DNA from: Burkholderiales bacterium
GTDB lineage: Bacteria > Pseudomonadota > Gammaproteobacteria > Burkholderiales > SG8-39
DNA length: 64,000 nucleotides
Assembly: GCA_033582675.1 (NCBI GenBank)
Contig: JAVQZY010000017.1
Span: forward strand, 26,405-90,404
Direction: 5' to 3'
Position 1 is the first letter of the stretch, and each line of letters begins with the position of its first letter. Under the pieces are notes generated by a model. It saw only the letters and a program-made list of their open reading frames with translations. It was not told where the DNA came from and did not search any database. Shown piece after piece: positions 1 through 64,000 of this stretch. Position numbers and translations under genes: made by a program.

Positions 1-200
1 ATGCCGCGCGAGGCGCCGGAGGAGATTTCGATCGCGCCCTTGCGCTCGAGCGCTCGCAGGTGCTGCTCGGCGGCGTTCACCGAGCGAAACCCCATGCGCT
101 CGGCGATCTCGGCGCGCGTCGGCGGAAAGCCGGAGATCTCGGTGAGCTCGCGGATGAGCCGCAGGATCTCGGCCTGGCGTTCGGTGAGCGGAGCCCCCAT
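1..200 (-). CDS. lexA: LexA repressor, N-terminal DNA-binding domain (partial, runs off the window; missing from the ORF track)
   Basis: Manual translation from ATG at 200: [66 protein letters not shown], the typical LexA wHTH ([22 protein letters not shown]). Confidence 0.96.
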
Positions 201-215
201 GACGGTGCGTTCGGT

Positions 216-235
216 CGGTGAAATTATATCCAGTA
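216..235 (-). promoter_or_regulatory. lexA -10 element (TATAAT) overlapped by a degenerate SOS box
   Basis: The minus strand reads TACTGGATATAATTTCACCG, i.e. CTG-N10-CAC (one mismatch from CTG-N10-CAG) containing a perfect TATAAT. It is the only AT-rich patch upstream of lexA. Confidence 0.65.
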
Positions 236-265
236 TCGCGCGTCCCGCAAGCGACGCTTCGCCCC

Positions 266-931
266 TCACGCCGGCGCGGCGAGCGGCCGAACGAGCGAAG
301 GCTCGTCGCGCCGGGCGTCGTTCACCGCGCCGCTGACCGGGTAAAGGACGAGCAGCGCCGGATCGCAGGGGCGCAACAAATCGCCGACGTCCGTCGGCGC
401 GCTGCAGTCGAGCCAGCGCTGCCAGTGCTCCGGCGCGACGATGACCGGCATGCGGTCATGCACCGGCGCGAGCGCCTCGTTCGCCCGGGTGACCACAATG
501 GCGCAAGTCTCGAGCGGGCCCTCCGGGCCCGACCAACGTTCCCAGAGCGCGGCGAAAGTGAACAGCTCGCCCGCCCGCGGCCGGACATACCACGGCTGCT
601 TGCCGCTCGGGCGTGCCTGCCACTCGAAGAAGCCGCTCGCCGGCACGAGACAGCGCCGGCGCCGGTACGCGGCGCGAAACGCGGGCTTTTCGGCCACCGT
701 CTCGGCGCGCGCGTTGATCATGCGCGCACCGACCCGCGCGTCCTTCGCCCACGCGGGCACGAGTCCCCAGCGCACGAGCGCCGCCTCGCGCCCGCCGTCG
801 CGCGCGCGCACCGCGAGGACGTCGCTGCCCGGCGCGATGTTGTAGCGCGGCGCGACCGCCGGCACCGCCGCCAGGCCGAACTCGCGCGCGACCACCTCCG
901 GGCTCGCGTGCAGGGCGAAACGGCCGCACAC
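266..931 (-). CDS. SOS response-associated peptidase (SRAP/YedK/HMCES family; abasic-site protecting)
   Basis: N-terminal MCGRF with catalytic Cys2; [39 protein letters not shown] motifs. Confidence 0.95.
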
Positions 932-963
932 GGCGCGATATTAGCGCGGGTTAGAATCGGCGC
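932..963. promoter_or_regulatory. Back-to-back leaderless-type promoters for SRAP and pncB
   Basis: Minus: TAATAT (938-943), 6 nt, then GTG. Plus: TAGAAT (952-957), 6 nt, then ATG. No Shine-Dalgarno on either side. Confidence 0.6.
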
Positions 964-2148
964 ATGATCGTCGAGTCGCTGCTCGACACCGACCTGTACA
1001 AGTTCACGATGATGCAGGTCGTGCTGCATCACTTTCCGGGCGCGCAGGTCGAGTACGAATTCCGCTGCCGCACCCCGGGGGCGGACCTTTCGCCCGACGT
1101 CGAGACGATCCGTGCCGGCGTCGAGGACCTTTGCCGGCTGCGCTTTCGCGAGGAGGAGCTTGCGTACCTGCGCGGCCTGCGCTTCATGAAGTCCGATTTC
1201 GTCGATTTTCTCGGGCTTTTCCACTTCAACCCGAAGTACATCCGCGTCGAGCGCTCGCCCGAGCCGCCGGGACTGGCGATCACCATCCGCGGCCCGTGGC
1301 TGCACACGATTCTCTACGAGATCCCGGTGCTCGCGATGGTGTCCGAAATCTACTTCCGGCGCACGCAGCCGCGGCCGGATTTCGAAGAAGGGCGCCGGCG
1401 CCTGGCCGCCAAGATCGCGCTCGTGCGCGATCTCGAGCCGGACCTCGACTTCCGCATCTCGGATTTCGGCACGCGGCGACGCTTTTCGCGCGCCTGGCAC
1501 GACGAAGTGGTCGCGACGCTCAGGCGCGAGATCCCGGAGCGCTTCGCCGGCACCTCCAACGTCTGGCTGGCGATGAAACACGGGGTGACGCCGCTCGGCA
1601 CGATGGCGCACGAATACATGCAGGCGTGCCAGGCGCTCGGGCCGCGGCTGCGCGATTCGCAAGTGTTCGCTTTCGACACCTGGGCAAAAGAGTACCGCGG
1701 CGACCTCGGCATCGCGCTCTCCGACACCTACGGGCTGGACGCGTTCCTGCGCGACTTCGACATGTATTTCTGCAAGCTGTTCGACGGCGCGCGGCACGAC
1801 TCGGGCGACCCGTTCGAGTGGGGCGAGCGGCTGATCGCGCACTACCGCAAGAACCGCGTCGACCCGCGCACGAAGACGCTCGTGTTCTCCGACCAGCTCT
1901 CGATCCCGCTCGCGATCGAGATCGCGCGCCGCTTCCGCGGCCGCGCGATCACCGCCTTCGGCATCGGCACCAACCTCACCAACGACCTCGGCTACGAGCC
2001 ACTCAACATCGTGATCAAGATGACCGAGTGCAACGGCCAGCCGGTGGCGAAGGTGTCCGACGCCCCCGGCAAGACGGTGAGCAAGGACCCCGGCTACCTC
2101 GCGTACCTGCGCCAGGTGTTCGGCCTGGAGCCGGCCAAGACCGACTAG
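964..2148 (+). CDS. pncB: Nicotinate phosphoribosyltransferase
   Basis: [49 protein letters not shown] motifs. Confidence 0.97.
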
Positions 2149-2149
2149 C

Positions 2150-3367
2150 GTGCGCCTGCGGTCCGCGGCCACCGCGGTGCTCGCGACCTGCTTCGCGCTC
2201 AACTTGCTCGGCCGCGGCATGGGCGACACGTACACCGTGTTCCTCAAGCCGATCGAAGGCGAGTTCGGCTGGAACCGCTCGCAGCTGACGAGCGTGTACT
2301 CGGTGTATCTCCTGGTAAACGGCCTGCTTGCGCCGCTCGTCGGGCTCGCGTTCGATCGCGCCGGGCCGCGTCTCGTCTACACGGCGGGGCTCGCGATCCT
2401 CGGCACCGCGTTCGTGCTCGCGGGTTCGCTGCAGAACCTCTGGCATTTCTACCTCCTCGTCGGCGCGATGGTGGGCGTCGGCGTCAGTTGCACCGGCATG
2501 GTGCCGGCGTCCGCCTTGCTCGCGCGCTGGTACCGCGCAAAGCTCTCGATCGCGATCGGCATCGCGTTCTCCGGGATCGGCGTCGGCACCGTGGTGCTGG
2601 TGCCGTTCGCGCAGTACTTGGTGAGCGGCTGGTCCTGGCGTACGGCGTACCACGCGCTCGGCGTGTTGCTGCTCGGCGCCGCGGCGCTGACCGGCGTCGC
2701 GCTCCCCTGGCGCCGGTTCGCCGCCGGCGATCCGTCCATCGCCCCGGCGCCGCGCCGCGCGGGCGAAGCGGCCGGCGGCTGGACGCTCGCGCGCGCGATG
2801 CGCTCGCCCGTCTACTGGGGCCTCGCGCAGGTGTTCTTCTGCACCGCGACCGGCATGTTCGCGGTGGTCGTGCAACTGGTCGCGTTCCTGATCGATGCAG
2901 GGTTTTCCCCGCTTGCGGCGGCGACGGTCTACGGCCTGACCGGAATGCTGTCGTCGGTGAGCGTCATGTCGAGCGGCTTCGTCGCCGAGCGCTTCGGCTA
3001 CGCGCGCACGGTGACCGCCAGTTTCGCCGGCTCGATGACCGGCGTGCTCCTGCTCCTTGCCGTGCTCTGGCATCCGTCGTGGGTGCTCCTTGCGCTCTTC
3101 GTGCCGGTCTTCGGCCTCTGCATGGGCGTGCGCGGACCGATCATTTCTTCGGTCTGCACGCGCCACTTCGCCGGCCCGCGCGTCGCGACCATCTACGGCA
3201 CGATCTACGCGACCAACGCGCTCGGAGCGGCGCTCGGCTCGCTCGCCGGGGGGCTGCTGCACGACGCGACCGGCGGCTACGTCGCCGGCTGCGCGTTCGC
3301 GCTCGGCTGCCTTGCGCTCGCGGCGGTGCCGTTCCTCGCGGTGCCCGGGTTGCGCGCGTTCCGCTGA
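2150..3367 (+). CDS. MFS transporter (OFA/monocarboxylate-like)
   Basis: 405 aa with about 12 hydrophobic segments; MFS loop motifs GLAFDRAGPR and GFVAERFGY; starts 1 nt after the pncB stop. Confidence 0.88.
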   Translation: MRLRSAATAVLATCFALNLLGRGMGDTYTVFLKPIEGEFGWNRSQLTSVYSVYLLVNGLLAPLVGLAFDRAGPRLVYTAGLAILGTAFVLAGSLQNLWHFYLLVGAMVGVGVSCTGMVPASALLARWYRAKLSIAIGIAFSGIGVGTVVLVPFAQYLVSGWSWRTAYHALGVLLLGAAALTGVALPWRRFAAGDPSIAPAPRRAGEAAGGWTLARAMRSPVYWGLAQVFFCTATGMFAVVVQLVAFLIDAGFSPLAAATVYGLTGMLSSVSVMSSGFVAERFGYARTVTASFAGSMTGVLLLLAVLWHPSWVLLALFVPVFGLCMGVRGPIISSVCTRHFAGPRVATIYGTIYATNALGAALGSLAGGLLHDATGGYVAGCAFALGCLALAAVPFLAVPGLRAFR

Positions 3368-3396
3368 AAGGAAGCCGAGGGGCGCTTTTTCTGCGC

Positions 3397-4577
3397 TCAG
3401 GCCGCGCGCGCAAGGCGCGCGCGGTTTTCGGGCGCCGCGACCGCGATCAGCGCCGCGCGGCGCTCCGCGAGCGTGAGCCCGCGCAGGTCGGCGGCGCCGT
3501 ATTCGGTGACGACGACGCCCGCTTCGCTGCGGGGTGTGGCGACCGGCCCGGAAAGCTCGGCGACGATGCGGTCGGCGCGCACGAGAAGCAGCGACACGCC
3601 GCCGGGGGAGTGGTTCGCCGCGCGCACGAAATCGAGCGCGCCGCCCACCGCGCCGACGTAACGGCCGGCGGCGACCTCGGCGTTCACCTGGCCGGTGAGA
3701 TCGACTTCGAGCGCCGAGTTGATCGCGACGAAGCGCTCGATCGCCGCAAGCACGCGCGGGTCGTGCGTGTATTCGCTCGACCGCACGCGAATCGCCGGGT
3801 TGCGGTGCGCGAACGCGAAGAGCTTTTCGCTGCCGAGGAGCAGCCCGCAGTCGGCTTCTTCGACGATCCCGTCGCGCATCAGGTCGACGACACCGTCGCC
3901 GAGCGCACCACTGTGCACGCGTAGCCGCCGCCGGCCGCCAAGTTCTGCGCACACCGCGTCGGGGAGCGCGCCGAGCCCGAATTCGAGCGTCGCACCGTCG
4001 CCGATGAAGCGGGCCGCATGCCGCGCGATCGCCCGCTCGGCGTCCGAAGGCGCCTTCGGCGGTGCGACCGCCGGTGCACGCGCGGAGCGCACCGCGAGCG
4101 CGAACGCTTCGCGCCGCGAGCCGCCGCTCGCTGTAGGTCCACGGGACGCGGTCATTCACCTCGGCGACGATCGCACGGCAGGCGGAAAGTGCCGGAACCA
4201 GATACTCCGCGGCGATGCCGAGGCTGTACTCGCCGGCCTCGTTCGGCGGGCTCACCTGCACGAGGACGACGTCGGAGGGAATTTTCTTCTCGCGGATGAG
4301 CGCTGCGAAACGCGAATAGGGATGCGGATGGATGTCGAGCACACCGGCCTCCGCGAGCGCCCGATTCGCGCCCGCGCCGCAGTAGGCCGAAAGGCGCAAA
4401 TGGTCGGCGTGTTCCGGCCGCACGATGCCGGCGTAATTCACGCCGAGAAAGAGCCGCGCACCGGAATACGCCGCGCGGCCGGCCACCGAGCGCCTCGGTG
4501 AGCGTTTGCGGCTCGGCCGACGCCTGGCCGATCAGCACGCCGTCGCCGGGCTGAATTACCTCCGTCAGCCGGATCAT
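3397..4577 (-). CDS. Acetyl-CoA hydrolase/4-hydroxybutyrate CoA-transferase family protein (frameshifted)
   Basis: Split over several frames: [16 protein letters not shown] / [18 protein letters not shown] / [50 protein letters not shown]. Shifts near 4485 and 4110-4125. Confidence 0.85.
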
Positions 4578-4582
4578 CGGCG

Positions 4583-4600
4583 GCCGATGCTACCATCGGC
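4583..4600. promoter_or_regulatory. Palindromic bidirectional -10 region between the CoA-transferase and rutE
   Basis: GCCGATG-ctac-CATCGGC; contains TAGCAT (minus, 9 nt before the ATG at 4577) and TGcTACCAT (plus). Confidence 0.5.
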
Positions 4601-4626
4601 GCGCTCTGCGAAGGGAGCCGGACGAG

Positions 4627-5208
4627 ATGCTCGATGACCGCTCGCTCGCCGTTCTGTTCCGCGCCGCGCGCACGCACAACGGCTTTCTCGACCATCCGGT
4701 CACCGATCAAGACCTGCGCGCGCTCTACGATCTTAACTGGGAGTCGACGACGATGAATTCGCAGCCGGCGCGTTTCGTGTTCGTGCGCTCGCGCGAGGCG
4801 AAGGAGAAGCTTCGGCCGGCGCTCAGCCCCGGCAACGTCGAAAAGACGATGGCGGCGCCGGTCACCGCGATCGTCGCCTACGACCTGCGTTTCTACGAAA
4901 ACCTGCCGCGCACGTTCCCGAACAACCCGCACGGGCGCGCGGCGTTCGAGGGCAAGAAAGCGCACATCGCGACCACGGCGCTCAGGAACGCCTCGTTGCA
5001 GGGCGCCTACCTGATCCTCGCGGCGCCGGCGCTCGGGCTCGACTGCGGGCCGATGTCCGGCTTCGACAACGCGGCGGTCGATGCCGCCTTTTTCCCCGAC
5101 GGCCGCTGGACGTCGAATTTCCTCTGCAACCGCGGCCGCGGCGATCCGGCGAAGGTGTACTCGCGCAATCTTCGGCTTTCGTTCGAGGAGGCGTGCCGGA
5201 TCGCATGA
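4627..5208 (+). CDS. rutE: Malonic semialdehyde reductase RutE-like nitroreductase (intact frame, eroded motifs)
   Basis: [58 protein letters not shown]. Confidence 0.8.
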
Positions 5209-5316
5209 AGGTCAGCAGCGGGCTTCGTCGAAGAGTTTTTGGCTGCGGCAAGCCCCTGCGCTGGCGCGCTCGCCGAGCGCGCAGGGCGCAAGAGGCGATG
5301 ACGTCGTGAAGCTCCG

Positions 5317-6156
5317 TTGCCTTTCGCGCAGATGGACGTCTTCGCCGAGGTGCCGTTCGGCGGCAATCCGGTGGCGGTGGTGTTCGAGGCCGATGCGCTG
5401 ACAGGCAGCGAGATGCAACGTATCGCTGGCTGGACGAACCTTTTCGAGACGCCCTCCGCGCTCGTGCCGCGGGACGCCCCAGCCGCCAACCGGCTGCGCA
5501 TCTTCACGCCTCGCGCGGAGCTTCCCTTCGCCGGTCCTCCGACGATCGGCTCGGCACCTGCGGTCGTCGAGGCGGGCATCGCGCGACCGCGGAGCAGGCG
5601 CCTGGTGCAGGAGTGCGGCGCGGGCCTGCGCGAACTCTTTTTCGACGGAGGAGCGATTGCGCTCAAGGCGCCAGCGCCGCGGCCCGCGGCGTTTTCGCCG
5701 GCGCGTGTGCCGGATCTGGAGAAAAAGCCTTGGCGCAAAAGTGCGAAGCGAGCCCGAACCGTGGGTCTCGGCCCGGTGTGGATAGTCGCCGGGCTTGCGG
5801 ATACGGATGGGGTGGATGCGCTTCGCCCGGATTTCGCCGCGACCGCTGCCCTGAGCGACGCGGTGCCGGCGACCGGCGTCACCGTCTTCGGCGAGGCGCG
5901 CGAGGGCGAGGCCGCCGTGCACGTGCGCTCGTTCGCGCCGGCGCATGGGGTCCCGGAGGATCCGGTCTGCGGCAGCGGCAACATCAGCGCTGCGGCGTAT
6001 CTGCGCGCAAGCGGCGAGGCAAAGCGCTTCGGCGCCTCTTGCCGCGCAGGTCAAGGCATGGCGCTCGGCCGCGTCGAGATCCAGTTCGAAGCGGGCGATA
6101 TCTTTCTCGCCGGGCGCGCGCTGACTTGCGTCCGCGGGACCTTGCGCGTCCAATAG
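5317..6156 (+). CDS. PhzF-family isomerase, probably degenerate; start uncertain
   Basis: DVF....GGNPVAVV, RIFTP..ELPFAG.PT.G, VRSFAP..GVPEDPVCGSGN. The conserved His of AGHP is replaced by Pro. Confidence 0.8.
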   Translation: MPFAQMDVFAEVPFGGNPVAVVFEADALTGSEMQRIAGWTNLFETPSALVPRDAPAANRLRIFTPRAELPFAGPPTIGSAPAVVEAGIARPRSRRLVQECGAGLRELFFDGGAIALKAPAPRPAAFSPARVPDLEKKPWRKSAKRARTVGLGPVWIVAGLADTDGVDALRPDFAATAALSDAVPATGVTVFGEAREGEAAVHVRSFAPAHGVPEDPVCGSGNISAAAYLRASGEAKRFGASCRAGQGMALGRVEIQFEAGDIFLAGRALTCVRGTLRVQ

Positions 6157-6160
6157 CGGG

Positions 6161-6580
6161 GTGGCGCCGCTTTCCCTCGAAGTCATCGGCTGGCTGTACG
6201 CACTGGTGTGCGGCGCGGCGCTGCTCGCCGGCGCCTGGATCGTGATCGCGGTGCATCTGCGCGGCGACCGCGCGCAGCTCGCCGCGCGCGTCGTGGACGA
6301 CTCGATCCTGTTCGGTCTGTGGCTGATGGGATTCGCCGGCGGGGTCGGCCTGCTCGTCGGCTGGCGCTGGAGCGGACCGCTCCTCGAACTCTTTTGCTGG
6401 GCCATGGGGGCGCTCGTTCTGCTGAGCGCCTGGACACGCTGGCGCGCCGCGACCCCGCCCCGCACGGGGCTTGCGCTGAGCCTCGCGCTCTTTGTCCTGC
6501 CGGTGCTCGCGGTGCTCGGGGCGACGGTGGCGACGCTGCGCGGCGAAACAGCGTCCGCCGCCTTCGGCGGAGGAGGGTAG
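6161..6580 (+). CDS. Small integral membrane protein (about 4 TM), unknown function
   Basis: 139 aa with four hydrophobic stretches; sits tightly between phzF and the C45 gene. Confidence 0.65.
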   Translation: MAPLSLEVIGWLYALVCGAALLAGAWIVIAVHLRGDRAQLAARVVDDSILFGLWLMGFAGGVGLLVGWRWSGPLLELFCWAMGALVLLSAWTRWRAATPPRTGLALSLALFVLPVLAVLGATVATLRGETASAAFGGGG

Positions 6581-6581
6581 G

Positions 6582-7712
6582 ATGGCGGACATGTTCCCGC
6601 TGATCGAGCTCGCCGGCAGCCCGTTCGATCGCGGCGCCGCCTACGGCAAAGCGGCCCGCGAGCGCATCGGCGTCTCGATCGCGAATTACCGGACGCTATC
6701 TGCCCACGGCGGTCTCGGCTGGGACGAGGCGCGGGCGCTCGCCGGCCGCTACGCGCGCCCGATCCGCGAGCTCGATCCCGCCCTCGTCGAGGAAATCGAA
6801 GGTATCGCCGCGGGAAGCGGCTACGGCCTGGCGGATATCCTCGCGCTCAACTGCCGCACCGAACTCCTGCCGCCGAGTTTTCCGGAGCCGGCCGACGAAG
6901 CATGGCTTGCGGCGGCCCGGCGTGCGGCGGACCTCGGCGAATGCACGGCGATCGCGGTCGAGCCGGATCGGAGCGCGACGGGCGGTGCGCTGCTCGCACA
7001 GAACTGGGATTGGCTGGGGACTCAACGGCAGGCGCTGGTCCTCATTCGTGCGGAGACGGGCTCCACGGCGTACCTCACGCTCACCGAGGCGGGCATGCTC
7101 GCGAAGATCGGTCTGAACGGCCACGGGCTCGGCGTATGCCTGAACATCCTGCGCTCGCGAGACGACGGGTTGCGCCCTGGGGTGCCGGTGCACGTGCTGC
7201 TTCGCAGGCTCCTTGAGTGCCGGAAGGTCGGCGAAGTCGAGGCGCTCGTCGGGCGCCTGCGCTACGCGGCCTCGTCGAACGTCCTTTGCGCCGATGCCGC
7301 GGGCGGCATCGCGAGCTTCGAGCTCTCGCCCGCCGGCGCAGGCGTCGTGCGCGCCGAAGGCGGCGCGCTCTGCCACACCAATCACTTTCTCGACCCGGCG
7401 CTCGCGGCAGGCGAAGCGGCGCCCGCCGAGAGCCTGTCGTCGCGCCCGCGCCTCGAGCGTGCGCGCGCATTCGTCGCCTCGCGGGCGACGCTCGGCCCGC
7501 GCGACCTTCAGGCACTGCTTCGCGACGAAAGCGACGGGCGGTTGTCCGTCTGCCGGCGGCCCGACCCGCAGGCGCCCTGGTATCTGCGGATCGAGTCGGT
7601 CGCCTCGGTGGTGATGGAGCTTGCGCGCGGCGCGATGCACGTCGCGCCCGACGTGCCCTCGCGCTGCGACTACCTCGAGGTCGCGTTGGAGGCGCAGATG
7701 GCGCTCGCGTAG
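6582..7712 (+). CDS. Peptidase C45 family Ntn-hydrolase/acyltransferase (isopenicillin-N acyltransferase-like)
   Basis: GSPFDRGAAYG, EEIEGIA.G, ALNCRTE, GE-CT autoproteolytic Cys, LAQNWDW, TEAG...KIGLN..GLGVCLN, HTNHF; SD GGAGGG before the ATG at 6582. Confidence 0.9.
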   Translation: MADMFPLIELAGSPFDRGAAYGKAARERIGVSIANYRTLSAHGGLGWDEARALAGRYARPIRELDPALVEEIEGIAAGSGYGLADILALNCRTELLPPSFPEPADEAWLAAARRAADLGECTAIAVEPDRSATGGALLAQNWDWLGTQRQALVLIRAETGSTAYLTLTEAGMLAKIGLNGHGLGVCLNILRSRDDGLRPGVPVHVLLRRLLECRKVGEVEALVGRLRYAASSNVLCADAAGGIASFELSPAGAGVVRAEGGALCHTNHFLDPALAAGEAAPAESLSSRPRLERARAFVASRATLGPRDLQALLRDESDGRLSVCRRPDPQAPWYLRIESVASVVMELARGAMHVAPDVPSRCDYLEVALEAQMALA

Positions 7713-7738
7713 GCGCGCCTCCCGGAGGGGGGATGTGC

Positions 7739-7930
7739 ATGGACGAGAAGGCGGAAGCGTTGCGCACGTACGCCGCGCTCGCGGGCGTCGCGATCCCGCA
7801 GGCGCGAATCGGCGCGATCGCCGAAACGCTCGCGCGGCAGCTCGCGGCCGAGCGCGCGGCGACCGGCACGCTCGAATTCGAGGTCGAACCGTCCTCCTTC
7901 CTCGCGACGCTCGCGCGAGGCGCGTCGTGA
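7739..7930 (+). CDS. 63-aa GatC/AtzG-like small amidase partner protein (not called separately in the ORF track)
   Basis: MDEKAEALRTYAALAGVAIPQARIGAIAETLARQLAAERAATGTLEFEVEPSSFLATLARGAS; SD GGAGG upstream; stop overlaps the amidase GTG (GTGA). Confidence 0.6.
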   Translation: MDEKAEALRTYAALAGVAIPQARIGAIAETLARQLAAERAATGTLEFEVEPSSFLATLARGAS

Positions 7931-9340
7931 GCGAGCTTCTGCAGGCGGGCGCGGCAGAACTTGTACGGCTGCTGCGCGCGAAAAAGGCGAGCGCCCGCGA
8001 AGTCATGCAGGCGACGCTCGCGGCGGCCGAGCGAGCGCAGGCGCGGTTCAACTGCTTCGTGCGCATCGATGCGGAGGAGGCGCTCGCGGAGGCCGACGCC
8101 GCGGACCGCAGCCTTGCGCGCGGCGCGGTCGCCGGCCCGCTTCACGGCGTGCCCATGGCGCACAAGGACATGTCTCTATCGCGAAGGCGTCGCCTCGAGC
8201 CTCGGCTCGAGGATCGGTCCCGCGCGCCCCGCCCCTACCACCGCGACGGTGCTCAAGCGACTCGATGCCGCTGGCGCGATCCAGTTCGGCGTCCTTCACA
8301 TGACCGAGTTCGCCTACGGGCCGACCGGGCACAACTATCACCTCGGCCACTGCCGAAACCCGTGGAATCCGGCGTACATCACCGGCGGCTCTTCCAGCGG
8401 CTCGGGCGCCTCGGTCGCCGCGCGCGCGAACTTCGCCGCGCTCGGTTCGGACACCGGCGGCTCGATCCGGCTGCCGGCGCATTTCTGCGGCGTGTCGGGA
8501 CTCAAACCCACCTGGGGGCGCGTCTGCGCGCGGCGCGATGCCGCTCGCGTATTCGATGGACACGGTGGGGCCGCTCGCGCGCACGGTCGAGGACTGCGCC
8601 CTTCTTTTGCATGCGATCGCGGGCGAGGATCCGCTCGATCCGACGAGCAGTCCGCTTCCGCGTCCCCGATTACGTCGGGGAGCTGGGAGCGGCCCGTCGA
8701 GGGCCTGCGCATCGGGGTTCCCACGCGCTATTTCTACGACAGCATCGACCCCGCGATCGAGCGGCCGGTGCGCGAGAGCCTCGACGTGTTCGCCTCGGTT
8801 GGCTGCCGCATCGTCGAAGTGGAGCCACCGGACCTCGAGCCGTGGAACCACGCGGGCACCGCGATCATCGCTGCCGAGGCGGCGGCGCTGCACGCGCGCT
8901 GGTTGCGCGAGCGGCCGCAGGACTATTCCGAGCAGCTGCGCGCGCGACTTGAGCTCGGCGCCTGCATCGGCGCCGTGCAATACATCAATGCGCTCCGGCT
9001 GCGCGACCGAGCGCTCAAGCAGTGGCTCGCGCAAGTGATGTCGAAGGTCGACGCGCTGCATGCGCCGGTCGTCTCGTTCGCGACGCCGACGGTCGCCGAG
9101 ACCGACGTGGGGGGCGGTGCGCGCATGACCGAAGTGCTCGCGCGCGTGACGCGGCTCGTCAGGCCGGCGAACTTCCTCGGCGTTCCGGCGCTCGCCGTCC
9201 CGTGCGGCTTTCAGCCGAACGGGCTGCCGTGCGCGTTCCAGCTGATCGGGCGCCCCTTTGCCGAGGCGCTGCTGTTGCGCCTGGGTTACGCCTACCAGCG
9301 CGAAACCGACTGGCACCGGCGCGCACCGGCGGGCGGCTGA
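7927..9340 (+). CDS. Amidase signature family enzyme (GatA/AtzE-like), frameshifted
   Basis: GPLHGVPMAHKD, RNPWN...TGGSSSGSG, GSDTGGSIRLPA..CGVSGLKPTWGRV, SMDTVGPLARTVED, GLP.AFQLIG. Shifts near 8172, 8525 and 8655-8685. Confidence 0.92.
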
Positions 9341-9483
9341 CGCGCCCGCCCCGCACCGGTCGCGAGCGAACGCCCGGCGGAGCGCGGCAGGTTGCGGATT
9401 CGGATCGCACGCCTGCGGCGCTGCGCGGCGGCGGCTGCAGAGTAAGATTCGCGCAGACATCGAGACGCCGAGGAGGGCAGTGC

Positions 9484-10596
9484 ATGGCGAAGGCGAACGC
9501 GCGGCCGATCCGCCGTATCGCGATCAGCACCGGCGGCGGCGACGCGCCCGGCCTGAACGCGGTGATCCGCGGCGCCGTGCTCACCGCGCGGCACTACGGC
9601 TGGGAATGCGTCGGCATCCGCGACAGCTACGACGGCCTGCTCGAGCCGATGCGCGGCGGTGGCCTCGTACCGCTCACGCCCGAGCGGGTCGAAGGCATCA
9701 CCTGGCTCGGCGGTACGATCCTCGGGACCACGAACGCCGGCAATCCGTTCCGTTACCCGGTGCGCCGGACCGACGGCAAGATCGTGCTGCGCGACCGCTC
9801 CGACGAGCTGATGCGCGCCTTCCGGCGCGAGGGCATCGACGCGCTCGTCGCGATCGGCGGCGACGGGTCGCTTTCGATCGCGCACGGGCTCGCGAAAAAG
9901 GGCCTGCGGGTCGTCGGCGTGCCGAAAACGATCGACAACGATCTCGCGCACACCGTCATCACCTTCGGCTTCGACACGGCGGTCTCGTTCGCCACCGAAT
10001 GCATCGAGCGGCTGCACAGCACCGCCGCCTCGCACCGGCGCGTGATCGTGGTCGAGGTGATGGGGCGCTACGCCGGCTGGATCGCGCTGAACGCCGGGGT
10101 CGCAGCCGACGCGCACGCGATCCTCATCCCCGAGATACCGTTCGACGTCGACAAGGTCGCGGCTGCGCTTCGCGCGCGCGAGGCAGCCGGGCAGAACTAC
10201 TCGATCGTCGTCGTCGCCGAAGGCGCGCGGCCGAAGGGCGGCGCGCGCGCGATCGTCGAGCAGCGGCTCGGCGGCGGCGAGCGTCTCGGCGGCATCGGCG
10301 AGCGCGTGGCGAAGGCGCTCGCGCCGCGCACCGGCAAGGAGACGCGCCACGTCGTGCTCGGACACCTTCTGCGCGGCGGCTCGCCGACGACGTTCGATCG
10401 GCTGATTTCGCTGCGCTTCGGGGCGGCGGCGGTTCGCGCCCTCGCCGAGGGGCGGCGCGGCGTCATGGTCGCGCTCGATCCGCCGAGCGTGCGCTACGTG
10501 CCGCTTTCGCGCGTCGCGCGCCGCATCCGCCGCGTGCCGGCCAACTCCGACACGGTGCGCACCGCGCGCGGCCTCGGCATCTGCTTCGGCGACTGA
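9484..10596 (+). CDS. pfkA: 6-phosphofructokinase (PfkA family, GGDG/PKTIDND type)
   Basis: TGGGDAPGLNA, GGTILGT, IGGDGS, PKTIDNDL, GFDTA, EVMGRYAGWIA, LGHLLRGG; SD AGGAGG; candidate -10 TAAGAT at 9443-9448. Confidence 0.93.
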   Translation: MAKANARPIRRIAISTGGGDAPGLNAVIRGAVLTARHYGWECVGIRDSYDGLLEPMRGGGLVPLTPERVEGITWLGGTILGTTNAGNPFRYPVRRTDGKIVLRDRSDELMRAFRREGIDALVAIGGDGSLSIAHGLAKKGLRVVGVPKTIDNDLAHTVITFGFDTAVSFATECIERLHSTAASHRRVIVVEVMGRYAGWIALNAGVAADAHAILIPEIPFDVDKVAAALRAREAAGQNYSIVVVAEGARPKGGARAIVEQRLGGGERLGGIGERVAKALAPRTGKETRHVVLGHLLRGGSPTTFDRLISLRFGAAAVRALAEGRRGVMVALDPPSVRYVPLSRVARRIRRVPANSDTVRTARGLGICFGD

Positions 10597-10607
10597 CCGG
10601 GCGCGGT

Positions 10608-13600
10608 TCAGACGAGCCGGCGCGCGCGCGCCAGCTCGGGCAGGCAGTGCGCGAGCCAGCGCGCGGTGAGCTTTTCGGCGAGCGAGTTCTGGCGCAAGCG
10701 GTCGTTGAGCGCCTTGAAGTCCACGCGGTCGAGGTCCTGGTCCTGGTCGAAGCAGGAGAAGACGACGCGCGTCTCCCCGGTCGCGGGATCGCGATGTAGC
10801 TGCAGGCACTGCGCGCAGATCTCTTTCATCATGCACTGCATCGGCGAGTTGATCGAGCCGATCGCGAGGTGCTGCGGTTTCAGGTGCGCGCGCAGCACCT
10901 CGTGGCGCGCGCGCGCGACCGCGGCCATCATTCGATCGGAGCCGATCGCGATGATGCGGTCGGCCTCCTCCAGCCGGATCGTCGGCTCGCCGAGGCGGCC
11001 TTCGGCGTAGGCGTCCATCGCCTGCACCAGGTTGCCGACGAACGCCCGGTCCTGCGGTCGGCCCGGCGCGAAACCCGGCGCCTCGTCGCAGCACCAGACG
11101 ACGACGTCGGCCGCCTGCTCGATCTCGGCCACCTTGTAGCGGTCCGCGACCCGCTTGTAGCCGGCGAAGTAGAGCACGCGGGAGCCGGCCGCGCGCAGCG
11201 CCGCGCCGATCGAAAAGAGCACCGCGTTGCCGAGCCCGCCGCCGCAGAGCACCACGGTTTCGCCGCCGGCGATGCGGGTGGGCGACCCCGTCGGTCCCAT
11301 CAGGACCACGGGCTCGCCGGGCTGAAGCATCGCGCACAGGTTGCTCGAGCCGCCCATCTCCAACGCGATCACCGACACCAGCCCGCGGTCCGGATCGACC
11401 CAGGCGCCCGTCATCGCGAGCCCTTCCATCTGCATGCGGGTACCGCAGACGAGCGGGGCGAGCGTCTCGAAGTTCTGCAGGCGAAAGAACTGCCCGGGCC
11501 GGAAGTTGCGCGCGGCGAACGGCGCGCGCACCTGCACCTCGACGATCGTCGGCGTCAGGCGCTCGACGCGCTCGACGGTGGCGAGCAGCGCCGCCGCGAG
11601 GCGCGCGAAAAACGCCTCGCGCGGCATCGGGCTTGCGGCCGCGCGCCTTGCGAGCACGCGCGAGACGAGCCGGTAGCCCTGCTTGGCCGAGGCCATTGCC
11701 TTCACCACATTGCCGAAGTAGGAGGGGTGCACGTCGCCGAAGAAGCTGACGAACCGGCCGTCGGGCTCGCGCGCAAGGAGCACGTGCGGCGCGCGCGGCT
11801 TCGCGCTCGCCGGCTCCGGGCGCACCGGGCGTCTCTTCCTCGTCGCAGGCCGCGAAATACTTTCCGTCCAGGCGAAACGGCGCGCCGTGCTCGCGCGCAA
11901 GTACGGTGTTCGGCTGTGTGCCGGCGGCGACGAACACGGTGCGCGCGGGCAGGCGCTGCTCCCGGCCGCTCGGCTGATGGCGCATCACGATAGCGCACGC
12001 GGCGCCGTAGTGATCGACTTCGATCGCGACCGGCACGAGCTGCTCGGCGAACCAGACGCCCTCCTCGAGCGCCTTGTGCACCTCCTCGTGATTGAGCGTG
12101 TAGGCCGGGCTGTCGACGAGCCGGCGCCGGTAGGCGATGGTGACGCCGCCCCAGTGCTGCAGCAGCTCGACGATGCGCGGCGCGCGGCCTTCGCGCGCCG
12201 CCTGCGCGCGCTCGGCGCGGATCGCGCGCGCGTGGGCGAGGAATTCCTCCGCGGTTTCGCGCTCGTCGTCATCCCACCCCTCGCGCACCGCCGCCTCGCC
12301 GCGGCACGGCGGCGAGCGCCTCGTAGCGCGCGAGGAACTTCTCGACCTGCACGACGTAGTAGGCGAGCGATTCGGTCGCGGTGTCGATCGCGGTGAGCCC
12401 GCCGCCCACCACCACCACCGGAAGCCGCAGCTGCATGTTGGCGATCGAGTCGGCCTTCGCCGCGCCGGTGAGCTGCAGCGCCATCAGGAAGTCAGACGCC
12501 GCGCGCACGCCGCGCGCAAGGCCGTTCGGGATGTCGAGGACCGTCGGCCGGCCGGCGCCGACGCACAGCGCGACGTGGTCGAAGCCGAGCGCTCCAGGCG
12601 TCCTCGAGCGTCAGCGTGCCGCCGAAGCGCACGCCGCCGAACATCGCGAACTGCGCGCGCCGCTCGAGCAGCAGGCGCACGATCTTCAGGAAGTTCTTGT
12701 CCCAGCGCACGGTGATGCCGTACTCGGCCACGCCGCCGAAGCCGGCCATCACGCGCGCCTCGAGCGGCTCGTGCAGCTCGCGTACGTCGCGGATCAGGCG
12801 AAACGGCACGCGGTCGCCCGGCGGCGTCGACGCCGCTCAGATCCGGGGCGAGCGGCTCGATCTTCAGGCCGTCGATCCGACGACCACGGTGTGCCCGTCG
12901 TTCATCAGATGGTGCGCGAGCGTGAAGCCGGCGGGTCCCAGGCCGACGACGAGCACCTTTTTTCCGGTTTCGGGCAGCGGCAGCGGGCGGCGCAGGTCGA
13001 GGGGGTTCCAGCGCGTGAGCAGCGAGTAGATCTCGAAGCCCCAGGGCAGCTCGAGCACGTCCTTGAGCGTCCGCGTCTCGGCCTGCGGGATGTCGACCGG
13101 CGTCTGCTTCTGGTAGATGCACGCCTTCATGCAGTCGTTGCAGATGCGATGGCCGGTCGCCGCCACCATCGGGTTGTCGACGCAGATCATCGCGAGCGCG
13201 GCGAGCGGGTGCCCCTGCGCCTTCAGCATGTGGAATTCGGAGATGCGCTCTTCCAGCGGGCAGCCGGCGAGCGGCACGCCGAACACGCTGCGGCGAAAGC
13301 CCTCGGCCGGGGGCTTTTCGCGCAGCCCCTTCGAGCACGAGTCCTTGCCCTGCTCGTGACACCAGATGCAGTAATTCGCCTGGTCGAGCGCGCCGGCGAG
13401 ATCGGTCCCCGGATCGGTGAGCGCGAAGCCCTCGCGCCGGCGCAGATGCGAAAGGCGGTGGCGCGCAAAGCCCTGTACGGTGTCGGTCTCGACCGGGACC
13501 AGACGCATCGGGTCGAGCTTCTGCGGCGCCTTGAAGAGCACGCCCGCGCCGTGGCGCGCGCGCCCGGCCGTCGGTGCGTCACCGCCCAGCAGGCGTAGCG

Positions 13601-14068
13601 CGCGGCCGCCTCGAGCGCCTCGGCGTTCGCCGACCTCGTCGGCGAGCCAGCGGCTCACCTGCTGCGCGAACTCGAGCTCGCGTGAACGGCCACGGCAGCA
13701 GGCGCTCGAGCGGCTCTGGCGAGGCGTCCTCGGGCCTGACCTTGTGCAGCGCGCGCCGCTGGACGAAATTGCGCTTCACCGACCACAGCGGCGCGAAGCG
13801 CGTGGTGCCGCGCCGCGAGCGCCTGCGCCTCGGCGACGATGCCGAAAAGGCGCGCGAGGAAATCCTCCAGGTGCGGCGCGAGCGCGAGCAGCAGCGCCGA
13901 TTCGTCCTTCGGCGCGAGCGCCTGCGGCGCCGCGCGCGCGGCGGCGAGGCGCTCGGCGAGCGCCGGCGCGGCGTCGGCGAGGAACGCGAGGAAGCGCGCG
14001 TCGAGGCGCGCCAGACCTTCGCGGCTGTAGAGCTCCTGCGGCGCGGGGGGGGAGTCGGCGGCGGTCAC
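10608..14068 (-). CDS. Large Fe-S flavoprotein: GltD/NfnB-like module fused to a C-terminal PyrK/NfnA-like FNR module (about 10 frameshifts)
   Basis: [52 protein letters not shown], then [36 protein letters not shown]. Start taken as GTG at 14068 (uncertain). Confidence 0.85.
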
Positions 14069-14157
14069 GCGCGCAGCGGCGGCGATCGTTTGGGCATCCA
14101 ACGATTATACGGGCGCGGCGCGCCGTGCTAGCATCGCGCCCTCGACACGGAGGGCGT

Positions 14158-14922
14158 ATGCAGGTGAAGAACAGCGTGTTTCTCGTCACCGGCGGCGCGT
14201 CGGGGCTCGGCGCGGCGACCGCGCGCATGGCGGCCGAAGGCGGCGCGAAAGTCGTCATCGCCGACCTGCAGAGCGAAGCGGGCGAAAAGCTCGCGCGCGA
14301 GATCGGCGGCCGCTTCGTGCGCTGCGACGTCGCGTCGGAAGCCGACGGCCAGGCGGCGGTGGACATGCGCAGTTGCGCGAATTCGGCGGCCTGCACGTGC
14401 TCGTCAACTGCGCCGGTATCGGCACTGCGGAGCGCACGATCGGCAAGGACCGGCCGCACGACCTCGCGCATTTCGTGCGCGTGATCACCGTCAACCTGAT
14501 CGGCACGTTCAACATGATCCGGCTCGCGGCGTTCGCGATGGCGAAGGGCACGCCGAACGCCGCCGGCGAGCGCGGCGTGATCGTGAACACCGCCTCGGTC
14601 GCCGCGTTCGACGGGCAGATCGGCCAGGCGGCCTACTCGGCGTCGAAGGGCGGGGTGGTCGGCATGACGCTGCCGGTCGCGCGCGACCTCGCGCGCAACG
14701 GCGATCCGCGTCTGCACCATCGCGCCCGGCATCTTCGAGACGCCGATGCTCCTCGGCATGCCGAAGGAGGTGCAGGAATCGCTCGCCAGGCAGGTGCCGT
14801 TTCCGTCGCGCCTCGGCCGACCGTCCGAGTACGCCCAGCTCGCGCTCCACATCGTCGAGAACGAGATGCTGAACGGCGAGACGATCCGGCTGGACGGCGC
14901 GATCCGCATGGCGCCGCGGTAG
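14158..14922 (+). CDS. 3-hydroxyacyl-CoA dehydrogenase type II (HSD17B10-like SDR), frameshifted
   Basis: [74 protein letters not shown]. Shifts near 14370 and 14700. Confidence 0.93.
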
Positions 14923-14994
14923 CAAGCCCAGCGGGTGGCGATCCCGGCCAGCGAGCGCTCGAGCGATGCGGCAGCCGGCGGGGGCGCGCGCCGC

Positions 14995-15540
14995 TCAGCG
15001 TGCAGACGGCGGCAGCGGTTCTTCGCGCAACCGGGCGCGGTAGAACGCCGCACGCTCGACGTAGCTTTCGGCCACCTGCGCGAGCCGCAGGCGTTCCTCC
15101 GGGCGCAGCTCGCGCACCACGCGCGCGGGCGAGCCGAGCGCGAGCACGCCCGGCGGGATTTCGCGGCCCTCGGGCACGAGCGCGTTCGCGCCGACGAGCG
15201 CACCGGCGCCGATGCGCGCGCCGTTCAGCACCACCGCGTTGATGCCGACGAGCGCGCCGTCGCCGACCGTGCAGCCGTGCAGCATCGCCTTGTGGCCGAC
15301 CGAGACGCCGGCGCCGAGCGTGAGCGGAAAGCCCGGGTCGACGTGCAGCACCGCGCCGTCCTGGATGTTCGAGCGCGGGCCGACGTGGATGCGCTCGTTG
15401 TCGGCGCGCAGCACCGCGCCGAACCACACGCTCGCGTCCTCCTCCAGCACGATCGCACCGGCGAGGGTCGCGTTCCAGGCGACGAAGTGGCGCGCGCCGC
15501 GGAACTCGACGCGCCGCTCGCCTACGCGGAACACAGGCAT
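14995..15540 (-). CDS. Gamma carbonic anhydrase family protein (YrdA-like)
   Basis: [33 protein letters not shown] (three Zn-ligand His residues); hexapeptide repeats. Confidence 0.93.
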
Positions 15541-15563
15541 CGGGCCGCTATGATAGCGGCCCG
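15541..15563. promoter_or_regulatory. Perfect inverted repeat filling the 24-bp divergent intergenic region; overlapping -10 elements
   Basis: CGGGCCGCTAT-G-ATAGCGGCCCG; TATGAT on plus, TATCAT on minus. Confidence 0.65.
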
Positions 15564-15564
15564 C

Positions 15565-16434
15565 ATGCGCGCGAGCGAATCGCTTTTTTTCGAGATCCGG
15601 GGCCTGCGCTACCACGTGCGCCGCTGGCCGGGCGAGCGCACGCCGCCGCTCGTGCTGCTGCACGGCTGGATGGACGTGTCGGCGTCGTTCCAGTTCCTCG
15701 TCGACGCGCTCGCGCCGCACTGGGACGTGTACGCGCCCGACTGGCGGGGCTACGGCCTTACCGAATGGAGCGGGGCCGACAGCTACTGGTTTCCCGACTA
15801 TCTCGCCGACCTCGACGCGCTGCTCGAGCGCCTGAGCCCGCAGGCGCCGGTGCATCTGGTCGGCCACAGCCTGGGCGGCAACGTCGCGGCGCTCTATGCC
15901 GGCGTGCGACCCGAGCGCGTGGCGACGCTCGTCAATCTGGAGGGCTTCGGACTTGCGCCGACGCGGCCGGAGCAGGCGCCGGCGCGCCTGCGGCGCTGGC
16001 TGCAGGAGCTGCGCGCGCCGCCGCGCCTGCGCGCCTATCCGAGCTTTTCCGCGCTCGCCGACCGACTGCAGGCGAACAACCCGCGCCTTGCGCGCGAGCG
16101 CGCCGAGTTTCTCGCGCGCCACTGGGGTCGCGTCGAGCCGGACGGCACGGTGACGCTGCGCGCCGATCCGGCGCACAAGGTCGTCAACCCGGTGCTCTAC
16201 CGCTACGAGGAGGCGCGTGCCCTCTGGCGCGAGGTCGCCGCGCCGGTGCTCTGGGTCGAGGCGAGCGACAGCGACAGCGCGCAGCGCATGAAGCTTGCGC
16301 CCGAAGCGCTCGCCGAGCGGCGCGCGGCGTTCCGGCGCCTGCGCTACGAGACGATCCCCGACGCCGGCCACATGCTGCACCACGACCAGCCGGCGCGCCT
16401 TGCGCGCCTGATCGAGGACTTTCTCGGCGCGTAG
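15565..16434 (+). CDS. Alpha/beta hydrolase
   Basis: LLHGWMD, APDWRGYG, GHSLGG nucleophile elbow, AGHMLHHD. Confidence 0.93.
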   Translation: MRASESLFFEIRGLRYHVRRWPGERTPPLVLLHGWMDVSASFQFLVDALAPHWDVYAPDWRGYGLTEWSGADSYWFPDYLADLDALLERLSPQAPVHLVGHSLGGNVAALYAGVRPERVATLVNLEGFGLAPTRPEQAPARLRRWLQELRAPPRLRAYPSFSALADRLQANNPRLARERAEFLARHWGRVEPDGTVTLRADPAHKVVNPVLYRYEEARALWREVAAPVLWVEASDSDSAQRMKLAPEALAERRAAFRRLRYETIPDAGHMLHHDQPARLARLIEDFLGA

Positions 16435-17061
16435 TGGCGCAGTACTTCCGCATCCATCCGACGCACCCGCAGCCGCGGCTCCTCAAGCAGGCGGCGGCGA
16501 TCGTGCGCGCGCGGCGGCCTGCTCGCGTACCCGACCGACTCTTGCTACGCGCTCGGTTGCCGGCTCGGCGATGCGCGCGCGCTCGCGCGGCTGCGGGCGT
16601 TGCGCGGCGTGGACGACAGGCACCTTTTCACGCTCGTGTGCCGCGACCTCGCCGAGATCGGGACGTACGCGATCGTGGACAACATCCAGTACCGGCTGCT
16701 GCGCGCGCTCACGCCCGGCAGCTTCACGTTTCTGCTGCGCGCGACGCGCGAAGTGCCGCGCCGTCTGCATGCGCGGCGCCGTACGATCGGCGTGCGCGTG
16801 CCCGATCATCCGGTCGCGCAGGCGCTGCTTGCCGCGCTCGGCGAGCCGCTGCTGTCGGCGACGCTCGTGCTGCCGGGCGAGCCGCAGCCGCTCGACGATC
16901 CGGCCGAGATCCGCGCGCGTCTGGAGCACGCGCTCGACCTCGTCATCGACAGCGGCCCCTGCGGCGTCGAGCCGACGACGGTCGTCGACCTTTCGGGCGC
17001 CGAGCCGGTCGTCGTGCGTCGCGGGAAGGGCGCGGAGCGTCTGTTAAAATTCGCCGCATAG
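16434..17061 (+). CDS. yciO: Sua5/YciO/YrdC family protein (YciO-type), frameshift near 16510
   Basis: AQYFRIHPTHPQPRLL, YPTDSCYALGC, LTPGSFTFLL, TIGVRVPD, PTTVVDL; yciO-type context before trpS/scpAB/rluB. Confidence 0.85.
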
Positions 17062-17727
17062 ATGGACGTCAACGCGCTCGTTCAGAATGTCGCCATCTAT
17101 GCGCTCCCGGTCCTGTTCGCGATCACGCTGCACGAGGCGGCGCACGGATTTGTAGCGCGCCGCTTCGGCGACATGACCGCCCACGCGCAGGGGCGCGTCA
17201 GCTTGAACCCGCTGCGTCACATCGATCCGGTCGGCACGGTCCTCGTGCCGGTGCTGATCCTCGCCGCGAGCAAGCTGCTCGGCGGGCCCGGGATGCTCTT
17301 CGGCTGGGCGAGACCGGTGCCGGTGAACTACTCCGCCCTGCGTCGCCCGCGGCAGCACATGCTGTGGGTCGCGGCCGCCGGTCCGGGCGCGAACCTCGCG
17401 ATGGCGCTCGGCTGGGCGGCGATCTTCAAGCTCGCCGACGCGCTGCCGGCGAACTATTTCACCGAGCCGGCGCTGCGCATGGGCCAGGCCGGGATCGAGG
17501 TGAACGTCGTGCTGATGCTCCTCAACCTGCTGCCGATCCTACCGCTCGACGGCGGGCGCATCGTCGCGAGCCTGCTGCCGGCGCGGCTCGCATGGCGCTA
17601 CGCGAAGCTCGAGCCGTGGGGCTTTCCGATCCTGCTCGTGCTGCTGTTCACGAGCGCGCTCGGCGTCATCCTCGCGCCGATGGTCGCGTTCTCCTACCGG
17701 CTGATCGGCACGGTGTTCCAGATCTGA
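17062..17727 (+). CDS. Site-2 protease family (M50) membrane metalloprotease
   Basis: TLHEAAHG (HExxH), NPLRHIDP, AGPGAN, NLLPILPLDGG. Confidence 0.93.
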   Translation: MDVNALVQNVAIYALPVLFAITLHEAAHGFVARRFGDMTAHAQGRVSLNPLRHIDPVGTVLVPVLILAASKLLGGPGMLFGWARPVPVNYSALRRPRQHMLWVAAAGPGANLAMALGWAAIFKLADALPANYFTEPALRMGQAGIEVNVVLMLLNLLPILPLDGGRIVASLLPARLAWRYAKLEPWGFPILLVLLFTSALGVILAPMVAFSYRLIGTVFQI

Positions 17728-18929
17728 TGTACGAAACGCGCGTCCTCTCGGGCATGCGCCCCACGGGGCCGCTGCATCTCGGGCACTACCACGGCGTGCT
17801 CAAGAACTGGGTGCGTCTCCAGGCCGAGTATCCGTGCCTGTTCTTCGTCGCCGACTGGCACGCGCTCACCACCGACTACGAGCGGCCGGGCGACGTGCCG
17901 AAGAACGCGCGCGAAATGGTGGTGGACTGGCTCGCCGCCGGCGTCGACCCCACGCAGGCGACGCTCTTCGTGCAGTCGCAGGTGCCCGAGCACGCGGAGC
18001 TGCATCTGTTGCTCTCGATGATCGCGCCGCTCGGGTGGCTTGAGCGCGTGCCGACGTGGAAGGATCAGCAGGAGAGACTCGCCGACCGCGACCTCTCGAC
18101 CTACGGCTTTCTCGGCTATCCGCTGCTTCAGGCGGCCGACATCCTCATCTACCGCGCGCGCTACGTGCCGGTCGGCGAAGACCAGGTGCCGCACATCGAG
18201 TTCACGCGCGAGATCGCGCGCCGCTTCAACCATCTTTACGGGCGCGAACCGGGCTTCGAGGAAAAAGCGAAGGCCGCGGTCAAGCGCATGGGTTCGAAGA
18301 AGGCGCGCCTGTTCAACGAGCTGCGCCGCAAGTTCCTCGAGGCGGGCGACGCCGAGGCGCGCGCGCGGGCGCACGCGCTTCTTGCCGAGCAGCAGAACCT
18401 GTCGCGCGGCGACCGCGAGCGGCTCTACGGCTGGCTGGAAGGCGGCGGCCGGCGCATCCTCGTCGAGCCGGAAGCGCTGCTCACCGAAGCGGCGCGGCTG
18501 CCGGGACTCGACGGCCAGAAGATGTCGAAGAGCTACGGCAACGCGATCGAGCTGCGCGAGCCGCCCGACTCGGTCGCGAAGAAGATCCGCACGATGCCGA
18601 CCGACCCGGCGCGGGTCAAGCGCAGCGACCCCGGCAACCCGGAGCGCTGCCCGGTGTGGGAGCTGCACAAGGTGTATTCCGACGAGGCGCGCCGCGCCTG
18701 GGTGCGCGAAGGCTGTACGAGCGCCGGCATCGGCTGCCTCGAGTGCAAGCAGCCGCTGATCGAGGCGGTGCTCGCGGAACTCGCGCCGATCCGCGAACGC
18801 GCGCAGGCCTATCTCGAGGACCCGACGCTCGTGCGCAACGTCCTCGCCGACGGCTGCGAGCGCGCGCGCGAACTGGCCGCCGAGACGATGCGCGACGTGC
18901 GCGAGGCGATGGGACTCGGCTATGACTAG
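17727..18929 (+). CDS. trpS: Tryptophan--tRNA ligase
   Basis: [33 protein letters not shown]. Confidence 0.97.
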
Positions 18930-19714
18930 CTCGGCGCCGGTCGCGCGGCTCTACGGCACGCCGATCGAGACCCTGCCGCCCGACCTCTACATTCCGCCGG
19001 ACGCGCTCGAGGTGATGCTCGAGGCGTTCCAGGGGCCGCTCGATCTGCTGCTCTACCTCATCCGGCGCCAGAACATGAACATCCTCGACATCCCGATGGC
19101 GCCGCTCACGCGCCAGTACCTCGACTACGTCGAGCTGATGCGCCGGCGCAATCTGGAGCTCGCCGCCGAATACCTCGTCATGGCGGCGATCCTGATGGAG
19201 ATCAAGTCGCGCATGCTGCTGCCGCGGCCGCCGGCGACCGAGGCGGAGGAGACGGCGGACCCGCGCGCCGAACTCGTGCGCCGGCTGCTCGAGTACGAGA
19301 AGATGAAGCTCGCGGCGCGCAAGCTCGACGAGCTGCCGCAGCTCGGGCGCGACCTGTTCGCGGTCGCGGTCGCCGTCGAGCGCGAGGCGGTCGTGCGGCT
19401 GCCGCAGGTGCACGCGCGCGACCTCGCGCGAGGCCTGGCGCGCGCTGCTCGCGCGCGCGCGGCTGCGCGCGCACCACACGGTGACGCGGGAGGCGCTGTC
19501 GGTGCGCGAGTACATGAGCCGGATCCTGCGCAGCCTGCGCGTGCACCGGGTGCTCGAATTCGCGGAGCTCTTCGACCCGGCGCGCGGCGTCGCGGTGCTC
19601 GTCGTCACCTTCCTCGCGCTGCTCGAGCTCGCGCGCGAAGCGCTCGTCGAAATCACGCAATCGGGTGCGTTCGCGCCGATCTACGTGCGCCTTGCCGATG
19701 CTCAGCCCCACTGA
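18922..19714 (+). CDS. scpA: Segregation and condensation protein A (kleisin), frameshift near 19435
   Basis: [55 protein letters not shown]. Confidence 0.93.
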
Positions 19715-20296
19715 GGCAAAGCGCATCCTCGAGGCGGCGCTGCTCGCCTCGCCCGAGCCGGTTCCGCTCGCCGATCTGCGGCGGCTGTTCGACGGCCAGA
19801 TCGGCGCCGACACGATCCGCCGGCTGCTCGAGGAGCTGCGTGCGGACTGGGCCGAGCGCGCGGTCGAACTGGTTCAGCTCGCCGGCGGCTGGCGCTTCCA
19901 GACGCGGCAGGGAATTCCTGCCGTTCCTTGCGCGCCTGCACCCGGAAAAGCCGCCGCGGTACTCCCGCGCGGTGCTGGAAACGCTCGCGATCATCGCCTA
20001 CCGCCAGCCGGTGACCCGCGGCGATATCGAGGAGATCCGCGGCGTGTCGGTGTCGGCGCAGATCCTTCAGACCCTCGAGGCGCGTGGCTGGATCGACGTC
20101 GTCGGCCATCGCGACACGCCGGGACGGCCGGCGCTGTACGGCGACGACGACGCGCTTCCTGGACGACCTCGGCCTGCGTTCGCTGGAAGAACTGCCGCCG
20201 CTCGAGGAGATCGCGAGGACCCTTGAGCTCGAAGCCCCCGCGGCGCAGCCCGCCGCCGAAGAGCCGGTCGACGTCCGCCCCGTCGGCGCCGAGTAG
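19698..20296 (+). CDS. scpB: Segregation and condensation protein B, frameshifts near 19910 and 20140
   Basis: [69 protein letters not shown]. Confidence 0.93.
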
Positions 20297-21047
20297 CGCG
20301 CGCGGCGCGCGGCTGCAAAAGCTCATCGCGCAAGCGGGGCTCGGCTCGCGTCGCGAAATCGAGGACTGGATCCGCGCCGGTCGCGTCACCGTGAACGGCC
20401 GCGTCGCACGCCTCGGCGAGCGCGCGACGGCGTCCGATCGCATCGCGGTCGACGGCGAGCCGGTCGCGCTGCGCCCGGCCGTCGTGCCCCGGGTCCTCCT
20501 TTACCACAAGCCGGTCGGGGAGCTGGTCACGCGGCGCGATCCGGCGGGCCGTCCGACGGTGTTCGACCGGCTGCCGGTGCCGCGCGCACGGACGCTGGAT
20601 CGCGGTCGGCCGCCTCGACATCAACAGCTCCGGGCTGCTTCTTTTCACGAATGCAGGCGAGCTCGCGGCGCGCTTGATGCACCCGCGCTACGGGGTCGAG
20701 CGCGAGTACCGGGTGCGCGTGTTCGGGCCGCTCAAGGACGCGGAGCTGCGGCGGCTGCGTTCCGGCGTCGCGCTGGAGGACGGGATCGCGCGGGTGCTGC
20801 CGCATCGAGCCGCTTGTCGGCGGCCCCTCGGCCTCGGCGAACCGCTGGTACCGCGTGGTCCTCGCCGAAGGGCAGAAGGCGCGAAGTCCGCCGCCTGTTC
20901 GAAGCGCTCGGCCGGCAGGTGAGCCGGCTCGTTCGCGTCCGCTACGGGCCGTTCGCGCTGCCCGCGGGCCTCGCCCCCGGTCGCTGGTGCGAAGCCGATC
21001 CGGCACAGGTGCGCCGCGCGCTGCAGGCGCTGCGCGTAACGCCCTGA
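20223..21047 (+). CDS. rluB: 23S rRNA pseudouridine synthase RluB-like, frameshifted; start uncertain (TTG 20223)
   Basis: [59 protein letters not shown]. Confidence 0.88.
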
Positions 21048-21074
21048 GCCGTTGTTCCGCAGGTCGAAACTCGG

Positions 21075-21123
21075 TATACTTCCGGCCGCTTTGGGGGAAT
21101 GGGCTTCGGCCCATTTTTTGTTT
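21075..21123 (+). terminator. rimP leader: -10 TATACT followed by an intrinsic terminator/attenuator
   Basis: TATACT at 21075-21080; hairpin AATGGGC-TTCG-GCCCATT (21098-21115) followed by TTTTGTTT. Confidence 0.8.
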
Positions 21124-21148
21124 GGGCGGCGCGCGCCGAGAACGCTCG

Positions 21149-21605
21149 ATGAACGGGAGCCGTAGAACGCGTGAGGACGATCGTCGAGCCCACCTTGAGG
21201 GGGATGGGGTTCGAGCTGGTGGATCTGCAGTTCTCAGGCCGCGGCCAGGTTGCTGCGCGTGTTCATCGACCGCACAGCCGGGACCGGGGGTCACGGTCGA
21301 GGACTGCGCGACCGTGAGCCGACACCTCGTCCACCTCTTCGCGGTCGAGGGCGTGGCCTACGAGCGGCTGGAAGTGTCATCGCCCGGCCTCGACCGACCA
21401 TTGAGCGGCGAGCGCGATTTCGCGCGTTTTGCCGGACGGCCGGTGAGCGTGCGCCTGCGCTCGCCTGACGCCGCGGGGCGCCGGCGCTACACCGGCGTGC
21501 TGCGCGGCGCGCGCGACGGGGTGGCGACGCTCGAGGTGAACGGAGCAGGAGGTCGCGCTGCGGCTGGACGCGATCGAGCGCGCGCGGCTCGTGCCGCAGC
21601 TTTGA
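21149..21605 (+). CDS. rimP: Ribosome maturation factor RimP, frameshifted
   Basis: [44 protein letters not shown]; directly upstream of nusA. Confidence 0.92.
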
Positions 21606-21636
21606 TGACGACGCACGAGGCAGGACGGGGAGCGGG

Positions 21637-23136
21637 ATGAGCCGGGAAATACTGATGCTGGTGGATGCACTGGCGCGCGAGAAGAACGTCGCGCGCGACG
21701 TGGTGTTCGGCGCGCTGGAACTCGCGCTCGCCTCGGCGACCAAAAAGCGTTTCGGCGAGGACGTGGACGTGCGCGTCGCGGTGGACCGCGCGACCGGCCA
21801 GTACGCGTCATTCCGGCGCTGGAAGGTGGTGCCCGACGACGCGGTGGAAAACCCGGCGCAGCAGATCGCGCTCTCGCAGGCGCAGGCGCGCGATCCCGCG
21901 CTCAAGCTCGGCGACGTCGTCGAGGAGCCGCTCGAGAACATTCCGTTCGGCCGCATCGGCGCGCAGACCGCGAAGCAGGTCATCCTGCAGCGCATCCGCG
22001 AGGCCGAACGCGAACAGATCCTGAACGACTTCCTCGCGCGCGGCGATGAACTGGTCACCGGCACGATCCGGCGCATGGAGCGCGGCAACGCGATCGTCGA
22101 ATCCGGCCGCCTGGAGGCGCTCCTGCCGCGCGATCAGATGATCCCGAGGGAAAACCTGCGCGTCGGCGACCGGGTGCGCGCCTGGGTGATGAAGGTGGAC
22201 CGCGCCGCACGCGGGCCGCAGCTGATCCTGTCGCGCACGGCGCCGCAGTTCATCATCAAGCTGTTCGAGCTCGAGGTGCCGGAGATCGAGGAAGGGCTGC
22301 TCGAGATCAAGTCGGCGGCGCGCGACCCCGGGATCCGCGCGAAGATCGCGGTGCACGCGCTCGACAAGCGCATCGACCCGATCGGCACCTGCGTCGGCAT
22401 GCGCGGCTCGCGCGTGCAGGCGGTGACGCAGGAGCTCGCGGGCGAGCGCGTGGACATCGTCCTGTGGTCGCCGGACCCGGCGCAGTTCGTGATCGGTGCA
22501 CTCGCGCCCGCCGAAGTCACCTCGATCGTGGTAGACGAGGAAAAGCACGCGATGGACGTGGTGGTGGACGAGCAGAACCTCGCGATCGCGATCGGCCGCA
22601 GCGGCCAAAACGTGCGCCTCGCCTCGGAGCTCACCGGCTGGACGATCAACCTGATGACCGAGGAGGAATCGAAGAAGAAGCAGCAGGAGGAGAGCGAGCG
22701 CGCCCGGCGGCTGTTCATGGAAAAGCTCGACGTCGACGAGGAGGTCGCCGACATCCTCGTGCAGGAAGGGTTCTCCTCGCTCGAAGAGGTGGCGTATGTC
22801 CCGATCCAGGAGATGCTCGAGATCGAGGCGCTCGACGAGGAAACCGTGAACGAACTGCGAAGCCGCGCGCGCAACGCGCTGCTGGTGGAGGCGATCGCGA
22901 GCGAGGAAAGCCTCGAAGGCGTCGATCCGGCGCTGCTGCGGCTGGAAGGCATGGACAACCAGCTCGCGGCGACGCTCGCGCGCCAGGGCATCCGCACCCG
23001 CGACGAGCTGGCCGACCTGGCGGTCGACGAACTGGCCGAAGCCGCCGGCGTCGACGAGGAGCGCGCGAAGAAGCTCATCATGGCGGCGCGCGCGCACTGG
23101 TTCGCCGCCGAGGCCCAGAGCCGGGAGGCGGCCTAG
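21637..23136 (+). CDS. nusA: Transcription termination/antitermination factor NusA
   Basis: [49 protein letters not shown]-terminal acidic repeats. Confidence 0.98.
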
Positions 23137-23137
23137 G

Positions 23138-25676
23138 ATGGCGCAGACGAGCGTCGCGCAGTTCGCGAGCGAACTGAAGGTTCCGCCGTCGGTGCTGCTC
23201 GAGCAGCTGCGCGCGGCGGGCGTGGACAAGCGCGCGGCCGACGATCCGCTCACCGAGCAGGACAAATCGCGCCTGCTCGAATATCTGCGGCGCGCGCACG
23301 GCTCGGCCGAGCCGAGGAACCGGATCACGCTGACACGCCGGCAGACGAGCGAGATCCGCACGGCGGACGCGAGCGGCAAGGCGCGCACGATCCAGGTCGA
23401 GGTGCGCAAGAAGCGCGTGTTCGTCAAGCGCGATCCTGGCGAACTGGCCGCCGCCGCGGTCGCAGCCGAGACGCCCGCGCCGGCCGCGCCCGCGTCGGCG
23501 CCGCCGCTCGACGAACGCGAACGCCAGCTGCGCGAGGAAGAGCAACGCCGCCAGCAGCAGCTCGCCGAGCTGCAGGCGGCGGAGCTGCGCGACAAGCAGG
23601 AGCGCGAGCGCCGCGAGGCCGAGCAGCGCGAACAGCAGGCGGCGGCGCCCGCGGCGCCGGCTCCGGCCGCGCCTGCGCCGACGCCGGCGCGCGAGGGCAC
23701 GCTGCACGCTCCGAAAACGCTCGAAGCGAAGATCGACAAGAAAGCGAAGAAGGTCAAGACGACCGTGCTCGCCGACGACAGCGTGCGTCGGCGCGCGATC
23801 AAGACGCGCGGCGACGCCGGCGGCGGCGTCGCCGGCTGGCACGGTCCGAAAGCGGCCGGCGCGCGTCGCGTGCAGACGGGCGCCGAGACCGGCTTCACGC
23901 CGCCGGCCGAACCGGTGGTGCGCGAGATCGCGGTGCCGGAAACGATCACGGTGGGCGAACTTGCGCACCGTATGGCGGTGAAGGCCGTCGAGGTGATCAA
24001 GGTGCTGATGAAGCTCGGCATCATGGCGACGATCAACCAGTCGCTCGACCAGGAGACAGCGATGATCGTCGTCGAGGAAATGGGGCACAAGGCGAAAGCC
24101 GCGAAGCTCGACGATCCCGAGGCGTTCATCAGCGAAACGCTCGCGCAGGCGGGCGAGGCGGAACTCTTGCCGCGGCCGCCGGTGGTCACCGTGATGGGCC
24201 ACGTGGACCACGGCAAGACCTCGCTCCTCGACACCATCCGGCGCACGAAGGTGGCGGCAGGCGAGGCGGGCGGCATCACGCAGCATATCGGCGCCTATCA
24301 CGTGCAGACGCCGCGCGGCGTGATCACGTTCCTCGACACCCCGGGGCACGAAGCGTTCACCGCGATGCGCGCGCGCGGCGCGAAAGTGACCGACATCGTC
24401 GTCCTCGTGGTCGCCGCCGACGACGGCGTCATGCCGCAGACCGTGGAAGCGATCAACCACGCGCGCGCTGCGGGGGTGCCGATCGTCGTCGCGATCAACA
24501 AGATGGACAAACCGGAGGCGAACCCGGAAAAGGTCAAGCGCGAGCTGCTCGCCCACGGCGTCGTGCCGGAGGAGCTCGGCGGCGATGCGCCGTTCGTGCC
24601 GGTGTCGGCAAAAACCGGCATGGGCATCGACGCGCTGCTCGAGCAGGTGCTGCTGCAGGCCGAGATCCGCGAGCTGCGCGCGCCGGTCGCCGCGCCGGCG
24701 AAAGGCGTGGTGATCGAGGCGCGCCTGGACAAAGGGCGGGGCCCGGTCGCGACGCTGCTCGTGCAGTCGGGCACGCTGAAACGCGGCGACGTCGTGCTCG
24801 CCGGCGCGGCGTTCGGGCGGGTGCGGGCGATGTTCGACGAAAACGGCCGCCCGGTGGCTTCCGCGGGTCCCTCCATTCCGGTCGAGGTCCTGGGACTGTC
24901 GGACGTGCCGCGCGCCGGCGACGACATGATCGTGATCGGCGACGAGCGCAAGGCGCGCGAGGTCGCGCTGTTCCGGCAAGGCAAGTTCCGCGACGTCAAG
25001 CTCGCCCGCCAGCAGGCGGCGAAGCTGGAGAACGTGCTCGAACAGATGGGCGAGGGCGAGAAGAAGACGCTCGCCATCGTGCTCAAGGCCGACGTGCAGG
25101 GTTCGCAGGAGGCGCTCGTGCACGCGCTCGCGAAGCTTTCGACCGACGAGGTGCGGGTGAACGTCGTGCACGCGGGCGTCGGCGGCATCACCGAATCCGA
25201 CGTCAACCTCGCGCTCGCCTCGCGCGCGATCATCGTCGGCTTCAATACCCGCGCCGACGCCGCCGCGCGCAAGCTGATCGAAACGACGGGGGTCGAGGTG
25301 CGTTACTACAACGTCATCTACGACGCGATCGAGGACGTGAAGGCGGCGCTCGCCGGCATGCTCGCGCCGGAGAAAAAGGAAAACGTCATCGGTCTCGTCG
25401 AGGTGCGCAAGGTGTTCCGCATCTCCAAGGTCGGCACGGTGGCCGGCTGCTACGTGCAGGAGGGCGTGGTGCGTCGCGGCGCGCTCGTGCGCGTGCTGCG
25501 CGACAACGTCGTCGTCCACACCGGCGAAGTGGAGACGCTCAAGCGCTTCAAGGAGGACGTGCGCGAGGTCAAAGCCGGCTTCGAGTGCGGGCTGTCGCTG
25601 AAAGGCTTCCAGGACGTGAAGGAAGGCGACCACCTCGAGGTCTTCGAGGTGCTCGAAGTCGCGCGCACGCTGCTAG
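23138..25676 (+). CDS. infB: Translation initiation factor IF-2 (true stop probably TAG 25674-25676 after a 1-nt insertion)
   Basis: [43 protein letters not shown]-terminal [12 protein letters not shown]. Confidence 0.97.
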
Positions 25677-25685
25677 GAGCGGTCC

Positions 25686-26039
25686 GTGGGACGTCGCGCG
25701 GGCAGGGCGCAGAAGGTCGGCGACCAGATCCAGCGCGAGCTGTCCGACGTGCTGCAGCGCGAGCTGCGCGACCCGGGCGTCGGCCTGGTCACGCTCACCG
25801 CGGTGGACATGTCGCCCGACTGCGCCTACGCGACGGTGTATTTCAGCTGCCTCGAGGCCGCCCGCGCGCCCGAGGCGAAAGCGGCTCTCGAGCGCGCCGC
25901 GGGCTTCCTGCGCTCGCAGCTTGCGCGTCGCATGCGGCTGCGAGAGACGCCGCAGCTTCGCTTCGTCTATGACGAATCCATCGAACGCGGCGATCGGCTC
26001 GCGCGGCTGATCGAGAGCGTACGCCCGCGCGACGCATGA
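25686..26039 (+). CDS. rbfA: Ribosome-binding factor A
   Basis: [17 protein letters not shown]...[23 protein letters not shown]. Confidence 0.95.
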
Positions 26040-26941
26040 GCGGTGCCCGCGACGGGGTGCTGCTCCTCGACAAGCCGGTCGGCATCACCTCGAACGCGGC
26101 ACTCCAAGAGGCGAAACGGCTGCTCGCGGCACGCCGCGCCGGACACGGCGGAACGCTCGATCCGCTCGCCTCGGGGCTGCTCGTGATCCTGTTCGGCGAA
26201 GCGACCAAATTCGCGCGCTTCGCGCTCGAGTCCGACAAGACCTATCTCGCGGCGCTGCGTCTCGGTGTCGCGACCGCGACCGGCGACGCCGAAGGGGAGG
26301 TGATCGCGCGCCGGCCGGTGCACGCCGACCGCGCCGCAGTCGAGGCGGCGCTGGAGGGGTTTCGCGGCGATATCGCGCAGGTGCCGCCGATCTACTCGGC
26401 CCTCAAGCGCAGCGGGCGACCGCTCTATGCGCTCGCGCGCGCCGGCGAACGCGTCGCGCGGCCGCCGCGCCGCGTGCGCGTGAGCGAGCTCGTCCTCCTC
26501 TCCTACGAAGGGGACTTGCTCCAGTTGCGCATCCGCTGCAGCAAGGGCACCTACGTGCGCCAGCTCGCCGCCGACCTCGGCGAGGCGCTTGGCTGCGGCG
26601 CGCACCTCGCCGCACTGCGCCGCCTCGCGGCGGGCCGGTTCCGTCTCGAGGACGCGATCGGGCTGGAGGCGCTCCGGGCGCTGCCGATAGACGCCCGCGT
26701 CGCGCGGTTGATTCCGCCCGCGCGCCTGCTTGAGGGGCTGCCCGCGGTCCGGCTCGACGGCGAGCGCGCGCGACGGTTCTGCCACGGCCAGCCGGTGCGC
26801 GCGGCGCCGGCAGCGCGCGGCGAATGCCGGGTGCTCGCGCCAGACGGCGCCCTGCTCGGCGTCGGCACCCTCGGCGCCGACGGCTTGCTGCATCCGGCGC
26901 GCCTCGTCGCGCGCGCCGCGAGCGCGATCGCAACCGACTGA
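26036..26941 (+). CDS. truB: tRNA pseudouridine(55) synthase
   Basis: [39 protein letters not shown]. Confidence 0.96.
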
Positions 26942-27023
26942 CGCAGCGGGCAAAACTTGTGAAGACGCGCGGCTCTCGGTTAGAATGGCGCGTTCCGCGG
27001 AATACGGCCACGAGAGAGAATCC

Positions 27024-27293
27024 ATGGCTTTGCAGGTCGCGCAGAAACAGCGCATCGTAAAGCAGTTTCAACGTTCGGCGAGAGATACGGGTTCGCCGGA
27101 AGTGCAGATCGCGCTTCTCACCGAGCGCATCAACAGCCTCGGCGAGCATTTCAAGACGCACGCCAAGGACCTGCACTCGCGCCGCGGGCTGCTCAAGCTG
27201 GTGAGCCAGCGGCGCAAGCTGCTCGATTACCTGAAGCGGAAGGACGCGGAAAAGTACCGCTCGGTGATCGACCGGCTTGGTCTGCGCAAGTAA
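27024..27293 (+). CDS. rpsO: 30S ribosomal protein S15
   Basis: [31 protein letters not shown]; -10 TAGAAT at 26981-26986. Confidence 0.98.
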
Positions 27294-27374
27294 CGCCCGT
27301 CCCCGCATGCGCGTCGGGTGCGCCCGACCCAGGGAGCGCACCGTAGGCGCTCGCACGCACACAGAGGAAGGCCT

Positions 27375-29487
27375 TTGACACCGATCAAGAAGACGTTCAC
27401 CTACGGCCAGCACCAGGTCACGCTGGAAACCGGCGAGATCGCGCGCCAGGCGCACGGTGCGGTGCTGTGCACCATCGACGACACGGTCGTCCTCGCCACG
27501 GTGGTCGCGGCCAAACAGCCGCGCCCAGGCCAGGATTTCTTCCCGCTCACCGTCGATTACGTCGAAAAGACCTACGCCGCCGGCAAGATTCCCGGCGGGT
27601 TTTTCAAGCGCGAGGGGCGGCCCTCGGAAAAGGAGATCCTCACGAGCCGACTGATCGACCGGCCGATCCGGCCGCTCTTTCCCGACGGCTTCTACAACGA
27701 GGTGCAGGTGGTCGCGACCGTGGTGTCGCTCAACCCCGAGGTCGATTCCGACATCCCGGCGATGATCGCCTCCTCGGCGGCGCTCACCCTCTCCGGCATT
27801 CCGTTCAACGGCCCGATCGGCGCCTGCCGCGTCGGTTACATCGACGGCCAGTACGTGCTCAATCCGACCATGAGCCAACTGAAGCAGTCGCAGATGAACT
27901 TGGTCGTCGCCGGCACCGACCAAGGGGTGCTGATGGTCGAGGCGGACGCGCGCGAGCTGTCGGAAGAGGTGATGCTCGGCGGCATCGTCTTCGGTCACGA
28001 GCAGATGCAGGCGGTGATCCGCGCGATCGACGAGCTCGCGGAGGTCGCCGGCAAGCCCGCTTGGGACTGCGCAGCCGCCGCCGCGCGACGAAGCGCTCGA
28101 GCGACGCGTCGCCGAGCTCGCCGAAGCCGACCTGCGCCAGGCGTTCACGCTGCGCCAGAAGCAGGCGCGCAACGAGGCGCTCGAGGCGATCCGCCGCCGG
28201 GTGCTCGAGGCGACCGGCGCGGGCACCGAAGGCGGGCCGGCGGCGAACGTCGTGCGCGACATGATCTCGGCGCTCGAGGCGAGAATCGTGCGCAGCCAGA
28301 TCCTCGCCGGCGAGCCGCGCATCGACGGCCGCGACACGCGCACGGTGCGGCCGATCCACATCCGCGTCGGGGTGCTGCCGCGCACGCACGGCTCGGCGCT
28401 CTTCACCCGCGGCGAGACGCAGGCGCTCGTCACCGTCACGCTCGGCACCGGGCGCGACGAGCAGATCATCGACGCGCTCACCGGCGAGTACCGCGAGCGC
28501 TTCATGCTCCACTACAACATGCCGCCGTACGCGACCGGCGAGACCGGGCAGACTCGGGCCGTCCAAGCCGGCGCGAGATCGGTCACGGACGCCTCGCGAA
28601 GCGCGCGCTCGAGGCGCTGCTTCCCTCGCCCGAGGAGTTCGGCTACTCGCTGCGCGTGGTGTCGGAAATCACCGAATCGAACGGCTCGTTCCTCGATGGC
28701 CTCGGTCTGCGGCGGCAGCCTCGCGCTGATGGACGCCGGCGTGCCGATCAAGGCGCACGTCGCGGGCGTCGCGATGGGCCTTATCAAGGAAGGCAACCGC
28801 TTCGCGGTGCTCACCGACATCCTCGGCGACGAGGACCATCTCGGCGACATGGACTTCAAGGTGGCCGGCACCGAAAAAGGCATCACCGCGCTGCAGATGG
28901 ACCTCAAGATCGAGTCGATCAGCAAGGAGATCATGCGGGTGGCGCTTGCGCAGGCGCGCGAGGCGCGCTTGCACATCCTCGGCCTCATGCGCCAGGCGAT
29001 CGAGGGCTCGCGCAGCGAACTCTCCACCTACGCCCCGCGCATCATCAAGATGAAGATCAATCCGGACAAGATCCGCGACGTGATCGGCAAGGGCGGGGTG
29101 GTGATCCGCGGCATTCAGGAGGAGACCGGCACGACGATCGAAGTCGAGGACGACGGCACGATCTCGATCGCCTGCGTCTCGGCCGAAGGCGGCGAGGCGG
29201 CGCGGCGCCGGATCCAGGAACTCACCGCCGACGTCGAGGTGGGCAAGATCTACGAGGGACCGGTGCTGCGGCTGCTCGACTTCGGCGCGATCGTGCAGCT
29301 GATGCCCGGCCGCGACGGCCTGCTGCACATCTCGCAGATCAGCAACGAGCGCGTGAACTCGGTGTCCGACTACCTCAAGGAAGGTCAGATCGTGCGCGTC
29401 AAGGTGCTCGAAGCCGACGACAAGGGCCGCGTGCGGCTGTCGATGAAGGCGGTGAACGAGCAGCCGACGGCCGCCAAACAGCGCTGA
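27375..29487 (+). CDS. pnp: Polyribonucleotide nucleotidyltransferase, frameshifts near 28070, 28550 and 28690
   Basis: [61 protein letters not shown] and S1 domains; TTG start. Confidence 0.97.
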
Positions 29488-29519
29488 GAAGGCTCAGGGC
29501 CGGGCGGACGCGCCGGCGG

Positions 29520-29945
29520 CTACTTCGCGATCTGGCGCTCGCGCAGCTCGTCGAGCGTCTTGCAGTCGATGCAGAGCGTCGCCGTCGGGCGCGCTTCGAG
29601 GCGCTTCAGGCCGATCTCGACGCCGCAGCTTTCGCAGTAACCGTATTCGTTCGCGTCGATGCGCGCGATGGTTTCGTCGATCTTCTTGATGAGCTTGCGC
29701 TCGCGGTCACGGTTGCGCAGCTCGAGCGCCATGTCCGACTCCTGGCTGGCACGGTCGTTCGGATCGGCGAATACCGTCGCCTCCTCCTGCATCGCGTGCA
29801 CGGTGCGGTCGATCTCCGCCGACAGCTCCGCGCGCAGATTCTCGAGAATCTTGCGGAAGTGCGCCCGCTGCCGGGCGTTCATGTACTCCTCGCCCTTCTT
29901 GGGAACGTAGGGCGTGAAGTTCTTTCGCGTCACATCCAGCGCCAT
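29520..29945 (-). CDS. dksA: RNA polymerase-binding factor DksA
   Basis: FADPNDRA coiled-coil tip; CESC...CIDC zinc finger; RLEARPTA. Confidence 0.97.
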
Positions 29946-30036
29946 CGAGGCTCTCGGGCCGAAAAAAGAAGGTCGGTTTGTAGCAGAAAAGTCCCCCTGG
30001 GGCAAGCCGAAGAAGGTATCATTGTCGCCCGCTTCG

Positions 30037-30113
30037 CGGGGTGTGGCGCAGCCTGGCAGCGCGCCTGCTTTGGGAGCAGGATGTCGGGAGTTCGAATCTC
30101 CCCACCCCGACCA
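30037..30113 (+). tRNA. tRNA-Pro(TGG)
   Basis: Cloverleaf: CGGGGTG/CACCCCG acceptor, CCTGC-TTTGGGA-GCAGG anticodon arm, TTCGAAT T-loop, 3' CCA. Confidence 0.96.
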
Positions 30114-30133
30114 CACCCGACGGCGAGCGCGAG

Positions 30134-30207
30134 CTGCCCGTAGCTCAACCGGATAGAGCACCAGCCTTCTAAGCTGGGGGTTGTGGGTTCGATCCCCGCC
30201 GGGCAGG
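30134..30207 (+). tRNA. tRNA-Arg(TCT); CCA not fully encoded (followed by CCC)
   Basis: CTGCCCG/CGGGCAG acceptor, CCAGC-CTTCTAA-GCTGG anticodon arm, GGTTCGATCC T-arm. Confidence 0.94.
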
Positions 30208-30247
30208 CCCGTCGCCCGGCGGATTCGCGGGCGGGTGCGCGACGGAC

Positions 30248-30323
30248 GGTGGCCGTAGCTCAACGGTAGAGTCCCGGATTGTGATTCCGGTTGTTGTGGG
30301 TTCGAGTCCCATCGGCCACCCCA
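30248..30323 (+). tRNA. tRNA-His(GTG) with G-1
   Basis: GGTGGCCG/CGGCCACC 8-bp acceptor, CCGGA-TTGTGAT-TCCGG anticodon arm, 3' CCA. Confidence 0.96.
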
Positions 30324-30339
30324 GACTTTCCCGGCCGCG

Positions 30340-31194
30340 TCAACGAGGAAGCGCCTCGCGCGCGAGAACGAACACGGTGCCGGGCTCCGAGACCTCGGGC
30401 CACGCGAACGGAGTGCGCGGATAGGCGCGCTCGAGCGCGCGGCGGGCAGCGCCCGCTTCGCACACGAGTAGCCCGCGCGGCGCAAGGTGCCTGCGCGCCC
30501 CCGCGAGGATGCGGCGCACGTATTCCAGTCCGTCGCGACCCCCGTCGAGCGCAAGACGCGGCTCGTAATCGTATTCCGGCGGCAGCCGTCGCAGCGTGCG
30601 CGTCGGGACGTAGGGCGGGTTGGCGAGGATGAGGTCGTAGCGGCGCTGCCCGAGCGCGGCGAACAGATCCGAGCGGGTCAGGCGCACACGACGCGTCAGG
30701 CGATGGCGGCGCACGTTGCGCCGCGCGACCTCGAGCGCCTCGGCCGAGACGTCGGTCGCGTCGACGCGCGCCTTCGGGAACGCGAGCGCCGCGAGCACGG
30801 CGAGACAGCCCGAGCCGGTGCCGAGGTCGAGGACGCGGTCGACCGGCCGCTGCAGCCAGGGGCGCAGGTCCCCCGCGAGCAGCTCCGAAATGAAGGAGCG
30901 GGGGATGATCGCGCGGCGATCGACGTAGAAGCGCCGCCCCGCGAGCCACGCCTCGCCGAGCAAATAGGCGAGCGGGATGCGCTCGCGGATCCGGCGCGCG
31001 GCGAGCGCCCGGATCCGGCGCGCGTGCTCGGCGCCGATGCGCGCGCGCGGATCGAGCGACGCCGGCGGGACACCGGTCGCGTGCGCGACCAGCCACGCCG
31101 CCTCGTCGCGCGCGCAGGCGGTGCCGTGGCCGAAATGCAGCCGCGCGGCGCGAAAGCGCCGTGCGAGCGCCGCGACCATGTCACCCGCAGTCAC
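30340..31194 (-). CDS. prmB: 50S ribosomal protein L3 N5-glutamine methyltransferase
   Basis: [44 protein letters not shown]; follows dapE. Confidence 0.93.
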
Positions 31195-32320
31195 GCGAGC
31201 AGCGCGCGCAGCACGTCGTAGTAGATGCGCGCGCGAGCTGCTCGAGCGCCCGCAGCTCGACGTGCTCGTCGAGCTTGTGGATGCTCGCGTTGACCGGTCC
31301 CAACTCGACGATCTGCGGGCAGATGTCGACGATGAACCGACCGTCTGAAGTGCCGCCGCCGGTCGACGCCTGCGGCTCGACCCCGGCGTGCGCCGCCACC
31401 GCGCGGCGCACCGCCTCGAGCAGTTCGCCGCGCCCCGAGAGAACGGCCGGCCGCCGAGCGTCCAGTCGATCGCATAATCGAGGCCGTGCCGACGCAGGAT
31501 CGCCTCGAAGCGTTCGCGCAACGATGCTTCGGTGCTCGCGGTCGAGAACCGGAAATTCGCAAGCAGCGTCACGCTGCCCGGCACGACGTTCTCCGCGCCG
31601 GTGCCGGCGGCGAGGTTCGAGACCTGGAAACTGGTCGGCGGGAACGCGTCGTTGCCCTCGTCCCAGCGCGTCGCCACGATCTCGGCGAGCGCCGGCGCGC
31701 AGCAGGTGGATCGGATTGCGCACCTGCTCGGGGTAGGCCACGTGGCCCTGCACACCGTGGACCGTCAGCCTCAGCGAGAGCGAGCCGCGCCGTCCGATGC
31801 GCACGGTGTCGCCCAGGACGCGCGCCGAGGACGGCTCGCCGACGATGCACCAGTCGAGCCGTTCGCCGCGCGCCTTGAGCCGCTCAACCACGCGCACCGT
31901 CCCGTCGACCGCCGGGCCCTCCTCGTCGGAGGTGAGCAGCAGCGCGATCGAGCCCCGGTGGCGCGGATGTTCGCGCACGAACGCCTCGACCGCGACGACG
32001 AACGCCGCGATCGAGGATTTCATGTCCGCCGCGCCCCGCCCGTAGAGGCGCCCGTCGCGCACGACGGGCACGAACGGATCGCTCGCCCATCGCTCGATCG
32101 GGCCCGGCGGCACGACGTCGGTGTGGCCGGCGAAGCAGAACACCGGCGCTGCCTCGCCGCGGCGCAGCCAGAGGTTCGCGACCGCGCCGCAGGGCATCGG
32201 CTCGGCGCGGAAACCGGCGCGCGCGAGCCGCTCGGCGACGAGCGCCTGACAGCCGGCGTCCTGCGGCGTCACCGACGGGCGCGCGATCAGCGCCTTCGCG
32301 AGCTCGAGCGGGCTGTCCAG
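31191..32320 (-). CDS. dapE: Succinyl-diaminopimelate desuccinylase, frameshifted; apparent CTG start
   Basis: [66 protein letters not shown]. Confidence 0.94.
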
Positions 32321-32338
32321 GGGGCGAACCGCGGCGCG

Positions 32339-33527
32339 CTAGGCGCTCACGTCGAGCTTGATGTCGCTGAAGGAAGCGCCGCCCGCGCCGCCGAGCAACC
32401 CTCCCTTCTTTTCCTCGCGCGGCGGCGCGCTCGCCGCCGGCGGCGTCTGTCCGGAAATCTGGCCGGCGGTCGCCTGGTTGATCAGCCACAGCATGTTGGT
32501 CGCCGAGTCGGCGTTTGCGAGCGCCTCCTCCTGCGAGATGTGGCCGTCCATGAACAGCTTGAACAGCGCCTGCTCGAAGGTCTGGGAGCCCGGCGCCATG
32601 CTTTTTTCCATCGCTTCCTTGATCTCGTTGATCTCGCCTTTTTCGATCAGCTCGGCCACATGCCGCGTGTTGAGCAACACCTCGACCGCCGCCTTGAGCG
32701 TGCCCGTCTTGGTGCGCACCAGCCGTTGCGAGACGATCGCCTGCAGCGACGCCGAGAGGTCGAGGAGCAGCGTCGAACGGTTCTCCAGCGGGATAGAACG
32801 AGATGATCCGGTTCATCGCGTGATAGCTGTTGTTCGCGTGCAGCGTGGCGAGCGTCAGATGCCCCGATTGCGCGTACTGCAGCGCCATCGTCATCGTCGC
32901 CCGGTCGCGGATCTCGCCGATCAGGATGCAGTCGGGCGCCTGGCGCAGCGCGTTCTTCAGCGCGATCTCCAACGCCTTGGTGTCGGTGCCGACCTCGCGC
33001 TGGTTGACGATCGACTTCTTGTTCTTGAAGACGTATTCGATCGGGTCCTCGAGCGTCAGGATGTGTCCCGATGTTCGCTCGTTGCGGTAGTCGAGCATCG
33101 CCGCGAGCGACGTGGACTTGCCCGAACCGGTCGCGCCGACCATCAGGATCAACCCGCGCTTCTGCATGATGATTTCCTTCAGCACCTCGGGAAGCCCGAG
33201 CGAGTCAAGCGGCGGGATCTCGGCCGGGATGTAGCGCACCGCCACCGCGGGCGCTCCCTTCTGGCGGAACGCGCTGATGCGGAACGAACCGACACCCTCG
33301 AGCGCGTAGGCAATGTTCAGCTCCAGCTCCTCCTCGTACGCGCGGATCTGCCGCTCGCTGAGCACCTCGTAGAGGAGCTGGCGCACCGCGTCGGCGGTCA
33401 GCACCGTCTGATTGACCGGCATCGCGACGCCGTTGATCTTGATGTGGATCGGCGAACCGACCGAGAGGAAGATGTCGGAGGCCTTCTTTTCGGCCATCAG
33501 ACGGAACAGCCGCTTCATCGCTGACAT
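32339..33527 (-). CDS. PilT/PilU-family type IV pilus ATPase (PilU-like), frameshift near 32790
   Basis: ASDIFLSVGSP, GATGSGKST, TLEDPIE, NQREVG, LRQAPD.ILIGEIRD, GHL.LATLHAN; lacks the PilT AIRNLIRE motif. Confidence 0.9.
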
Positions 33528-33552
33528 GACGTCCTCCGCCGCGCGCGCCGCG

Positions 33553-34380
33553 CTAATCGCCGCGCAACAGCTCGTTCAGGCTGGTCTTCGCCCGGGTCTT
33601 CGCGTCCACCTTCTTCACGATCACCGCGCAGTAGAGCGCGTAGCGTCCGTCGGGCGCCGGCAGCGTGCCGGGCACCACCACCGAGCCGGCCGGCACGCGA
33701 CCGTAGAGCACCGTGCCGGTCTCGCGGTCGTAGATGCGCGTGCTCGCGCCGAGGTACACGCCCATCGAGATCACGCTGTTTTCCTCGACGATCACGCCTT
33801 CGACGATCTCCGAGCGCGCGCCGATGAAGCAGTTGTCCTCGACGATCACCGGGTTCGCCTGCAGCGGTTCGAGCACCCCGCCGATGCCGACGCCGCCCGA
33901 CAGGTGCACGTTCCTGCCGATCTGCGCGCACGAACCGACCGTCGCCCAGGTGTCCACCATCGTGCCTTCGTCGACGTAGGCGCCGATGTTGACGTAGCAG
34001 GGCATCAGCACCGCGTTTTTCGCCACGTAGGCGCCGCGGCGCACGACCGCGGGCGGCACGACGCGCACGCCAGCGGCGGCGAAGCGCCCGGCGTCGTAAT
34101 CGGCGAACTTCGCCGCGACCTTGTCGTAATAATTCGTCCACCCCCCCGGCACGAGCCGGTTGTCGTACAGGCGGAACGACAGCAACACCGCCTTCTTGAG
34201 CCACTGGTGCGTGACCCAACCCGCGGCCGTTTTTTCCGCGACGCGCAGCCGCCCCGCATCGAGCGCCGCGATCGCGGTTTCGACCGCGTCGCGCACCTCG
34301 GCCGACACAACGGCGGGCGACAGCTCGGCGCGCCTTTCCCACGCCTGTTCGATCACGTTCCGGGCGGCGGCGAACGACAT
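33553..34380 (-). CDS. dapD: Tetrahydrodipicolinate N-succinyltransferase
   Basis: [41 protein letters not shown]. Confidence 0.98.
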
Positions 34381-35573
34381 CAGATTCGGGCGGCGAACTC
34401 GTTCATGCGGGCGAGCGCTTCGACGCAGTCGGCGAGCGGCGCGACGAGCGCCGCGCGCACGTAGCCGCGTCCGGGATTCGCGCCGTGCGCCTCCCGCGCG
34501 AGGAAGCTGCCCGGCAGCACGAGAACATTATAGTGACGGTACAGCTCGCGCGCGAACTCGGCGTCGTCGCCCGGCACGCGCAGCCACAGGTAGAACGCGC
34601 CCGCGGGGCGATGCGCCGCGAGCGGCGGCCTGAGCGCCGCGAACGCCGCATCGAACTTCTGCGCGTACAGCCGCCGGTTCTCGCGCACGTGCGTTTCGTC
34701 GTTCCACGCCGCGATCGAGGCGCGCTGCACCGCAAGGCTCATCGCCGAGCCGTGATAGGTGCGATAGCGCAAAAACGCCGCGAGCAGCCGCGCGTCGCCG
34801 GCGACGAACCCCGAGCGCAGGCCGGGCGCGTTCGAGCGCTTCGACAGGCTCGAGAACACCGCAAGGCGCGGATAACCGCGCCGACCGAGCTGCGCCGCCG
34901 CCGCGAGCGCCCCGAGCGGCGGCCGCTCTTCGTCCGCATAGATCTCCGAGTAGCACTCGTCGGCGGCGACGACGAAGCCGTAGCGGTCCGACAGCCCGAA
35001 GATCTCGCGCCAGTCGTCCAGACCGAGCACCGTGCCGCTCGGATTGGCCGGGGAACACACGTAGAGCAGCTTCACCGCGCGCCAGGTGTCGGCCTCGAGC
35101 GCCGCGAGATCCATGCGGAACCCGTTCGCTGCGACCGTGTTCAGGAACACCGGCTGTGCGCCGGCGAGCAGCGCCGCGCCCTCGTAGATCTGGTAGAAGG
35201 GGTTCGGGCAGGCGACGCGCGCGCGGCCGCCGTCGGGATCGACCACCGCCTGCGCGAACGCGAACAGCGCCTCGCGCGAGCCGTTCGCTGGCAACACCTC
35301 GGTCTCCGGATCGACGGTGGCCGGCGCGTGGCGGCGCGCGATCCAGGCGGCGATCGCCTCGCGCAGCTCGCGCGTGCCCGCGGTACGCGGGTACGTCGCC
35401 AGGCCGTCGAGCGCCGCCGCGAGCGCGGTCTTGACGAGGGCCGGCGTCGGATGCTGCGGCTCGCCGATCGACAGATCGAGGCGCGCGAACGCGGCGTTCG
35501 GCGCGACGCCGGCAACGAGCGCCCGCAGGCGGTCGAACGGGTAGGGCTGCAGCCGTGCGAGCAGCGGATTCAC
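34380..35573 (-). CDS. dapC: Succinyldiaminopimelate transaminase
   Basis: [54 protein letters not shown]. Confidence 0.95.
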
Positions 35574-35592
35574 CGGGCCGGTCGCTCCGCGC

Positions 35593-35967
35593 TCACGCCG
35601 CCGGCTTCCAGCCGCGCTTGCGGTATTCGGCGATCACCGACGTGGCGATGCCGCCGCGCACGTTGAACCGCGCCACCAGACGCATGTAGCGCGGCCGCGT
35701 CGCCGCCACCAGATCGTCGAGGATGCGGTTGGTGACCGCCTCGTGGAACGTGCCGGTGTCGCGCCAGGACCAGACGTAGAGCTTCAGCGATTTCAGCTCC
35801 ACGCACAGCCGGTCGGGGACGTACTCGAGCTCGAGCGTGGCGAAATCCGGCTGCCCGGTCATCGGACACAGGCAGGTGAACTCCGGGATCTCCATGCGGA
35901 TGCGATAGTCGCGTTCGGGCGCCGGATTGGCGAACGTCTGCAGGCGCCGGCTCGGCTTCGAAGGCAT
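35593..35967 (-). CDS. queF: preQ1 synthase (7-cyano-7-deazaguanine reductase, short form)
   Basis: [32 protein letters not shown]. Confidence 0.95.
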
Positions 35968-36037
35968 GCGGCGACTCGGTGCGCGGCGAGAGTGCGAAGG
36001 CGCAGATGGTATCATCCCCGAAAACGCGACACCGTCC

Positions 36038-39000
36038 GTGCGTCTCACCCAGATCAGGCTGTCCGGCTTCAAGTCGTTCGTCGATCCGACCGTCATCCAC
36101 CTGCCCGGCAACCTCGTCGGCGTCGTCGGTCCGAACGGCTGCGGCAAGTCGAACGTGATCGACGCGGTGCGCTGGGTGCTCGGGGAGATGCGCGCCGCCG
36201 CGCTGCGCGGCGACTCGATGCAGGACGTGATCTTCAACGGCGCGGCGAACCGTCAGCCGCTTGCGCGCGCCGCCGTCGAGCTGCTGTTCGACAATTCGCT
36301 CGGACGCATCGGCGGGCCGTGGTCGCGCTACGCCGAGATCTCCGTCAAGCGCGTGATCCAGCGCGACGGCGAGTCGTCGTACTTCATCAACGGCACGCCG
36401 GTGCGCCGGCGCGACGTCACCGACATGTTCCTCGGGACCGGGCTCGGGCCGCGCGCCTACGCGATCATCGAACAGGGCACCATCTCGCGCGTGATCGAGG
36501 CGCGGCCCGAGGAGCTGCGCGTGTTCCTGGAGGAGGCCGCCGGCGTGTCGCGCTACCGCGAGCGACGCAAGGAGACCGAGCGCCGGCTCGCCGACACGCG
36601 CGAGAACCTCGCGCGCGTGAGCGACGTCCGCGCCGAACTCGGGGCGCAGATCGAGAAGCTCGAGGCGCAGGCGAAAGTCGCCGCGCGCTACCGCGAACTG
36701 CAACAGGAGCTGCGCGACAAGCAACAGCTGCTGTGGTACCTGCGCCGGCGCGACGCCGCCGCCGAGCGTGCGCGCCATGCGGAGGCGATCGCGCGCACCG
36801 AAGCGGCGCTCGAGGCCGAGACCGCACAGTTGCGCGCGCGTCGAAGGGCGCCTTGCGCAGGCGCGCAGCGCGCACGACGAGGCCGCCGAGCGCCTGAACG
36901 CCGCCCAAGCCGCGCTCTACGCCGCGAACGCCGAAGTCGCGCGGCACGAAGCGGAGCTGCGCCACGCCGAAGCCGCGCGCGAGAGCCTCGCGGCGCGGCG
37001 CCGCGAGCGCCGCGCGCAGCTCGACGGCTGGCGCGAGCAGCGCGCGCAGCTCACGCAGTCGTTACACGCCTGGGTCGCGCGCCACGCCGAGCGGCGCGCC
37101 TCGGCGGCGCGCGCCGCCGAGGCGAGCGCGGCCGAAGCCGGCCGCCTGCCGCAGGCCGAGCAAGCGTACCGCACGGCGCAGGAGCGACTCGCGGCCGCGC
37201 GCGCCGCGCTCGCCGGCGAAGAGGGCGCCGCGCAGCTCGAAGAGCAGGCCGCGGTGCACCTGCGCCGCGCGCTCGAGTCGCTCGAGGCGCGTCGCGCGCG
37301 GCTGGCGGCCGAGCTCGCGGAACTCGTCGAGCCGCCGGGCGACGCGATCGCCGAAAGCGAAGCGCGGATCGCCGCGCTCGGGGCGGCGATCGCCGAGGCG
37401 CAGCGCGCCCTCGAGCAAGCGCAGCGGGAAGCCGCCGCCGCCGAGGACGCCAAGGCGCAGGCGGCGCGCGCGCTCGAGCAGGCGGTGCGGGCGCACGCCG
37501 CCGCCGCCGCGCAGCGCGACACGCTCGTGCAGGTCCAGGCGCAAGCGGAGGCGAACGCGCCGCTCGCCGAGTGGCTCGAACGCAAGGGCCTTGCGGCGTT
37601 GCCACGCCTGTGGCAGCGCATCCGCATCGAGCCCGGCTGGGAGACGGCCGTCGAGTCGGTGCTGCGCGAGCGCATGCACGCGCTCGAAGCGAGCGAGCGG
37701 GCGGCGCTCCCGGCCCTCGGCGACGAGGCGCCCCCGGTCAAGGCGAGCTTCTACGCACGCAGCGACCTACCGGCGCCGGTGCCGCCCGCCGCCTCGCTCG
37801 CGGCGAAGGTGCATTGCGCCGATCCGGCGCTCGCGCACGCGGTCGGCGAATGGCTCGCCGGAGCGATCGCCTGCGAGGGCCGACCGGACGAGAGCGCGCT
37901 CGCGGCGCTCGCCCCCGGCTCGTTCTACGTCGACCCGGGCGGGCCATCGATTCACCGCGCACACGCTCGCACTGTACGCGCCCGATGCGGCCGACGCCGG
38001 CATGCTCGCGCGTCAGGCCGAGATCGACGCGCTCGAGGGCCGCGTCGCCGACCTCGCGCGCGCGGTGCAGGACGCACGCGCACACCATGCGGCCTGCGAC
38101 GCTGCGCTCGCCGAGCGGCTCGCGGCGCTCGAGCGCGCGCGCGCGCGCATCGCCGAACGCGAGCGCGAGCGGCACGCGGCCGAAATTGCGGCGCTCACGC
38201 TACGCCAGGCGCTCGAGCGCTGGCGCGAGCGCAGCGCGCAGATCCGCCGCGAGCTCGGCGAAATCGCCGAAGCGCGCGCAGCCGACGAAGCGCGCCTTGC
38301 CGCCGCCGGTGCGGCGCTCGAACGCCTTGCCGCGAGCATCGCGACCGCGCGCGCCGCGCTCGGCGAGGCGCAGGCGGCGTACGACGCCGCCGCGGCGGAG
38401 CTCGCCGAGCAGCGCGAGCGCACCGCCTCCGCCGAGCGCGCCGCGCAGGAGGCGCGCTTTGCCGAGCGCGAGGCAGCGGCCAAGATCGGCGAGCTGGACC
38501 GCGCGGTCAAGCTGATCGACGCGCAGATCGCCAGCGCCGAGGCCGAAGTCGCGCGGTTCGACGCCGAGCTCGCGCGCGACCCGCTTCCCGCCTTGCGCGA
38601 AGCGCTCGTTGCCGCGGTCGAGGCGCGTCTGGCGCGCGAGCAGTCGCTCGCCGAGGCGCGCGAGGCGCTCGAGGCGGCCGCTGCGCAGCTGCGCGCCCTG
38701 GACGAGGAGCGGCTGCGGCGGCAGGCCGCGTGCGCGCCCGCTGCGCGCGAGTCTCGAAGAGTTGCGCCTGAAAGAGCAGGCCGCGCGCCTTGCGCTCGAG
38801 CAGTTCGCGGCGCAGCTCGCCGAGTCGGGCGCCGACGAAGCACGGCTTGCGCAGGCCGAAGCGGCGGCGCCGCGGCCGGCGAGCCTGCAAACCGAAATCG
38901 CGCAGGCGTCGCAGGCGCTCGCCGAGCTCGGCGCAGTCAACCTCGCGGCGCTCGAGGAGCTCGCCGCCGGCGCGCGAGCGCAAGCAGTTCCTCGACGCGC

Positions 39001-39550
39001 AGTGCGCGGACCTCGAAGAAGCGGCGAAGACGCTCGAGGATGCGATCCGGCGCATCGACCGCGAAAACGCGCGAGCGGCTGCGCGAGACGTTCGATGCGG
39101 TCAACGGCCATTTCGGCGCGCTGTTTCCGCAGCTCTTCGGCGGCGGCGAGGCGCGGCTCGTGCTGAGCGGCGAGGAGATTCTCGACGCCGGCGTGCAGGT
39201 CGTCGCGCAGCCGCCGGGCAAGCGCAACAGCACGATTCACCTTCTTTCCGGCGGCGAGAAGGCGCTCACCGCGATCGCGCTGGTGTTCGCGCTGTTTCAG
39301 CTCAATCCGGCGCCTTTCTGCCTGCTCGACGAGGTGGATGCGCCGCTCGACGACGCGAACACGCTGCGCTTCTGCGAACTCGTGAAGCGCATGTCGGCGC
39401 AGACGCAGTTCGTGTTCGTCACGCACAACAAGATCACGATGGAGATGGCGAGCCATCTTGTCGGCGTGACGATGCCGGAATCGGGCGTCGCGCGTGGTCG
39501 CGGTCGACGTCGCCGAGGCGCTGCGCATACGCGAGGAGCTGGCGGCGTGA
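36038..39550 (+). CDS. smc: Chromosome segregation protein SMC, several frameshifts
   Basis: [16 protein letters not shown], long coiled coil, [31 protein letters not shown]. Confidence 0.96.
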
Positions 39551-39575
39551 GCGGGGCGCGTGCGCCGCGCACACG

Positions 39576-40553
39576 ATGAGCGAGCTGCAGCTCGGCCTGC
39601 TCGCGATCGGCGCGCTCCTGATCGTCGGCGTGTTCGCCTACAACCGTCTGCAGGAGCGGCGCGCGCGCGCCGCCGCGCAGCGCGCGTTCCCGCCGCCCTC
39701 GCCCGACGTGCTGATGGGCGAGGGCGCGCCGCGGCCGGAGGCGGCTTCGCCCGCGCGCGCGGCGCGCGAGCCGGCCGCCGCCCCCGATGCGCGCCTCGAC
39801 TACGTGATCGAGCTGCGGCCGCGCGTGCGGCCGCCCGCGGCGGCGGTCGAGGAGCACTGGCGTCCGATCGCGCGCCGCCATGCGCCGCGCGCTTCGCTCG
39901 CCGGTCCCGACGCCGAGGGCGTCTGGCGCGCCGGGCTGCAGCTCGTTTCGCGCGCCGGCACCGTCGGCGAGGCCGAGCTGATCGAATTCCGCGCCGCGGT
40001 GGAGACGATGGCGTCGGCGCTCGGTGCCGCGGTGAGCGCGCCAGAGATGAAGGCCGCGATGGAGCGGGCGCGCGCGCTCGATGCGCTCTGCGCCGACGCC
40101 GACATTCAGGTGGTGCTGCACGTCGTCGCGCGACCGGGCGGCGCGCTCGCCGGCTCGACGATCGCCGCGGCGGCCGGCGCCGCCGGGCTTTCGCTCGCCG
40201 CCGACGGGCGCTTCGTGCAGCGCTCGGCGGACGAGCGCGTGGTGCTCGCCCTCGCCGCGCGCGACGGCGCGCCGTTCGACGCCGCCCGTCTGCCGGAGAC
40301 GGCGTATCCGGCGGTGTCGCTCGCGCTCGAGGTGCCGCACGCCGCCGACACGCGCGGCGCCTTCGAGGCGATGGTACGGCTTGCGCGCGAGCTCGCCGGC
40401 GCCTGCGGCGGCGAACTGGTCGACGACCGCGGCCGGGCGCTCGGCGAGCCGGCGCTCGCCGCGATCGCCGCGCGGCTCGATCAGGTGCGCGCGGCGCTCG
40501 CCGCGCACGGGGTGGCGCCGGGCGGCGCGCTCGCGGCGCGGCTCTTCGCGTAG
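39576..40553 (+). CDS. zipA: ZipA-like cell division protein (N-terminal TM, C-terminal FtsZ-binding-type domain)
   Basis: [19 protein letters not shown], Pro-rich linker, [25 protein letters not shown]; smc-zipA-ligA synteny. Confidence 0.82.
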
Positions 40554-42582
<2,029 letters not shown>

Positions 42583-42586
42583 ACGC

Positions 42587-43459
42587 ATGCCCGCCGCGAT
42601 CCGCAAGGCGGTCTTTCCGGTGGCCGGGCTCGGCACGCGGTTCCTGCCGGCGACCAAGGCGAGTCCGAAGGAAATGCTGCCGGTGGTCGACAAGCCGCTC
42701 ATTCAGTACGCGGTGGAAGAGGCGGCCGCCGCCGGTATCACCGACATGATCTTCGTCACCGGCCGGAACAAGCGCGCGATCGAGGATCACTTCGACCGCG
42801 TGCCCGAGCTGGAAGCGAAACTCGCGGCCGGCCAGCCTGCGCTGCTCGATCTGGTTCTCGACGTGCTGCCGCGCGGCTGCCGCTGCATCTACATCCGCCA
42901 GAGCGATCCCCTCGGGCTCGGGCATGCGGTGCTCTGCGCGCGCCCGGCGATCGGCGACGAACCGTTCGCCGTGCTGCTAGCCGACGATCTGATGGTGGGC
43001 GAGCCGCCGGCCTGCGTGCAGCTCGCCGCGCGCTTTCGCGACGAGGGCTGCTCGATCCTCGGTGTCGAGGAGGTGCCCCGCGAACGCACCGGCGCCTACG
43101 GCATCGTCAGCCCGCTCGACCCCGAGGCGCAAGTGACGCCGATCCGCGCGATCGTGGAGAAGCCGGCGCCGGCCGAAGCGCCTTCCACCCTCGCGGTGAT
43201 CGGCCGCTACATCCTCACCCCGGCTGTCTTTCCCTTGCTCGAGACGGTTCCGCCCGGCCGCGGCGGCGAAATCCAGCTCACCGACGCGATCGCCGGGCTG
43301 CTCGCGCGCGAGCGCGTGCTCGCTATGCGGCTCGACGCGCAGCGCTACGATTGCGGCTCGAAGCTCGGCTATCTTCAGGCGACCGTGGAACTCGGGCTCC
43401 GGCACCCTGAGGTCGGCGCGCAATTCGCCGCGTACCTCGCGCGGCGCGACTGGCGATGA
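42587..43459 (+). CDS. galU: UTP--glucose-1-phosphate uridylyltransferase
   Basis: [51 protein letters not shown]. Confidence 0.97.
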
Positions 43460-44007
43460 CACCGGACGCGGCGGCGGCGTGGCGATTTCTCGAGCGCTCC
43501 GATCTGGTGTGCGCGGCGCACGAGGTCGAGCAGGCGATCGCGCGCCTTGCGCGCGAGATCGAAGCGCGGCTGGCCGACGCCTATCCGCTCGTGCTGGTGG
43601 TGATGGGCGGTGCGATCGTGTTCGCCGGGCAGCTTCTGCCGCGGCTGCGCTTTCCGCTCGACCTCGACTACATCCACGCGACCCGCTACGGCGCGCAGAC
43701 GGACGGCGGCGGGGTCGCCTGGCGGATCGAGCCGCCGCCGACCGTGCGCGGACGCGCGGTGCTCGTGCTGGACGACATCCTCGACGGCGGACAGACGCTG
43801 CACGCGATCCGCACGCGGGTGCTTGAGCTCGGGGCGGCGAGCTGCCACTGCGCGGTGCTCGTCGAAAAGCGCCGGGCGGCGCCGCGGCCGATCGCGGCCG
43901 ACTTCGTGGGCCTGTCGATCCCCGACCGGTTCGTTTTCGGTTGCGGCATGGACGCGAAAGGCTACTGGCGCAACCTGCCCGAGATCCGGGCGATGCGCGA
44001 GGACTGA
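43456..44007 (+). CDS. hpt: Hypoxanthine-guanine phosphoribosyltransferase
   Basis: [29 protein letters not shown] motif, [12 protein letters not shown]. Confidence 0.9.
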
Positions 44008-44744
44008 TGCTCGCGATCATCGGCGGCAGCGGCCTGTCGCGCCTCGCCACGCTCGAAGGCGAGCGCCGGCAGGCGGTGCGCACGCCCTACGGCGAGCCCT
44101 CCGGACCGCTCACCTTCGGCCGCATCCGGGGCCGCGACGTCGTGTTCCTCGCGCGGCACGGCTACGGCCACACGATCGCGCCGCACCGGGTGAACTATCG
44201 CGCCAACATCTGGGCGCTGAAGGAGCAGGGCGTCGAAGGCGTGATCTCGGTCGCCTCGGTCGGGGGCATCCGGGCCGAGTTCGGCCCCGGGACGCTCGTC
44301 ATACCGCACCAGATCATCGACTACACCTGGGGCCGCCGCAGCACGTTCTTCGACGGGCCCGGGGATCCGGTCGTGCACATCGACTTCACGGAACCGTATG
44401 CGCCGGCGCTGCGGGCGCGGCTGCTCGCGGCCGCGCGCGCCTGCGGCGAACCGGTGCACGACGGCGGCGTCTACGCCGCGACGCAGGGACCGCGCCTCGA
44501 GACCGCCGCCGAAATCGACCGGCTCGAGCGCGACGGTGCCGACATCGTCGGCATGACCGGCATGCCGGAAGCCGCGCTCGCGCGCGAGGCGGGGCTCGCG
44601 TACGCGGCGATCGCGGTGGTCGCCAACCACGCCGCCGGCCGCGGCACGAGCGCGCGCGGCATCGCGCTCGAGGCGATCGAGCGGGTACTGGAGGCTGCGA
44701 TGGCGCGGGTGCGACGCATCATCGAGGAAGTGGTGACGACATGA
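44007..44744 (+). CDS. S-methyl-5'-thioinosine/MTA phosphorylase (PNP/MTAP family)
   Basis: IIGGSG, TPYGEPS, LARHG..H...[35 protein letters not shown]. Confidence 0.92.
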
Positions 44745-45274
44745 TCCGAGAAGTGCTCAAGATGGGGGATCCGCGGCTGCTCATGCGCGCCGAACCGGTG
44801 CGCCGCTTCAGCACGCCGGAACTGGCGCAGCTGATAGTGGACATGCGCGATACGATGGCGCATCTGAACGGCGCCGGGCTCGCTGCGCCGCAGATCGGCG
44901 TTCCCTTGCGCGTCGTGATCTTCGGCGTACGCGCCGATCCGCGCTACCCCGGCATCGAGGAAGTACCCGACACGGTGCTGATCAACCCCGAGATCCGTCC
45001 GCTCTCGGACGAGATCGAGGAGGGCTGGGAAGGCTGCCTGTCGGTGCCGGGGCTGCGCGGCTGGGTGCCGCGCTGGCGGCGCATCCATTACGCCGGCTGC
45101 GACGCCGCCGGGCGGCGCTTCGAGCGCACAGTCGAGGGCTTTCACGCCCGCGTGGTGCAGCACGAGGTCGACCATCTCGACGGGATCCTCTATCCGATGC
45201 GCATCCGCGACTTCAGCCGTTTCGGCTTCACCGAGGCGCTGTTCCGCGGCGCAGCGCCGCCGCCTGAGGAGTAG
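44741..45274 (+). CDS. def: Peptide deformylase
   Basis: [27 protein letters not shown]. Confidence 0.96.
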
Positions 45275-47852
45275 GCGGAACCTGCAGCGCCTGGAGCAGT
45301 TCCTGCTCGAGGCGCAAGACCTCCTTCGGATCCGCGAGGCTCGCGCCCGAGACGAGGAAGACGTCCTCGGCGCGGTCGCCGAGCGTGTTGATGCGCGCCG
45401 AGTGCACGCTCACGCCGTGTGCCGCGAGCACTCGCGCCGCGTCGTAGAGGAGCCCGGGACGGTCGGCGGCGACGATCGAGAGCGCGTGATAGTCGCCGCG
45501 CTCGTCGGACCGCAGGTCGACCGAGGGGGCGATCGGAAAGTGGCGCACGCGGCGCGACAGGCGCGCGCCGCGCGGCGGCTCGAGCGGGGCGTCGGCGGCG
45601 AGTGCGCCCGCGAGCCCCGTCTCGGTGAGCGCGACGAGATCGCGATAATGCGCCTCGCGGTCCTGACTGAGCACCTGGAAGGTGTCGAGCGCGTAGCCGT
45701 GGCGCGTGGTATGGATCTTCGCCTCGACGATATTGAAGCCGCCGCGCTCGAAGTAGCCGCAGATGCGCGCGAACAGTCCGGCACGGTCGCGCGTGTACAC
45801 CATCACTTGCAGTCCCTCGCCGAACGGCGCCGGACGCGCGCGCACCACCGGCACCGGCGTGTCGACCCGGTCGTAGAGGCTGCGCGTGTGCCAGGCGATC
45901 TCGCGCGCGTCGTGGCGGAGGAAATACCCGGTATCGAGCTGCGACCAGAACCGCTCGCACACCTCGTCCGAGAGCGCGGCGAGGCGCAGCAGCCGCAACG
46001 CCTCGGTCTGGCGTTCGGCGAGCGCCGTCTGTGCGGGCGGCGTCTCGCCCGCGAGCGCGCGCCGTGCCGCCCAGTAAAGATCCTCGAGCAGTTTCGCCTT
46101 CCAGGCGTTCCAGACCTTCGGGCTGGTGCCGCGGATGTCGGCCACCGTGAGGAGGTAGAGCGCCGTCAGCCGGCGCTCGTCGCCGACCAGCGCGGCGAAC
46201 GCGCGGGCGACCGCGGGATCGTGCACGTCCTGCTTCTGCGCGGTGCGCGACATCGCGAGGTGGTGTTCGACGAGGAACGCCACGAGCTCGGTGTCCTCGG
46301 CGGCGAAGCCGTGGCGGCGGCAGAAGCGGCGCGCGTCGCGCGCCCCGAGCAGCGAGTGGTCGCCGCCGCGGCCCTTGGCGATGTCGTGAAAGAGCGCCGC
46401 GACGTAGAGCAGCCAGCGCCGCTCGAACCCGGCCATGAGCTGCGTACAGAGCGGAAATTCGTGCGCGAACTCCGGCATCGTGAAGCGGCGCAGGTTACGC
46501 ACCACCGTGAGCACGTGCTGGTCGACCGTGTAGACGTGGAACAGGTCGTGCTGCATCTGGCCGACGATGCGGCCGAACTCGGGCAGGTAGCCGCCCAGCA
46601 CGTCGTACTGGTTCATGCGGCGGAACTCGTGCACGATGCCGCGCGGCTGCTGCAGGATCTGTACGAACAGCAGGCGCGCGATGGGATCGCGTCGCAGGCG
46701 CGCTGCGACCTGCCGGCGCGCGCGCCAGAGCGCGCGCAGCGTCGGCGCGCTCATGCCGCGCAGGTCCTGGTGTTGCTGCATCAGCAGGAAGGCCTCGAGG
46801 ATCGCGCGCGGCTCGCGCGCGAACAGATCCTCGCGCCGCGCTTCGAGCAGCCCGCCGTGCGCGCGAAACCGCTCGTTCAGCACGCGCGCGTCGCCCCCGC
46901 GGCCCGGCGCGAGCAGCGCCTCGATGTTCTGCAGCAGGATCGTGTTCAGCTGCGTCACCGCCTTGGCGGTACGGTAGTAGCGCTGCATCAACAGCTCGCT
47001 CGCGCGGCGCGCCGAGCCCGCGCCGATCCCGCAGCGCGCGGCAAGCGCCGCCTGATGGTCGAACAGGATCCGGTCTTCGCGCCGTCCGGCGAGATAGTGC
47101 AGCCGGATGCGCAGGTCCTGCAGAAAGGCTTCGTGGCGCGCGAGCGCGCGCGCCTCGCCGCGCTCGATCAGCGCGCGCGCGACCAGGTCGCGCCAGCGCT
47201 CGCCGAGGCCCGCCGCGCGCGCGATCCAGCGGATGACCTGCAGGTCGCGCAACCCGCCCGGCGCTTCCTTCAGGTTCGGCTCGAGGGCGTACGGCGTGTC
47301 CTGCTGCTTGGCGTGACGCTGCTCCTGCTCGAGCTTTTTCGCCGCGAGGAACGCCCGCGGATCGAGCGTCGCCGCGAGCGCGCGCGCAAGGCGCCGGTAG
47401 AGCGCCTCGGCGCCCGGCAGCGGTCGCGCCTCGAGCAGCGCGGTCTGGATCGTGACGTCGGCGCGCGCCGCTTCGACGCAGGCGTCGACGGTGCGCACGC
47501 TGTGGCCGACTTCCAGCCCGACGTCCCAGAGCATGCCGACGAATCGCCCGAGCGCCTCGCGCGCCGACGCATCCGGTTCCTCGCCGAGCAGCACCAGAAG
47601 ATCGACGTCGGAGCAGGGGTAAAGCTCGCGCCGGCCGTAGCCGCCGGTCGCGACGAGCGCCATCGTCGCCGGCAACGGCTGCGCGCGCCGCAGCGCGAGC
47701 AGCACGCGATCGACGAGGCGCGCGTGCGCCCGCAGCAGCCACCCTGGGCGCCTGCCCGCTTCGTACGCTTCGCGCAGCCGGGCGCGGCCCTCGGCGAGCA
47801 TCGCACGCAGCGCCGCGGCGCTCGGGGCGCGCGCGCCGGGCATCGGCGTCAC
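45228..47852 (-). CDS. glnD: [Protein-PII] uridylyltransferase
   Basis: [46 protein letters not shown], two ACT domains. Confidence 0.97.
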
Positions 47853-48664
47853 CGGGCCGCGAGCTCCGCCACCCACGGCGGCGGCGCAGGCGCCCCGGCC
47901 GAAAGCGTCAGCACTTCGTAGCCGGTTTCGGTGACGAGCACCGTGTGCTCCCATTGCGCCGACAGGCTGTGATCCTTGGTGACGATCGTCCAGCCGTCGG
48001 CGAGCTCGCGGATCGCGGCCTTGCCGGCGTTGATCATCGGCTCGATGGTGAACGTCATGCCCGGCTCAAGCACCAGACCGGTGCCCGCCTTGCCGTAGTG
48101 CAGCACCTGCGGTTCCTCGTGGAACTTGCGGCCGATGCCGTGGCCGCAGAACTCGCGCACCACCGAAAACCCGTGCCGCTCCGCGTGACGCTGGATCGCC
48201 TCGCCGATGTCGCCCAGACGCGCGCCCGGCCGCACCTTGACGATGCCATGCCACATCGCCTCGAAAGTCGTCTCGACGAGCCGGCGCGCCTGGATGCTCG
48301 GCTCGCCGACGTAGTACATGCGGCTGGAATCGCCGTGAAAGCCGTCCTTGATCACGGTGACGTCGATGTTGAGAATGTCGCCGTTCCTGAGCACACGATC
48401 CCCCGGCACGCCGTGGCAGACCTGGTGATTGACCGACGTGCAGATCGATTTCGGAAACGGACGGTAACCGGGCGGCGCGTAGTTGAGCGGCGCCGGGATC
48501 GCGCCCTGCACTTCGACGATGTAGCGATGGCACAGGTCGTTCAGTCTGCCGGTGGTCACGCCGGGCTTGACGTACGGCGCGATGAAGTCGAGCACTTCCG
48601 CCGCAAGGCGCCCGGCGACGCGCATGCGCTCGATCTCCTCGGGGGTCTTGATGACGACGGCCAT
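47849..48664 (-). CDS. map: Methionine aminopeptidase type I
   Basis: [46 protein letters not shown]. Confidence 0.98.
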
Positions 48665-48684
48665 GGAACGCGGAAAAGGTGCTG

Positions 48685-48836
48685 ATTATGCTAGAATTTC
48701 GCGCCGGTCGCGGCCGCGCTCGGTGCTGCTGCGACCGAATTTCCCGCCCGGCGGTCAAGGGGCGCCCCGCACGCGCTTGCGCGCGCCGGGCGTGTCGAGC
48801 CGGTGCGGCAGTGACAACCCTGACAACGGAGCTCGC
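48685..48836 (+). promoter_or_regulatory. map/rpsB divergent promoter and structured rpsB leader (t44/S2-leader-like)
   Basis: Extended -10 TGCTAGAAT at 48689-48697; CATAAT/TAGCAT on the minus strand; about 130-nt leader with CGCCCGGCG...CGCCGGGCG complementarity and AACCC before the RBS. Confidence 0.55.
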
Positions 48837-49584
48837 ATGACCGTCACGATGCGCCAGATGCTGGAGGCGGGCGTCCACTTCGGCCACCAGACGCGTTACT
48901 GGAACCCGAAGATGGCGCCGTACATCTTCGGCCAGCGCAACAAGATCCACATCATCAACCTCGAAAAGACCCTCGCGCTCTATCACGAGGCGCTCAAGTT
49001 CGTGCGCCAGCTCGCGGCGAACAAGGGCACGATCCTCTTTGTCGGCACCAAGCGCCAGGCGCGCGAGGTGATCCGCGAGGAAGCGCAGCGCTGCGGCATG
49101 CCGTACGTCGACCAGCGCTGGCTGGGCGGCATGCTCACCAATTTCGAGACGCTGCGCCAGTCGGTCAAGCGACTGAAGGAGATGGAGGCGATGGCGCAGG
49201 ACGGCTCGTTCGAGCGGCTGTCGAAGAAAGAGGCGCTGCGCGTGCAGCGCGAGCTGCAGAAGCTGCAGAAATCTCTCCGGCGGCATCAAGGACATGGCGA
49301 GCCTGCCGGATGCGCTGTTCGTGATCGACGTCGGCTACCAGAAGGGCGCGGTCGCCGAAGCGAACAAGCTCGGCATTCCGGTGGTCGCGGTGGTCGACAC
49401 CAATCACTCGCCCGACGGCATCGCGTACGTCATCCCGGGCAACGACGATTCGGGCCGCGCCATCCGGCTCTACGCCCGGGGCGTCGCCGATGCGGTGCTC
49501 GAGGGGCGCGCGCAGGCGCTCGAGGACGTGCGCGCGGCCGCGAGCGACGAGTTCGTCGAGGTCGAGGAAGAAAGCGAGGCTTGA
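48837..49584 (+). CDS. rpsB: 30S ribosomal protein S2, frameshift near 49278
   Basis: [40 protein letters not shown]. Confidence 0.97.
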
Positions 49585-49656
49585 GCCGCGGCCGAGGCGG
49601 CGCACGGCGCCGCCGCTCCCGTTTCCGAACCGAACCAGCGGAGATTTATCACGCGC

Positions 49657-50523
49657 ATGACCGAGATCAGCGCCAGCCTGGTGAAGACGCTTCGCGCGAT
49701 GACCGGGCTCGGCATGATGGATTGCAAAAAAGCGCTCGCCGAGGCGGGCGGAGACCTGAAGAAGGCGGAGGCGCTGCTGCGCATCCGCAGCGGCGCGAAA
49801 GCGAGCAAGGCGGCCGCGCGCGTCGCCGCCGAGGGCGTCATCGCCGCGTACCTCGCGCCCGACGCCCGCTGCGGGGCGCTGGTCGAACTCAACTGCGAGA
49901 CCGATTTCGTCGCGAAGAACGAGGACTTCGTCGCCTTCGGCGCGCGCCTGGCGCGCCTTGCCGCCGAGCGCGCGCCGGCGGACGCGGCGGCGCTCGCCGC
50001 GTTGGAGGACGTCGAGGCGCAGCGCCAGGCGCTCGTGCAGCGCATCGGCGAGAACATCGCGATCCGGCGTCTTGCCCGCATGCAGACGGCGGCGCAGCTC
50101 GCGCTCTACGTGCACGGCGGCCGCATCGGCGTGCTCGTCGAATACGAAGGCGCACCGGAGGTCGGCAAGGACGTCGCGATGCACATCGCGTTCGCGCGTC
50201 CGCCGTATCTGTCTGCGGCGCAGGTGCCGGCCGAGGTCGTCGCGCGCGAGCGCGAGATCCTCGCCGCGCGTGCGCGCGAAGCCGGCAAACCCGAGCCGAT
50301 CGCGGCGAAAATGGTCGAGGGGGGGCTCGCGAAGTTCCTCGCCGAAACGACGCTCCTCGGTCAACCGTTCGTCAAGGACGACAAGCTGTCGGTCGGCAAG
50401 ATGCTCGAGGCGAAGGGCGCCCGGGTGCTCGACTACCGCTTCCTCGTGCTCGGCGAGGGTATTGAGAAGAAGGCGAGCGATTTCGCCGCCGACGTGATGG
50501 CCGCGGCGAGCGCGGCGCGCTGA
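49657..50523 (+). CDS. tsf: Elongation factor Ts
   Basis: [34 protein letters not shown]. Confidence 0.97.
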
Positions 50524-50534
50524 GCGGATGCGCG

Positions 50535-51251
50535 ATGGCGGCGCCTCGCTACAAGCGGATCCTGCTCAAGCTCTCGGGCGAGGCGCTGATGGGCGAGGCG
50601 GGCTACGGCATCGAACGCGAGAGCGTCGAGCGCATCGTCGCCGAAATCGCCGAGGTGGCGCGCGCGGGCGTCGAGATCGGCGTGGTGATCGGCGGCGGCA
50701 ACATCTTCCGCGGCCTCGCGCCCGCGGCCGCCGGCATGGATCGGGCGACCGCCGATTACATGGGGATGCTCGCCACGGTGATGAACGCGCTCGCGCTGCA
50801 GGATGCGATGCGCCGTGCCGGCCTGGCGAGCCGGGTGCAGTCGGCGCTCAACATCGAGCAGGTGGTCGAACCGTACATCCGCGGCAAGGCGATCCGTTAC
50901 CTGGAGGAGGGCAAGGTCGTGATCTTCGCCGCCGGCACCGGCAACCCGTTCTTTACCACCGACACCGCGGCGGCGCTGCGCGCAAGCGAAGTGGGCGCCG
51001 AGATCGTGCTCAAAGCGACCAAGGTGGACGGCGTCTACACGTCCGATCCGAAGACCGACCGCGACGCCCAGCGCTACCGGCGCGTGAGCTTCGACGAGGC
51101 GATTCGGAAGAACCTGCGCGTCATGGACGCGACCGCGCTCGCGCTCTGCCGCGACCAGAGGCTGCCGGTGAACGTGTTCAGCATCTACCGCCGCGGCGCG
51201 CTCGGGCGCGTCGTCGCGGGCGAGGACGAGGGCACGCTCGTACACGCCTAG
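50535..51251 (+). CDS. pyrH: UMP kinase
   Basis: [37 protein letters not shown]. Confidence 0.98.
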
Positions 51252-51270
51252 CGCGAGGAGGCAGGCCGCG

Positions 51271-51828
51271 ATGATCGCCGATCTCAAGAAAAACACCGAA
51301 GCGAAAATGAAGAAAAGCGTCGAGGCGTTCCGCGCCGATCTGGCCAAGGTGCGCACCGGGCGCGCGCACACCGGACTGCTCGATCACGTCATGGTCGACT
51401 ACTACGGCACGCCGACGCCGATCCACAGAATCGCCAAGGTGACGTTGCTCGATGCGCGCACGATCGGCGTGGCCCCGTTCGAAAAGAAGATGGCGCAGGC
51501 GATCGAGCGCGCGATCCGCGAATCGGACCTCGGGCTCAACCCGGTCGGCGGCGGCGAAACGATCCGCGTACCCATGCCGCCGCTCACCGAGGAGCGGCGC
51601 AAGGAGCTGGTGCGCGTCGTGCACAAGGAGGCCGAGAACGCGCGCGTCGCGGTGCGCAATCTGCGCCGCGACGCGATCCATGCGCTCAAGGAGGCGCTCA
51701 AGAAAAGGGAGATCTCCGAAAACGACGAGCGGCGCGCCGCCGACGAGGTGCAGAAGCTCACCGACCGCTTCATCGCCGAAATCGACGGCCTGATGAAGCA
51801 GAAGGAAGCCGAACTGATGCAGGTATGA
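51271..51828 (+). CDS. frr: Ribosome recycling factor
   Basis: [33 protein letters not shown]. Confidence 0.98.
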
Positions 51829-52616
51829 GTGCCGCGAGGCACCCCAGCTCGACGCTCGAAATCCCGGAGGCGACGGTGGTGCCGCGTCACGTCGCGATCA
51901 TCATGGACGGCAACGGTCGCTGGGCGCGCGAGCGGCGTCTGCCGCGCTTTGCCGGTCACCGGCGCGGTATCGACGCGGTGCGCACGGTCGTGCGCGCCTG
52001 CGCCGAGCGCGGCGTCGCGTACCTCACGCTCTTCGCGTTCAGCTCGGAAAACTGGCGCCGGCCGCCCGACGAGGTGGCGCTCCTCATGCAGCTGTTTCTC
52101 GCCGCGCTCGAAAACGAGGTGGCGAAGTTGCACCGCAACGGCATTCGCCTCAAGGTGATCGGCGATCGCAGCGCTTTTGCCCCGCGCATTCAGCGACTGA
52201 TCGCCGAGGGCGAGGCGCTCACCGCCGGGAACACCGGCCTCACGCTCACGATCGCGGCGAACTACGGCGGACGCTGGGACATCCTGCAGGCGCTCGGCCG
52301 GCTGGCGGCCGCCGATCCGGCGGCGGTGGCGCGCGGCGCGGTGCGCGAAGAGGACCTCGCCCCGTATCTTTCCACGGCGTACGCGCCCGAACCGGACCTG
52401 CTGATCCGCACCGGCGGCGAGCAGCGCGTCAGCAACTTCCTCCTCTGGCAGATGGCGTACACCGAGTTCTACTTCACCGACACGCTGTGGCCCGACTTCG
52501 ACGCCGCCGCGCTCGATGCGGCGTTCGCCTCCTACCGCCGGCGCGAGCGGCGCTTCGGCCGCACCAGCGAGCAGCTCGAGCAAGCGCAGGCCGCGGCAGC
52601 CGGCACGGCCGCCTAG
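51825..52616 (+). CDS. uppS: Undecaprenyl diphosphate synthase
   Basis: [44 protein letters not shown]. Confidence 0.97.
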
Positions 52617-52626
52617 GATATCGGCG

Positions 52627-53415
52627 TTGCTCGTCCGCGCGGCGACCGCGATCGTGCTGCTCGCGGGCTTCCTCGCCGCGCTGTTTGCGCTCGATCCGCT
52701 CTGGTTCGCCGGGTTGATCGCCCTGATCGTCGCGGCCGCGGCGTTCGAATGGGCGCGGCTTGCGGGCTGCGGCACCGCCTGCGGCGTCGGCTACGCCGCC
52801 GCCGCCGCGGTCCTGTGGTGGCTGCTGCCGCCCACGGTCACCGACGCGGTGCTTTGGCTCGCGTGCGGCTTCTGGATCGCGGTGGCGCCGATCTGGCTGC
52901 GCCGGGGGCTGTTGCCGCGCGCGCGGGCCGCGCGCCTTGCGCTCGGGGCGGCGGTGCTCGTTCCCGCGGCGACCGCGATCTTCGCCCTCGAGCGCGGTGC
53001 GCTCCTCGCGTTGCTCGGGCTCGTCTGGCTCGCCGATTCGGCGGCGTACGTCGCCGGACGGCTGTTCGGCCGGCGCAAGCTCGCGCCCGAGGTGAGCCCG
53101 GGCAAGACCTGGGAGGGCGCGCTCGGCGCGGTCGTCGCCTGTCTTCTCTACGCTATCATTCTCGCGGTGTCGGTCCCGGAGTGGCAGGCCCGGGTGCACG
53201 GCACCTTCTGGATCCTCTACCTCGCCGGAGTCGTGTTCCTGTGCGCGACCAGCATCCTCGGCGATCTGTTCGAGTCCGCGGTGAAGCGTAGCGCCGGGGC
53301 GAAGGACAGCGGCACCCTGCTTCCCGGGCACGGCGGCGTGCTCGACCGCATCGACAGCGTCACCGCGGCGCTGCCGGTAGGCGCCCTGCTGATGCGCCAA
53401 GCGGGGCTGCCGTGA
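52627..53415 (+). CDS. cdsA: Phosphatidate cytidylyltransferase
   Basis: [49 protein letters not shown] start inferred. Confidence 0.95.
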
Positions 53416-54596
53416 AACGGCTGACGCTGCTCGGCGCGACCGGTTCCGTCGGCGCGAGCACCCTCGACGTCGTCGCGCGCCACCCGGACCGCTACCGGGT
53501 GTTCGCGCTCACCGCGCATCGCTCCGCCGAGGCGCTGATCGCGCTCGCCGCGCGGCACCGTCCGCGCTACGCAGTGCTCTCGGGGCTCGCAGAAGACGCG
53601 ACGCTGCGGCGACGCTGCGCCGAGGCGGCGCCGGGCACGGAGCTTCTGTTCGGTGCCGAGGCGCTCGAGGCGGTCGCCACCGCCGGCGACTGCGACGCGG
53701 TGCTCGGCGCGATCGTCGGCGCCGCGGGCCTCGCCCCCACGATCGCGGCGGTGCGCGCCGGCAAGCAGGTGCTGCTCGCGAACAAAGAGGTGCTCGTGAT
53801 GGCCGGCCCGTTCGTCATGCGCGCCGCCGCGCAGTCGGGTGCGACGCTGCTGCCGATCGACAGCGAGCACAACGCGGTCTTTCAGTGCCTGCCCGGCGGG
53901 CGCAACCCGGGCGCCGCAGCGCTGCGGCGCATCGTGCTCACCGCCTCGGGCGGCCCGTTCCGCACCGAGCCCCTGGAGCGGCTGGAGCACGTCACGCCCG
54001 CGCAGGCGTGCGCGCATCCGAACTGGGCGATGGGCCGCAAGATCTCGGTCGACTCGGCGACGATGATGAACAAGGGGCTGGAGGTGATCGAGGCGCGCTG
54101 GCTCTTCGATGCGCCCGCCGAGGCGATCGAGGTGCTCGTGCACCCGCAGAGTATCGTGCATTCCCTGGTCGAGTACGCCGACGGATCGATGATCGCACAG
54201 CTGTCGCACCCGGACATGCGGGTGCCGATCGCGCACGCGCTCGGCTACCCGGAGCGAATCGCCTCGGGGGCGCGCGCGCTCGATCTGGCGGCGGTCGGCG
54301 GTCTGACGTTCGAGCGGCCGGATCCGCGCCGCTTTCCGTGTCTTGCGCTCGCGTACGCGGCGTTGCGCGAGGGCGGCACCGCGCCTGCGGTGCTGAACGC
54401 CGCGAACGAAACGGCGGTCGAGGCGTTCCTCGCCGGGCGGCTGCGCTTTACCGCGATCGCACGCGCGATCGCGCACGCGCTGGAGGCGGTGCCCGCGACC
54501 CCGGCCGACACGCTCGCTGCGGTGCTCGAGGCCGACGCGCGCGCGCGGCGCGCGGCCGCCGACTGGGTCGCGCGCGCGGGTGCGGCGGCGGCATGA
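53412..54596 (+). CDS. dxr: 1-deoxy-D-xylulose-5-phosphate reductoisomerase
   Basis: [47 protein letters not shown]. Confidence 0.98.
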
Positions 54597-55957
54597 GCCT
54601 CGTGCAGACCCTCGGCGCGTTCGTCGTCGCGCTCGGCGCGCTCATCGTCGTGCATGAGCTCGGCCACTACGCGGCCGCGCGCCTGTGCGGCGTGAAGGTG
54701 CTGCGCTTCTCGATCGGCTTCGGCCGTCCGATCGCGTGCTGGCGACGCGGCGCGGACGCGACCGAATGGGCGATCGCGGTCGTCCCGCTCGGCGGCTACG
54801 TCAAGATGCTCGACGAGCGCGAAGGGCCGGTCGCGCCGCACGAGGCGCCGCGCGCGTTCAACCGCCAGAGCGTCGGACGGCGCTTCGCGATCGTCGCCGC
54901 CGGGCCGGCGTGCAATTTCGCGTTCGCGATCGCGCTCTACGCCGCGCTCTACATGGTCGGTGTCCCGGAGGCGCGTCCCGTGCTCGCCGAGCCGCCGGCC
55001 GGCACGCCCGCGGCGGCGGCGGGGCTGCGCGCCGGCGCGACCGTGCGCGCGATCGACGGTACGTCGATCGCGACCTGGCAGGAGCTGCGCTGGCGCGTGC
55101 TGCAGGCGGCGGTCGCGCGCGAGCGCCTGCGGCTGGAAGTCGCCGCCGCCGACGGGGCGATCTCGCTGCACGTCCTCGATCTGCGCGACCTGCGCGCCGA
55201 GGATCTGGAAAACGACCCGCTCGATCGCCTCGGCGTGCGGCTTTTCCGACCGCCGGTCGCGCCGGTCTTCGGCCGCATCGTCGCCGGCGGTGCCGCCGAG
55301 CGCGCCGGTCTGAAGCCGGGCGACCGCGTGCTCGCGATCGACGGCGAGCCGGTGGCGACGTGGGACGAACTGGTGCACGCCGTGCGCGCACGCCCCGGCG
55401 GCCTGCTCGTGCTTCGCGTTGCGCGCGACGGCGCCGAACTCGACGTCCGCGTCAGCCCCGAGAGCGCGAGCGAAGGCGGCGCGCGCATCGGCCGCATCGG
55501 TGCCGCGCCGCGCGTTGCCGTCGAAGGGGCCGAGCGAATGCTGGTCGAAGTGCGTTACGGTCCGCTCGAGAGCCTTGCGCGCGCAACGGCGAAGACGTGG
55601 GACATCGCGCTCTTTTCCCTCGGCATGCTCTGGCGCATGCTGATCGGCGAAGCCTCGTGGAAACATCTGTCCGGCCCGGTGACGATCGCCGACTACGCCG
55701 GGCAATCGGCGCAGATGGGCTGGGTGTCGTATCTGACGTTTCTCGCGCTCGTGAGCATCAGCCTCGGCGTGCTCAACCTGCTGCCGATCCCGCTGCTCGA
55801 CGGCGGGCACTTGATGTATTATGCGATCGAGATCATCAAGGGCAGCCCGGTGTCCGAGCGGGCGATGGAGCTGGGTCAGCGCGTGGGCCTCGCTCTGCTG
55901 CTCGTGCTGATGGCCTTCGCCTTCTACAACGACCTCAATCGACTGTTCTCGGGGTGA
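54593..55957 (+). CDS. rseP: RIP metalloprotease RseP
   Basis: [17 protein letters not shown], two PDZ domains, [12 protein letters not shown]. Confidence 0.97.
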
Positions 55958-55966
55958 CCGGACGCG

Positions 55967-58252
55967 ATGCGCCTTTTCGCCGTGACCGTCGCCTTCGTCG
56001 CGCTGCTCGCGTTCCGGCCGCCGGTCGAGGCGCAGACCTTCCGCCCGTTCACCGTGCGCGACATCCGCGTAGAGGGGTTGCAGCGCATCGAGCCGGGGAC
56101 CGTCTTCAGCTATCTGCCGGTCAAGGTGGGCGAGCTGATGACCGAGGAGAAGGCGCAGGCGGCGTTGCGCGCGCTGTTCGCGACCGGCTTTTTTCGCGAC
56201 GTGCGTCTGGAGGTGGAAAACGACGTCCTCGTGGTGCTGGTCGAGGAACGGCCGTCGGTCGCGCAGATCGATTTTTCCGGTATCCGCGAGTTCGACGCGG
56301 ACACGTTGCGGCGCGTGCTGCGCGAGATCGGCTTGGCCGAGGGGCGGATCTTCGACCGCGCGCTCCTCGACACCGCCGAGCAGGAACTGAAACGGCAGTA
56401 CCTCGCGCGCGGCCGCTACGCGGCGCAGGTGCAGACGACGGTGACGCCGCTCGAGCGCAACCGCGTCGCGGTGAACATCGCGGTCGCCGAAGGCGAGGTC
56501 GCGAAAATCCGCGCGATCCGCATCGTCGGCGCGCAGGCGTTCGAAGAGCGCGAGCTGCTCGAGCTGTTCGTGCTGCGCACGCCGAACTGGCTGTCGTGGT
56601 ACACGAAGAACGACCGGTACTCGCGCCAGAAGCTCGCCGCCGACATCGAGACGCTGCGCTCCTTCTACCAGAACCGCGGCTACCTCGACTTCAGCGTCGA
56701 TTCGACGCAGGTGTCGATCACGCCCGACCGGCGCGACGTCTACATCACGATCAACATCACCGAGGGAGAAAAGTACACCGTGACCGGCGTCGAGCTCGCC
56801 GGGCAGCTGCCGGTACCGCGCGCCGAGCTCGAAGCGCTCGTGCGGCTGAAGGCGGGCGAGGTGTTCTCGCGCGAGCGCCTGACCGAGACGACCAAGGCGA
56901 TCTCGGACCGCCTCGGCAATGATGGCTACGCGTTCGCCAACGTCAACGCGGTGCCGCAGATCGACAAGGACCGGCGCGCGGTCGCGTTTACGATCGTCGT
57001 CGACCCCGGCCGGCGCGTGTACGTGCGGCGCATCAACATCGCCGGCAACACCAAGACGCGCGACGAGGTCATCCGACGCGAGATGCGCCAGCTCGAGGGC
57101 GCGTTCTACGACGCCTCGAAGATCCAGCTGTCGAAGACGCGCATCGATCGCACGCAGTACTTCAAGGACGTGACGGTGGAAACGGTGCCGGTACCGCAAA
57201 GCACCGACCAGGTCGACGTCAACTTCACCGTCGAGGAAAAGCCGACCGGGTCGCTGCTGCTTGGGGCCGGTTTCTCCACCGTGGACAAGCTGGTGGTGTC
57301 CGGCTCGGTGTCGCAGGCGAACGTGTTCGGCAGCGGAAAATTCATCTCGGCGCAGCTCAACTCGGGCAAGGTGAACACCACCTACGCGCTGTCCTACCTC
57401 AACCCGTACTACACCGTGGACGGCGTGAGCCAGGGCTTCGACGTGTACCTGCGCACCACCGACGCCTCGTCGCTCTCGGTCGGCCCGTACGTCACCAAAT
57501 CGCTCGGCGGCGGGCTGAAGTTCGGCTATCCGCTGTCCGAGGAGGATGCGATCAGCTTCGGCGTCAACGCCGAACATGTGAAGCTGGAGACGTTCGCCAC
57601 CAGTCCGCTCGCCTACGTCAACTTTGTGAACCAGTTCGGCGCGAGCTACAGCTACGCCGCCGGCTCGGTCAGCTGGGCGCGCGACGCGCGCGACAGCGCG
57701 CTGCTGCCGACGCGCGGGGCGCGCACCAGCGCGGGACTGGAGTTCGCCGGCGGCAACCTGCGCTACTACCGTCTGACGCTCGCGCACCAGTGGTACCGGC
57801 CGCTCACGCGCACGGTGACGCTCGCGCTCTCGGGCGAGGTCGGGTACGTCGCCGGGCTGGGCGGCAAGCCGGTGCCGTTCTTCAAGAACTTCTATTCCGG
57901 CGGCCCCGGGTCGGTGCGCGGCTACAAGGCGTACTCGCTCGGCCCGCAGGACGCGGCCGGCAACGTCCTCGGCGGCACGCGCAAGCTGGGCGCGAGCGCC
58001 GAAGTGCTTTTTCCGGTGCCGGGGGCGGGCCTCGACCGGTCGTTGCGCCTTGCGGCGTTCGTCGACGCCGGACAGGTGTACGGGGCGGGCGAAAAGGTTT
58101 CGCTCGGCGCGCTGCGCTACTCCGCGGGCCTCGGGCTCGCGTGGAGCTCGCCGTTCGGTCCCCTGCGCATCTCGCTCGCGCAGCCGCTCAACGCAAAACG
58201 CGGCTTCGACCGCACCGAGAGGTTACAATTGACTTTTGGCGCCACGTTCTGA
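55967..58252 (+). CDS. bamA: Outer membrane protein assembly factor BamA
   Basis: DIRVEGLQR POTRA, GNTKTRDEVIRRE, SVRGY, WSSPFGP, C-terminal Phe. Confidence 0.97.
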   Translation: MRLFAVTVAFVALLAFRPPVEAQTFRPFTVRDIRVEGLQRIEPGTVFSYLPVKVGELMTEEKAQAALRALFATGFFRDVRLEVENDVLVVLVEERPSVAQIDFSGIREFDADTLRRVLREIGLAEGRIFDRALLDTAEQELKRQYLARGRYAAQVQTTVTPLERNRVAVNIAVAEGEVAKIRAIRIVGAQAFEERELLELFVLRTPNWLSWYTKNDRYSRQKLAADIETLRSFYQNRGYLDFSVDSTQVSITPDRRDVYITINITEGEKYTVTGVELAGQLPVPRAELEALVRLKAGEVFSRERLTETTKAISDRLGNDGYAFANVNAVPQIDKDRRAVAFTIVVDPGRRVYVRRINIAGNTKTRDEVIRREMRQLEGAFYDASKIQLSKTRIDRTQYFKDVTVETVPVPQSTDQVDVNFTVEEKPTGSLLLGAGFSTVDKLVVSGSVSQANVFGSGKFISAQLNSGKVNTTYALSYLNPYYTVDGVSQGFDVYLRTTDASSLSVGPYVTKSLGGGLKFGYPLSEEDAISFGVNAEHVKLETFATSPLAYVNFVNQFGASYSYAAGSVSWARDARDSALLPTRGARTSAGLEFAGGNLRYYRLTLAHQWYRPLTRTVTLALSGEVGYVAGLGGKPVPFFKNFYSGGPGSVRGYKAYSLGPQDAAGNVLGGTRKLGASAEVLFPVPGAGLDRSLRLAAFVDAGQVYGAGEKVSLGALRYSAGLGLAWSSPFGPLRISLAQPLNAKRGFDRTERLQLTFGATF

Positions 58253-58779
58253 TGCAGTCTTCGCCCATGTCGAAACCCGCCGTGTTCGCCCTCGCCGTGT
58301 GCGCGGCGCTCGCTCTTGCGCCCGTCGCGCGCGCCGAAGGCAAGATCGGATACGTGAGCACCGAGCGCATCCTGCGCGACTCGGCGCCCGCGATCCGCGC
58401 GCAAAAGAGACTCGACGCCGAGTTCTCGAAGCGCGAGCAGGAGCTGAACCGCCTCGCCGAGCAGCTCAAGCGCCTGCAGGACGACCTGGAAAAGAACGGC
58501 CTCACGATGCCGGAGGCGCAGCGCCGCAGCAAGGAGCGCGAATTCAACGAGCTGAACCGTGACTTCCAGCGCAAGCGCCGCGAGCTTCAGGAGGACGCCA
58601 ACCAGCGCCGCAACGAGGAACTCGCTGCGGTGGTCGAGCAGGCGAACCGGGTGATCCGCCAGATCGCCGAGCAGGAGAAGTTCGACGTCATCCTGCAGGA
58701 CGTCGTCTGGTTCAGTCCCAGGATCGACATCACCGACAAGGTGATCAAGGCCCTGGAGGGCAAGCCGGCCGCGCGATGA
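58252..58779 (+). CDS. skp: Periplasmic chaperone Skp/OmpH (alternative start 58267)
   Basis: Signal peptide, KIGYVS.ERI, coiled coil, IDITDKVIK; lies between bamA and lpxD. Confidence 0.93.
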   Translation: MQSSPMSKPAVFALAVCAALALAPVARAEGKIGYVSTERILRDSAPAIRAQKRLDAEFSKREQELNRLAEQLKRLQDDLEKNGLTMPEAQRRSKEREFNELNRDFQRKRRELQEDANQRRNEELAAVVEQANRVIRQIAEQEKFDVILQDVVWFSPRIDITDKVIKALEGKPAAR

Positions 58780-58780
58780 C

Positions 58781-59767
58781 ATGCCGGGTCCGCTCACGCT
58801 GCAGCAGATCGCCGCGCAGCTTGGCGGACGGATCGCCGGCGACCCGGGCATCCTGATCCGGGGCGTCGCCTCGCTCGCCGCCGCGCGCGAGGGCGACATC
58901 GCGTTCCTCGCCACACCGCGCTACCGGCGCCAGCTCGCGGCGACGCGCGCCTCGGCCGTGATCCTCGGTCCCGAAGCCGAGGCCTGGACCGCCTTGCCGC
59001 GCATCGTCGCGGAGAACCCGTACGCGTATTTCGCGCGGGTGTCGCAGCTGTTCAACGCGCTCACGGTACAGCCGCCCGGCGTGCACCCGGCGGCGACGGT
59101 CGCCGCCGGGGCGCGGCTCGGCGCGCGCGTGTCGATCGGGGCAGGTTGCGTGATCGGCGAGGGCGTCGAAATCGGCGAGGCGAGCACGCTCTATCCGGGC
59201 GTGGTGGTCTATCCCGGCTGCCGCATCGGCGCGCGCGCGATCGTGCACTCGGGCACCGTGATCGGTGCCGACGGCTTCGGCTTCGCCGCCGACGGCGGCC
59301 GCTGGATCAAGATCCCGCAGATCGGGCGCGTCGTGATCGGCGACGACGTCGAAATCGGCGCCGCGTGCAGCATCGACCGCGGGGCGCTCGAGGACACCGT
59401 GATCGAGGACGGCGTCAAGCTCGACAACCAGATCCAGATCGGCCACAACTGTCGCATCGGCGCGCATACCGCGATGGCCGGCTGCGCGGCGGTGGCCGGC
59501 AGCACGCGCATCGGGCGCCACTGCGCGATCGGCGCCGGCGCGCTCATTCTCGGGCATCTGGAGATCTGCGACCATGTGCGCGTGTCGGCGCACACCGTGG
59601 TGTCGCGCTCGATCCGCCGCCCGGGGACCTACACCGGGGTCTATCCGTTCGACGAACACGACGCGTGGGCGCGCAACGCGGCGCTCGCCCGGCACCTGGC
59701 GGCGCTCGCGCGGCGGGTCCGGGAGCTCGAAAAACGCCTGCAGGCGAGGGAGGGCGGCGATGGCTGA
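58781..59767 (+). CDS. lpxD: UDP-3-O-acyl-glucosamine N-acyltransferase
   Basis: NPYAYFA, IGADGFGF, IPQIG.V, IDRGAL, KLDNQIQIGHN. Confidence 0.97.
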   Translation: MPGPLTLQQIAAQLGGRIAGDPGILIRGVASLAAAREGDIAFLATPRYRRQLAATRASAVILGPEAEAWTALPRIVAENPYAYFARVSQLFNALTVQPPGVHPAATVAAGARLGARVSIGAGCVIGEGVEIGEASTLYPGVVVYPGCRIGARAIVHSGTVIGADGFGFAADGGRWIKIPQIGRVVIGDDVEIGAACSIDRGALEDTVIEDGVKLDNQIQIGHNCRIGAHTAMAGCAAVAGSTRIGRHCAIGAGALILGHLEICDHVRVSAHTVVSRSIRRPGTYTGVYPFDEHDAWARNAALARHLAALARRVRELEKRLQAREGGDG

Positions 59768-60212
59768 GATGGACGTGCACGCGGTGCTCGCGCACCTGCC
59801 GCAGCGGTATCCGCTGCTGATGATCGACCGGGTGCTCGACTGCGAGCCCGGGCGGCGCATCCGCGCGCTCAAGAACGTGTCGGTGAACGAGCCGTATTTC
59901 CCCGGGCATTTCCCGCACCGCCCGGTGATGCCCGGCGTGCTCATCCTCGAGGCGATGGCGCAGGCGGCCGGCATCCTCGTCTTTCGTACTCTCGGCACGC
60001 GGCCCGGCACCGACGCGGTCTACTACTACGCCGGCATCGACAACGCGCGCTTCAAGCGGCCGGTGCTGCCCGGAGACCGACTGGAGGTCGAGGTCGAGAT
60101 CCTCGCCTCGAAGCGCGGGGTGTGGAAATTCGCCTGCCGCGCCACCGTCGACGGCGGCACCGCGGCCGAGGCCGAGATCCTGTGCACGGTGCGCCAGACC
60201 GAGCCGGCATGA
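59760..60212 (+). CDS. fabZ: 3-hydroxyacyl-ACP dehydratase
   Basis: LP.RYP.LMIDRV, KNVSVNEP.F.GHFP..PVMPGVLILEAMAQ. Confidence 0.97.
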   Translation: MAEMDVHAVLAHLPQRYPLLMIDRVLDCEPGRRIRALKNVSVNEPYFPGHFPHRPVMPGVLILEAMAQAAGILVFRTLGTRPGTDAVYYYAGIDNARFKRPVLPGDRLEVEVEILASKRGVWKFACRATVDGGTAAEAEILCTVRQTEPA

Positions 60213-60982
60213 TCCATCCGACGGCGATCGTCGCGCCGCAGGCGCGGCTGGCCGCCGACGTGACGGTCGGCCCCTACACGATCATCGGGCCGGGCGTCGA
60301 GATCGGGGCGGGGACCTGGATCGGGCCGCACGTCGTGATCGAGGGTCGCACGCGCATCGGCCGGCGCAACCGCATCCATGCGTTCGCCTCGATCGGCGGA
60401 CCACCGCAGGACAAGAAATACGCCGGCGAGGACACCGCAGTCGAGATCGGCGACGACAACACCATCCGCGAGTACGTCACGATCAACCGCGGCACCGCCT
60501 ACGACGCCGGCGTCACCCGCGTCGGCGACGACAACTGGATCATGGCGTACGTGCATTTCGCGCACGACTGCCAGATCGGCAGCCACACCGTGTTCGCCAA
60601 CGCGTGCGAACTGGCCGGTCACGTGCGCGTCGGCGACTGGGCCGTCCTCGGCGCGACGACGCTCGTACACCAGTTCGTGCGCATCGGCGCGCACAGCTTC
60701 ACCGGCATGGGCACCTACCTCGACCGCGACCTGCCGCCATACGTACGGGCGGCGGGCAACATGGCGCGGCCCTACGGCATCAACTCGGTCGGCCTGCGCC
60801 GTCGCGGTTTCGCGGAAGAGACCATCGCCGCGCTCAAGCGCGCCTACCGCACGCTGTATCGCTCGGGGCTCGCGCTCGCCGACGCGCGGCGCGAGCTCGA
60901 GGCGCAGGCGCGCGAGCACCCCGAGGTGCGCGCCCTCGTAGAATTTCTCGACGCCTCGGTGCGGGGCATCATCCGCGAGTGA
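60209..60982 (+). CDS. lpxA: UDP-N-acetylglucosamine O-acyltransferase
   Basis: IHPTAIV, PQDKKY, IREYVTINRGT, MAYVHFAHDC, GINSVGLRRRG. Confidence 0.97.
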   Translation: MIHPTAIVAPQARLAADVTVGPYTIIGPGVEIGAGTWIGPHVVIEGRTRIGRRNRIHAFASIGGPPQDKKYAGEDTAVEIGDDNTIREYVTINRGTAYDAGVTRVGDDNWIMAYVHFAHDCQIGSHTVFANACELAGHVRVGDWAVLGATTLVHQFVRIGAHSFTGMGTYLDRDLPPYVRAAGNMARPYGINSVGLRRRGFAEETIAALKRAYRTLYRSGLALADARRELEAQAREHPEVRALVEFLDASVRGIIRE

Positions 60983-62136
60983 CGGACGCCGCTGCGGGCA
61001 TCGCCATGGTCGCCGGCGAGGCCTCGGGCGACCTGCTCGCCGCCCACCTGATCGCGGCGCTGCGCGCGCGCCGCACCGGGCTGCGCTTCTACGGCATCGG
61101 CGGTCCGCGCATGGCGGCGCAGGGCTTCGAGGTGCTCGTGCCGATGGAGCGGCTCGGCGTGCGCGGCTACGTCGAGGTGCTGCGCCATTACCCCGGGATC
61201 GCGGCGATGCGGCGCCGGCTCGCGCGCCGCCTGCTCGCCGAGCGGCCGGCGCTCTTCATCGGCGTCGATTCCTCGGACTTCAATCTCGCGCTCGAGCGGC
61301 GCCTAAAGGACGCGGGGATCCCGGCGATCCATTACGTCAGCCCCTCGGTGTGGGCCTGGCGCGGCTGGCGGCTGCGGCGCATCGCACGGTCGGTGACGCA
61401 CTTGCTCGCGCTGTTTCCGTTCGAGCCGCCGTTGTACGAAAAGGCGGGGGTGCCGGTGACCTATGTCGGGCACCCGCTCGCCGACCTGATTCCGTACGAG
61501 CCGGACCGCGCCGCGGCGCGCGCGACGCTACGCCTGCCGCCGGGCCGGCGCATCGTCGCGCTGCTTCCGGGCAGCCGCCGCTCGGAGCTGCGCTACATGG
61601 CCGATCTCTTCGTGCTCGCGGCGCGCCGTCTGCGGCAGGAGGCGCCCGACCTGCACTTCGTCGTGCCGACGGTATCGCGCGCGACGCGCGCGCTGTTCGA
61701 ACAGGCGCTGCGGCGTCGCGGCGACGAGCTGCCGCTCACGCTGCTCTTCGGGCATTCGCACGAAGCGCTCGCCGCCGCCGACGTCGCGCTGGTGGCAAGC
61801 GGCACGGCGACGCTCGAGGCGGCGCTTTTCAAGACCCCGCTCGTGATCACCTATCGCCAGTCGCCGATCACCTGGGCGCTCATGCGGCGCATGCTGTACC
61901 TGCCGTACATCGGGCTGCCGAACATCCTCGCCGGCACGGCCCTCGTGCCGGAATTCGTGCAGGCGCAGGCGACGCCGGGCGCGCTCGCCGAGGCGCTGCT
62001 TGCGCTGCTCGAAGACCCGGCAGCGCGGCAGCGTCAGGTGGAGAAATTCGCCGAGATTCACCGCGTGCTGCGGCAAAACACCGCGCAGAAGGCCGCCGAG
62101 GCCGTGCTCGGCGTGCTGGAGGCGGGGCGTGCCTAG
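60979..62136 (+). CDS. lpxB: Lipid-A-disaccharide synthase
   Basis: [48 protein letters not shown]. Confidence 0.97.
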
Positions 62137-62728
62137 TGCGCTCGCCTGCGGCATCGACGAGGCAGGTCGTGGCCCGATCGCCGGGCCGGTGGTGGCGGCC
62201 GCGGTGGTGCTCGATCCGGCGCGGCCGATCGAGGGGCTCGCCGACTCGAAGCGGCTCGCGCCGGCAAGGCGCGAACAGCTCGCCGAGGCGATCCGCGCGC
62301 GCGCGCTCGCGTGGGCGGTCGCGCAGGCAACCGTCGAGGAGATCGACCGCTTGAACATCCTCCAGGCGACGCTGCTCGCGATGCGCCGCGCGGCCGAAGC
62401 GCTCGATCCGCGCCCGGCGCGCGCCTGGGTGGACGGCGACCGCAGCCCCGCGCTTCCGTTTCCTGCGACCCCCGTCGTCGGCGGCGACCGCAAGCTCGCC
62501 GAGGTCGCCGCCGCCTCGATTCTCGCCAAGACGTACCGCGACGCGCAGATGCGGCTGCTCCACGAACGCTATCCCGAGTACCGCTTTGACCGGCACAAGG
62601 GCTATCCGACCGCCGAGCACCTGGCGCTCCTTGCCCGCTTCGGTCCGACGCCGGCGCACCGGCGCAGCTTTGCGCCGGTGCGCCGGGTGCTCGCGGCCGG
62701 CGAGGGCGCGCAGGGGAGGCCGCGCTGA
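62129..62728 (+). CDS. rnhB: Ribonuclease HII
   Basis: [39 protein letters not shown]. Confidence 0.97.
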
Positions 62729-63498
62729 GCGCCGTCATCCGCTCGGCTGCGAATCCGCGCCTGCAGCGCTGGCGGCGTCTGCTCGCCGACGCCCGCGCGC
62801 GCCGGCGCGAGCGCTGCGCGATCCTCGAGGGCCCGCATCTCGTCGAAGCGGCGCTTTCGAGCGGGCGCAACCTGCGCGCGCTCGTCGTCGCCGAGCGCGC
62901 GCTCGAGGACCCGGCGCTCGCGCGCCTTGCCGAGCGAGCTCGGGTCCCGGTCACCATGGTCGCCGATCGTCTGCTGCGCGCGATCGCGCACGCCGAGACG
63001 CCGCAGGGGATTCTCGCTGAGATCGCGTTGCCTGCCGAGACGCCCGACCTGCGCACCGTGCGCAGCTGCGTGTTCCTCGACGCGGTGCAGGACGCGGGCA
63101 ACGTCGGGGCGATCCTGCGCTCGGCGGCTGCCTTCGGCATCGAGGCGGCGGTGCTCGGGCCGGGGTGCGCCGATCCGTGGGCGCCGAAGGTGCTACGCGC
63201 GGCGATGGGCGCGCATTTCGCGCTCGCGCTCTGCACGAACGCCGCGCTCGGTCCGGCGCTCGAGGCCTTCGGCGCGCGCATCGTCTGCGCGCTGCCGCGG
63301 GGCGGGGTTCCGCTGCGCCGCGCGGATCTCGCCGGTCGCCTCGGCTGGCTTTTCGGCGCCGAAGGGCGCGGCGTGGACCCGGCGCTCGCGGCGCGCGCGC
63401 ATCTGCGCGTCACGATCCCGCTGCACGAGGCCGCCGAGTCGCTCAACGTCGCCGCGGCTGCCGCGATCTGCTTCTACGAGGCGGCGAGTCGTCAGTAG
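62725..63498 (+). CDS. TrmH/SpoU family RNA methyltransferase; apparent CTG start
   Basis: [59 protein letters not shown]. Confidence 0.92.
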
Positions 63499-64000
63499 AC
63501 CCGTCGCTCGATCGCCAGCTCGCGCAGGATCGTCGCCGCGATCTCCTCGATCGACTTGGTCGTCGAATTCACCCAGCGCACGCCTTCGCGCCGCATGAGC
63601 GCCTCGGCCTGCTCCACCTCGTAGCGGCAGTTGGTCGGATCGGCGTAGGCGCTCTCGGGCCGGCGCTCGCGGCGGATCTCCGCGAGACGCTCCGGGGCGA
63701 TCGTGAGCCCGAAGAGGCGCGCGCGGTATGGCCGCAGCGGCTCGGGCAGCGCCATGCGGCGGAAATCCTCCGGAATCAGCGGATAATTGGCCGCCTTTAC
63801 GCCGAACTGCAGGGCGAGATACAGGCAGGTGGGCGTCTTGCCGCTGCGCGAGACGCCGACCAGGATCACGTCCGCCTCGCGCAGGTCGCGGTGCGAGGCG
63901 CCGTCGTCGTGCGCGAGCGCGAAGTTGACCGCCTCGATGCGCTTCTTGTACTCCTGCCGATCGAGCGCGCTGTGCGAGCGGCCGATGGCGTGGCTCGATT
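63492..64000 (-). CDS. ppsR: PEP synthase regulatory kinase/pyrophosphorylase (partial, 3' part)
   Basis: [47 protein letters not shown]. Confidence 0.94.

Follow-up and report, generated by a model that had tools for sequence, protein, structure and literature searches.

The closest described systems to the protein analysed here are the NfnAB/NfnI enzymes of P. furiosus (5JCA/5JFC) and T. maritima (4YLF), in which a large subunit with two [4Fe-4S] clusters (one with a Glu ligand), Arg201 and a YRR NADP motif is paired with an FNR module carrying a [2Fe-2S] cluster and a C-terminal helix. Nfn fused into one chain with the large module first is already in print as Pattern C (PRK12779/NF009415; Liang et al. 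2019, PMC6405883), which also has an N-terminal extension of ~200 aa. Non-bifurcating Fnor enzymes likewise conserve both Arg201 and the Glu ligand, and what marks Nfn is Arg333 and the Asp ligand (PMC12221290). The monofunctional Cac_0764-type Fnors (PMC12221290) and the NfnII/Xfn of P. furiosus (5VJ7) have an Nfn-like large subunit and an NADPH:ferredoxin activity uncoupled from NAD+. Poudel et al. 2018 (PMC6085437) found Nfn in a single aerobe and almost no bifurcating enzymes in aerobes overall.

The window, a 64,000-nucleotide stretch of a Burkholderiales genome, encodes on its minus strand a single-chain flavo-iron-sulfur protein of ~1,150 aa (10608..14068; stop codon 10608-10610) that is read across nine frameshifts, near 13798, 13680, 13631, 13572, 12877, 12819, 12590, 12301 and 11832. 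In a frameshift-aware alignment with P0001, an intact same-genus protein (1,161 aa) with the same sequence as the gene product of the same-genus genome G001, 1,000 of 1,152 aligned residues are identical (87%) and no in-frame stop occurs. The nine frameshifts delimit the ten fragments from which a preliminary description of this DNA had stitched one ~1150-aa protein, and all motifs quoted there are found in the window. The fusion of a GltD/NfnB-like with a PyrK/NfnA-like module is real and independent of any stitching, because a single open frame (11832-10608) runs from the last part of the large module through all of the small one, with no stop at the junction.

For the gene as a whole we infer one continuous ORF, likely intact, with frameshifts that are likely assembly errors. 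A recent pseudogene, redundant with the Fpr that this genome also encodes, would account for nine real frameshifts within 3.4 kb, where the background rate of 0.83 per kb predicts about 2.8 (Poisson p 0.003), but 21 of 46 control ORFs are also shifted, some more densely (4 shifts in 294 aa), and rpoB and one cytochrome oxidase subunit I gene are likewise split. Every one of the 188 near-invariant residues (columns conserved at 99%) is intact in the window copy, dN/dS against G001 is 0.15, and 17 of 24 same-genus genomes hold a single full-length open frame, with five more cut at contig ends, all of which makes a decayed gene very improbable. Error-laden as it is, the window copy itself adds little, since intact orthologues are plentiful.

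The GTG at 14066-14068, which aligns with the ATG of G001, is the more likely start. The gene had previously been extended to 14101, and the TTG there (14099-14101) is an alternative start that lies only 2 nt downstream of a TATAAT hexamer (14104..14109, minus strand). The hexamer is common to G001 and sits in the short gap before a divergent short-chain dehydrogenase gene; it is a possible -10 box, and a promoter scan found no full sigma-70 site and no -35 element with it. The other neighbour in the window is a convergent phosphofructokinase-family gene. Neither an operon clue nor fdxA or sulfur genes were found beside the fusion gene in this window.

Residues are numbered below by the G001 orthologue (L001) and codons by window position, all features lying on the minus strand. 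The N terminus (13478..14068), which carries four of the nine frameshifts, is an all-helical domain of ~195 aa; its helical character had been recognised, and the region then described as unknown is catalogued as Pfam PF27156 (RP005_N). It is the least conserved large part of the protein (0/195 columns at 95%), gave no Foldseek match at E 0.001, and its best VIA hit (Z 6.0 across 63 residues) does not rise above the background of helical bundles. The following Fer4_20-like domain (13028..13448) is predicted to bind two [4Fe-4S] clusters through ligands assigned by alignment, C231, C234, C242, C267, C307, C310, C314 and E328 (codons 13370, 13361, 13337, 13262, 13142, 13133, 13121 and 13079). 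GltD/NfnB-type FAD and NADP(H) domains (11640..12968) contain GLGPAG (12944), GGGLTAID (12406) and a YRR phosphate-binding motif (12132), and R451 (codon 12707) is the equivalent of P. furiosus Arg201. In the loop PAYTLNHEE (12102-12091) no Arg stands at the Arg333 position, with which Y652 or N655 aligns, and the large module carries 45-aa and 70-aa insertions not in Nfn.

The small module begins with an FNR-type FAD barrel (11265..11582) with PGQF at 11495 and an invariant R858; the Arg of the NfnA ERxPxT motif is replaced by Gly at 11423, the window strand EGLAMT having lost Arg and Pro and kept Thr. Next come an NAD-binding Rossmann domain (10857..11264), whose GGGLGN is retained in this lineage and degenerate in many relatives, and an all-Cys [2Fe-2S] domain (10665..10856; C1074, C1080, C1083 and C1101, codons 10835, 10817, 10808 and 10754) whose motif includes no Asp ligand, as noted earlier. 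An NfnA-like C-terminal helix is retained, including D1112 and R1119. Of the profiles proposed earlier as checks, PF07992 was recovered, together with PF27156, on relatives at 75-86% identity; FAD_binding_6, NAD_binding_1 and DHODB_Fe-S_bind gave no Pfam match to the small module, even with E values as high as 1. That module is assigned from its matches in NCBIfam, to PDB sequences, in profile-profile comparison and by fold. Alignment and fold matches bear out the order NfnB-like, then NfnA-like, in one chain. No cluster ligand is lost when the frame is corrected: the 11 Cys, E328, R451, Y642 and R643 are present in 223 of 223 sequences, C1074 among them, and in a more diverse class-level set the large-module residues are kept in 40/40 and the [2Fe-2S] ligands in 39/39 full-length rows.

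With RP005_N, GltD-like and PyrK-like modules in one chain, the protein belongs to the catalogued RP005/PRK06567-like family, in agreement with its Atlas clusters (RP005_N, top lead-level score 0.89). NF005128 is by far the best NCBIfam match (754 bits; next 108), sharing the domain order and the RP005_N domain, and the window protein is ~120 aa longer than this model. The two closest intact relatives, at 754 and 759 bits, fall short of the curated cut-off (1,072 bits), as do the four other family members scored (508-759 bits), which places the protein as a homologue outside the narrow equivalog. The PRK06567 name is an automatic label behind which no tested function was found, nor any support for the glutamate synthase or polyprenylphenol hydroxylase activity that it implies. 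A literature search outside the subscription journals returned only genome-level mentions and no biochemical study, consistent with the preliminary description, which knew of no characterised member; the family, although catalogued, is apparently without a tested function. The supposition in that description that homologues may be widespread holds as well, the family being present in 93 of 400 genomes in a class-level draw.

From Pattern C the family is separate as judged by sequence. Identity is only 22-28%, NF009415 gives 79 bits where its cut-off is 1,519 (a true Pattern C member scores 1,652), and Pattern C retains an Asp ligand (in DATGMCGAC) and an Arg333 equivalent (in PVRVEE), neither of which the window protein has. 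A quick-method tree of large modules (25 rows, insertions removed, PreT and AegA left out) sets the family apart as one long branch, distinct from that of Pattern C; long branches meet in this tree, and it singles out none of Nfn, Pattern C and GltD as the sister of the family.

The predicted model of the G001 orthologue (pLDDT 91.4, pTM 0.91), whose pTM shows a confident rigid arrangement only, was compared with solved structures, and its best matches are the two NfnI subunits: the large subunit for the large module (Z 23.6, rmsd 2.1 Å, 431 aligned) and the small subunit for the small module (TM 0.89 by target). Both folds are thus shared with NfnAB/NfnI, along with the two predicted [4Fe-4S] clusters with one Glu ligand, the Arg201 equivalent, the YRR motif, and the FNR module with its [2Fe-2S] site and C-terminal helix. 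Unlike NfnAB/NfnI, the window protein is one chain with the large module first, has the extra 195-aa N-terminal domain and three insertions, reads CxxCxxxC where Nfn has CPQExQCxxxC, and is only 21-28% identical.

A true Nfn-type bifurcating transhydrogenase in a single chain (2 NADPH + NAD+ + 2 oxidised ferredoxin <-> 2 NADP+ + NADH + 2 reduced ferredoxin) would fit the identical cofactor set, these structural matches, the kept C-terminal helix and the invariant Glu and Arg; in the GltD proteins fetched, the Arg201 motif either has Lys instead (five rows with the motif) or finds no match. The preliminary description had correctly seen that this Glu and Arg are retained and took them as a pointer to bifurcation, a step that fails because both also occur in non-bifurcating Fnors (PMC12221290), which like the window protein lack Arg333. 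Its account of fusion and ligands is supported, and its evidence for bifurcation is not. The [2Fe-2S] site is all-Cys rather than Asp-Cys3 (DGTGMCGxC), and this protein has no Arg between P650 and E657, nor do 212 or more of the 223 close relatives, whereas class-level relatives have Arg at 653 or 654 in 35 of 39 full-length sequences. The GxGxxP and GP prolines are replaced, like the ERxPxT Arg, and the NAD domain appears unconstrained across the family: among 55 sequences below 70% identity, 0/136 of its columns are conserved at 95%, versus 12/64 in the [2Fe-2S] domain, and GGGLGN is kept in 23 of the 55. This lineage keeps GGGLGN, T882, G901/S903 and D990, so NAD(H) use here is possible, and nine class-level members combine GGGLGN with the loop Arg. 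RnfC was found in none of five genomes of this genus, leaving no other low-potential route found; against this, the hosts are mostly oxygen-respiring, the window's genome has two heme-copper oxidases and PntAB is present in 5/5 genomes of the genus. On balance we regard such a transhydrogenase as unlikely.

Across genomes, the commonest redox neighbour of the family gene is a ferredoxin. The 7Fe ferredoxin gene fdxA neighbours it in 16 of 120 loci (104 are without it), where about 1% per locus is expected by chance: 9 of 80 named loci, 7 of them directly upstream on the same strand, and 7 of 40 class-level loci; it is also adjacent on plasmid pTcM1. Grx4 is a neighbour in 6/40 loci. In a sample of one genome per taxonomic family in the class (40 positive, 40 negative), Fpr occurs in 1/40 family-positive versus 16/40 negative genomes, and 23/40 versus 7/40 have none of Fpr, TrxR-type FNR and RnfC; TrxR-type FNR (3/40 versus 5/40) and RnfC alone (15/40 versus 24/40, p 0.07) do not differ significantly. 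In a first sample, drawn from other genera of the class, 1/10 positive and 21/21 negative genomes had an ordinary FNR. Genomes and loci are kin rather than independent, and p-values overstate the case. In family f54, searches of 14 positive and 16 negative genomes turned up no FNR of either type; in other classes 9/9 positive genomes outside f54 have TrxR-type FNR. Ordinary Fpr is present in 10/10 tested genomes of this genus and in the window's own, which rules out simple Fpr replacement in this organism; with the 9/9 result, it indicates that the family is not a simple FNR substitute everywhere.

The reading that we favour, at about even odds, is that the protein works as an NADPH:ferredoxin reductase delivering electrons to a 7Fe FdxA-type ferredoxin. 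Electrons from NADPH would pass to the large-module FAD and through the two predicted [4Fe-4S] clusters to the ferredoxin; we infer the cofactor occupancy, the direction and FdxA as partner. The C-terminal module would place its [2Fe-2S] against the flavin that it meets in NfnAB and offer a second electron exit. Because the family appears not to depend on NAD+ turnover at that module, the enzyme's job would be to provide sulfite reductase and other Fe-S enzymes with reduced ferredoxin, and not to carry out NADH/NADPH transhydrogenation. Xfn differs in being a two-subunit archaeal enzyme, and the Fnors lack a small module, whereas every full-length RP005 member examined has the [2Fe-2S] module; with another acceptor, the second exit might give the enzyme a bifurcating, 'Xfn'-like role.

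The same neighbourhoods bear on an electron-input unit that would dock on a partner enzyme encoded elsewhere, such as a sulfite reductase lacking CysJ or a molybdenum hydroxylase, with no free ferredoxin involved, in the manner of GltD/GltB or PyrK/PyrD. GltD, the DPD N-terminal half and PyrK share folds with the window protein (GltD and DPD at Z 21.4 and 20.1, near the 23.6 of Nfn), the all-Cys [2Fe-2S] site is PyrK-like, and the extra helical domains could form a docking surface. Neighbours include sulfite reductase-cysH-cysD-cysN clusters (6-7/80), which also suit the ferredoxin reductase reading, Mo-hydroxylase subunits (5-6/80) and dihydroorotate dehydrogenase (5/80). The window's genome (74% complete) encodes a sulfite reductase, and no full match to CysJ was found in it. 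No partner is constant, however, and E. chaffeensis has the family without GOGAT (PMC4251998), which leaves docking rather improbable. GltD itself, the glutamate synthase small subunit, is rejected as an identity: TIGR01317 and TIGR01318 give 50 and 42 bits against cut-offs of 448 and 483, a separate gltD lies beside a gltB-like gene on contig C18 of this genome, and, as noted before, no gltB or class 1B pyrD adjoins the fusion gene in the window.

In a largely aerobic class, 93 of 400 sampled genomes carry this family with its Nfn-type cofactor set, which makes it either a third kind of ferredoxin-NADP reductase that has been overlooked or a branch of electron bifurcation belonging to aerobes. 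The second possibility can be framed, tentatively and with the balance against it, as a widespread bifurcating enzyme of oxygen-respiring bacteria that splits the NADPH pair at the large flavin, sending one electron to the very low-potential 7Fe FdxA and the other via the all-Cys [2Fe-2S] to NAD+ or, where the NAD site has decayed, to another acceptor, and that takes the place of Fpr or Rnf in roughly one in four of the class genomes sampled. The natural variation in the loop Arg and the NAD motif, and the all-Cys [2Fe-2S], allow direct tests of the features proposed to determine bifurcation. The family is retained in genomes down to 1.0-1.2 Mb, and PMC3641634 places it in nearly all Rickettsiales.

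The gene on the minus strand that runs from a likely GTG start at 14066-14068 to a stop ending at 10608 belongs to the already catalogued RP005/PRK06567-like family, of which the window copy, part of a noisy assembly, is an ordinary example. Among NCBIfam models it matches NF005128/PRK06567 best (754 bits against a cut-off of 1,072; runner-up 108 bits), and its N-terminal domain is Pfam PF27156, called RP005_N in Atlas output, RP005 presumably being a Rickettsia locus tag. The last open frame as query retrieved longer relatives, at least 7,999 of them; the best 120 are 75-86% identical and mostly 1,110-1,180 aa long. The homologues are as widespread as the preliminary description had suggested: the gene occurs in 93 of 400 genomes drawn evenly from the class (including the window's genome, G000, and one unpublished genome), and a phylum draw of 301 genomes gave 29 strong matches besides G000, or 34 at E 1e-8, four of them weak. 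Named loci, the best 80 of 862, span Burkholderiales, Nitrosomonadaceae, Alphaproteobacteria, Acidobacteriota and Planctomycetota, and judging by these relatives the host is probably a member of the Burkholderiales. Some genomes carry two copies (G030, G367, G479, G594, G654 and G668). Genome papers name the family (PMC3641634, PMC4251998, PMC5481527); literature searches found no biochemical study of it, in line with the earlier remark that no member is characterized, and it is still a good target for one.

The best match among relatives is P0001, the gene of a genome of the same genus, G001, which is collinear with the window across most of its length. A frameshift-aware alignment of the two gave 1,000 of 1,152 identical residues, nine frameshifts and no in-frame stops. 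The fusion of both modules in one chain, as first described, holds without stitching, because the end of the GltD/NfnB-like large module and the complete PyrK/NfnA-like small module share the single open frame 11832-10608. Frameshifts also affect 21 of the 46 G001 ORFs with a G000 orthologue (the family gene included; two resemble antisense frames), in-frame stops none. We take era, pnp and dapE to be among the frameshifted controls; rpoB and a cytochrome oxidase subunit I gene are likewise split. Since the assembly as a whole has many single-base indels, about 0.8-0.9 for every kb of coding sequence (in the window, for example, at 14158-14916, 19691-20291, 27762-29484 and 31194-32023), the split genes are likely errors. 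The family gene is frameshifted about three times as densely as the background of 0.83 per kb (Poisson p 0.003), which would fit a pseudogene, yet every one of the 188 columns with 99% conservation across 223 relatives is intact, dN/dS against G001 is 0.15, and 17 of 24 same-genus genomes hold the full single open frame, with five more copies cut by contig ends; loss of the gene in G000 is thus very improbable, and we regard it with high confidence as intact. No match was found in two of the 24, which are 63-65% complete. The stops of the family gene and a phosphofructokinase-family gene lie 12 nt apart in the window (10596-10608); in G001 about 4.7 kb of ABC-transporter-like genes lie between these two genes (L024:8800-13557), one of which has a homologue on G000 contig C5.

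A structure model of the G001 orthologue (L001; 1,148 aa, 41-row alignment) reached pLDDT 91.4 and pTM 0.91. The top Foldseek hits were the large subunits of NfnI and Xfn (TM 0.80), with the NfnI small subunit in fifth place (TM 0.89), and VIA gave Z 23.6 for the NfnI large subunit (rmsd 2.1, 431 aligned), 21.4 for GltD and 20.1 for DPD. The N-terminal domain is all-helical, with no clear match in a fold search. Counted along printed alignments with Pyrococcus furiosus NfnI, E328 corresponds to Glu126 and R451 to Arg201. Together with seven Cys, Y642, R643 and the four [2Fe-2S] Cys, both are present in 223 of 223 sequences, a set skewed toward close relatives, and in all 40 more diverse class-level members, bar the C-terminal ligands of one truncated row; the Glu ligand and the Arg near the flavin are therefore retained, and the all-Cys, PyrK-like cluster of the window protein is confirmed. 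Among 55 members below 70% identity, columns conserved at 95% number 42 of 141 in the Fe-S domain, 60 of 198 in the FAD/NADP domain, 8 of 106 in the FNR barrel, 12 of 64 in the [2Fe-2S] domain and 0 of 136 in the NAD domain, with GGGLGN in 23 of the 55, the window's lineage among them. What the family keeps, by this measure, is the [2Fe-2S] cluster along with the NfnA-like C-terminal helix, and not the NAD site.

The proposal of an Nfn-like bifurcating enzyme stands in part: the fused fold, the Glu and Arg201 are there; an Arg333 equivalent and the Asp ligand are absent from the window protein, and the NAD site is unconserved family-wide. PMC12221290 describes Glu126 and Arg201 as common to bifurcating NfnB and non-bifurcating Fnor proteins, which Arg333 distinguishes, and gives NfnA an Asp where PyrK has four Cys; PMC12921514 terms Arg333 a newly identified determinant. 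The flavin loop of the window protein, PAYTLNHEE, lacks Arg, and Arg333 aligns with Y652 or N655. An Arg at position 653 or 654, a possible occupant of that site, occurs in at most 11 of 223 close relatives and in 35 of 39 full-length class-level members, so its absence is a trait of the window's lineage, not of the family. The argument from NAD-site decay is somewhat weakened because these sites are, according to PMC6405883, least conserved in NfnA as well; the GG(V/L)G motif is retained in all seven Nfn-type and two PyrK-type proteins compared. Nfn was found in one aerobe among 397 genomes, according to PMC6085437, so such activity here would surprise. NAD+-coupled Nfn chemistry in the window's lineage, as its sequence reads, is possible but rather unlikely. 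Both the loop Arg (PAYRQNHEE or close) and GGGLGN occur at the class-level loci L217, L219, L221, L222, L223, L240, L245, L251 and L254; by these motifs, this subgroup is more promising for bifurcation than the lineage of the window.

Pattern C Nfn, according to PMC6405883 an uncharacterized large-first fusion about 200 aa longer, differs from the window protein in having both the Asp ligand and an Arg333 equivalent. Five proteins of this architecture were compared; the one scanned scores above the NF009415 cut-off, and identity with the RP005/PRK06567-like family is only 22-28%. In a quickly built tree the family forms a separate long branch with no firm sister group. In the Pattern C proteins L173-L177 (genome family f61), the first cluster motif is altered to CDDRPC...C...GGCPV from CxxCxxxxCxxxCP.

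Beside the observed fold, ligands and genomic patterns, we infer the cofactors, direction, partner and coupling of the enzyme. NADPH would reduce the large-module FAD, electrons would exit via the Glu-ligated and then the distal [4Fe-4S] cluster to FdxA, and reduced ferredoxin would supply sulfite reductase and other Fe-S enzymes, the likeliest route, which we judge about as probable as not; the invariant [2Fe-2S] module probably provides another way out for electrons. The window offers no informative neighbours. Elsewhere, fdxA (NF045490) lies within 9 of 80 named loci (directly upstream in seven) and 7 of 40 class-level loci, against a chance expectation of about 1%, and adjoins the gene on Acidithiobacillus caldus plasmid pTcM1. 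Sulfite reductase with cysH, cysD and cysN is nearby in 6-7 of the 80 loci, pntAB in four, Mo-hydroxylase subunits in 5-6 and dihydroorotate dehydrogenase in five; the 40 class-level loci show Grx4 (six), rhodanese (five) and nadA (three), all counts being floors because many loci are short. Uptake of electrons by a direct partner enzyme appears improbable and, like a pseudogene, less likely than NADPH-to-FdxA transfer or Nfn chemistry.

When each family is represented by a single genome (40 positives out of 92, and 40 negatives; a 0.4-Mb and the unpublished genome omitted), Fpr occurs in 1/40 positive versus 16/40 negative genomes (11/40 for matches better than 1e-30), TrxR-type FNR in 3/40 versus 5/40 and RnfC in 15/40 versus 24/40; all three are missing from 23/40 versus 7/40, although one query per type may let divergent FNRs escape. 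In a first sample of 80, which like the other includes kin and hence non-independent genomes, ordinary FNR was present in 1/10 positives versus 21/21 negatives of the same class minus the window's genus, Fpr in 10/10 genomes of that genus, TrxR-type FNR in 9/9 positives of other classes outside genome family f54, and neither FNR type in 14 positives or 16 negatives of f54. G000, 74% complete, encodes two heme-copper oxidases, PntAB, Fpr, two FdxA, a separate gltD and a sulfite reductase, with no full CysJ and no RnfC match. A stand-alone flavodoxin at L183 (G000:C2:86992-90459), flanked by what we take to be BoxC-like crotonase and aromatic CoA ligase genes, could be one more acceptor for low-potential electrons.

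At six loci (L227, L232, L238, L241, L246 and L247) the family gene clusters with that of the monothiol glutaredoxin Grx4, at five of them also with fdxA, and often with rhodanese or nadA; the NAD motif of their family proteins is decayed, and most of these proteins lack Thr/Ser at the flavin position of the small module. Close to the gene, 7 of 80 loci (L065:5694-5900 and six others, close relatives) carry a conserved ORF of about 60 aa without a Pfam match. On pTcM1 (7143-14035; L179) the gene stands beside a cluster that encodes a fumarate-reductase-like flavoprotein, a 4Fe-4S dicluster protein, a HEAT-repeat protein, FdxA and an ABC transporter; the same dicluster protein and fdxA recur at L075:425-1976 and L244:838-2372.
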